Source: Octopus vulgaris (taxonomy: Eukaryota). From it: a DNA stretch of 64,000 nucleotides. Below are positions 1 through 64,000 of this stretch, piece by piece. The notes beneath the pieces are model-generated. The model saw nothing but the letters and a program-made list of their open reading frames with translations. It had not been told where the DNA came from and searched no databases. The translations under genes were made by a program, and so were the position numbers. Location of the stretch: NCBI GenBank assembly GCA_951406725.2, contig OX597832.1, positions 23,498,001 through 23,562,000 of the forward strand, given 5' to 3'. Numbering within the stretch: the first letter of the stretch is position 1; every line of letters starts with the position of its first letter.

Positions 1-228
1 CCTCGATGTCGGTTCTTCAAGCAATTGTTAATGTTTATTACTTAACCAGTTTCATCTATTTCATAACTAAACGTCTATTGTCTGTTAACGTGTGAAAGAT
101 ATTACCATTACAAGTTCCTTCTATTTTAACGATAACAACCCGTTTATATAGTGATTTACTAATGTACAGATATGTGTGTGTGTATACATATATATATATA
201 TATATTTCATATATATGTATATATATAT

Positions 229-281
<53 letters not shown>

Positions 282-840
282 CAATCTTACTTAGAAATGG
301 ATGCGTGCGTTCCGTCATATAATAAATTAATAAATAAAACACATGCATATATACATACATATATGTACGTACCTACCTCTACATCTATATATACACGCAT
401 ATATGGGTACAGGACACCAAAAAACGTCGAACAAAATGAGAAACGAAAACATAAACACAAAACCAAGGAACTGGACATTTTTCTTAAACAACAAAAAAAT
501 AGAGTACAGGACAAATAACATAAGGAAAATTCCCCTTCTTCAGTCGCCATGGTTTCATCTATTCTACGTTTCGAATGTGAAGGCGATACGCATCTTCGAT
601 AGAAACTTTCCTTCCCGCGAAAAGCAAATTAAATAAAATTTGAGATCTTTTTGCGGAGGGGTAAAAATGGTAACAAAAACAGGACAGTAACGACAGTACA
701 AAATATAAACAGTAAAAGACAGGACAAGGAGTATAACAAGACAAGAAGGGCTGCTAAGCCGAACGAGAAAATATTACGAACGCTATTTTTGAGAACGGCG
801 AAGGAGCAACAGAAATTATATATATATATATATATATACA

Positions 841-993
841 GGTGTGGCTATGTGATAGGAAGCCTGCTGCCCAACAACATTGTTCCGGGTTCATTCCAAC
901 TGCGTCGCACCTTGTGAAAGTGTCTTCTACTATAGCTTCGGGGCAACCAAAGCCTTGTTGTGGATTTGGTAGATGGAAACTGGAAGAAGTCCC

Positions 994-1037
<44 letters not shown>

Positions 1038-1099
1038 CCACACGCGCGCACATACACACAGAGTCAAATGACTGAAATAAATAAAAGAGTAAAAGAGTA
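841..1099 (+). mobile_element. tRNA-derived CORE-like SINE family B, internally deleted
   Basis: Head ggtgtggctatgtgatagg, B-box-like gggttcattcc, core caccttgtgaaagtgtcttctactatagc, tail tcaaatgactgaaataaataaaagagtaaaagagta. Confidence 0.75.
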
Positions 1100-1340
1100 C
1101 TTGTACTAAAGTCGTTGACGTAAATATACTCTGAACGTTATCTTACTGTGAGTGCTGACCTCGAGCGGTGCGATTACCGTTGGCGCTGCAGGCAACCGAA
1201 TGAATCACCGCCGTAAACTGGTTAAAGCGGTTGACGTAAACATACGTCGAACCGTTGTCTTGCGCTAATTGCTGATTTCAGCCGAGATGATAACCGTCAA
1301 TGTAGCTTGTCGTCAAGGGGTTAAATCCTTGAAATTCCTC

Positions 1341-1676
1341 GTATCGGTATGTTTTGCCGAAGCGCTAAGTTACCGGGACGTAAACACACCAACGCCGGTT
1401 GTCAGGCAGTGGTGTGGTTCGAACAAGCGCACACGCACATGAACACACACATACACACACACTCGAGCGCGTGCACACACATACATACTTATATATTTAG
1501 GATCAATATGTGTGTTTGTATTCGACAGACTTCTTTCAGTTTCCGTCAACCAAATCCATTTGCAAAGGTTTTGTCCTGTCCGAGCCTATAGTAGAAGACT
1601 CCTGCCCAATGTGCCACGCAATGGGACTGAACCCGGCACCATGTGGGTGTGAAGCAAATAGTTACACCTATGCCTA
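1341..1676 (-). mobile_element. SINE family B
   Basis: Reverse complement of the family B 5' half, internal microsatellite and part of the 3' half. Confidence 0.75.
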
Positions 1677-1850
1677 TATGGGTATGTTTGTGTATGTATA
1701 CGTATATATTCGTACAGAGGTGTTCCCCTTTCATATCTAGGGCCAACAAAGCTTATGACACCAAGGTCGGATCTCTTATCTCTTATAAAAATAGAACCAC
1801 ATATGATTTAAGAAGGTGACCTCAGGTATATTTGCATATTTTGTTTTTAC

Positions 1851-1974
1851 CTGTTTAGTTGTGTTGTCGTCTTCTGCTGTTGTCTTCTTCTGTTCTTTGT
1901 ACATTGTATTCGGCTTTCGAACAATGGGAGCGACACTTCTCTGCGATGATACTTCTGTTAATTGTTGATTCTCA
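1851..1974 (-). CDS. Same GPCR, internal exon (ICL3 up to TM6)
   Basis: Acceptor tttctcttttccattttcttttAG, donor CAG|GTAAAA; 124 nt, phase 2 to 0, matching the previous exon. Translates (S)ENQQLTEVSSQRSVAPIVRKPNTMYKEQKKTTAEDDNTTKQ, a polar loop ending as peptide-receptor ICL3s do before TM6. Confidence 0.85.
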
Positions 1975-2013
1975 CTAAAAGAAAATGGAAAAGAGAAATT
2001 AATTTTAACAACT

Positions 2014-2346
2014 AACAAGAACACTCGGAGAGCGCAAACCTACGTCAAGGCAACACCAATGTAATCTCAACGATTAGCTGAACTAAACTCGACTGCTCTC
2101 ACAAAGGAGAATATTAAAAATGAACCCGACTGCTCTAAAAAATTAAGTAAAAAAAAAACAGGAAAAATAATCCAGAATCCTTGTCCGGTACCGGATTGAT
2201 CCAAAAATCTTATCACTTCGTGCCAGTCACAAGGCCAAACATCTGTGAAAGTTTCATTGAAATCCATCCAGCGGTTCTTGAGATATCTTGTCAACGTACA
2301 AACTCGACTGTAAACAATCCCTCCGCCTTCGCTAAGGCGGAGGTAA
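2014..2346 (+). mobile_element. Non-autonomous Helitron/Helentron-like element
   Basis: Begins aacaagaacactcggagagcgcaaacctacgtcaagg, a subterminal motif related to the 3' end. Ends in perfect hairpin cctccgcctt-cgct-aaggcggagg (2320-2343) plus taa. No ORF. Confidence 0.5.
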
Positions 2347-2349
2347 TAT

Positions 2350-2581
2350 ATTTCTATACTACCCATAAGGGGCTAAACACAGAGAGGACAAACAAGGACA
2401 GACAAAGGGATTAAGTCGATTACATCGACCCCAGTATGTAACTGGTACTTTATTTATCGACCCCGAAAGGATGAAAAGCAAAGTCGACCTCGGTGGAATT
2501 TTAATTCAGAATGTAACGGCAGACGAAATACCGCTAAGCATTTCGTCCGGCGCGCTAACGATTCTGCCAGCTCGCCGCCTT
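2350..2581 (-). mobile_element. tRNA-derived SINE family A, long-tail type
   Basis: Head ggcggcgagctggcagaatcgttagc (A-box-like), B-box-like region, core gtcgactttgcttttcatcctttcggggtcgata, tail ...tagcccctt...gggtagta..gaaata; many copies in this window. Confidence 0.85.
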
Positions 2582-3502
2582 AAGCTCTCGGGTGATTTTA
2601 AAAGCAATGGAATTATCCGTGCTCAAATAGATCTAATTAGATGACGATGACTCTAAATACTTGAATTTCAGTCAAAATACTTACTTTCACATGAAACCAT
2701 GAAACTCTTATCTTGACCTCCTCAACTCCCCAAACATCTATTTCTAACAGCTCAAGTGACCACGTATAATTTCTTTCCGTGAATTTTAGGATTAATTTGT
2801 GGAAGCATGAATACTTGATGACCACCTGCAAACTTTTCTAATTTATTTTTTTCTACTCCAAAAAACACATCGCTCTTTTTTAGACTTTTAACAGACACCA
2901 AATTATATAATGTATAGCATCTATTTTACGGTTTTACTGCATATTTTATAAGTGGGGTGCTTTTATCGTCTTCGAAATGACTTTAAGGAAACATATATAT
3001 TATACTGAAAGAATGGCAGAATGTCTTTAAAAATATATCCTCAGAATGAATAATAAATGCTTAATTTATTTTTGTTCTTATCTGCAACACTCAGAAGGAT
3101 TTAGCCTGCCAATCTGTAAATAATAAATCATATGTAATCAACTTATAATCGATTTCTATTTTCCCAAGCCGAATCTGGGATAGAATAAAACGACTATATT
3201 CCCATGGTAGGATTTGTTTCGTATTTCACGGCGTCTTGACTGATAAAAATCGAACTAACATAGTCGGGCGACCAAAGAAAGTAGATATGGATGTTTACGC
3301 TGTAAGTCCTTACGTATGGTTAATTTCAAATGTACTTAAGATAGATCGGCGTACATTAGTTAAAGTATGGAGTTTTTGTAATTTCCCTTTGCTATATTTT
3401 TATCATGCAATTTCAAAAACAAGTTATTATTGGAATTTTGTTTTCAACATAAGAAAATCAAAATCTTCAAAACATTTTCTTTATAAATTTATATTTCTTA
3501 AA

Positions 3503-3593
<91 letters not shown>

Positions 3594-3869
3594 GTTTTTC
3601 TTTATAAAATAATAAGGAATCTAAATTCAATATTTTATAAGTGTATTTGTATATTAAAATCATTGATACCGAACACAAACGTTTTGAAATGGCTGTATTA
3701 AGTCTCGGAAAAAAAGAAATAATAATGTACATTCAATAATGAAAGCATTAGTATTGAACTCTTTTGTATTCTGAAAATTTGAAAAGCTCTTTGAATATAT
3801 CAAGGATGAAAAGGCAAATAACAAATACTGAGACAACATATATTTATACACTTCAAACTCAAACGCAAC

Positions 3870-3921
<52 letters not shown>

Positions 3922-5389
3922 AGATGTATACATATGTGTATGTATATACAATACATGTGTATATATATATGTAAGTATATGTCTGTGGGTATGTATATAT
4001 ATATATATATATATATACATAAATACATACATATATATGTATATATATATATATAGATATATATAAATATATAATATGAGGGAATATTATTCCAAACTTA
4101 GAGGGAAAAATTCAATTTAGAAATACTAAATCAAAGTTCACAAAATATAATATATTTGTATATATAAATTAGAAAAAAACATCTTTTAACAATTCAAAAT
4201 GAAAAATTAAATTACACCATTTAGAAAATTACATATAATAGAAAGATTAAATATAAGATAAAAGAAATATAACGATGATTAAGTAATGTGCAAAATAATA
4301 AATAAAACATATATATATATATATATATCGGTCTCATATCATCCTTGGGCTCAAAAGAGAGACGAACGCTTCCATACACCCTACACTTGGCTCGCTGTCC
4401 TGCTCCTGTTGATCATATTCCCGACACCATAGACCAAGAAGCTAAGACAGACATATCGACAGTCGACCTTTGGCTTCAATCGATGGTCATTTGCGCGCAA
4501 ATAGATGTTGTTGCATGACGACTACTCTAAACACATGACATATTGAATCATAAAGTTCATTTTTAATGAAGCCATTTGAGATTTGGATTTGGTCAGCTCA
4601 ATCCAACGAATTTAATACGACTGAACATGTCCAGAACAAAATCAATTATTCTATCAAATCTAGCACGCCATCGAATCGCGCCAATCTATTTCATATGACG
4701 AAAAGAAAACTAGAACGACGAATTACTCTTAACCAACGATTGATTGCGTTTATACCTCACAGATGTCGTTCGCTTAGTCAATAAAAGAAAAGCATATCCG
4801 ACTGTATGTTGTCCTGCCTACATAGAAACATCCATAGATGTTTGTTTTGATAATAATCTTTACACTTCCAGTTTTTAAAACTTGATATAGTCTTCTCACT
4901 TGAATTCTACTTGTTAAAGGATAAACTTAAAGTATAAAGAAATAATAAAATATGCATATATATGTATATATGTATGTATGAATATATATATATATATATA
5001 TATATATACTGAATATAAAATAGTGTACATTTAAACACAAGAGAAAACTACCTTTAACAGGTAATTTTTACACGCTAGAAGCAGTCAATACGACGAAAAC
5101 TACATTTAAGAACAATTTTCGAAGAGAATGAAAAATAAAATCTTTTATCTTGTTATTTTTTACGGGTATACCTAGGTTTCAGATTTCTTTAGCAAATAAC
5201 ATAATTTGCTAGGCGAATTCTCATCAGTAACCGTGCCTTAACAACTAACATATAATTTAAAGACAAATAACACATGTCTCATCATTATATGTTATAAATT
5301 TTCAAAATTCACAGCGCAAACGTAGTTTCAGTCGGCAGTAAATGAATAATGCCGAACCGATCTTCGAAATATATCTTACGTGTGTGTAT

Positions 5390-5439
<50 letters not shown>

Positions 5440-5453
5440 GATAAAGGTGTTCA

Positions 5454-5507
<54 letters not shown>

Positions 5508-6441
5508 ATATATGCATGTATGTATATATTATATGTACATATACATATATACATATGTATATATATATACATACGTACATATATATTTACTGTATATTTT
5601 GTAAGTATATAACCCTAACTAGTTGATGTTTTGTCGACTATTTAGTGGAGATAGAAATAATATAGTTTCTCATACAGGCATAGTATGTCATAAAATTATA
5701 CGCATTTTCAAACTTGTGGGAAATGTTTCTAAACTAATAGCAGGCATTAAAGATGAGAAGGCGGCTGTTGACTGTATTACTGCCGCTTGTTTCAACGTGT
5801 AATTAGATCGGTATTTCACGTCAGACTTTACATGAAAAGGAATATGTTTTCAGTTAGTTTACTTCGAAAAGATTATGTCTGGATACAAAATTCATTATAC
5901 GATGTTCAATACGCGAATATAATTTTCTTCATGCGCTATCTCATGTTACGAATTTATTTGTATTTTATTTTGTTTGAACATGACAAAAGGACAGCAGCCT
6001 TTTAAATTACATTATTAAAGTGAATCTTTCACAACAAATTTCCTGTTCTTCCTTCCATCTGTTAGAGAGACAGACAGACAGACAGACAGACTGGCAGAGC
6101 AATAGTTCGCTCGCAGACACTACCTGTTGTGCTTCTCTGAACGCTTTGTCGAGTTTAGATAATTACTTCTGTTTGTTGCAAAGATTAGAGAGAAAAAATA
6201 CAGAGGGTTTCATAAGTTACTGTACGAAAGCAAGTGATTAGAAGGACTACATTAGATGAGTTTTTTTTTTAATTCTTAAATTTTTTTTCAATTAAACATC
6301 ACCCATTGCTACATTCAAGCTGTGAGTCTTCATTATCTGAAATTCTGCTTGGAATTTTATGAGCCCCAACAGGCAGATTCCGAAACATAAATCTGTTATG
6401 AAGTTAGTGAATGGCGTTGGTGAGGTTGTGCTTTTAAGCTC

Positions 6442-7038
6442 TATTTCTTTATTGCCCACAAGGGGCTAAACATAGAGGGAACAAACAAGGACATACAAAG
6501 GGATTAAGTCGATTACATCGACATCAGTGCGTAACTGGTACTTTATTTATCGACCCCGAAAGGATGACAGGCAAAGTCAACCTCGGCGGAATTTGAACTC
6601 AGAACGTAACGACAGACGAAATACCTATTTCTTTACTAAACAAGGAGCCAAACATAGAGGGGACAAACAAGGACATACAAAGGGATTAAGTCGATTACAT
6701 CGACCCCAGTGCGTAACTGGTACTTAATTTATCAACCTCGAAAGGATGAAAAGCAAAGTCGACCTCGGCGGAATTTGAACTCAGAACGTAACGACAGACG
6801 AAATACCTATTTCTTTACTACCCACAAGGGGCTAAACATAGAGGGTACAAACAAGGACAGACATAGGTATTAAGTCGATTACATCGACCCCAGTGCGTAA
6901 CTGGTACTTTATTTATCGACCCCGAAAGGATGAAAGCCAAGGTCGACCTCGGCGGAATTTGAACTCAGAACGTAACGACAGACGAAATACCGCTACGCAT
7001 TTCGCCCATCGTGCTAACGTTTCTGCCAGCTCACCGCC
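6442..7038 (-). mobile_element. SINE family A, tandem array of three units (about 181-nt period)
   Basis: One head followed by three body+tail units joined at aaagaaata|ggtatttcgtctg. Confidence 0.9.
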
Positions 7039-8223
7039 ATATTTTTAAGAAATCACCACGCAAAGAAATTAGGAACGGTTATTTCAAGAGACACCGGAGG
7101 CGATTCGCTAACTAGTCGTCTGTATCCAGTCTGTCCATCAGTTAAGTGTTTAACTTCACTCTTGTAAATTCGTTGTAATCTTCATCCTACTGAGAAATGT
7201 ACGCATCAGTGTCAGACAGTGTAAGAACAACAGGCCAGAAGATATCTGTTAATAAATGAACGTGATGATCAGCGTTATGTGCCGTGAAAAAGAAATTACA
7301 CACGGACTGTAAAGTTCAACCGAAGGACACACACCAGTATGATCCATACGTTTCATTAAATATCTCATACGATTTATATCTACGATATAAAACATGCACC
7401 TTTGAGCCTGGTGGGTTCAATTACTCCAGCAATTAAACACATTACTCCGTTTTACTATAGGAACCAGTGAAACGAAAAAGGCACTAATATAACCTCGTGG
7501 GTTCAGGAACCATATAAAGAGAGCAGTGGTTCTTGTTAGCAATATCGGTATACAGCTCTTCAATTGCAGTATAGAAGTCAGAAGCAGTGAAGAGCTACTT
7601 AAATATAACTATAATTGAAAATTCACATCTATTGACCTCTAAATTCAAAGGTCAAATATTGACCTTTGAGAAAGCGCTACTGTATAGAGCGTAAATTTTC
7701 CACTTGATTGAAAAGTCACCTTTTCTAGAGTTCTTTAGCTTCCAGATGTACTTTGAGATGGACAGAATAACATGTATATCGGCATTACAGAAAATACATT
7801 CAAGCTACGAAGCGTACAGGACGTACTTTTTAATGTTGAAAGGAGCGCAGCTTTACATCAAAGCTCATCTGGAATCTAAAGAATCGTATATTAACTAACC
7901 TTTCAGTAAAATGGAACACTGCTACAATGATTCTGTTCCACTTGATTGTAGGATTACTTATCCTACGATATATTTACTACCGGACAAACTTCCAAATATA
8001 ACTTAAAGCCTCACGTTACAGAATCAACTTGGAAACACTCTAAATCAACTAGAAGATACTTTCTCAGCTTACTTGCATAGAAAGCCATGTTGGTACGTGA
8101 TCAAGTGTACGTCCAATCGTTGGAGCGCAACGTGATAGAAGACGGAGCGCAACGGTTGGAATAAAGGAAGGAAAAGCAAAAGGATCGGCATGGGTCGCAC
8201 AGCTGAAAAAAAGAAGACAAAAG

Positions 8224-8307
8224 GAAGAAGAAGAAGAAGAAGAAGAAGAAGAAGAAGAAGAAGAAGAAGAAGAAGAAGAAGAAGAAGAAGAAGAAGAAGA
8301 AGAAGAA
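8224..8307. repeat. (GAA)n microsatellite
   Basis: Direct reading. Confidence 0.97.
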
Positions 8308-9128
8308 TCGTCCCTTTTTTGTGGACTGAGAGGCTGGTTTATTAGAGACCCCCTCCAAATATATATTTTTTTTTTTACTAGGAGAAGGTAGTGAGGTTAT
8401 CGAGCCTTGCTTCGGTTGAGATTAAATAATATAAATTTGTCCTTTTGTCCTAGAAAGCCATTCAAACTCTCAGCTTTCTACTACATCACATTCTTGTTCC
8501 GGAAAAGAACAACATATAACCCGCTAACTATTAAATTTATATAACCTTTTCCTATTAGATTACCCAACAGTCTCGCAAACCTTCTTTCCACTATACATTT
8601 ATATGTACCAAATCTCCTATCTACACCACCATAAGTTTACATAATATATGATTAACAAATACATAACTAATTAATTGGATAGTAACAAGAAAAGGAATGC
8701 TGGACTAAACGTCTATATATCTCAGTTATCAGCATTTTTATGTCAACCCCTTCCAGTTTTTACCGTTGTGGTTGTTGAGATCCAGATCAGTTTTGATTAA
8801 GCAAATCCATGACCAAAGACGTTCCATCTTTGACGATCCCGTCTTTTTTGTATAACTACATTTTTCAATTTAGACTTTCTTTTTGTAAGACAACAAACTA
8901 TGACCTGAACAGATTCGGATGTTGCTTCTGGAAGATTGACTGTCTACGTAGAAATATCCTTAGTTCGTGTGCTCTATGTGGAACAAACTCAAAACTATAG
9001 TAGATTGAGTTTAATTGACTGTATCATTCTGATCACAAAATATGAATTTGTGTCGGTTCGAAAAAAAAATGATTTATAACAAATGACCGATAAATTAAAA
9101 TAAATTGCTGCTTTTCTTTTTTACTTAC

Positions 9129-9331
9129 CTTCCAGCCCTCATTGAAGCTCTTAAATTGGCAACCTTCCAGAGTTCGTAACCTATACTGGCATAGGCCACT
9201 ACCATCACACCTACTGGTAATATGAACATTAGAACCAGCATATATAATTCATAAAGAATCGAGTAAATTGGTTTGTCCCATTCCTTGACACACCAGAAGC
9301 CTTTGCGAGTTATTCCCACTTCAATATGTTT
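9129..9331 (-). CDS. Same GPCR, internal exon (ECL2 with Cys, TM5, start of ICL3)
   Basis: Acceptor ttttatctaatttcAG, donor AG|GTAAGT; 203 nt, phase 0 to 2. Translates KHIEVGITRKGFWCVKEWDKPIYSILYELYMLVLMFILPVGVMVVAYASIGYELWKVANLRASMRAG, with TM5 F-x-x-P...Y pattern. Confidence 0.94.
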
Positions 9332-11041
9332 CTGAAATTAGATAAAAGAATTTTTAGTAACATATCAATAATTTTACAGTGAAACTTAAAATAACAATTT
9401 AGCTTTGCAGTAATGTACAGTGACATTCAATAATTTTTTAATGAAAATACAATGATGTATTAGTGAGATTTATACAGTGAACGTCTATGACATATTAAAC
9501 AGGTCTACTGTAGATGTACAGCGACCTACTCAAAGCTTCATAATGAATTTACGGGGTTATGCTAATAGTTCGAATTTAATGATGCTATAGAGAAATGTAT
9601 CCCCTTCAGTTTTGCCTCGCTTGTCTTCGACTGCCTTGTTTCGACACTCTTCTGTGCCGTCTCTTTTTATCTGTCTCCAGCTATTCCCCTGCAATTTCCA
9701 TTTCGTCCTTATTGTTATAAAGACGATAGGGTGCTATCAATGGACCGGGGCCACTCGCCTTCCTGGCTAACCTCCATCAGACACTAACAACGCGGTAAGT
9801 TTTTTGAGCTACGGTCAGAACTGCAATGTTACGAAAACCACAGTTTCTCCGCTCTTCAAATTGTCATGATTGCCTCTGTCTTTAACCATCGCTGCTGCCG
9901 TTCGTTCTTTCTCGCTGAATTATTCTTACCAGAAATCTAATGTCTAGAATTCATTGCCACACACTATGCCCTGTTTCCTCCTTACAATATTTTACCGCTC
10001 ATCTCCGAGAAGGAGTACAACTCTGGAATAAATTTAAAGTCTTCGACAGTCATTGGAGCTTGCATATATATGCAGAATAATCCTGCCAACATATTTTTTT
10101 TCTTTTTACTCAGCCTTCACTAACTTCCCGACAGACTATCACTCAAAACCAAAAGAGATGGCGCAGTCTGTAACACTTATATCCTGCCATTCTATATTTT
10201 GTGTGACATTAACTTCTGAGCAAGTGGGTCGCAACATTTATACCTCACATCTTCCTCACATCTTCCATCGAAACGTGCGTCTCTTCAGGCGATGTTTTCC
10301 ATTCGTCCCACCTATATCAAAAGAACACGCATTGCACCACAACACATCGTCAGTTAATATTTCAAAAGTTCTGTTTAAGGATTCATGGAATCCCCTTTCG
10401 TTTTTTAGCAACATATTCATAACCTTCTTGCTCTTTACATGATATTTTCTTGGGCAAGAATATACAGTTCCTTGTAATATATCTCTCCCATATTTTGTAC
10501 TTTTCTCTGAACCAGTCTATGTCTAACGACTCTTTGTGGATCGCTACTCTGGCAAAACCGCATCCATTGTTATCTATGCTATTGAAATTATCATTATCTT
10601 ATCATTCGATAAACTGTCAATATCTGCCATATTTTCTGCAATGGAATTCATTTTATTTTTCCATCTGTTTATTTTGCTTTTGAATGTTTTCTGTTTGTTT
10701 GGGGGTTTTCTTGTTTTGTTTGGTTTTTTTCTCTGTCGTTGTTTTGGGTTTTTTTTCAGCAATGCTAGCAAGCTTCTGGTTCTTACTTTTGCTGTTATCC
10801 AGAAAAAATGAGGCCACCATTAATAACTACTTAACAAAATCATATATGTTTGTTTCTTTTTTTAGTTAAATAATCCTTAATCCATTTCTTCCCCCTCAGG
10901 TAGAGGATTAAACGCGTAAAACTTCGATGAGTCTATTGTTAATAAAATAAAACAGAACGGAAAGTATTTTTCCTTCAAATTAATTATTGAAAAAAAAATC
11001 TTCACTTCCCTCTTCACTTGGTACTACGCTGTACAAACTAA

Positions 11042-11155
<114 letters not shown>

Positions 11156-11204
11156 TAATAATGAGGAGGAGGAGGAGGAGGAGGTGGAGGAGGAGAAGTA
11201 GGAG

Positions 11205-11395
11205 GAGGATAAGGTATACGATAAGGAAGACAGAAAAGTCGATAGATATGATAGGTTAGCTTGGGAGATTAAGCAGTTGTGGTCGATGAAAAAGATGGTA
11301 GTAGTACCAATAAGTGTCGGAGACCTGGAAACAGTGGGTAAAAGTCTTGCGAAGTACATCTTCAGCGTTAGAAGTTGTGCAAATACGAGAAGTGT
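11205..11395 (+). mobile_element. R4/Dong-like non-LTR retrotransposon 3' fragment ending in (TAA)n
   Basis: Translates KEDRKVDRYDRLAWEIKQLWSMKKMVVVPISVGDLETV, resembling a restriction-like endonuclease C-terminus. Confidence 0.7.
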
Positions 11396-11454
11396 TAATA
11401 ATAATAATAATTAAATATTAATAATAATAATATTAAGTATTAATAATAATAATA

Positions 11455-12720
11455 AATAAGAGGTTGAAAGCTAAAGCAGATAAACTAAAGGGAATTGAGC
11501 AGTACAGATTAAACAGACTTTTCGAATAAAATCAGAAACGATTCTATCAGCAAATGGATGGGAAAGAACAAGGTGTAAAGGCTGTGCTGGATGCTGAGGA
11601 AAGTAAAAGATTCTGGTTAAACATGTGGAAACAGCACAGAACTAAAGTAGAGTGGTTCAAGACACTCGAAGAGGAGAGTGGAGACTGTCAGCAGAAAGAA
11701 TTGAGAAAAAAAGCGAGGGGATGGTTAGAGATGAGTGCAGGCAAATTCCTAACTGGAAAGCGCGTGACCCAGATGGGGTTTAGGGCTTTTGGCTTAAAAC
11801 CTTCATAGCTCTGCACAGGAGAAATGCGAGACAGCTGGACGAAATATTGAATAGTGACATTCAAGTACCGATCTGGATGACAAAAGGAATAACGGTACAA
11901 TGCCAGAAAGACCCAAGTAAAGGGAAAGGGGTTGGAAATTTTTTCCACCACCATTTTGTTTGTTACTTATGTGGAAACTGATGACGGGCATCATATCAAA
12001 CAGCATCTATAAGTACCAAGATGAGAACGATCTGGAACAAAAAGAGTGTAGACGTAAGAGCTGAGGAACGAAAGATCAATTACCTATCGATAAGACTACC
12101 CTGGCTGATTGCAAGAAGAGACACAAAAATTTGGGGATGGCATGGGTGGACTACAGGAAAGCATATGACATGTTCCCATACTCGTGGATCATTGAATGGC
12201 TTAAACTACTTAAGGTCTCAGAATATTCTGAAGCTAATACGAAACTCAATGACAACGTAACGAGCTGAACTCACAGCATGGGGAGATAAGCTGAGAGAGG
12301 TAAATAGCGAAAGAGGAATCTTTCAAGGGGACAGTCTGTCGCCTCTCCTATTTGTTGTCTCTATACTGACGCTAATGAGCGTTTAAAAAAATACGCGTGG
12401 GGTACGTCCTAGGCAGGCTGATAGCAAACAAACTGTAGTTTATGTATGATCTAAAGCTAGTCACTAAGACTGAGAAAGACATTGAGAGTTTGACGGCAAC
12501 TGTGCAGATGATTAGCAAAGATATTGGCATGGAATTTGAGATCGAGAAATGTGGTGTAATGATTCTTAAAGGGGGAAAAATCAGTAAAAGCTATGGGATC
12601 AAGCTGGAAAGTGGTGAAACTATAAGGGAGATCGGAGAGGAATGATAGCTGCAGATTGCAAGCTCACTACGCATGCAAAACACCAGGATTTCCAAAAAAA
12701 AATCCGAGTTGAAGATAATG
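11455..12720 (+). mobile_element. R4/Dong-like reverse transcriptase pseudogene
   Basis: Broken frames contain [48 protein letters not shown] and FMYDLKL...DIGMEFEIEKC; stops and frameshifts present. Confidence 0.88.
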
Positions 12721-13142
12721 ATAATATATTCCGTCTATAATAATTAGATAGTATTTGACCACTGGAACATTAATCGGAGAGTTTGGGGAGTGGAAGGCTG
12801 GCACTGAAATTTTGAGTGTCAGCGTGTGGCGAATATATTGAGTGTATGTTTCTGTGTGGATGTGTGTGTGTGTGTGTGTGTTTTTGATTGAGGGTGTGTG
12901 CATGCGTACATTATATTACATAGTTTGCACTACAAAAATGTTATGTTCAATTTCGTATAATCATATATATATATATATTGTTATCGCCATATTAATATGG
13001 CATTCTTATAGATATAAGAATAATCGCTGCTGCTGGTCAGCTCCATGAGGCCACCGCCTTAAGATAGCTATTGATACACGATCTGTATCCATTATAACCT
13101 TCGAACAAGGGAGGTCAGCCGCTTCACACTGCCAGTCCGACA

Positions 13143-13184
13143 GCTACAGACGCGTTTCGGGGTATTGCCCCTTGTCAATGTAGC
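13143..13184 (-). ncRNA. Minimal type I hammerhead ribozyme motif A, copy 1
   Basis: GCUACA-UUGACAA-GGGG(CAAUA)CCCC-GAAA-CGCG-UC-UGUAGC: 6-bp stem I, U3:A8 core, 4-bp stem II, palindromic stem III, GUC cleavage triplet. Confidence 0.82.
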
Positions 13185-13230
13185 GCAGTCAGACCCCGCA
13201 GGTGTCGCCACTGACGTCTCTGTTCGAAGG

Positions 13231-13284
13231 TTTCTATTTACCTAGTTTCAGTGGAATACATCCACTTGTTTTCAATAATAGAAA
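13231..13284 (-). ncRNA. Minimal type I hammerhead ribozyme motif B
   Basis: UUUCUAUU-a-UUGAAAA-ca-AGUGGA(UGUAU)UCCACU-GAAA-CUAGG-UA-AAUAGAAA: 8-bp stem I, U3:A8 core, 6-bp stem II, GUA triplet; a few extra unpaired nucleotides. Confidence 0.65.
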
Positions 13285-13506
13285 TATTAAAATTACAAAG
13301 TCTCTATAAAAGAGATTACGGCAGCGTTTACTGGAAATTAATTGTTATCGCCATATTAATATGGCATTCTTATAGATATAAGAATAATCGCTGCCGCTGG
13401 TCAGCTCCATGAGGCCACCGCCTTAAGATAGCTATTGATACACGATCTGTATCCATTATAACCTTCGAACAAGGGAGGTCAGCCGCTTCACACTGCTAGT
13501 CCGACA

Positions 13507-13548
13507 GCTACAGACGCGTTTCGGGGTATTGCCCCTTGTCAATGTAGC
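13507..13548 (-). ncRNA. Minimal type I hammerhead ribozyme motif A, copy 2
   Basis: Identical to 13143-13184, 364 nt away. Confidence 0.82.
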
Positions 13549-13748
13549 GCAGTCAGACCCCGCAGGTGTCGCCACTGACGTCTCTGTTCGAAGGTTTCTA
13601 TGTATGCATATACGTGTTATGTAAATGTATATATATATATAGATATATATATATATATATATATATACAAGATAAGAAAATGGAGAAATACATCTAAATC
13701 AAATATCAATTACCAGATAATACTCAATCACATATATATATATATATA

Positions 13749-13800
<52 letters not shown>

Positions 13801-13805
13801 GTATG

Positions 13806-13844
<39 letters not shown>

Positions 13845-14134
13845 GTATAGGGTATGAGAGGTGTCGGTGTCAAGAAGAACCAAAAAGTGTCGGGTAGCGC
13901 TAAGTGCTACGGATAAACCATGTTTATTCTCCAGGTTCGATAATCATACGAGTGATGAGTCCAACGTAGGCCATGTATTAGCATGTATATATGTTTAAAT
14001 TGAAACAATATCCCGGAAACACCTGTAAGACTTTATAAATATTCTGAAAAATATTTACAGCCTTGGATCTTTTATCTCAGTCTCTCACTTTCTGTACATA
14101 TATAGTTAAAATTTATAGAAAATCAATATACATC

Positions 14135-14194
14135 ACATACATACATCACATACATACATACATACATACATACATACATACATACATACATACA

Positions 14195-14228
<34 letters not shown>

Positions 14229-14290
14229 CGTGCGCACATGCATACATACATACATACATACATACATACATACATACATACATACATACA

Positions 14291-14320
<30 letters not shown>
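14135..14320. repeat. (ACAT)n microsatellite
   Basis: Direct reading. Confidence 0.95.
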
Positions 14321-14324
<4 letters not shown>

Positions 14325-14898
14325 CATATATGTATACCTACAAATATACATACGTGCACACAGTGAAGAGTGTGATGTACGATATATTTTTAGAGATTAA
14401 GAAAGGATTTTAATATTTCATTTCATTTGAATTGATGGGCTATTATCTCTAATTAATAAAACTGTCACAGTTTATTATGATATGACTTTACTACTACTAC
14501 TACTGCTAGTGCTACTACTATTACTACTACTACTGCTAATACAATGAATGATGATGATGATGATGATGATGATTGTGGAGGTTGTGATGATCGGTGGTGA
14601 TGGTGGTGATGATGGCGTCGACGACGATGACATCAAAAACAACAACACCAATAACGCTAAAGATAATCTCTGAGCAAGATGAAGTGGAAAAGGACAACAA
14701 TTAAACGATATATCAGAGGGGAAGGGCAAATTTAGATTGAATCTGGTGATATTTTATCAATGGTAAGGCCTGTCGAAATGTTATTTCTTAATTTATGGAT
14801 TTAATGAACCAAAATCAAACTGAAAGAGATTTATGAGTTTAAGAACAACGATGAATGTAGGTCATACGTACGTCGTACGCACATACGTACGTATGTAA

Positions 14899-15051
14899 GC
14901 GGCTGTGTGGTAAGAAGCTTGCTTCCCAACCGCATGCTTCCAGGTTCCATACCACTATGTGGTACCTTGACCAAGTGTCTTCTGCTATAGCCTCGAGCCG
15001 ACTAAAGCCCTGTGAGTGGATTTTGTAGCCGGAAACTGAAAGAAGTCTGTC

Positions 15052-15055
<4 letters not shown>
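14899..15055 (+). mobile_element. SINE family B 5' half
   Basis: gcggctgtgtggtaagaagcttgcttcccaacc...ggaaactgaaagaagtctgtcg then (TA)n. Confidence 0.8.
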
Positions 15056-15083
<28 letters not shown>

Positions 15084-15096
15084 GACAGAAAGAAAC

Positions 15097-15164
<68 letters not shown>

Positions 15165-15194
15165 TTGTTTCTTTGTGTGTTTCTTTCTGTGTTC

Positions 15195-15230
15195 CTTTCT
15201 GTGGAAGAGCGTAGGCTCGAAACGTAAAAG
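15195..15230 (+). ncRNA. Hammerhead-like motif (variant core) in a (TA)n-associated repeat spanning about 15163-15325
   Basis: CUUU-CUGUGGA-A-GAGC(GUAG)GCUC-GAAA-CG-UA-AAAG. Confidence 0.55.
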
Positions 15231-16454
15231 ACTTTTTCAATTCCCGAGAGTTATACTAATATATCTGTTTGTTTTATACACCACCTGTTTTCGTCTTGTG
15301 TTTTTTCGTGAATTCTTCCTATATATGTATATATATATATATATATGGTTTCCGGCTACCAAATCCACTCACAAGGCTAGTCGAGTCGAGAAAGAAAGGT
15401 CAGGCTTGGCCGAACACCGGTCACTACCATCTGTGCAACATCTATATTCTCACCTTCCCTCCTCTTTCACTTCACTCTGTCCCTTTTCTTTTTTTCTCGT
15501 CCCTCTCTAATTCTTCTATCCCTCTGTCGTTGCTCTCTTCACGTGACCGGTATTGGGCCAAGCCTGACCTTTCTTTCTTGGTTCGACTATCATCCGTGCA
15601 ACATCTATATTTCTCACTATGCCTGTCATCTCTTATGTCCCTACCGTAAGCCTTCACTTTCACACGCCAGCTTAATATAATTAGTCCTTAGTCGAAAGAC
15701 ACCTGTTGTTATGTCCTGTTATTTGCATTTCTATTTGTGTACCATTTCTCCGTTTTTTTCCGTCCTTGTTTTCGTATACATTCGCTGCTTGCTTCCAAGG
15801 AATCTAGTGGTCTTAGCTTAGTTTTTTCTTGGGGCTGGCCAGATTGGAGCAATCTGGAGTATAACCAGCCGAAATTGCAAAGATAATCTGGAACTCGACT
15901 CAGAAAAGAAAACGTTGAATGACCCGTCCGTGTTTTTTCTTGTCCCTTCTTTTGTATCATCTAGCTTTCTGGATGTTTTGCGTCTTCTTATCGAAAAACA
16001 GACGCATGAATTGAAGTTGATACACGTCATGAGACCCAGGTCATGGAAAGGCACATAAGACGAGTTCCTGGGGGTTCCCCCTTTTTATCCCGCAGAGTGT
16101 CCCATAACCACCCTACTCACCAAACAGGATTGGTGGCGTTGCCGCTTTATTCGCCGAAAATCCGAGCATGCAATAGCTTGTACTGGATTACGTGTTATCG
16201 GTAATACTCAAGAACGACCTGACGTAAGTATACATGCATGAATATATATTAAAGCAGCTGCAATAATGTAAGTATTAGCGATCGCACGTACATAGTGTAT
16301 GTGATTCCTTTATACGCCGAATTGGCTGCGTCTTAGGAAACCTCCTACACGGTACCGAGGGTTAAAGAATAATGAATATCTCCAGCAAGGCGAGACACCT
16401 CATCCCACAGTGAACTAATATTATATATATGTATACACATATATATACTTATAT

Positions 16455-16505
<51 letters not shown>

Positions 16506-16741
16506 TATATGCATATATATTAATATATATACATAAATATATGTATATATACATATATATATGTATATACATATATATATATGTATATATATATATACAT
16601 ACATATATATATGTATATATAGATGTATATACATATATATATGTATATATATATATTACATATATATATGTACATATATATATACATATATATATATAAA
16701 TACATACATATGTGTCTGATATATATATATCATATATATAT

Positions 16742-16787
<46 letters not shown>

Positions 16788-16829
16788 TTTTATTATTTTT
16801 TTACTTTTTACTTATAATCTGCTTGTTAC

Positions 16830-17420
16830 TTACAGCCGCTTGCCAAGAGACATCCAGCGTCTTGAGGCGAGTGAATGGTAAGAGATTTTACTGTGTGACT
16901 AAAAGCTTGGAGAGGAGAGGTAATGAAGTATCTTCATGTAATATAACACAGATATTTAAATGGATAGGATTTTTCTAAGGATGTGGACAGTACTTGTCAA
17001 CACAATCTTTTTGATTTCTCTGAGACACGGTTCTCCTGGGATCTTATCTAGATGTTTCTGACATCCCTTTTTTTATCATACCTAGGGAACCTACAATAAC
17101 AGGAACAGTTCTCGTTTTAAGATGACATATCTTTTGTATTTCAATTTCCATGTACTTATATTTATTTAGTTTGTCAATTTCCTTGACAGATATATTTTTA
17201 TCAGTAGGAACACATACATATAATAGTGTACAAGTCTTTTCTTCCCTGTCTTTTATAATTATGTCTGGTCGATTAGCCTGGATCGAATTGTCAGTGTTGA
17301 CTGGAAAATCCCAGAGGATAGTGACATTTTTGCCATCAACGACTGGCACAGGATGATGTTCATACCATTAAGCAAGAGTGCTGATTTTGTAGTGTCTACA
17401 TATTTTCCAATGTAAATATC
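16830..17420 (-). mobile_element. R4/Dong-like element, restriction-like endonuclease region and 3' UTR
   Basis: ORF 17044-17349: ILWDFPVNTDNSIQANRPDIIIKD...KEIDKLNKY...VPVIVGSLG. Confidence 0.88.
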
Positions 17421-17547
17421 GTTACGATTATTATATTCCGGCGGACAACCTTAGACGAGATGGTCTATTGTTTCGTCAAATGTGTCGCAGAAACTGCATT
17501 TAGGGTCACAACCATTTTAAAGAACCTTAGCCTTCTTCTTCTTCTTC

Positions 17548-17615
<68 letters not shown>

Positions 17616-17640
17616 TACTTTTTTTTAATTATACCATATC

Positions 17641-17714
<74 letters not shown>

Positions 17715-17803
17715 GTTGAAATTTACAGAAAGCAAGAGACGAAGACAGGTGAAGGAACAACAAGCAGGTGTATTAGTTTAACACTCGGGAAGTGTGGATA
17801 AGT

Positions 17804-17840
17804 CTTTGACGTTTCAAGCTAACGCTCTCCGACAGAAAAG
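17804..17840 (-). ncRNA. Hammerhead-like motif, same family, decayed (element about 17712-17880)
   Basis: CUUUU-CUGUCGG-A-GAGC(GUUA)GCUU-GAAA-CG-UC-AAAG. Confidence 0.45.
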
Positions 17841-18670
17841 ATTAAGAGGGGAAAACGATGATAATAACGGTGACCCAGACTAGCTAAGGTGCGCAAGCTG
17901 GTGTGTGGATATGCGAATAGCCTGTGTGAGTGTGTATGTGTGAATGGGGCAAGTGCGTGAGTATATAAGTATGGACGAGCCTAAAATTATGTGGGCCCGT
18001 GTGTGTGTATGTGTATAGGTATCAAAATCTGGCTTTATTTCATACCCATTTAAAATATAAGCTTTCTACATAATGACAAAACGCTATAACATTCTGCCGC
18101 TAAATATGTCACCCTAAAGCAAACACCAATCATTCCTATACGGGGCACTTAACGGATACATTATTGATAAAGTTCAACAAAAGGGTTAAATGTATATGCT
18201 ACATTTATGAAAGCTGATAATTCTCGATTCGCTTTTGCATGTGTTTAATACTCTGTGTAAGTGTTTGCTTGTGTATCATTGCTTGTTTTCCGGTCCTATC
18301 TAAATAGCAATCTAATTCAACGAACCTTAAATACATGAATTATAAACACGTTGATCGGTTTTATTTTAAATATGTACAAGTTAAATATACTGAGTTGCTT
18401 AATGGCTATTATAAAATTATCACTGCAAACATCAGTGGTTTAAAAGTTTATACATCAAGAGATGATAGCTGGTTATATACACATATATATGTGTATGTAT
18501 ATATACATATATATATATACATACATACATATAAACGTGTACGTATGCATATATATATATGTGTGTGTGTGTGTATGTGTGTGCGTATGTATGTATTTGT
18601 ATGCCTGTATGTATTATGCATATATATATTTGTAAGTATAGATATGTATATATTTTAGGCATACGTGTAC

Positions 18671-18705
<35 letters not shown>

Positions 18706-18801
18706 CATACATACATACATATATATATATATGTGTGTATGTGTGTATGTATGTATATATATATATGTATATGTATGTATGTATGTATGTATGTCTATAT
18801 G

Positions 18802-18851
<50 letters not shown>

Positions 18852-19283
18852 TGCATGCTTATGTATATATGAATGTATGTATATATGTATATATGTATTT
18901 ATATGTGTATATATGTATTTATATGTGTATGGATATATATGCATGTGTGTATGTGTGGTTGATTGTATTTCAGTTTTCTTTATGTAAACTTCATTGCAAA
19001 AATAATTATCAACGAGTGAACGCTTGCGATTTAGGTGCATGATAACATTATACATAAAACTGCATTTGTTTATTTTATATATATAGATATATCTTTTGTT
19101 TGGTTCCTGTTTCTTCTCGTTTCTTTCCCTTTGTTGTTATTATTATTGCTTAAATGTACAGCATCTAATTTCTGCACAGCCATGTAGAAACGTGTATTTA
19201 TATACTATTATTAGTTTCCATATCACTTTTGCTGCTGTTATCATATTGCTAATATCATATATAAGCATAGATACATATATACC

Positions 19284-19321
<38 letters not shown>

Positions 19322-19378
19322 TTGTGTGTATGTATGTATGTATGTATGTATGTATGTATGTATGTATATATATATATG

Positions 19379-19453
<75 letters not shown>

Positions 19454-20189
19454 GTACGTATATATATATATATATATACGCTATTAGTTTCTGGTGCTTC
19501 CATTCATCAACATATGCATAAACGCATAAAGAGACTATAACACTCTCTAATAGATGTGCGATGTGCAAATTGATCTGATATTTTGATATTTAATCAAGCA
19601 AACGAGAGAAACAACATATATATTGATCAATTGATTCATGGTATATGAATGTGTATGTGTAGGCGTGCGTGCGGGCGTGGTTTGAACGTACGCCTGTGAA
19701 GCGTCGCCATTTTTGTCGGTACAGAGGTCGGAAGATTGTTAACTCGAATCTGCTAAATAGTGGCGCACAATTTTGCTATCAAATACCCTCAGAAGCATAA
19801 GCTTTGCTGGCCAACGAACCAATCATGAACTCCCTTTGGGAACGTCAAAATTGCCAGAAATAGCATTTAAGTCTCAAAGCAAATGTCTTAGTAAAAGAAG
19901 AATACAATAGCACGATTCAAAAGACGATGGTTTGAAACGAGGCTAGAACTTCCTTTGATTGTAGATCTTCGATATCGTTGTTTGCAGGGAAGTAAACGAG
20001 AATGAAACCAAAGTTTACAGACTTAATGTGTGTGTATGTGTATGTTTCCTGTTATTTGTTGCGATCGTTAGACAGCGGCCAGGCTGGGGCATCGACCTGA
20101 AGGGTTTAATCGAATAAATCGACCCAAGCACTCTTAATTAAGAACCTAAGACCCGACAAGTGACACGTTAGTCGAATGTAATTATAGAG

Positions 20190-20377
20190 CAGTTTCTGCA
20201 TACCGGTATGATCAATTGATTGGTGTGCTATAAGACAATGCTAGGTGTACCGCAGTGTAACCTGAATATACTTTTTTCCACTATACGTTTAGCTATATTT
20301 TTAGTTCAGTTGTGCCGCTGAACTTTTGATAATCTGAATATAAGTGTACCGCAAGTGAAAAAATCTGCGGTACACTA
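20190..20377. mobile_element. hAT-like MITE, decayed
   Basis: 8-bp TSD ttatagag at 20182-20189 and 20378-20385; imperfect cagt...acta termini; internal gtgtaccgca repeats. Confidence 0.6.
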
Positions 20378-21229
20378 TTATAGAGCACCAAACTGGAATA
20401 TTTAGGAACGTCAATTTAATTTCTAAAGAAAGCCAAATTCCGGTTTTTGCTATCGATGACACAGAACTCAATGAGGTGATTTCATGTACAGTGGATCATG
20501 TATTACAAACGATAAGAAAATCGTTCTTTCCTTTACATCCAAAGGATTGCTTGGGATCCCTATAAGAAGCTTCAAAATTACCGACAATAAAATATAATAA
20601 AATGTTTTAATGTGAAAAAGGCTTGCGTTCTTAAGAGAATGTGTGTGTCACCTGTTATTTGCTCCGATCGTTGGACAGCGGCCAGACTGGGGCATCGTCC
20701 TAAAGGGTTTAATCAAACAACAGGTTTTTGTGGGGGACCCATTACTTTTAATTAAGAACTTAAGATCCGGCAAATGACATGTTAAATGTAGTTATAGAGC
20801 AGTTTCTGCAACCGGTTTGTCTGCAGCACATTGGTGATGCTATAAGACGATGTGAAAATTAAAATTCATTCAACATCCACTTGCAGACTTGAAGAAAATT
20901 TCCACTCAAGAAGAATGGGAAAAAAATTCCTAAAGACAACATGCAAGTCATTGAAATTAAGAAGCTACAAGGGAAGAAATTCCTAGCACGGAAGTTGGAA
21001 CTGAATCATGGTTATGCTACGGCAAAGTATTAAATAAAAGAATTATCAGTTATTCGGTATGTTCTGTAGCATCGGAATACATTTTTCACTCTCTAAATTT
21101 ATTTCAGTAATTTGAATATAAGCATTCCTTAGTTACTATAATTTACCCCAAGTTTCTTTGTAAGCATATTCTTAGTGTATACATGTGTATGCAAATATAG
21201 TATTGGTATATCCCATTTATGTTCATTAG

Positions 21230-21483
21230 AAATTAAACACACCAGCATCGGTTGACATGTAGGAATATTTACACAGACACACTGTATGTATATATATATA
21301 TATATATATACATATATACGACGGTCTTCTTTCAGTTTCCGTCTACCAAATCCACTCACAAGGCTTTGGTCGGCACGAGGCTATAGTAGAAGACATTTGC
21401 CCAAGGTGCCACGCAGTTGAACTGAACACGGAACCATGTGGTTTGTATGCAAGCTACTTACCACACAACCACTCCTACGCCTT
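21230..21483 (-). mobile_element. SINE family B
   Basis: Matches 58188-58355 on the opposite strand. Confidence 0.8.
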
Positions 21484-21639
21484 TTAAATAGTTTCCTTTA
21501 TACCAGTAATTGTATGAGGTCGATGCGATATTCTATACATTGCCTTCCGTTTCACTTGATCATGAACACAGTTAAGAAATTGATAATTATTTTTACAGTC
21601 AAGTTCTAAAGTCGAATCTAAACCAACGCAATGTTTCTG

Positions 21640-22689
<1,050 letters not shown>

Positions 22690-23477
22690 TTGCAGGTAAA
22701 CAACAAGTGACAACCATTCTTATTATTTCGTAAATTGCATCGCGGTTTAATTTTCTGGAAACAATGCCATTTCGTTTTCTTTTTCTTTTTTTTTTATATT
22801 TTTCCTCAATTCTTTCAAATTTTGTTTGATTATTTTTTTTTTCTTCTTCATTTTCTACTTCAGCTTTCATATTGACCAGTTTACAAATCTGCAATGTGTT
22901 CTTCCGAAGATAATACACTGCGGTATCAAAATAAATTCGAAGCAATAATAAGCAATGAAATGAAATCTCTATGACACGATTTAAACACGGAACTGAGATT
23001 TTTGAACGGAAAGAATAAACAAAAGGAAACAAGAATTGCAAAGGAAAGAAGAAACACAATAAAAACTACAACAAAACACAACATACAAACTCTAGAACGA
23101 AATTTAATTTATAAGTTTTCTTTTGCTTCGAAATGACTATATGGCTTATAAATGAGGTGACATCTTATGATCTTGCTGGAAGTGTTTCGTTCGATTTCGT
23201 TTACCTCAAGAATCACTCATTGATTAACATCGTCTCTGTATCACTATTTTCTAGATAGATACCGATGTGGATGTGTAGCTAAGAACTTTCTTTTGTAATC
23301 ATGTGGTTCCCGGTTCAATTCCACTGGGTCGCTCCTTAGCCAAGTGTTTTCTACTATAACCACTGACCGATTAATGACATATAATTGGTATTAATAAATT
23401 CAGCAAACCATATAACAATATATAGATCGCTAATCTCTACATGATGATTTTCACTTTCTCTTTTTATTTTCTTATTC

Positions 23478-23513
23478 TTTTCTGTTGAAGAGCGTCGGCT
23501 CGAAACGTAAAAG
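23478..23513 (+). ncRNA. Hammerhead-like motif, same family
   Basis: UUUU-CUGUUGA-A-GAGC(GUCG)GCUC-GAAA-CG-UA-AAAG; the element runs on to (TA)n at about 23607. Confidence 0.55.
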
Positions 23514-23775
23514 ACTTTTTCATTTTTCCCGAGCGTCAAACTTTCTTGTTCATATACGTTGTTCATACACCTGCCTCCGTCTTTTGTTTTTCTATAAATT
23601 TCAACTATATATATATACAGGGAGAGAATTCACAAAAAAAAACAAAAGACGAAGACAGGTGATGTAGAAAACAAACGGATGTATCAGTATAACGCTCAGG
23701 AATTAAAAAAAGTCTTTAACGTTTCGAGCCTATATACACCCACACAGATATATATATATATATATATATATATGC

Positions 23776-23832
<57 letters not shown>

Positions 23833-24235
23833 CATTGTGTGTGTGTGTCTGAGTGTTTTCCCCCAATCCGCTGAATAATTGGCGTTGTTGTTTTAAGTCC
23901 GATTGAATAACTACCAGACTTTCAAATCAGAAGTTACTGGGGTCGATTTTTGGGACTAAACGAGTGATTCCAAAAGGGCCTTTGAAGAAAAGCAGGGCGA
24001 TAATGGACCCCTTAACAGGAGGCAATGGATGTAAACAAAATTTAATTTTCTGTTTGCTGCAGAAAGTGGTGTATGTTTGCGGTGATGCGCGGGGGTGGGT
24101 GTTAGGTATAAGGCTGGAGTGTCAAGAGGGCGGCAGTCCGAGAAAGTTTGGGAACCACCGGACTAAGCCTTTCAGTGCGGTGCCTCACTACCTTTGTAGT
24201 CAAATGTCTGAAACTAGTAAAAGAATACAAGAATA

Positions 24236-24453
24236 CAGTACTTCTTCACGCTATCGTGGTTCACTTATCGCGGTTTATTATTTCAGCTTACGTCGGTACC
24301 TCCGTAGTGTTGTTTTGCATTTATAATGATATTAAATATATACAAATTATAAAAAGAATTAAAAAAATATATAGTACTGTTTCTACTTCGCGGATTTTCA
24401 CTTATCGCGGGAGGGTTCGAAACGTAGCACCCGCGATAATCGAGGGATTACTG
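24236..24453. mobile_element. Tigger/pogo-like MITE
   Basis: TA|cagtacttcttcacgctatcg ... cgataatcgagggattactg|TA. Confidence 0.7.
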
Positions 24454-24771
24454 TAATAGAATAATGGAATAATTGAATGCTACCGATAACACTAACCTTA
24501 CATCTGCCTCTCCTTTTGCCCTTGATACAGTTACACTTACATTCTCTCTCTTTTCCTCTATCCTTCTCCCTCTCTCTTTCTCTCTCTCCCTCTCTCTCTC
24601 ACTCTATCTTCTGTCTCTCACGCTGTATTTTTCTCTCATCTTCCCGATATATATATCAGTGAGGAGATGAGCGAAGACTTAAGTCCAGTTCCACAAAAGC
24701 TTTTCGCTGCAGTTTGTCATGAAGAAAATATTCTACCCTTTATTCTTCCATTCCATTGACCTTTTTCAATT

Positions 24772-24812
<41 letters not shown>

Positions 24813-25348
24813 TTTCACAACACTGAAATGTCGAAGCCTGTCTCTATTCACACTCATCTGTTGACTTTGATGATGAAATATCACAAATTTCGGCCTTTTC
24901 TTTCAATCTACAGCATTTTAACTTTGTTCTTGCGGTGGAGAAGATGTAATTATATTAACATGGTTTATACACGGCTGGATTGAATGCCGCGCGGTATTTT
25001 GTTGCTTCCATTAACAACCGTAAGTTTTGAAATCTCTTACCCCGCAGTTCAATTTGTCTTTCATCTTTATGGGATCAATAAAGGCACTCTTAATAATATC
25101 GGGCATTCTATATGAACGACAGAGTCATCTATTGAATAACGTGACCTAATGACTTATAGCTGAAGTCTGTATATGTGAGTAGAGGTAGGAAACAGTGAAA
25201 GGAAGAATTCCACCTTAAGACAAGTCGAAGTATGTTTGAGGATCGTTTGAGTCCTTTCTCCATGACAACAAACTGCAGTGGAAAACCTTTACAAATTCAT
25301 ATATCTGTCAACCATATTGGAACTGATCTTAAGATTGAATTCAATATA

Positions 25349-25914
25349 TTATGTTGTCCGGAAAGTTCGTGCCGATGTTTAAAGGAAAGAAAAAGGTCAA
25401 TAAATACTTGCCATTACATTTTTAATCAACCAAATATGAATCGCTTTGTTGCACAATGTGTCTCCATCTTTCCTTTAACTTGCAACTACCCTCTTCCCAG
25501 AATTGGCGTGGTTTCATCGCAAAGAATTCATCAAGCTATCTTTTTATGTCATCCAAGGAATTGAATTTTTTACCATTAAGACTATTCTGCAGAGACCTGA
25601 ATAAGTGGAAATCCGAAGGAGCAATATCTGGTGAATATGGAGGGTGGGGTAACACATCCCAGCCGAGCTGCAGCAATTTTGTCTGGTTCCCAAAGCATCA
25701 AGTGCCGAAAATGAACTTTCTTATCTTCCATTTTAAAGGGTTACAAAATTAACACAGGTTATAGGAACATAAACCTTCTTCCACGAAAAGATAGCTTAAA
25801 CTGTGCTCTAAATGGAGGTGTAGTCAAATCTTATTTTATGGACTCAACCATGTTCTAAAATAAGTCGAAAGTTAAGCTACTATATATCGGCACGAACTTT
25901 TCCGGACAAGCCAA
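25349..25914 (-). mobile_element. Internally deleted mariner transposon
   Basis: TIRs ttgtccggaaagttcgtgccgat / atcggcacgaacttttccggacaa; transposase remnant LGWDVLPHPPYSPDIAPSDFHLFRSLQN with a stop. Confidence 0.9.
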
Positions 25915-26449
25915 TGCATCTTGTACCTCGTCTGCTTTACGAACAGATCTTTTCTCGTTTGATGCGGTCGTCCACTTCAACTGCAGCGTTAATGTCCGTG
26001 GATTAATTTCACTGGATATTCTGCCTAAAGATGAGTCACTTCGTTGTGACGCTTAAATCCAAAAGAAGATGGAACCTACTAAGAGAAACATATCGTTTCA
26101 TAGATTTTAAGATTCGGATCTGACAGTTGAATACCGTATTTAATGAAATATTAGGGCTGTGAATTTGCAAGAGTTGTTAGGGCGTAGCTATATAGTTATC
26201 ACAAATAGTCTGAAAAATTCTGATGAATAGAAAAAGAAACGGAAAGTTGAGGTTACCAAAAGCACGCGGCTGTAAAGATTAAAGTACACACAAACTCTGA
26301 ACTAGTTGGGCTACATTGTTATTCAAAGTTAATCTTTGGATAAATATATAATTCCAAAAGAAAGAGAATCGAAACACGCAAATATATCAGGTTATGATTC
26401 AAATATAATTTCGGTTTAAAACGAGATATAAGCCCAGGATTATAGAGTG

Positions 26450-26993
26450 TATATATATATATATACATACACACAGACATATATACATACATATATACAT
26501 ACACACAGACATATATACATACATACATAAATACACACAGACATATATACATACATACATACATACATACATAAATACACACAGACATATATACATACAT
26601 ACATACATACACACAGACATATATACATACATACATACAAACACACACACATATATACATACATACATAAATACAGGCAGACAGACAGACAGACATATAT
26701 ACATACATACATACATACATACATACACACATACATACATACATACATACATACATACACACATACATACATACATACATACAGACATAGACACATACAT
26801 ACACACAGACATATATACATACATACATACATACATACACACAGACATACATACATACATACATACATACACACATACATACATACATACATACATACAT
26901 ACATACATACACACAGACATATACATACATACACACAGACATATATACATACATACATACATACACACAGACATACATACACAGAGACATATA

Positions 26994-27024
<31 letters not shown>

Positions 27025-27050
27025 CTACATACATACATACACACACAAAT
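26450..27050. repeat. Compound (ACAT)n repeat with recurring acacacagacatatat unit
   Basis: Direct reading. Confidence 0.93.
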
Positions 27051-27335
27051 ATATATAATGTAATCTATTATTTTTTCGCTGTATTGCGTGTTTGTTTCTT
27101 TTTTGCATCTGTGATTCTATTATTGATCTTCTGTATAATTGAAGATATATCCTTTAATCTGCTGATTTTCTTTTCACGAAATGAGAAGATACATTGCAGA
27201 ACTTTTATCCTAGCGAGTTATGTCCATTTATCCCCTGAAGCGACACATCTACACCATCGGATGCACCTAAAGCAATTGTTAAGTGTCCCACTGTTGTACA
27301 ACGAAACTGTAAACCCATCCCGGTAAAATGTGGTA

Positions 27336-27823
27336 CCTTTGTCATAAGGTATCGAGATTGATAGAATCAACCATTCTAAAAGACCACAATGAACAATTTA
27401 ATTTAGAATGGTTGATTCTCTCAATCTCGATATCTTATGACAAAGGCAAGGAATTCTGTCTCCTCTGTAATTCTGAACTATTTTTCATTATTTTTTCTAA
27501 AAATCCCCTAGTAAACACGGTTATAGAGCGTGAATTTCCTTTGTATTTCACATTCACTATAAATATTCCTTCTCTTTCTATAGGTTACTTCTGACGTTAT
27601 ATCATATAACGTTTTTTCAAACTATATTAATAGTGTTCAGTAAATCACTATACATATCCATCATGTTCTGTTAAAATGTCTTATTGACGAGTTTCATTTC
27701 TTCACTTCCCCGAAGAGAAGATTGCATTGTTTTACACCATTTATTCCTTTGGAATAATATCAGTGAAATCTTCGAAACATTGTCGAACTTAAAAGTGTTT
27801 AATTTATACCTGCGTTAATCTCC

Positions 27824-27830
<7 letters not shown>
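27336..27830 (+). mobile_element. Penelope-like element 3' fragment: endonuclease C-terminus, 5' inversion, 3' hammerhead-like motif, (TA)n end
   Basis: Peptide LKDHNEQFNLEWLILSISISYDKGKEFCLLCNSELFFIIFSKNPLVN resembles the C-terminus of Penelope GIY-YIG domains (W-x-IL...Y...C-x-LC-x-x-E). 45-nt inverted duplication 27336-27380/27402-27446. Motif CCGAAGA-GAAGAUU...AAUCUUC-GAAA-CAUUG-UC at 27706-27787. Confidence 0.65.
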
Positions 27831-27858
<28 letters not shown>

Positions 27859-28235
27859 TGTGTCGAAGCGTTCATACCCATACACTTACACGCAGACACT
27901 CACACATATACACATATACGTGTGATTATAATTCTAGGTGCACACGATAGTATGAACGTTCCACCACGTACATATATGTGCTTTTCTAGCAGTTTTGTAT
28001 GCTCCATTATTTGAGACAAGAAATATCTAAATTGCGCCGCCGATGGCGATCCCAGATTTGCAAAGCTTTAAGCGTCAGTTGACTTTTATAACTTTAAACC
28101 CTTCCACAAAAGGAATTGGGGTTTTAGTGTAGCACCACACAGCGCAAATTTTGTGAAGGTTCTGCTAGTTGATCACCTTTACAAACAAGCAATTTAGCTT
28201 GTGCCAGAAGAGAATAGAAATATCAAACGCAAAAT

Positions 28236-28267
<32 letters not shown>

Positions 28268-28541
28268 ATTTGGCTCAAAAGCAAATAGCAAGGCCATGTA
28301 GGGGGACATGGAGTTAAGTACAGGGTGGTGTTCATGTAAAGAGTTCAGGCCACTTGAGGTCAAGGAGGCTTTGAACAAAGCGGTCGTCGGCATCTTCACC
28401 ATCTCGTCTGGCAGCTTGTTCCACGGATCCGCAACCCGGACGGAGAAAGCTCCTCTCCTTCGATTGAGATGAAATCGTCGCAGGTAGAGCTTTTCGGAAT
28501 GACCCCGCAGCCGACGCTCTGGAGCAGGAGTGAAGAACAGT
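28236..28541 (-). mobile_element. CR1-like LINE 3' fragment with (CTAA)n tail
   Basis: LFFTPAPERRLRGHSEKLYLRRFHLNRRRGAFSVRVADPWNKLPDEMV...FK, a typical CR1 ORF2 C-terminus; inserted about 27 nt downstream of the GPCR exon end at 28569. Confidence 0.85.
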
Positions 28542-28568
28542 GAAGAAATGTATTTAAAAATGACTTAC

Positions 28569-28692
28569 CCTTCCTTTCAAGATGGGGATTGCCAGTACAA
28601 AAGACAAGAACCATACAATTGTAATTACTATTCTTGCATGAGATATTGTGCACAAATATTTCGACTGCAGTGGATGCAATATAGCCATATAC
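28569..28692 (-). CDS. Rhodopsin-class peptide-type GPCR, internal exon (end of TM3 [D/E]RY, ICL2, TM4)
   Basis: Acceptor ctctttttttctttatctgacAG, donor AGG|GTAAGT; 124 nt, phase 2 to 0. Translates (R)YMAILHPLQSKYLCTISHARIVITIVWFLSFVLAIPILKGR, with class A motifs RY-x-AI-x-HP and TM4 W...P. Joins in frame to 9129-9331. Not in the ORF track. Confidence 0.93.
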
Positions 28693-29409
28693 CTGTCAGA
28701 TAAAGAAAAAAAAGAGAGGTATATATATTATTGAAGGAAGCAGAAATCAAAAAGGTACATGTCTATCTTCGTTTATCACGTTTGATTGGTCGTAAGAAAA
28801 AAATAGCCTATTATATGAATCAGTGATAAATGAATTGGTAGAAAAATGAGTTATAGGAAAACTAGGTTTCGTTCCGAGGCCTAAGTTGTCCTGAGCATCG
28901 TGTATGGTTGCTGGGGGTTCTCTCTTTTGGTCTAAGTACAATCGTTGACTGATCGTCGAGCCGTGTTATTACAGATCAGTTCGTGAAAAGCGTAACGAGG
29001 CTTACAATGAGTTATATTGGATCAGTGATGAATGGTCAATGATAAACAATGATAGATGCATATTTTTTTTATATTTTAGACTCAAACAAACAACACCAAC
29101 CACTAAAGTATTTTTAAATGGCTGCTCGTCCAACATAGCAGCGAAAGCGTCCTCAAGTCATACTGTACTGCCTTAGATATGAAAAAGACAGATATGAATG
29201 TGTAGCCAATGATATTCGATATCAGGAAACTGATTGGGCATTGTTTGGAAAGTCGTTGACCGGGCGTTGATATACTCCATCAGGACTGACTGCGAGCGAA
29301 AAGGGTTAAAAGAAGGGTAACAATAGAATTAACAACAACAACAGTAAGAATAGTAATAAAGACAACAATAAGAACAACAGCAATGGCAACTGAATAGACA
29401 GTAGTGGCG

Positions 29410-29444
<35 letters not shown>

Positions 29445-29954
29445 ATGAATAAATAGAAAAATGTAAGAGAGGAACATAAAGTGATTTTTAAGAAAGATAT
29501 TAAAATGCTGAGATTTATTGGCGAAATAAGAAAGTCTTGATGGCTTTTCTTTTTATAGAGGCGAAAGAAGAATATTTCCTTAAAGCATAAATTTAATGAT
29601 CTCGAAACGTCTGAAAAAGCTGATTTGATGTGCCAAGAACATAGCAATTTGTAAAAGAATTACGTATATATATATATAGGAACCACTGCTAAGTTGCTGT
29701 AATATATTTCGGTATTGTGCTGCTGCACTTAACTAGAACCGATGGAGAAGTCAGACGGCGGTCGCTAAAACTGCTAGAAATAGCAATGAAATCTCCTCAT
29801 GTATCACACTCTAGAATATTATATATTGAAGTAGCATATATTAAATAGTTTCGTTCCAGATACACTTGGCTAGAAAAGTAATGGACGGAAAGAGTGCTTC
29901 TGGAACCATGACTAATTCAGCTACCGTATGCTGACTGATGTAAAGTTAAGCAAC

Positions 29955-30077
29955 AACAAAATCTACTACTACCACCACCAACACCAACACAAGCATTAGT
30001 TTTGACACCGTCATCGCTACTACTACTACTACTACAACTACTACTACTACTACTACTATTACTACTACTACTACTAC

Positions 30078-30125
<48 letters not shown>

Positions 30126-30277
30126 TAATAATAATAATAATAACAACAATAATAATAATAATGATAATAATAAAACTACCATCACTACTAGTTTTACTAA
30201 TACCATCACTACTACTACTACTACCACCACCACCACAATCACCACTGCCTCCACTAGTTTCACCACCGCCATCATTG

Positions 30278-30322
<45 letters not shown>

Positions 30323-30571
30323 TAACTACTAGTTTTACCATCACCATCACTACTACTACTACTACTAAACTACCACCAACACCACTACTACCACCACTAC
30401 TTTCTCTATCATCGCAATCACTGCTACCACTACCACTACCACCAATACCACTGCCACAACTACTTTCACACCACCAACTCTACTACTACTACTAATCTAT
30501 GTTGCAAATCATTTCACTTACGTGTTATATACTACCAGAATGGCATCATTCAAGTGAAGAGTACTGCACTA

Positions 30572-30659
<88 letters not shown>

Positions 30660-30660
30660 C
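29955..30660. repeat. (CTA/TAA/CCA)n cluster followed by oppositely oriented (TAG)n
   Basis: Direct reading. Confidence 0.92.
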
Positions 30661-31215
30661 TTCTCTTTGTATAACCCCCCCTAGGTCAATTCAAATACGA
30701 TAGCCCTATGATCTGATCCATCATTCTAGAAATATTTATTCTGTCAAAATGAAAAAAAAATTCTTACAATTTAATTTTGTATTTTTTTTTCTCTTTACTT
30801 TCTACTGAAAACGAAGACAAAATAAAAAATAAATATAAATAAAAAAAATTACTAAAGATAAAACAAACGATACCAAAAATTAGAAAAAAATTCGAAGAGT
30901 TCTTCTGACCTCACCATAAACAACGATAGAGTAGGTGATGAATGCAAATTGATTTGGTTTTTTAAGTCGAAGCATTTATCGGTTATAATCAGAGATTTTG
31001 GAGGTTTTTTGGTGTTTGCGAATTTTGCAACGGTTTTTCTTTTTAAGTCGTTAGATTTGTCGTGTCCACGCATTCACACACACATTTACACACATACACC
31101 CATACATACATACATACATACATACATACATACATACATACATACATACATACATACATACATGTATACATACATACACACGAGCACGCACACACAAGCA
31201 AACGCGGACGAACGC

Positions 31216-31561
31216 AAGAAGAAGAAGAAGAAGAAGAAGAATCGAAAGAAGAAAAAGAAGAAAAAGAAGAAGAATCGAAAGAAGAAAAAGAAGAGGAAGA
31301 AGAAGAAGAAGAAGAATCGAAGAAGAAGAAGAAGAAAAAGAAGAAGAAGAAGAAGAAGAAGAAGAAGAAGAAGAAGAAGAAGAAGAAGAAGGAAGAAGAA
31401 GAAGAAAAGGAAGAAGAAGAAGAAGAAGAAGAAGAAGAAGAAGAAGAAGAAGAAGAAGAAGAAGAAGAAGAAGAAGAAGAAGAAGAAGAAGAAGAAGAAG
31501 AAGAAGAAGAAGAAGAAGAAGAAGAAGAAGAAGAAGAAGAAGAAGAAGAAGAAGAATCGAA

Positions 31562-31592
<31 letters not shown>

Positions 31593-31745
31593 AAGAAGAA
31601 GAAGAAGAAGAAGAAGAAGAAGAAGAAGAAGAAGAAGAAGAAGAAGAAGAAGAAGAAGAAGAAGAAGAAGAAGAAGAAGAAGAAGAAGAAGAAGAAGAAG
31701 AAGAAGAAGAAGAAGAAGAAGAAGAAGAAGAAGAAGAAGAAGAAT
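31216..31745. repeat. (GAA)n, about 530 nt, with recurring aatcga interruptions
   Basis: Direct reading. Confidence 0.97.
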
Positions 31746-32525
31746 ATAGCCCCACCCTTTGTGATGGTTATGATTTATTGCATCCTCCCACGCAAACCAT
31801 AAATTTTGCTTTTTTTTTCACGCGGCAAAAATTAGTGACGAAAAAAAAACTTGTTTGAGACGATGCAAAGATTCTTCCTTGCTGTTTTTGATCCAATTAA
31901 ATTTCGAAATTAAAATACCACAAATTGCTGACTGCAAGAAGACAAATAATCAGAAAGGAGGAATTTCTAAGAGCAAGCAGCGTCAAAGAATAACAACATC
32001 GTTGGTAATCCTCAATTAGCATTTGAAGACCTGTTACGGTTATCATTGCTTTCGAATGGACGACATTTGACGATGCATGTTTGTATTTTTGGTCTCTCTT
32101 GTTTTTTTTTCTTCTGCATTTTTTTTTTGCTTGTTTTTGCTTTTATAATTTATTTGTATCGTATTTTTTGTTTCGTTTCGACTTCTCTTGTTTATAATAT
32201 AATTTGAAAAAAATAACAAAAAAAAAACACAAGCTTGTTATAATCCGATTTGAAACCCGTTGTTATTATAACGCAATTACGCCCAGCTTTTTTATTGTTG
32301 TTTTGTCAACGGAACATCGAACGTTCGATTACAAAAGATTCCAATCATATGTTCGATATTTGTCTCCCATTTATTTTCTGCTTCTGTTTATATATATTTT
32401 CTTTTTAATTTTTTGTTGTTTTTTTTTTTGTTACGAAGAAAGTTTACTTGAGGTTAATCCTCAATTAGCATCGATTGTGTGTCACGTGAAATCAATAACC
32501 ATTAATGATGATGATGATGATGATG

Positions 32526-32598
<73 letters not shown>

Positions 32599-32670
32599 TA
32601 ATAATAATTAATAATAATAATAATAATGATGATGATGATGATGATGATAATAATAAATAATAATAATAAC

Positions 32671-32703
<33 letters not shown>

Positions 32704-32846
32704 AATGAGAAGAAGAAGAAGAAGAAGAAGAAGAAGAAGAAGAAGAAGAAGAAGAAGAAGAAAAGAAAAGAAGAAGAAGAAGAAGAAGAAGAAGAAGAAG
32801 AAGAAGAAGAAGAAGAAGAAGAAGAAGAAGAAGAAGAAGAAGAAAA

Positions 32847-32877
<31 letters not shown>

Positions 32878-32879
<2 letters not shown>

Positions 32880-33089
32880 TGGTGATGGCAGGATCGTTAA
32901 CATGTCGGCAAAACGCTTAACAGTGTTTCATCCGTCGCTACATTCTGAGTTCAAATTTCGCCGAGGCCGACTTTGCCTTTCATCCTTTCAGGGTTGGTAT
33001 AATAAGTACCAGTTGAGCACTGGGGACCATGTAATCGACCATGTAGTCCCCTCCACCAGAATTTCAGGCTTTGTGCCTTTAGTAGAACA

Positions 33090-33090
<1 letters not shown>
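32878..33090 (+). mobile_element. SINE family A, short-tail type ending in (ATT)n
   Basis: Same head and core; 3' end cccctccaccagaatttcaggctttgtgcctttagtagaacat(att)n. Confidence 0.8.
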
Positions 33091-33158
<68 letters not shown>

Positions 33159-33159
33159 C

Positions 33160-33310
33160 ATTCTATGTTTGACTTTTGCTTTACATTTGTACAAGTTGTC
33201 TCCAAGTCTCACCCAGAGACCTCAAGAGACAACAAGCTGGAAGTTCATGGTGTTATGCCTAGGGTGCCATATATTTGGTTTTGTACTTAGTGTTGTACTA
33301 GTGAATGTCT
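33160..33310 (-). mobile_element. Probable 3' UTR fragment of an R4/Dong-like element within (TAA)n
   Basis: Unique island between trinucleotide tracts, ending on minus ...gaggtctctgggtgagacttgg...aaaagtcaaacatagaatga(taa)n. Confidence 0.5.
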
Positions 33311-33318
33311 TTTTATTA

Positions 33319-33409
<91 letters not shown>

Positions 33410-33416
33410 TATTATT

Positions 33417-33466
<50 letters not shown>

Positions 33467-33473
33467 TATTATT

Positions 33474-33520
<47 letters not shown>

Positions 33521-33521
33521 T

Positions 33522-33553
<32 letters not shown>

Positions 33554-33566
33554 TATTATTATTACT

Positions 33567-33638
<72 letters not shown>

Positions 33639-34159
33639 GAGTGAGAGAGCAGCGCATGCAATCAAAGTGACACTTGGGATACAAATATAGAAAGCATAGT
33701 ATACCCATCATGACCATCTGTCTCATAAGGGTACAGCAATCACGTGCATCACAACCATATGTGCATGATTATTTAATACTGATGTGGATTAACAGATATC
33801 AAGGTTTATTATTTTCAAATAAAATTCTTAATACCCCCGACGCATCCAAAGAAAAAGAATAAAAGCCTCTAAAACTTTTCCTAGTTGTAACAGTAAAGAA
33901 TTAAAGAAGGATCCAGCTCCGTTAAATCGCCTAAATTACAACACACATATGGATATATATTGAAGACGTATCGTAATTAACCTCAGACTTATATTTATTT
34001 TTAAGTACTGGACTATTTAAGCATTTTACGTAGGACGAAATGAACTTATGGTTAAGTAACTAATTTTGAACTTACTGATGCGAATATTTCAGATAAGCTT
34101 TACAAGTAAAGAATATATAATAGAATTGAGAAATCTAATTAAGAGTTGGTTAATTACTG

Positions 34160-34500
34160 GATGGTTAGAGCGTCGGGCTTTACAAACGCGAGGTTGCGAA
34201 TTCGGTTCCCGGATCGGGTTGTGTGTTGTGCTCTTGAGCAAGAAATTTTATTTCACTTTGATTTAGTTCGCTCAGCTGTAGTAATGAGTTGTAAAGGCGG
34301 CGAGATGGCAGAATCGTTAGCACACCGGGCGAAACGCTCAGCAGTATTTCGTCTGCCGATACGTTCTGAGTTCAAATTCCGCTAAGGTCGACTTTGCCTT
34401 CCATCCTTTCGGGGTCGATTAAATAAGTACCAGTTACGCACTGCGGTCGATATAATCGACTTAATCTGTTTGTCTGTTCTTGTTTGTCCCTTCTCTGTTT
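34160..34500 (+). mobile_element. Partial SINE family C (34160-34295) followed by SINE family A (34296-34500)
   Basis: tRNA-like head with tgtgctcttgagcaag core, then a family A head and core truncated at (TA)n. Confidence 0.75.
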
Positions 34501-34501
34501 A

Positions 34502-34553
<52 letters not shown>

Positions 34554-34582
34554 TATATATATGTGTATGTATGTATATATAT

Positions 34583-34955
34583 GCGTGACTGTGTGGTAAG
34601 GTGCATGCTTCCCAACCACATGGTTCGGAGTTCAGTCCCACTGCACTTTGGGCAAGTGTCTTCTACTGTAACCTCGGGAGGACCAAAGCCTTGTGAGTGG
34701 ATTTGGTACAAGGAAACTGAAAGAAGACTGTCGTACATATTTCTGTGTGCGTGTGTTTCTGTCGGTGTTCGCCCCCCACCACCGCTTAATAATTTGTGTT
34801 GGTGCCCGTAAAAAAGCGGTTCAGCAAAAGTGACCGATAGAATACGTCCCAGGCTTTTAAAAATTAAATCAATATCTTCGATTCATTCGACAAGAATTCG
34901 TGAGAGCGGTGCCCCAGCATGGCTGCAGTTTAATGACTGAGACACGTTAACGATA
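34583..34955 (+). mobile_element. SINE family B, near full length, diverged
   Basis: Both halves present; ends ggtgccccagcatggctgcagtttaatgactgagac. Confidence 0.8.
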
Positions 34956-35041
34956 AGTGATGTACATACACATGCACACGCGCACACATACGCACACACA
35001 CACACACACATATATATATGTATGTATGTGTGCTTATGTAC

Positions 35042-35084
<43 letters not shown>

Positions 35085-35204
35085 TATATATACATATATA
35101 TATGCATATAAATATATGTGTGTGCCTGTATGTATTTGTATATGTGTATATATATATACATATATATATATATGTGTGCATGTATGTATTTATATATGTA
35201 TATA

Positions 35205-35262
<58 letters not shown>

Positions 35263-35295
35263 GGTTTGAAGATGATGCATAGGCATGATGTACAG

Positions 35296-35341
<46 letters not shown>

Positions 35342-35635
35342 CCGCACACACATACACAAACAGAGATACAGAGATCATAAGAAACAACTCTCAAGATAAT
35401 TATCACGATAAAATTTCTAAACAACAGAGTGAATTAACAGCACAGAGATACAATCACCTCAAATCATGTGAGCTAAAAAGAAATAAATAAATGTGTCATT
35501 ATTTAATACACAACATTTTTTATATAAGAAAAAATATACCCTTAAACATAACATGATTTTTTGTTTTATCACCAATCGTATTTTATTTTCATTCTCATAT
35601 GGGCCCTAAAGACAATAAATTACTACTACTACTAC

Positions 35636-35677
<42 letters not shown>

Positions 35678-35705
35678 TATTATTATTACTATTTCATCAA
35701 TATTT

Positions 35706-35759
<54 letters not shown>

Positions 35760-35760
<1 letters not shown>

Positions 35761-35941
35761 GGTGGCGAGCTGGCAGAATCGTTAGCACGCCGGGCGAAAT
35801 GCCTTTCGTCCGTCTTTTCGTTCTGCGTTCAAATTCCGCCGAGGTTGACTTTGCCTTACCCCCTTTCGGGGATGGATAAAACCAGCCCCTTCCCCACGAA
35901 AATTTCAGGCCTTGTGCCTTTAGCAGAAGGGATTATTGTTA

Positions 35942-35986
<45 letters not shown>

Positions 35987-36200
35987 CAATGTGCTGGCAG
36001 AACTATGAGCACGATGTCCAAATTATTAGCTGCATTTCGTCCGTTTTTTCGTTCTGAGTTCAATCTCTGCCGAGGTCGGCTTAGCATTTCATTCTTTGAA
36101 GGTCGTTGAAATAAATACGAAATCAAGTACTGGAGTCGATGTAATTGACTTCACTGTCCCAAAATTTTAGTCCTTGAGCTTATATTAGAAAACATTATTA
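35760..36200 (+). mobile_element. Two decayed short-tail SINE family A copies within (ATT)n
   Basis: 35760-35935 and 35990-36200 match the family A head, core and short tail. Confidence 0.75.
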
Positions 36201-36768
36201 TTATGAAAAATGTTCTTTGATATATGTATTGTATTCTCACATTATCCACTTGGTGCCACCAAGACACCTGAAGTAGATAACTGATATGATGTTCCAGATA
36301 CGTTAAATGTGTATATGATATCTCGGAGCGCTAGGACTGGATAATTTCTTTTTAAATTACGTGTACACGAGTGCTCAGTAAAAATGTTATAAAACTGTGG
36401 ATTTTAAGGTGGGGATAATCTAGGTAAAATGTGTGCAGTGCCCCTTAAGGATATTTTCTGCATTTTATATATCATGTTTGTACTGAGATCGTGCTTATCA
36501 ATTTTTTAATTCCTTTATTACTCCGAGTACATTTGTGACAACAGGCATCTTTGTGGTATTCATCATTCGCTCGGTTCAGCATTCGAAACCTCGATCTTGC
36601 GATCGTGAATGTACCACTCTAAACGCTAGGCCATGATCCTTCCCTAACAAACTGCTTCCCTACAAAACAATTTTTGCTGTTGCTTTATATTACATTTTAT
36701 TTCTGTCAGATCCCTTGTAGATATATTCTAGATATATTCTACTAATGCGCGTGTATGAGTGTGATGTG

Positions 36769-36803
<35 letters not shown>

Positions 36804-36992
36804 GTGCGTGTGTGTGTGTGTTGCATTTACATACCCAGCACATATATGGCACACGCATACATAGATTTGTAAGACGGCGGAGGCTCATAAAAAATATATA
36901 TATTAATACAAAACAACGGTAGCTGCATTAGCAGACAGCTTCAGAAACCATGGAAAATGTTTCTCTCTCTCTCTCTTTCTCTGTGTGTGTAT

Positions 36993-37289
<297 letters not shown>

Positions 37290-37759
37290 TGTCCAAGAAA
37301 AACAGAATGTGAAGTGGAACTTAACTGCTCCGAAGGAAAAATCTTTTGGTAACTTTTTTTAGATTCGTTTGGCTAAGGTCTTCAATCTACTTAACTTCCA
37401 ATGGGAGCTAAGTGGATTGAAACGAAAACCATCATCTATAAACGGAATGGCTAACATAGTTCTACTTGATGTCTTATTTGTAGGGCTGTTGAGTGGAGTT
37501 TTTATTAATATTGCTATAACTATTCTTAACCACTTTTTCACCGTCAGGATGTGGTAATAATTGGACTTCGAAAGACAATCTAAATTTATTTTTATGCTTG
37601 CATTCGCTAAATTAAGAAAAGCATTGCCTATGACGTCTTTTCTGCTATTACGAGACTGATTTGGGGAGATGTGTTGAATAAAACGACGATTCATGGTTTT
37701 TCCTCAACTCTACACCACATTCGATATGATTACAACAAAATCATAATTCAATCTGGCTG

Positions 37760-37945
37760 AGCCGGTTTCCATGGCGTTTAAGTGACGATATTGTACCTGA
37801 CTGGAAGGCTGGTCTGTTATTCATTTGCAGCTAAGTTGACTATAACAGCGGGAAATATAGAACACAATACATCTCCCGGTCCGGGAATCGAAACCGCGAT
37901 CTGAAGGTTGTGATCGCAAAACCTACACACTAGGCCACATGCCTT
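37760..37945 (-). mobile_element. Decayed tRNA-headed SINE related to family C
   Basis: Minus strand aaggcatgtggcctagtgtgtagg...gcggtttcgattcccggaccggg. A similar head fragment lies at about 36540-36645. Confidence 0.55.
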
Positions 37946-38056
37946 TACTGGAGATTAAGCTTCGCTAAATTGCACTCATATACACTTAGTCTAGGTTGCG
38001 ATGTTAAGCAGAGAGACCAATATTATCAAGGTCTTATTCAAATTTGCGAAAAATTC

Positions 38057-38221
38057 TGGCTGTGTGGTAAATAGCTTGCTTACCAACCACATGGTTCCGG
38101 GTTCAATCCCACTGCGTGGCACTTTGGATAAGTGTCTTCTACTATAGCCTCGAGCCGACCAAAACCTTGTGAGTGGATTTGGTAGAGGGAAACTGAAAGA
38201 AACCCGTCGTATATATGTATA

Positions 38222-38313
<92 letters not shown>

Positions 38314-38543
38314 CGTGTATGTTTGTGTGTCTGTGTTTGTCCCCCTAGCATTGCTTGACAACCGATGCTGGTGTGTTTACGTCCCCGCAACTTAGCGGTT
38401 CGGCAAAAGAGACCGATAGAATAAGTACTGGGCTTACAAAGAATAAGTCAGGGGGTCGAGCTGCTCGATTAAAGGCGGTGCTCCAGCATGGCCGCAGTCA
38501 AATGACTGAAACAAGTAAAAGAGTAAAAGAGAGTAAAGAGTAA
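38057..38543 (+). mobile_element. SINE family B, full length with internal (TA)n(TG)n
   Basis: 5' half, microsatellite, 3' half, (aaaagagt)n tail. Confidence 0.88.
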
Positions 38544-39458
38544 AATTATGATGAAAGAACCAAATGGATTTCGTCGAAGCAGTACTTGAGCGAATTTGAA
38601 CACGGGAGGTATAGAGTCTGAAGAAATCCCGCCAGATGTTTTTTCCCAACGAGTTAACAATTCTCCCACTTTGTCACCATGGTGTTATTCGGTTTACAAT
38701 ACATATAAGGCGATAACAACAGTTAACATTATTTAGTAAACAAAAATATTTTGGAAACGATATAATGGTAATTTCTGAATTATTGATCATATCTACGTTA
38801 AATTATTGTGACCGTATGATTATAACGGCATTGAGATGTTCATATATGTGAATATATCCACATATATTCACATGGTGATATACACAGCTATACTAAATTA
38901 AACATAAATTTTTACGTTGTATTTCTTATCTTTGATTATGCATGTTTCCTAACGATAATTTGCTGTTCTTAGAATGTAATTGCTTCAAGTGGACAACAAA
39001 CCAATTATACATAATGTCTAGACTAATTACTAAACATATGCAGACTCAAAAACACACACGGACACACGCATGGATACACACACGGCTACACGCACATTAC
39101 ATAGGCACAGAGACACATAGACACGCACACATAACTATATACCTGTATATATGTGCGTCTATATTTACACATATATATACACACATATATACAGCCATAT
39201 ATATATATATATACATACGCATATGCACAAATGTACATAATTGCATCACTAAGCTCTACAGCTCTAAATAATGGCATCTAAATATATTGGGGTTTTTCTA
39301 ATATATATATTCTTCTTTCGTCTGTCTTTACGTTCTGAGTTCCAATTCCGCCGAGGTCGACTTTGCCTTTCATTATGCCTTATAGGAAATATTTCAATGT
39401 CCTTTTTGTTATGTTTCATCGAAGCGTGAGATCGAAGCGTGTGTTCAAACATTGGAAG

Positions 39459-39828
39459 CACTCCGTCGGTTACGACGACGAGGGTTCCGGTTGATCCGAA
39501 TCAACGGAACAGCCTGCTCGTGAAGTTAACGTGTAAGTGGCTGAGCACTCCACAGACACGTGTACTCTTAACGGGGATATTCAGCGTGACACTGAGAGTG
39601 ACAAGGCCGGCCCTTTGAAATACAGGTACAACAGAAACAGGAAGTAAGAGTGAGAGAAAGTTGTGGTGAAAAGGTACAGCAGGGATCACCACCATCCCCT
39701 GCCGGAGACTCGTGGAGCTTTTAGGTGTTTTCGCTCAATAAACACTCACAACGCCCGGTTCTGGGAATCGAAACCGCGATCCTATGACCGCGAGTCCGCT
39801 GCCCTAACCACTGGACCATTGCGCCTCC
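39459..39828 (-). mobile_element. tRNA-derived SINE family C, variant 1
   Basis: Head ggaggcgcaatggtccagtggttagggcagcggactcgcggtc...ggtttcgattccc (A and B boxes); 3' end gtcgtcgtaaccgacggagtgc. Head-only copy at about 54572-54625. Confidence 0.85.
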
Positions 39829-40249
39829 GTTCAAACATTATTGGTAATATGTATGACAATACAGAGATATTACAAATCCCTCTTTTCTGAATATGGGTAA
39901 TACCATGATGAGTTCGAATCGCATGAGTAGGATGTTTCCCAGTGTATAATATTTATTTTCATTTGTATTCATATTTACGTGGCTTCCTCACTTAACGCTG
40001 TTCCATACACACTAAATTTAACCCTTATAAATACAATAATTTAATTATTCATAGCTTATGCACTGGCGTACTTAGGATACATTGTGGTACCTTTAGCACA
40101 GATATATCTCTAGAACTTCTATATGCGTTTATGTGTATGCATTTGCGAGTATAAGCGAGCGCACGTGCGTACTTATGCATGTTTATATCTGTGTGTACGT
40201 ACATATATATACACACACACACATATATATATATACATATATACATACA

Positions 40250-40280
<31 letters not shown>

Positions 40281-40398
40281 TTATATTTATATAACTATAT
40301 ATATATAAACATACATATATATATGAATATACACATATATATATGTATATATATATATACATATATATGTATGTGAGTAGGTATACGTATAGATACGA

Positions 40399-40443
<45 letters not shown>

Positions 40444-41212
40444 CTTACATAACTATAGGCATACAATATATATACATAAATATACATAAAATATGTATAT
40501 AGTTATATTTAACTTTATCATCAGTTACTTTATATTTCCTATTATTTCCGGTACAAATATCATTTTCATTTACATTTTCGATGTAAGTGTAATGTTTCAT
40601 AATATATTCCTACTTTATTTATTTCACACGCGTTTTTCTATGCATATATTTCTCGTTATCATAGACACACATCTCTTTATTATAATATATATAACTTCTC
40701 CTCCGTTAAGTCACATTTCATACATACATATAATATGTGTGAGTGTATGTCTGTGTGTGTGTGCGTTTATATCTCATATTAAATCTTTCGTTATATGCAT
40801 CGGTTTTTCTATCTATTTTTCCATTATTATTGAGTATAATGTGTACATTATATATGTGCAACATATATGTGCTGAGAAATGAAGTATCAGAAATATGTAT
40901 AATATTTATCGATTAATTTCGATAATATATATCGATTCGATATTACATATCTTCTGTCGTTTGTGATATAAGTTCTTTTATTAATAAATATTCAATTACT
41001 TCCTATTACCAATTTTATTTCCTTTATGCGTTTTGTAACTTATTTTATTTATTTAAAATTATTATTATCACTATTATTATTATTGTTGTTGATATTGTTA
41101 TTTTTGTTGTTGTTGCTGCTGTTGTTATTACCATTATTTTCCTTATTGTTGTTGCTCAGGTGGTTGTTATTATTTTAGTCATTATTATTATCATTATTAT
41201 TATTATTATTAT

Positions 41213-41271
<59 letters not shown>

Positions 41272-41470
41272 TTTTTTATGTTTTATATTTACGTTTTCTT
41301 GTGTATAATGGTTGTTCGTGTTATTGCTTTCATTTCTGCTTCACATCCATGTGCAGACTATCTTTAAGTATATAGGGATGTATCTGTGCATGTACTCATG
41401 TATATGGCAATGTATATAATTAGAAGTATAAGCAAACATTATACATCCATTCCTACATATGCATATATAC

Positions 41471-41513
<43 letters not shown>

Positions 41514-41613
41514 TGCATGTATGTATATGTGTGTATATATATATATATAATTATGAATATATAATTACATGATAATTATATATATATATGAATGTATACA
41601 TATATATAGACAG

Positions 41614-41835
<222 letters not shown>

Positions 41836-42915
41836 TGTTTCTTTATTAGCTACACAGGGCTGCACACAGATAGAACAAATTACAAGGTAGAGCTTTTCTT
41901 TTGAAGGTTTAAGAAAGAAAAAAAAAAAAAAAAAAAGGAAGGGGGAGTTTCGATCAAAAGGGATCGTAAAAGGAGAGAAGGAGGACAAAAAAAAAGGGGG
42001 GTTTAAAAAAAGGGGGAGGAAAAAAATTGATCAATAGGGATCGTTATCACAGAAATGTCAATATGAAGTGTAAAGGGGAGGACAGGTGAGGTTTACCCGT
42101 GCAAAGAAAAGCCTACGGAAAAGACCACGGTAACCTCGGTCAATGATGTCACATTTTATATTTCTTTTTTTTTTTTTGCAAATAAGCAACTCTGTTTTCG
42201 ATTTCTGGGTTCATAGGACTATGCTCAAGGTGGCTTCGTCATTCATACGTGCCATTCTTGCTACATTCACCCATCTTTTTTTAAAACATTCGCTAGACAA
42301 AACTTGCCTCTCTACTCTCACTTTCCTTTTCAAGTGGTACTTGAAGAAGTTGATGAGAGATTGACCAGAGAGGAAAGTGTTTGTCTCCAATCCTTTCAGA
42401 CGCGTCCACCAGATACATTCTTTCGCCATAGCCACAAGGATGATGAAAATAGCTCTTCCTTCCCGTTTGAAGGAAGGAGGCGTGACAATATTGACGATAG
42501 ACTCAGCTGATAAACCGACTCGTCCCACACGTGACAGCAGTTGTTCGACATAAGCCCACAGGTCGGAAATTGTTGGACACTGAACGAGTGCGTGCAGAAC
42601 GGTTTCGTCGCTCTGACCGCATCTCGGGCAGGTCGGCCCCGTGTTTCTCGAGCCGTGTCTGTAGAGCTTATCCCGAACGGGTAGCGCTTCTCGGTAGCAC
42701 TGCCAGGCCAGGGATCTCTGGAAGTTGTCCATGGGCCCTGGCCCGAAAGTCGTCCTGAACAGGCGGGTCAGGTACTCCTCGTCGACGTCCAGGTTCGCCC
42801 CGAGCTCGTCGTCGTACCTCCTCCACTAAACCCCTATAGAATGCTTTGGTTGTGTTGAAGTCACTTAAGGTCGACCCAGGACGGCAGAGTTGCTTGAGAG
42901 CAACGCGACACTCGC
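41836..42915 (-). mobile_element. Tx1/L1-like LINE 3' fragment inside (GATA)n
   Basis: ORF 42211-42732 with CPRC...ETVLHALVQC (CCHC, zf-RVT type); pyrimidine-rich 3' UTR with AATAAA; (GATA)n on both flanks. Confidence 0.88.
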
Positions 42916-42965
42916 ATAGATAGATAGATAGATGGATAGATAGACAGACAGACAGACAGAGAGAC

Positions 42966-43040
<75 letters not shown>

Positions 43041-44026
43041 AGCAAAGATGACAGTGGGAAACACAAATGTTACAAGATGAACTTCATTATCTTACAGCTG
43101 TTTCTGCTATAGATGTGATGGACTTTTAGTTGAATACCTGGATAACATCCTGCAGTTCCATCAGACCCTTGAATATGAAGTGCACTTTATTTGGGATAAC
43201 ACGCGCTTTTTCCGGTGTCATCCTTTTCTGTCTATTACCATTCTTTACTAATCTAACATTGTATTCTGGACCATACGTATATTGACTTCTACACCAGGTT
43301 ATCAGTCTCGCAATAACTAAATGAAATATATACTTACACACAGACAGACATACATATGTATTTATATTAAGATTTATATATATATAGGTATAATTTAGAG
43401 GTGTTTAAAACCTCTAAGGGATGGTTAATTCCAAAGGCGCTCCTGGAGATTAGCTGCGTAGGTACAGTCCTTGGTAAAAGGTATGCGGTAGCTGGTAATT
43501 CAGCGGGTAAACCGTACTTTAAATTATATGCAAGAACAAAATGGAGAGAAAATAACAGGAAGAAGTTGATCGTTTGCGCTTGTAAGCCATTAATTTAATT
43601 AATTAATAAAGAAAAGTGGTAGCAATATATATATATATATATATTACTATTAATATAGGATGAAATATAGAAAAAAATTTCAATAAAAAATGGCAGCATA
43701 TTAAAATACCTTTAAAGGTTAAAATTATAAACACAAGGGCAAAAGAAAAATTATTTTCATGCCAATATGCTGATAACAGACTTTAATTCGTCAATTTCCA
43801 CATATCAATATACACTCACTATAAATATACGTCGTGCAGAATTTTTTTTAAAGAGTTCGTTACTTCTATATTGAATCAATTTCTGAATTAATCCCATGGA
43901 TCTTTTAATACTTACACGCACCCATGGAAACAAGCAGAAGCAAAAGTCATGTGTACACATAAGTACCCCAGTTATATCTAAATACAAAATGTTTAGTAAT
44001 ACACAGTATTAGAGTTGGTAATTACC

Positions 44027-44260
44027 TATTTCTTTATTACCCACAAGGGGCTAAACACAGAGGGGACAAACAAGGACAGACATAGGTATTAAGTCGATTA
44101 CCTCGACACTAGTGCGTAACTGGTACTTAATTTATCGACCCCGAAAGGATGAAAGGCAAAGTCGACCTCGGCGGAATTTGAACTCACAACGTAACGCAGA
44201 CGAAATACCGCTAAGCATTTCGCCCGGCGTGCTAACGTTTCTGCCAGCTCGCCGCCTTTA
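44027..44260 (-). mobile_element. Full-length SINE family A (long tail) with 12-bp TSD
   Basis: TSD ttggtaattacc at 44015-44026 and 44261-44272. Confidence 0.9.
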
Positions 44261-45772
44261 TTGGTAATTACCGTACACTCATACACCACATTAACTTCGA
44301 TGTAGTTTCCATTCAATGAACACTTCTTTCCCGGTTTAAATTACAGCTGTGTTCTGGGAGACGGGTTGTTGATAGTAATATAGAGAGTCCGTTATCTGTA
44401 GCTTTGATTCGGCTTACCGTGTGATTTTCTGCGTTAGTATCTGGCTCGGCTATGGGACTTGCGATAGAATCAAAGTCAGCATTAACGGAAACTACGCCTG
44501 ACTGTCCAGCGAGACTCTCAGTACTAGCATCAGAATTTCATGTTGCTCTAAGGCACCTCCAACTGTAAGGGAGCAAACGTGCAACGGACTGGGGCCTTAT
44601 GAGTTCTAGGAACTGAAATAGCACTTCGCTACTTATAGATATCTGAGATTAAGCGAATATGCACATGCACCTACGTATGTATATAGGTATATGTCTTTCG
44701 ACGTGTGTTTATATATTTTGGATAGGAAGGGAGTTTAACTTATAGAAGGTACGAACTTGAAAGGGTCTTTTTCTTTCTAAATAAAAATCTATCGTAGTCG
44801 CTATAAGCTTAACATGACTCTATTAACTGGAAGAAAAGAGATGATGATGATGATGATGATGATGATGACGATGATGACGATATGTATAACGACAATGACG
44901 ACGACGACGAAATTGATGATAATAACGATAACGCGGACGACAACGATGACAAAATGGGAAAGAAAATCGAAACGAAAAATTTTATGTAAAAAAATAAAAA
45001 ACGAACAATATTCGCTGGAGGTATGGCAAATAAAGAATATTTAAAATGTTTTAGCAAATCCTTTTATCTCTTATATCATGCTATTTTTTATAGTTAATGT
45101 TCGTTTATTCCGTTCTTAGATAAAAAAAAAAAAAATTATTCATATATATATAAAAACAATTATAAAATATATACGCGAAAAATATAAAATAAAACGAAGA
45201 AACGGTTAAGTGAAATCTTTGTTGTTGTTTTTGTTTGGTTTTTTTATTGTTTTTTTTGTTGTTTTTTTGTAATTTTGCCACTTCAGAAACTTGAAACCAC
45301 AATTCGAATTAACAAATATGAAGCATTATGAAAGCATAGAAAATGCCTGAAGTTAGCATTTCATAAATTATGCCGGAAGAGCAAACATAAAGATCTATTT
45401 ATTTTATTGCTGTTGTTTGTCTTTTGAGCCGTTTATTCATTTTCAAACTGATGAAACTAGAAAGATGCATTTAAAATACACGTATATACATACATGTATA
45501 ATTAAAATGAAGTTTACAAAATTGGTATGTAGATTAGTTTTTACCCGCATAAAATGGAGACATAAAGTCAGAATTTATGGAGGCTGTCAGCACCAATACA
45601 GATATGTATATCGATAATTAAGCTTAATTTAAAAAAACATGGCAACGTTATTGCATTATGATAAATAGTTAACTCGCTATAGATATATATGTATGTATGT
45701 ATGTTTTTGAGCGTACACATGGGAGAAAGTGTCTGTATGTGAACATGGGCAAGTGAGTATGTGTGTATTACT

Positions 45773-46197
45773 GTGGGGGAGCTGGCAGAAACGTTAGCAC
45801 GCCGGGCGAAATGCGTAGCCGTATTTTGTCTGGCGTTACGTTCTGAGTTCAAATTCCGCCGAGGTCGACTTTGCCTTTCATCCTTTCTGGGTCGATAAAT
45901 AAAGTAGCAGTTTCACACTGGGGTCTATGTAATCGACTTAATCCCTTTGTCTGTCCTTGTTTGTCCCCTCTATGTTTAGCCCCTTGTGGGTAGTAAAGAA
46001 ATGTTATTTACTGTGGGAGGAGCTGTATTGGTTATTTGAGTTAAAATTCCGCCGAGGTCGACTTTGCTTTTCATCCTTTCGGGGTCGATAAATTAAGTAC
46101 CAGTTACTCACTGGGGTCGATGTAATCGACTTAATCCGTTTGTCTGTCCTTATTTGTCCCCTCTCTGTTTAGCCCCTTGTGGGTAGTAAAAGAATAG
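45773..46197 (+). mobile_element. Two adjacent long-tail SINE family A copies
   Basis: 45773-45999 near full length; 46034-46197 5'-truncated and flanked by ggttat. Confidence 0.85.
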
Positions 46198-46500
46198 GTT
46201 ATGGAAAAATATATGCAGTGAGTTCAGCGTCTCACCGTGAAAATGTCTTGTTCTGACATCTTGAACAAGCAGTATTTATGAATAAACTTTGAAGCCACCA
46301 AATATATTTCTGAATGAATGCACATATATGTCTTTCTCTCTATGTGTACACACACACACTCACACACATATATATGTATATATATATGTGTGTGTGTATA
46401 CAGATGTATATGCATATAGATAGACACATACATAAGTACATACATACGTATAAACACACGCACACACACAAACACACACACATATATGTACATATACATT

Positions 46501-46606
<106 letters not shown>

Positions 46607-46631
46607 TATATAGATATATTTATATATATAT

Positions 46632-46664
<33 letters not shown>

Positions 46665-47692
46665 TACGCATGTACATACTTACATACATACATACATAAT
46701 ACATACATACGTTCGTACATACATACATACATACATACACACATACATACATACATGCATACATACATACATACATACGTACGTACATACATACATACAT
46801 ACATACGTACGTACGTACATACATACATACATACATACACACATACATACATACACACGTACATACATACATTGTTCCTTGTATTATCTATACATTATCG
46901 TCTTACAGCCGTAGGGATTGGGTTATTGATTGTAGTACTTAACACAATACCACTGAACTTTTTAGTTATAACCGCCATAATAAAGATTTGTTTATTGCTC
47001 TACGCTAATACACGTGCGGGAATAGACCTTAATAGTATTACTTGGTACATTTTCTTTGTTTAATATTCACGACTTCGAAAGTACTGAGTTTTTATATCCA
47101 ACTGTTACTTACATATATTATATGCCCACAGCAGAAATAACTAAATATATATATTATTTCTCTTTTTGTTTCGTATTTCATACTCCCTTCTGTTTTTTTT
47201 TTTTCTTTCTGAATAAGTGTTCTGGTGAAATCATATAGGTTAACAATCATGAATTATTTTACAATAGCACAAAAGATTTTGGATTCCACCAGGAAAGAAA
47301 TCATCGTAAAATGAGAAAAGAAGCAAACAATAAAATGAAAAGAAAATTTTTAAATGGCGGTAATGAATTTATACGTAAAACAATGAAATATGTGGCTTCT
47401 TGCCATATTTTTGTATTGCTTATTATATCTTATTTTTATTCTTGTTTTTTCTGTCTATCATCTTCTTCTGACGTAGTTTCTTCAAGTGAATTACCATTGA
47501 ATGAATCAACTAGAAACTTTCGTAAAAACAAAGATATTTGCCTGTAACTATACTTGGAATGTCTCTTCAAATATCTTCTTTTATTCTATTTAAAATTAAG
47601 TTTAACCAAAATAAAATAAACATTTCCACAGACATTTTCTTTTTAAAATTCTATTGATGGAAAAAAAGAAATATAAAATATATAGAAAAGTA

Positions 47693-47745
<53 letters not shown>

Positions 47746-48132
47746 CTTTAATTATTGCGTAAAATCGTCTTTATATACATTTCTTCCCTTCTGCAAAATG
47801 AACGGAGACAGAGACGATTTAAAACCGGTGAACAACCGTTTAAATTTCATTTTCACAAATGAAAATTCATTTTCACAAACCAAATGGGGAATCGTGAAAA
47901 CAGATATTCTATTGAGAGAAAACGATGTTCTTTAAGTGCTACCTTGTAAAAGCTCAAATCTTAGCTAGAGAAGTAGTGGGCCTATGAATTTTGTGATATA
48001 TAAAGGTGGTGGGGACAAACGATATAGATACAGATATGTGCATACATAGTTATATTAAATCGAGTAAGAACGCTCCTTCAAGTAAGAAGTTATTGATAGA
48101 CGCACAGATAGCTAGCTAGGTCGGTAAATATA

Positions 48133-48650
<518 letters not shown>

Positions 48651-48734
48651 GAGGGGGAGGAGAGAGATAAAATTATGGTATATATACTAAAACAGCGCTA
48701 TATATTCACATATAAGTATATACTGCCAAATACA

Positions 48735-50120
48735 TATAGTGTCGGCCGAAAAGTTCAATCGGTTGTTTCAAGCGAAAATAAGTTTTAAACCAGCCCCAGT
48801 TATTCAATCAATGATAAAATTACTGTTTCGTTCCATTATCATCAGCCATGTTACGAGCAATCCATTGTCTCGTACTCAAATAATTTCCTATCTTTACTGG
48901 CTAAAAACTCTTCAGCTACGTTTTGTACATCTTAACAGTTGAAAGCCTGTCTATTCAATAAGACCAAAGCATAAGGAAATCTGAAGGCGTAAGGTCAGGT
49001 GTGGTAAAAATGCGGGGTGTGTGGTAAAACCCTCCAGCCAAGCTCCAGTAACTTCTGCCGCATCTGCAAAGAAGTGTGCGGTCTGACGTTGTCATGAGGA
49101 CGAACAATGCCCTTGTGATCTGTAAGTGCTGGACGCTTTGATTTGATTGATGTTTTATTTGTCCAAATGGTCACAGCATGCATCTGAACTGATGGTTCTG
49201 TCAGTTTGAAGAAGCTCGTAAAAGACAATACACTTCTAATTCCACCAAACTTGAAGCACAATCTTCATCAGGTAAAGTCCTGCGTTAGAGTCTGTTTGTG
49301 GTGGTTCTCCGCGCTTACGTCATGACCTTTTGCACTTCACATTGTTATAGATGATCCATGTTTAGTCCCCATTCCTCATTCTTTTTCAAATAGACTCGTT
49401 TTCGTCACGTTTCTGCAACGAATCGCAGATGGAAATCCGTTGGGTAAGGTTATCCTCAATCAATTGACGTAGAACCCACAAATGGAGACTGCTGACGTGA
49501 CTAACTTGAAGCAGAGTGTTTTCAAATATTTGGATATTTGGGGAATATTTATGATCATCTCGGTCGTATAGCGGGAATTGGTGTGGTTATTAAAATTGGT
49601 GTGGTTATTAAAAACTTTCCCCATCGTCAAAACCACTTCTGATACACACATGTCCTGCAACAGCATCATCTTAGAACACACATCATATCTTCCAGTTGGT
49701 TTACGCCGCTTTCTGGCCTTTTTTATTTTAAATAAGAAAAAGCATGAGGTGTCGTTAATGTTAATTTTGGTTCTCAGATCTCAGGGTGATCCCAAGTATA
49801 TAGAATACAATTTCTCTCGTTGTAATTTCGCATCGGACTACAGTACTATATCACAAACCTACAGCAAATATCTTCCTGTAGGTTTCCTTCACTTTCTACA
49901 TATATAAAAGCATGAGGTATCGTTAAAGTTAATTTCGGTTTTCTAATCCCAGGGTGACCCTAAGCACAATAACTACAACGAACTACCTTAGTATATCAAA
50001 TATCTAACAAGTGCGCATACCCAAGGCACAGACTGAAGCTATAGCTACTTAACGGCGTGCTTTAAATTTAAAGCAGCAGTAAAAACCGAACGGATTTTGG
50101 GCGCCTACCCGACAGATACA
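48735..50120 (-). mobile_element. Decayed mariner transposon
   Basis: KRPAL...HDNVRPHTSLQMRQKLLELGWRVLPH remnant; degenerate TIR-like ends; internal diverged duplication at about 49685-49810 and 49868-49978. Boundaries approximate. Confidence 0.78.
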
Positions 50121-51193
50121 AGTCGATTTTCACTTAATTACAATGTCTGAGTGTTTATTAAAAGAAAGATCAAAGAAAAAAGATATTCATTTTAATGCAT
50201 TACAGACCTCGAATTTTATATTTTGGTAAATGATTACCTCAATTTTAATTCTATAATAAATATCTGCAATAATAGAAAAAACTTCATTGCAATGTAAAAT
50301 TTGTAGAACATTTTAAAAAGCTATTTGCGGTCAAACGGTAGACGGGCGCTACATTGGTGATTTCAGTATAAACTGCATTAGCCTGTGATTGACTCTATTA
50401 AATTATTTTCAACCCGAATGACCTCAGTTGTTTATAATTAAGCGATTCAAAGCGTGTATTAGTGCGGATGTATGAACCTGGTTAAGCTTGGTTAATTGAA
50501 GAATATCAAATGGAATTAAATATGTCTGCCATTGAACAAGTTCGAATTTACAAAGGCTACGCATACATACATATATATAGGAAATTAATTTATTAATTTA
50601 TTCATAAATGTTTACACAAATATAAAGTATACAGGAAGTAAGTTTCTATCGATGTATTATATTCCTTTGAGGTTTATAGATTTATGCAAAAACTGTTGGC
50701 CCTATATTGCAGAGCATAATATATATGTGTTTGTGTCTATGCGTGTCTGTACATGTGTATGAACACATACATACATACACATACATACATACATACATAC
50801 ATACATACATACAAACATATATATATGGATATATGTATATATATGCGTGTGTTTGTGTATACCAATGGGTATGTCTATGTTAGTGCGTTTATGCGATTTT
50901 AAGTGGTCGTAAACTAGAGAGACAGGGAGATTATAAAATATTAGAAGAATGCATGCGCCGCGCTGTTTATATAACGATATTAATAATTTACAATATATAT
51001 GTGTGTATATGTGAACTTTTAAATGCATATGTATGTATGCATATATGCTTGTACATATATGCTATTTAAAGTGTACGTGTGAAAGGAAGCGAAATATAAA
51101 GAGCGGTAGAGAGAGCATACAACTAGCATTTCAAAATGAGGCAAAGTATATATACTGCCGCCGTTTAGTAAGTTACAATATACTAATACGTAC

Positions 51194-51229
<36 letters not shown>

Positions 51230-51320
51230 AAACAAGAAAGCACAAAAAAGACACAACAACGCGAGGACGTGGAACAAATATAGTATTATTGGACGTTCAG
51301 GAAAGAAGGAAAGAAGGAGG

Positions 51321-51355
51321 GTTTAACGTTTCGAGCGGAGCTCTTCGTCGGAAAC
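51321..51355 (-). ncRNA. Hammerhead-like motif, related family (element about 51227-51420)
   Basis: GUUU-CCGACGA-A-GAGC(UCC)GCUC-GAAA-CG-UU-AAAC; stem I covaries relative to 15195. Confidence 0.55.
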
Positions 51356-51421
51356 ATAGGAGAAGGAAAGATCCAGAGAAGGGAAGACAGAGGGAAAAAA
51401 ATCGCCAATGGTACATACGAA

Positions 51422-51875
51422 AGAAGGTTTGAAAATGCAACTTTAAAAGATGTTTATTTACTTTACCGGTTTCACTCTTTAGAAAAAGATTGTCAAAAGT
51501 AACATGTAAAATATTGGTTGTGTTAATTATTGGTTGTCACAAAATGCTACAATACATATATGGAAACTATCTTTAACATTTTCTTGAGAATGTATATTTA
51601 TGTTGTAATCTTTTGTGCTCAATATTTTAATGAACTTATTAAACTTTTTTATGTCCTTAACATGTTCTTGTTACCAAAGACTCTATATATGTATTGTAGC
51701 ATTTTGTGACAACCAATAATTAACACAACCAAACTATTACATGTTACTTTTGACAATCTTTTTCTAAAGAGTGAAAGCGATAAAGTAAATAAACATCTTT
51801 CAAAATTGCATTTTCAAACCTTCTATCTTATATAATTCGACTCGTGTGGTACCTTACATCTCCACTTCATTTTAT
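51422..51875. mobile_element. Inverted-repeat element with a hammerhead motif in each arm (Penelope-like inverted termini)
   Basis: Arms 51422-51561 and 51685-51824 (140 nt each). Motif UUACUU-UUGACAA-UCUUU(UUCU)AAAGA-gu-GAAA-CCGG-UA-AAGUAA at 51458-51502 (-) and a variant at 51744-51788 (+). The right arm runs into (TA)n. Confidence 0.65.
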
Positions 51876-51977
51876 ATATATATATATATATAATAATATT
51901 AATTAGAGACAAAACCACTATTATGCAAATCAAACAAAGAAAGACTTAATCCAATACATAAAAAATTTTATATAAAT

Positions 51978-52034
<57 letters not shown>

Positions 52035-52165
52035 CTTCTTTCAGTCTCCACCTAGGAAATCTACCCACAGTGTATTGGTTGTCCCAAGGCTATGTTAGAA
52101 AGCACTCAAGGTGCCATGTAGTGGGGATTATCTTGGATCATAGCTTCTTACCATACAGCCATACC
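52035..52165 (-). mobile_element. Decayed SINE family B 5' half
   Basis: cttctttcagtctccacctaggaaatctacccaca...cttcttaccatacagcca. Confidence 0.6.
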
Positions 52166-52232
52166 AGCGACGGTAAATTTGTATACACACACACACACAC
52201 ACACTCACACACACACATACATACATATATAT

Positions 52233-52452
52233 ATATAATTATAATAATAATAAGGATTTTTTGCAACAAGTTGCTTAAACCACATACCGAAAATATTAGA
52301 AATAGCAGCCAAAGGACTACTATTTCTCTTTTACTATAAAAATAAGTCTCTTGTAGTAAAAGAAATAGTAGTTTTTTGGCTGCTACTTCTAATATTTTCG
52401 GTATGTAGTTTAAGGAACTTGTTGCAAAAAACCCTTATTATTAAAATTATAT
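52233..52452. repeat. Long hairpin, about 100-nt arms with about 11-nt loop
   Basis: taaggattttttgcaacaagtt...cttttacta is the imperfect reverse complement of tagtaaaag...aacttgttgcaaaaaaccctta. Confidence 0.85.
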
Positions 52453-52547
52453 AAATTTTTACCGAATATGGTCCTTTTCCATACCGAAATACTACTAGGT
52501 GAAATTTATTGATTTTATTAAATTAATTATATTTCACCCTTTATCTG

Positions 52548-52591
<44 letters not shown>

Positions 52592-53160
52592 ACACTCAAT
52601 TAAGATTAGAAATATTATAGTTATATAATAGTGGTTTTATCTCTAATTTAATATAATATATATATATGTATATATTTTTAATCAATAGTCTGACTATTTT
52701 AATTTTTTCCTACTAGGCCGCTGGTGGCAAAAGAATTCTACAAAATTTTTTTTTTTGCCACCCTATATTGATTAATTATGAATTTTCTGGTTAATTCCGT
52801 AATGGAATCGACGGCTTATATTTATTTGCTGCCGATAAATTTGGCGCGAGTGCGACGATTTGAAAATTTTAGGTCAGATATTAACTTGGCAACGTCGGAA
52901 ATGCCTCGTGAAAATATCTGTTCCGTCTTGGGCTATTTCTTACTGAAGAATCTGAGGGCCTGTGGAAGATTGGCTTGATTTAATTTAATCAGGTTAGTTT
53001 ACCATTAATCAGCAGATGAAACGGTATATCGTATAAGAAATTACAGGGTAAATGTTTTTAAATTTTCTCCTGGTTTACTGAATTAACTTTTATTTGCGGT
53101 TGAAGCTTTGGCTGTTATTTCTAGTGGGTGAATGGCCTATTATGGCCGTTCCTTTATTGT

Positions 53161-53202
<42 letters not shown>

Positions 53203-53471
53203 ACATATATATACATATATATGTATGTATGCGAACGCGCACGTGTACCTTTGTGCGTGACTTTGTTCTCCTCATGACAACCGTTGTAGGCTTACATACG
53301 TCTCCTTAACACAGATGCTGAGCAAAGAGGTCGATAAGAATAAGACCCAGACGTAAAGTTATATCTGATTTCGATTTATTCGACGAAACCCCTTCAAGGC
53401 AGCGCCCCAGCATGGCCGCAGCCTGATGACTGAAATAAGCAAAATGAAAAGCTAGCGCGCGCGTACGTGTA

Positions 53472-53532
<61 letters not shown>

Positions 53533-53695
53533 CACTAACGCTGTTACACTCTTCTCCTCAGGTAGATTGCAATTCTATATCAGGATTTGCGTTATTGAAT
53601 TCGACATTGGTGACCGAGAAAGAAATTGAATATTTTGCTGGTTAGCTTATCTGTAATGGAACGATTGACGTATACAAAATATTGTAATGAGTTGT

Positions 53696-53750
<55 letters not shown>

Positions 53751-53818
53751 GCATGTATGTATACATAAATACATAAATACAAAATATTGTAATAAGTCGT
53801 ACAACACATATATGTTTG

Positions 53819-53864
<46 letters not shown>

Positions 53865-54101
53865 TACATATATGTATACATAATATATATATGTATATAT
53901 ACATATATGTATACATAAAATATATATACACAAATACATTACGTATATGATATATGTATGTTTCTATGTGTGTGTGTGTGTGTTATAATGAATTCTGTGG
54001 AAGAATCTCGAATATTTTGACTTGACTCTGCTCGAGAAACCTTAGAATAGCCTGCAAAACATATCGGAGAAGGTGGGTGTATAATAATAATAGCAATAAT
54101 G

Positions 54102-54144
<43 letters not shown>

Positions 54145-54174
54145 TAAATAATAATAGTAATAATAATAATAATA

Positions 54175-54273
<99 letters not shown>

Positions 54274-54379
54274 AGCAAAGCTGCAGAGTAAAAATAAAAT
54301 AATAATAATAATAATAATAATGATGATTATGATTATAACAAAGATGCTGCATAAAAGTAAAAGTAATGACAACAACAAC

Positions 54380-54425
<46 letters not shown>

Positions 54426-54887
54426 TATCGTCGATGGAAAATCTAAAACTTTTGTTGCGCCCCAAGCAAGACTTAGAGCCATTCAAGATGAGGTACGAAC
54501 ACAATGATCGCCATACAGCTTGTTTTGTCAACTTAATGATCGTATATTATACTTTATATCATACTTTTCGTGAGGGCGCAATGGCCCAGTGGTTAGGGCA
54601 CCGGACTCGCGGTCGGAGGATCCACAGACGAAAGTACGTGTGCGTGTAAGTGAAAATGTGTGTCTGTGTCTGTGTTTGTGTGTGTGTGGATAGGGGCTAG
54701 TGACTTTGACCTGTGGATGTGTGCGTGTGTAATTTGTGGGTGCGTGGATGATGGCGGGGCTATCAATGAAGGGAGAACGTGGGCTAGAGCGAGAGAAGTA
54801 GGAGTCACAGCAAGAGAGGAGAAGAGAGGAAAGGAGGGAGTCAGATGAAGAGAGGAGAATGTTGAGCCCAATATGCACATATTCATC

Positions 54888-54921
<34 letters not shown>

Positions 54922-54947
54922 TGTATGTATGTATGTATGTATGTATG

Positions 54948-55530
54948 TATAAGGACTTGCTGAAGGCTTCCTTAAGAGATGCTTGCATCTCTCCTGACAC
55001 ATGGGAAGGCATAGCTATTGATCGTAGCAGGTGGAGAAAGACTGTGCATGAGGAGACAGCCACGTTTGAGAAATCTCGAGTTGCACATGAGAAAGTAAGG
55101 AAGGATGTCAGGAAGGGCATCGCTGTTACACTTCCAGAAGGGAAGGGTCTTCCTTTGATTCTGACATGCAATGTCTGTGCAAGACCCTACCTCAGTAAAG
55201 CTGGACTCATGAGTCATCTTCGTAGTCATAAAGCGAGACAGATGAGTGACAACCTGGCCACTGGTGGTGGTGGTGTAACACACCATACTAATCATATCTG
55301 TTGGGCATGTGGAAGAGAGTGTAATTCGGCAGGAGGACTTAAACGACATGCGAAGGTACATGAAGCCCAGTTACAACTACAGCCGGCTATTACCGGTAAA
55401 GGTCTTAGTTGCCAATTCTGTACCAGACATTGTAGATCTTTAGCTGGGCTAAAAAGTCACATTCGATCACGGCACCTGTAACAGTTAAGCTTCGTGCAAT
55501 GGCCATACTCGATAACGAGGGGGCAGCCAT
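54948..55530 (+). mobile_element. RTE-like LINE 3' fragment with three C2H2 zinc fingers, in (ATGT)n
   Basis: YKDLLKASL...WEGIAIDRSRWR followed by three C-x2-C...GL-x2-H-x3/4-H motifs; stop at 55479-55481; short 3' UTR; (ATGT)n flanks. Confidence 0.85.
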
Positions 55531-55542
55531 AATGTATGTATG

Positions 55543-55962
<420 letters not shown>

Positions 55963-55990
55963 TAAGTATACGACGGTATTCTACAGAGTT

Positions 55991-56251
55991 AGAAATAGGT
56001 ATTTCTTAAAAAAAAAAAAGGCGGCGAGCTGGCAGAAACGTTAGCACGCCTGGCGAAATGTTCAGTAGTATTTTCGTCTGTCACTACTTTCTGAGTTCAA
56101 ATTCCACCAAGGTCAACTTTGCCTTTCATCCTTTCGGGGTCGATAAATTAAGTACCAGTTACGCACTGTGGTCGATGTAATCGACTTAATCCGTTTGTCT
56201 GTCCTTGTTTGTCCCCTCTGTGTTTAGCCCCTTGTGGGTAGTAAAGAAATA
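55991..56251 (+). mobile_element. SINE family A (long tail) with 16-bp TSD, nested in an old minus-strand family B copy
   Basis: TSD ggtattctacagagtt at 55975-55990 and 56252-56267; the joined flanks form a decayed family B sequence extending to about 56420. Confidence 0.88.
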
Positions 56252-56987
56252 GGTATTCTACAGAGTTTGCGTCTATCAAATTCACTTATAAAGCAGCGGT
56301 CGAGTGGCCGTAGCTATAGCAGAATACACCCTGTCATAGATAACATTCAGAAGGTTTGAATCCGAAACTCCGAAATCGACTGATTGCAGACCAACCTTCT
56401 TCTCCACCACACAGCTCTTGCCCGTTCCTGTATACATATTCATAAGCAGAACAAAAAAAAAAAACAAATACAGATGTTTTTAAAAGTTTAAAAAGTAAGC
56501 AGTGTAGAGCAACGAAAAGTTAAACGATCATGTTAATGCAAGTCGATAAAAGGAGTTTGTTTATCATTATCAAAAAACAAACACCAAAATCAGAATATGG
56601 TACATCAATGGCTGTGTATATAAAAATAAAACTGTATCGTTTTTATGTGAAACGATGCTTAGCTTTTGGAGGATACATTAAGAGAAGTGTTTTATATATG
56701 ACATCCATGAATAACTATTCGCAATATAAAAGTAATTGCATGATACGGTTGAATACGTTTGTAAATATATAGTGAACTACGTTAGGAATAATAGATTTAG
56801 TATCGAGTATTATTCAGTAGGGTGTAGGTTATAGAAGCAATGCTAATTCCTGTTTGGATATATTTCTAGATTATTCTTCCCACATATGCTGGTATTTTTC
56901 CCTCTCTGAGAAAGGCACAAACACAGTTGATTTCGTTTTGCCGACACTTACTCTCCTCAGTGAATTGCAGATAAAATATTTTATATA

Positions 56988-57506
56988 CCGTAAATCCTCG
57001 AGTATAGTTCGCCCTTGAGTATAATACGCAGGAGATTCTTAGGGGGCTGTACCTCTGCAAAACCTAAACCTTGTGTATAATACGCACCCCTTTTCTAACT
57101 TGAGTCAAGGAGATCTATATACCGTCCTTGGTTTGTAAAACTGTATGCGGTAACGTCCTTTATTATTATTGCATATATAAAATAATGCAAACGTGTAGGT
57201 TTTTGTCCATTTTCTTTGCAGAAAATAAAGAAATATCAGTAATAACAGTAATAAAGTTTAATTAATGTTGCTTACTGAAAGTTGTGGATGATTCTTTTAT
57301 GACTTCATTGCTTTCAGGCTTAGCTAAAGGTATTTTCGGGCCCGATATCACAAAATGCGTCTGAATAAAATTTACCGACAGCAAATAGAGACTCGGATAT
57401 TGCTTAGAAAATAATTTTCATTTTTAACCTCGTATATAAAACGCACTAGGGAATTTGACCTTTAGATTTTGTGAAAAAAGTGCGGATTATACTCGAGGAT
57501 TTACGG
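56988..57506. mobile_element. Tc1/mariner/pogo-superfamily MITE
   Basis: Perfect 19-nt TIR ccgtaaatcctcgagtata / tatactcgaggatttacgg with TA on both flanks. Confidence 0.88.
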
Positions 57507-57834
57507 TATTTAGATATTTAAACAGCTGGTCAAATTTACAGTTACACCGAGCTGTTGTGAATAATTGTAACTGGTCTTAGTAAATAATTACGACGGATCT
57601 TAATTCTTAGTTATGACTGGTCATAGCAGTTGCCGCTGGTCATAATGAATAGTTACAATTCATCATAGGTTACATATGATAATGCTACATATGATAATGC
57701 TTAATGATCTTAGCTAATAGTTACTGCTAGTAATAGTGTACAGCTACAGCTGATCATATTTAGTATTTATGACTGATCATAGCTAAAAGTCACTTACAAA
57801 ATTCCGCGTGCTTTGTTGGCAGCATGGACGCACT

Positions 57835-57891
<57 letters not shown>

Positions 57892-57991
57892 TTATAATAT
57901 GTATATATCACATATGGTATTTATATATAATAAATATTATATATATATCAGATAAATTATATAAATTATACGTATATATATATGTATTTAA

Positions 57992-58022
<31 letters not shown>

Positions 58023-58080
58023 TATATATGATGTGTATATTTATACATATATAAATATATCCATAGATATATAAATAAAT

Positions 58081-58121
<41 letters not shown>

Positions 58122-58122
58122 C

Positions 58123-58156
<34 letters not shown>

Positions 58157-58187
58157 TCCACACTTGAATAAGAAGGGAAAAAATCAT

Positions 58188-58353
58188 AGGCGTAGGAGTG
58201 GCTGTGTGGTATGTAGCTTGCTTACCAACCACATGGTTCCGGGTTCAGTCCCACTGCGTGGCACCTTGGCCAAGAGTCTTCTACTATAGCCTCGGTCCGA
58301 CCAAAGCCTTGTGGGTGGATTTGGTAGACGGAAACTAAAAGAAGCCCGTCGAA

Positions 58354-58415
<62 letters not shown>

Positions 58416-59010
58416 AATAACTTTGAACTACAAAAGCTGAAGCATATATATGTACATGAAGCCATCTCTTTATATATAAAGATGGATAGATAGATAGATA
58501 GATAGATACATACATACATACATACATGCATACATACATACATACATACATATATACATACATACACACATACATACATACATACATACATATATACATA
58601 TAATTTATATGTGTGGTAAGTAGCTTGTCTACCAACCACATAGTTCTGGGTTCAGTCCCACTGCGTGGCATCTTGGGCAAGTGTCTTCTACTATAGCCTC
58701 GGGCCGACCAAAGCCTTGTGAGTGGATTTGGTAGACGGAAACTGAAAGAAGCCCGTCGTATATATGTATATATATATATGTGTATGCGTGTGTGTGTTTG
58801 TGTGTCTGTGTTTGTCCCCCTAGCATTGCTTGATAACCAATGCTGGTGTGTTTATGTCCCCGTTACTTAGCGGTTCGCCAAAAGAGATCGATAGAATAAT
58901 TACTGGGCTTACAAAAGAATAAGTCCCGGGGTCGTGTTGCTCGATTAAAGGCGGTGCTCCAGCATGGCCGCAGTCAAAAATGACTGAAACAAGTAAAAGA
59001 GTAAAAGAGT
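58188..59010 (+). mobile_element. Two SINE family B copies (58188-58355 5' half; 58610-59010 near full length)
   Basis: High similarity to 38057-38543. Confidence 0.88.
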
Positions 59011-59043
59011 ATATATGTATATATGTATGTATGTATGCATCTA

Positions 59044-59127
<84 letters not shown>

Positions 59128-59225
59128 GTTCCTGACGATGAATTTGTCATATTTACATACCGAAATTTACCGGTAAATAATTGTTGGTTATATGAAAAAC
59201 CACTGAAAAATTATTTACCATTTTT

Positions 59226-59282
<57 letters not shown>

Positions 59283-59719
59283 AGATGGCTTCATTTACAT
59301 ACATATGCTTTTGTGGTTCAAAGTTATTCCTATAATTCTTTGAAAAGATTCCTTTAAAATTCATTTAAACATCTTCCTTTAAATGCCATTTTTGCATTGC
59401 AATTATTAAAAAAAATTGACTTTCTATAATTATTACGTCCAGACACACATTCATGCATAATTTAATCCAATTTACCGATTATTAAACACTTACTTAGTGG
59501 TAAATATCGCGCCAGCCACATTATGACGACTGAAATTGCTACAATAATTACAGAGATAACACTTTAGAAAAGACGTAGCAAAAAAAAGAAAAAAAAAACT
59601 CAGTCTTCTCTTTGAAAAGAGTGAATACGACCTTCACTTGTAAAATGCTAACCACTCACTCCTGGTCTGGTCTCTACGTAAGTAAGGCTTATTAAGATGT
59701 TCTTGTTATTGCTGTTATG

Positions 59720-60621
59720 GTTGTTCTTGTTCTCGTTGTTGTTGTTGTTCTTCTTCTTCTCCTTCAATTCTTTCTTCTCCTCCTCTTCCTCCCCATCTTC
59801 TTCTTCTTATCCTCCTCCTCCCCTTCTTCTCCTTCTCCTTCTTCTTCTTCTTCTCCTCCCCTTCTTCTTCTCCTTCTCCTTCTTCTTATTCCTCTCCTTC
59901 TTCTTCTTCTTCTTCTTCTCCTCCTCCCCTTCTTCTTCTCCTTCTCCTTCTTCTTATTCTTCTCCTTCTTCTTCTTCTTCTTCTTCTTCTTCTTCTTCTT
60001 CTTCTTCTTCTTCTCCTACCTTTCTTCTTCTCCTTCTCCTTCTTCTTCTTCTTCTTCTTCTTCGCCACCTATTCATCATCATCATCATGTTACAGTTATT
60101 GTAATTGTTGTTGCTTTTGTCACCGTTGTTGTTACTTTTCCCCTTCCTTTCCAACTTCACAATCATCATCATCACCATCACCATCATCATTATCATCGCT
60201 ACCACCACCATCGTCATCGTCATCATCTTCATCACCGTGTTGCTGTTGTTATTGTTTTCTTCTCCTCTTCCTCGTCCACCACCACCATCTTCTCTTTCCT
60301 TTCTCCTCTTCCTCTTCACGCTCCCTTTCTTATTTTCCTTCGTATGACTTCTTCCGTCTTCTGATGTAATCGATAAGCCTTCGCCCCAACCCCAAACCCC
60401 CAAACCTCCCCCTACGCCCCGTAAATTTCAGGCCTTTTCCCTGTACAAGAAATATTAATTTAATAGTTCAATTAAAACCATTTGCGGATCGTATTTAATT
60501 TATTAGTCACACACACACGCGCACACACACACACACACACATGCACACATACACTCACACACACATACACATACACACACACACGAAGACACACACACAC
60601 ATACTCACACACACACGAACA

Positions 60622-60663
<42 letters not shown>

Positions 60664-60872
60664 CGCACACACACATACACACACACGAACACACACACAC
60701 ACAAACATACAAACACATGCGCACACACACGAACACACGCACACACGCACACACATTCACACACGAACACACACACATACACACATGCACACACACACAC
60801 AAACATACACACACACATACACACACACACACGAACACACACACACACACTCACACACACGCACACACACAT
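59720..60872. repeat. (CTT/CAT)n cluster and degenerate (CA)n tract
   Basis: Direct reading. Confidence 0.92.
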
Positions 60873-61215
60873 GCAACGAGTATCTTCATTGAAACGGCTT
60901 CCTGTTTGCTCGGATAATGAGATTTACCTTAACGATTATATTACAACTGCAACAGTTTACGGCTTGCAAACTCCATTCAAAACTTTTTCATAATTATAAT
61001 TTCCTACATAAACTTGTTACAAATATATCAATCACCGGCGTATTTCGTTAAATTAAAGCGAGTAATTATAGCCGTATTATCGATCTCGTTTAATCAATAT
61101 CTAGGCATGATAAATCATTTGATAGGTTTTATACATATCTGTGGCCACATCGTGAAACTGTCGCAATAACAAAGGATGCAAGACTCTGTCGTTAATGGTG
61201 TTGCTGTTGCCTTTG

Positions 61216-61279
<64 letters not shown>

Positions 61280-61287
61280 CATCATCA

Positions 61288-61348
<61 letters not shown>

Positions 61349-61353
61349 CATCA

Positions 61354-61397
<44 letters not shown>

Positions 61398-61398
61398 G

Positions 61399-61462
<64 letters not shown>

Positions 61463-61464
61463 CA

Positions 61465-61507
<43 letters not shown>

Positions 61508-61512
61508 CATCA

Positions 61513-61559
<47 letters not shown>

Positions 61560-61560
61560 G

Positions 61561-61591
<31 letters not shown>

Positions 61592-61623
61592 TATTATTAT
61601 TATTATTATTATTATCATTATTA

Positions 61624-61657
<34 letters not shown>

Positions 61658-61827
61658 CATTATTATTATTATTATCATTATTATTATTATTATTATTATC
61701 ATTATTATTATTATTATTATCGTTATTACCATCATCATCATTATTATTATTATCCTTATTATTGTCATCATCATTATTATTATTATTAATATTATTATTA
61801 TTATTATCATCATCATCATCATCGTCA

Positions 61828-61879
<52 letters not shown>

Positions 61880-61904
61880 AATTATCATAATAATAATAAT
61901 TATT

Positions 61905-61945
<41 letters not shown>

Positions 61946-61985
61946 TATTATTATTAATATTATTATTACTATTATTATTAATCAT
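61216..61985. repeat. Compound (ATT)n/(ATC)n tract
   Basis: Direct reading. Confidence 0.96.
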
Positions 61986-62004
61986 TCATGGTATGAATGA
62001 ATGT

Positions 62005-62182
62005 TTTACATTCGGATTGAATGTTCTTGACACCAGGTCACAACCGGTTTCCTTAGATATCAAGGACCTTTCTTAAAATCCTTGCTATTCTGAATAGAAC
62101 AGGTTTCTGAAACATTGCAACTGTTGGAGTTACACTAATCTCAATAAGGGAACTGGTAAGTCTGCTGATGACGGTAACTCCT
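62005..62182 (-). mobile_element. R4/Dong-like extreme C-terminal fragment
   Basis: FQKPVLFRIARILRKVLDI* followed by a short UTR and a long (TAA/TGA)n tract. Confidence 0.65.
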
Positions 62183-62369
62183 TCTTCTTCTTCTTGTTCT
62201 TCTTCTTCTTCTTCTTCTTCTTCTTCTTCTTCTTCTTCTTCTTCTTCTTCTTCTTCTTCTTCTTCTTCTTCTTCTTCTTCTTCTTCTTCTTCTTCTTCTT
62301 CTTCTCCCACTCGTCTTCTTATTCTTCGTCTTCGTCTTCTTCTTCTTATTATTATTATTATTATTATTA

Positions 62370-62424
<55 letters not shown>

Positions 62425-62425
<1 letters not shown>

Positions 62426-63001
62426 GAGTGAGAGAGCAGTTCATGCCATCAAAGTGACACTGGGGTAAAATATACGAAGCCCAATATACACATCATGACT
62501 ACCCGTCTGATAAAGTTACACCAGGCACATGCATCACAACCATATGTGCGCGACATGGTGATCTCATATCAAGATAAACAGCACAGGACCTTGCGGGTGA
62601 GGCCCAGTTAGAATTTTCTTCAGGTTGAGTAGCCCATCCCGCTCAAAAGGTCCCTGAATAAGGATTGTTTAAGGATGTTGAAAGAACCACCCATGTTTCC
62701 AGAGGTGAATTATTCAAACCCCAAAGAATCCCTCTCAACACATGGCTATGATGCTCCCCCACTACTTCTGCTCGTGATCAGAGATGCACATATCGTCAGC
62801 CACTAAGGGAAATGCTCAACTGGTTAAGGTCAAACAACTGACAAGCAAATCTGTTGTATTGAGCAGAATATTTGCTGTAGCCCATCTTTTATACCAAGAC
62901 AAAACAATGTACATGATAACACTTGCAATCAGTTAAGATCAGAAGCCATGAGAGCCACTGCCTGGTACTGCATCAGGGCATTATTGGTACTGCATCAGGG
63001 C
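62425..63001 (-). mobile_element. Non-coding interspersed element in (TAA)n
   Basis: Flanked by (TTA)n on both sides; a diverged partial copy at 33638-33770 keeps the same end (gagtgagagagcag). Confidence 0.7.
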
Positions 63002-63021
63002 TATTATTATTATTATTATTA

Positions 63022-63820
63022 AAGCGGTGAACTGGCCAAATCGTTAGCACGCCGGGCGAAATGCTTAGCGCTATTTCGTCTGCCATAACGTTCTGAGTTC
63101 AAATTCCGCCGAGGTCGACTTTGCCTTTCATCCTTTTGAGGTCGATTAAATTAAGTACCAGTTACGCACTGGGGTCGATGTAATCGACTTAATCCGTTTG
63201 TCTGTCCTTGTTTGTCCCCTCTGTATTTAGCCCCTTGTGGGTAGTAAAGAAATAGGTATTTCGTCTGCCGTTACTTTCTGAGTTCAAATTCCGCCGAGGT
63301 TGACTTTGCCTTTCATCCTTTTGAGGTCGATAAATTAAGTACCAGTTACGCACTGAGGTCGATGTAATAGACTTAATCCCTTTGTCTCTCCTTTTTTGTC
63401 CCCTCTATGTTTAGCCCCTTGTGGGTAATAAAGAAATACGAAACGTTTGTACGCCGGGCGAAATGCTTAGCAGTATTCTTTCTGCCGCTACGTTCTGAGT
63501 TCAAATTCCACCGTGGTCGTCTTTGCCTTTCATCCTTTCGGGGTCGATTAAATAAGTACCAGTTACGCAGTGGGGTCGATGTAATCGACTTAATCCGTTT
63601 GTCTGTTCTTGTTTGTCCCCTCTGTGTTTTGCCCCTTGTGGGTAGTAAAGAAATAGGTATTTCGTCTGTGTTTACGTTCAAATTCCGTCGAGGTCGACTT
63701 TGCCTTTCATACCTTTCGGGGTCGATAAATTAAGTACCTTTTACGTACTGGGATCGATCTAATCGACTCGCCTCCTCCCCAAAAATGTTGGGCCTTGAGC
63801 CTAGAGTAGAAAAGAATATA
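63022..63820 (+). mobile_element. SINE family A, tandem array of four units (three long-tail, last short-tail)
   Basis: Unit junctions at 63254/63255, 63438/63439 and 63655/63656. Confidence 0.9.
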
Positions 63821-64000
63821 TGGATATTCCTCAATCCTTCGCGGATGGATTGATGTATATAGGACAGTTTACTTTTATTCATATTTCGTCATGCATGAAG
63901 GCGTACAGAATTAAAGCAATAAAGAAAAAGAAACTAACAAAGAAATTTGAAATGGTTCTTATATTTCGACTTATAAATTCAGATTATTGGAAATCGAAGT

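Follow-up and report, generated by a model that had tools for sequence, protein, structure and literature searches.

A dispersed 364-nt octopus repeat is probably a non-LTR retrozyme copied into (TA)n tracts by a Neptune-type enzyme

Results

The insertion at positions 12977–13601 of the window (the whole 64,000-nt stretch of DNA analysed here) is most probably one copy of a dispersed, non-coding, 364-nt non-LTR retrozyme that is likely copied into (TA)n tracts by a Neptune-type reverse transcriptase (RT)-endonuclease. The original prediction of a non-autonomous, hammerhead-bearing repeat mobilised by Penelope enzymes was supported by copy number, fixed start sites, inverted arms, target duplications and covariation in hammerhead A, and we hold with high confidence that the element is a hammerhead retroposon mobilised by Penelope elements (PLEs).

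Layout of the insertion

The whole insertion is a single-arm copy of 1.7 retrozyme units. Its RNA sense is that of the minus strand, to judge by hammerhead A and by where the fixed RNA 3' ends of the family lie. Unit positions are numbered q1–q364, with q1 at window position 12977. The direct repeat described earlier (12977–13237 and 13341–13601) was recovered as 261 nt with two differences at a spacing of 364; it delimits a full unit (q1–q364; 12977–13340, minus strand) and a partial second unit (q1–q261; 13341–13601, minus strand), which forms the variable end of this copy, the 5' end of its RNA. The TA-rich flanks that had been claimed were found on both sides: the (TA)n target tract at the fixed end, which belongs to the inner-site class defined below, occupies 12963–12978, and another (TA)n tract lies beyond the variable end at 13628–13667. 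As had been stated, the element holds no credible ORF; no ATG ORF of 30 aa or more was present within it, and the three ATG ORFs that touch it are microsatellite frames. The described self-complementarity was also confirmed, the 364-nt monomer folding at −137.4 kcal/mol (z = −8.9) with none of 100 shuffles as good, and the predicted monomer fold contains both the hairpins named before and the rod around motif A. Stem I is prolonged by this long, interrupted rod (13096–13232, repeated at 13460–13596, minus strand), whose tip bears hammerhead A, as indicated by the fold and by two compensatory pairs outside the ribozyme.

Copy number and subfamilies

A search of the genome (2.8 billion bases in 227 contigs) for the unit revealed a dispersed family. 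A 35-base pattern of motif B gave 1,511 exact matches against none in the control, and a generic hammerhead A pattern, which includes a few other families, gave 1,794 against 22. The exact 36-mer of hammerhead A and the exact q1–25 sequence were present in 198 and 843 copies genome-wide, respectively; such pattern counts refer to units, not loci. Grouping of 86 distinct full units, leaving out five singletons, yielded five subfamilies of 26, 41, 8, 3 and 3 units that are 80–90% identical.

Assembled contigs of sequencing runs labelled organism A, B and D contained 90–100% matches to the unit. In contigs of runs X11, X18 and X20, whose RNA status is guessed, and of X7, most of the unit is represented and the unit junction is among the parts covered; strand, level and circularity are unreadable from contigs. 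Record 3 of run X11 contains a diverged relative in which A and B lie closer together than in the window and which was absent among the loci examined.

Hammerhead A

Motif A was found on the minus strand at 13143–13184 and 13507–13548, the two matches comparing with none in 100 shuffles. Its predicted cuts lie at 13149/13148 and, in the upstream copy, at 13513/13512, which would delimit a 364-nt cut-to-cut monomer (13149–13512, minus strand), a candidate circular RNA. The motif had been placed with minimal type I hammerheads; its layout is canonical rather than minimal, with stems I, II and III of 6, 4 and 2 bp and a palindromic loop closing stem III. The core reads UUGANAA, that is, U3:A8 replaces C3:G8, a feature absent from the original prediction. 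Neither hammerhead A nor motif B was recognised in an Rfam scan of window positions 11000–16000 with E values up to 10.

With the core left open, the hammerhead A pattern gave 1,183 matches, covering two subfamilies. Among the 100 matches listed, N7 was A in 74 and C in 26, and the other changes were five singletons, two of them at invariant positions. The remaining subfamilies keep the core with U or C at N7. Other subfamilies show one swapped pair in stem I and one in stem II, and in one subfamily the stem III loop changed from GC to AU by a double change that kept the palindrome. Across five related subfamilies, 6 pairs were compensatory, 6 one-sided, 19 broken and 75 invariant, and the covariation score was matched by 10 of 500 shuffles.

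In the predicted fold of the window transcript the stems of hammerhead A form with a probability of about 0.97, and in the predicted monomer, which is highly self-paired, hammerhead A is free to fold. Metazoan type I hammerheads of canonical layout act as dimers, and a U3:A8 core has been described in Schistosoma PLEs (PMC4209133). As far as sequence can tell, hammerhead A is conserved in the manner of a working, dimer-type hammerhead, with modest covariation, and it is likely active. A literature search found no activity data on U3:A8 in any paper, and eight of nine Xenopus retrozyme dimers did not cleave (10.64898/2026.07.22.740005). Only 6 of 318 variable arm ends, in the sample described next, fell at the hammerhead A cut (q170–174), without a pile-up; genomic ends therefore prove no cleavage.

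Insertion anatomy

The anatomy of 195 distinct loci with 318 arms, chosen by patterns and mostly from contigs C1–C9, was analysed. Nearly all arms (299/318) start at q292–306 or q352–6, with modes at q299 and q359–361, about 62 nt apart. These fixed starts correspond to RNA 3' ends, and neither lies at a ribozyme cut. They bound a Penelope-type tail of about 62 nt (13275–13337, minus strand in the window), with the outer site at ~13275 and the inner site at ~13335–13337. A (TA)3 sequence directly abuts 232 of the 299 fixed-start arms.

One arm was present at 79 loci, two at 109 and three at seven. Among the 107 head-to-head loci, 89 had one arm per site, four were inner/inner, none was outer/outer and 14 included an unassigned arm; overlaps at the head-to-head junctions peaked at 2–3 nt. 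Flanking duplications of 10–14 bp were seen at 19 of 188 loci, a count made without a control. Both ends of the element differ and vary, without an LTR pattern, and the variable ends are scattered, with a peak at q127–134 at the base of the rod. Ends at q42–54 at first seemed to depend on the start site, but closer examination did not bear this out.

PLEs characteristically show a tail restricted to one end, an inverted truncated arm and a bias toward microsatellites (PMC8557442). In vitro, the tail of a lizard PLE lies between two internal RT start sites, targets are AT-rich and both strands are extended (PMC11167929).

Form of the template

Tandem arrays reach 7.5 units of one haplotype. Discordance at polymorphic sites was 1.6% within an arm, 1.9% between the arms of a locus and 6.6% between loci of a subfamily. 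Since the two arms of a locus share their haplotype as closely as units within an arm, they were likely copied from one RNA; the arms were assigned to different subfamilies at 6 of 107 loci, which misassignment of short arms may explain. In a previously unused sample selected by q1–25, 26 of 71 arms extend beyond the A cut and 12 are longer than one unit, and the templates were therefore circles or uncut multimers.

Locus-private variants bear on the choice between these two. Nine of 213 occur in every covered unit of their arm. The other 204 occur in a single unit; they are later mutations and neutral on the question of the circle, so that the circle argument rests on few sites. The uniform haplotypes along arrays, together with the nine all-unit variants, favour a monomer circle, and we regard a circular template as fairly probable.

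The same Penelope-driven element could instead be copied from uncut, linear read-through RNA of tandem arrays, with no circle and with a hammerhead that merely trims transcripts. Consistent with this, the A cut shows no excess of ends, uncut RNA is the main substrate of the lizard PLE in vitro (PMC11167929) and arrays of 5–7.5 units exist as possible sources. On the other hand, the many distinct haplotypes, each uniform along its array, and the nine all-unit private variants would then need a one-unit bottleneck or homogenisation. Moreover, 5' truncation lets linear copying shorten arrays and never lengthen them, and the palindromic stem III was kept by a double change. We consider a linear template unlikely.

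Motif B

The letters of motif B were present as described, on the minus strand at 13231–13284 with GUA ending at 13239. The original prediction went further, taking A and B for two distinct working hammerheads in each monomer, which would both cleave to give 90-nt and 274-nt pieces or offer a choice of processing site. Motif B does have the order UUGA..AA, hairpin, GAAAC..GUA, with a U3:A8 core, a near-palindromic loop and compatible stems, and an unpaired base after A9 and a short stem I are normal in the minimal hammerheads of PLEs (PMC4209133). In addition, 13 of 318 arms end at q261–266, and 4 of 79 single-arm loci, including the window copy, end at about q261–262, beside the motif B cut. 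However, these ends sit in a TAT stretch and are equally well explained by its microhomology with (TA)n targets.

The register of motif B is defective. An extra unpaired A lies between stem I and position 3, before the core; position 1 pairs in only 1% in the canonical register; two extra bases follow A9; and the closing pair of stem II (10.1–11.1) is an A-C mismatch in four of six sequences. None of the 16 proposed pairs has a compensatory change. In the predicted fold, stem I has a probability of 0–0.37 against 0.6 for a rival hairpin, which together with a conserved 7-bp helix buries the core and stem III.

Furthermore, the core is broken in two lineages that have spread. Among the 100 matches listed, A15.1 is changed to G in 14 copies at 10 loci and A13 to U in 11 copies at 11 loci; two further copies derive from these variants, altogether 27 of the 100 matches listed. 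The 10 A13-to-U loci examined form one whole subfamily with an intact hammerhead A. On one chromosome the two broken lineages have at least 10 and at least 11 loci, with A intact. Since these lineages propagated, the element spreads without a working motif B. From the register defects, the lack of covariation and the broken lineages, we concluded that the claim of two different hammerheads is unsupported as to function; cleavage by both motifs is improbable, and motif B itself is doubtful as an active hammerhead to the same degree.

A type III reading of motif B, with a cut near q317/318, was rejected: four extra bases follow the cut, the same lineages are broken and q317 accounts for just 4 of 318 ends. 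The helix that closes this reading is predicted well among copies of the majority type, and we retained it as a structural helix.

The motif B region is the most conserved stretch between subfamilies and adjoins the outer start site, just 3' of it. In the lizard PLE, RNA just 3' of the outer start site is needed for binding (PMC11167929). This conservation and this requirement together suggest a docking role, and motif B is probably a non-cutting relic, a hammerhead-like hairpin domain retained in the docking site of the enzyme. The window copy carries a rare base at 13297, found in 1 of 145 arms, which is a mismatch in the conserved 7-bp helix around motif B; for this reason the fold first proposed for motif B looks better in the window copy than in the family.

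Candidate enzyme

Neptune-type PLEs, traced from a neighbouring ORF and encoding a Cys linker, GIY-YIG and RT, are abundant in the genome; 38 PLE loci out of 21,204 candidates were examined. Three families were distinguished: Nep-1 (L254–L283, L289), Nep-2 (L284, L285, L287) and Nep-3 (L290, L291). The ends of Nep-1 fall at an inner (6/25) or an outer site (18/25) about 49 nt apart, with one arm per site in three of three two-arm loci. The distance from its own hammerhead cut to the inner end is mostly 170 nt, compared with 177 nt in the retrozyme, and its last 12 bases match the outer end of the retrozyme at 11 positions. Alignments of the Nep-1 tail with four retrozyme subfamilies were beaten by 0–4 of 500 shuffles, the match being AT-rich, gapped and post hoc, and those of the roughly delimited tails of the two other Neptune families by 66–256 of 500. 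No longer similarity between the retrozyme and the pseudo-LTRs (pLTRs) of the three families was found by blastn. Because the comparison is post hoc and AT-rich and lacks such longer similarity, the unit is not a pLTR from any of the three, and the partnership is no more than a lead; we give Nep-1 or a close relative an even chance of being the enzyme. A search for the sequence that comes after the Nep-1 outer end in a tandem junction gave 14 matches, all of them host DNA.

The unit might also be the pLTR of an autonomous Penelope family, its copies being truncated ends, an outcome that had been named as fatal to the prediction. The layout of cut, 177 nt, inner site, tail and outer site indeed matches that of Nep-1 pLTRs, and Xenopus retrozymes are homologous to pLTRs (10.64898/2026.07.22.740005). 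Nevertheless, the arms at all 195 loci run into further units, a second arm or host DNA without a shared ORF, units join units directly for up to 7.5 turns, and the pLTRs of the three Neptune families are unrelated. An ORF with RT and GIY-YIG between pLTRs was found neither inside the element nor as a shared ORF beside its copies. The pLTR reading is thus very improbable for the present-day unit, and pLTR ancestry of the unit is likely.

The Neptune pLTR hammerheads use swapped core pairs as well, A3:U8 in Nep-1 and Nep-3 and U3:A8 in Nep-2; the accessible text of PMC4209133 does not mention A3:U8. Directly behind a Neptune copy, L286:3910–5001 contains the start of a Penelope/Poseidon-type ORF preceded by a C3:G8 hammerhead-like motif. 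P0002 is another Penelope/Poseidon-type ORF in the genome.

Other features of the window and genome

The minus strand at window 51458–51502 contains another type I hammerhead-like motif, an unrelated one with a 6-bp stem I, a palindromic stem III and a U3:A8 core; it is probably a PLE pLTR fragment, similar motifs occurring at L247. A second, older hammerhead repeat family (L227, L234, L236, L237, L239, L240, L241 and L246) has the stem III palindrome of the retrozyme and, like it, a U3:A8 core, with unrelated flanks. The same sequence is found to either side of its ribozyme, as it would be in a tandem unit, and its copies end in microsatellites. Tandem arrays of 182–217-bp units at window 6441–6991 and 63072–63655, two related-looking repeats, may represent octopus tRNA-derived SINEs, which they resemble. 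On the plus strand at window ~11700–12660, 300 bp upstream of the retrozyme, lies a broken non-LTR RT whose motifs resemble those of the R4/Dong clade.

This RT and the absence of an Rfam hammerhead match speak for a satellite or a LINE-dependent SINE with a chance hammerhead look-alike, a reading that is hardly credible given the conserved hammerhead A core in which N7 alone is free, the dispersed short arrays, two fixed starts and inverted arms that are Penelope traits (PMC8557442), and the fact that no poly(A) or 3' tail in common with the upstream RT was seen.

Discussion

Metazoan non-LTR retrozymes are known from coral, mussel and axolotl (PMC7229834) and from a vertebrate survey (10.64898/2026.07.22.740005), and the octopus element shows every feature of them that is testable in sequence. 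Like them, it has a non-coding tandem unit in the range of 150–450 bp (364 nt, compared with 350–390 bp in mussel) with one canonical type I hammerhead each, a weak palindromic stem III suited to dimer cleavage, a self-paired monomer, a GC content below 50%, duplications of more than 4 bp and co-occurrence with PLEs. It differs in its U3:A8 core, theirs being C3:G8, in its mostly short, often head-to-head two-arm loci instead of long arrays, and in the hammerhead-like relic beside its outer start, a comparison made by description and not by sequence.

With the pLTRs and tails of PLEs of the Neptune and Poseidon clades (PMC4209133, PMC8557442, PMC11167929), the family shares two internal starts, a tail at one end, an inverted 5'-truncated arm, partial tandems, microsatellite targeting and the U3:A8 core (Schistosoma PLEs; Nep-2). 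Unlike them, it has no ORF, its hammerhead is canonical and not minimal, and unit joins unit. Its tail of about 62 nt is longer than the 30–40 nt of published PLEs and the 49 nt of Nep-1. Plant LTR retrozymes, according to PMC7229834 and 10.64898/2026.07.22.740005, are likewise non-autonomous and hammerhead-processed with a circular intermediate, the last being putative for the octopus family, but have LTRs, a PBS, a PPT, type III hammerheads and 4-bp duplications, none of which was observed in the octopus family, with its type I hammerhead and 10–14-bp duplications.

A literature search on octopus and cephalopod hammerheads, retrozymes, ribozymes and Penelope found no description of the family; Repbase, Dfam and the survey supplements lie outside that search and may hold it. 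One of the two supplementary files of PMC4209133 was searched and contained no octopus match. Mobilisation by PLEs and circle-templated tandem cDNA have been put forward for animal retrozymes as hypotheses (PMC7229834, PMC4209133, 10.64898/2026.07.22.740005). What is new here is probably the insertion anatomy, namely twin Penelope-type initiation on an ORF-free, probably circular RNA, together with a candidate enzyme.

Here, we propose a model in which a locus with two A motifs, such as that in the window, would be transcribed on the minus strand. The two A motifs would pair via the palindromic stem III and excise the 364-nt monomer, which a host ligase would, with fair probability, close into a circle. 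Binding of a Neptune protein near the tail and motif B would be followed by nicks about 12 bp apart in the two target strands, each of which would prime a cDNA, at the inner and the outer site of one RNA. Synthesis would roll round the circle for a variable length. The two cDNAs would then join by 2–4 nt of microhomology to give head-to-head arms, or one arm alone would result, as in the window. In its full form, which we offer only tentatively, a dimer of the Neptune enzyme may start two cDNAs, each at its own fixed site, on a single circle made by the ribozyme and roll round it, hundreds of family insertions may record the reaction, and U3:A8 retrozymes may be a large class missed by standard hammerhead searches.

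The family is young and free of ORFs and shows the Penelope footprint base by base, with a candidate enzyme and a 364-nt template named. The questions of which enzyme spreads animal retrozymes and whether Penelope-type RTs copy circular RNA thereby become addressable by a published in vitro assay (PMC11167929). Rfam misses this family of more than 1,000 copies with a U3:A8 hammerhead. If true, twin priming on a circle would tie animal retrozymes to a named enzyme, and one model would explain the tails, inverted arms and partial tandems of Penelope elements.
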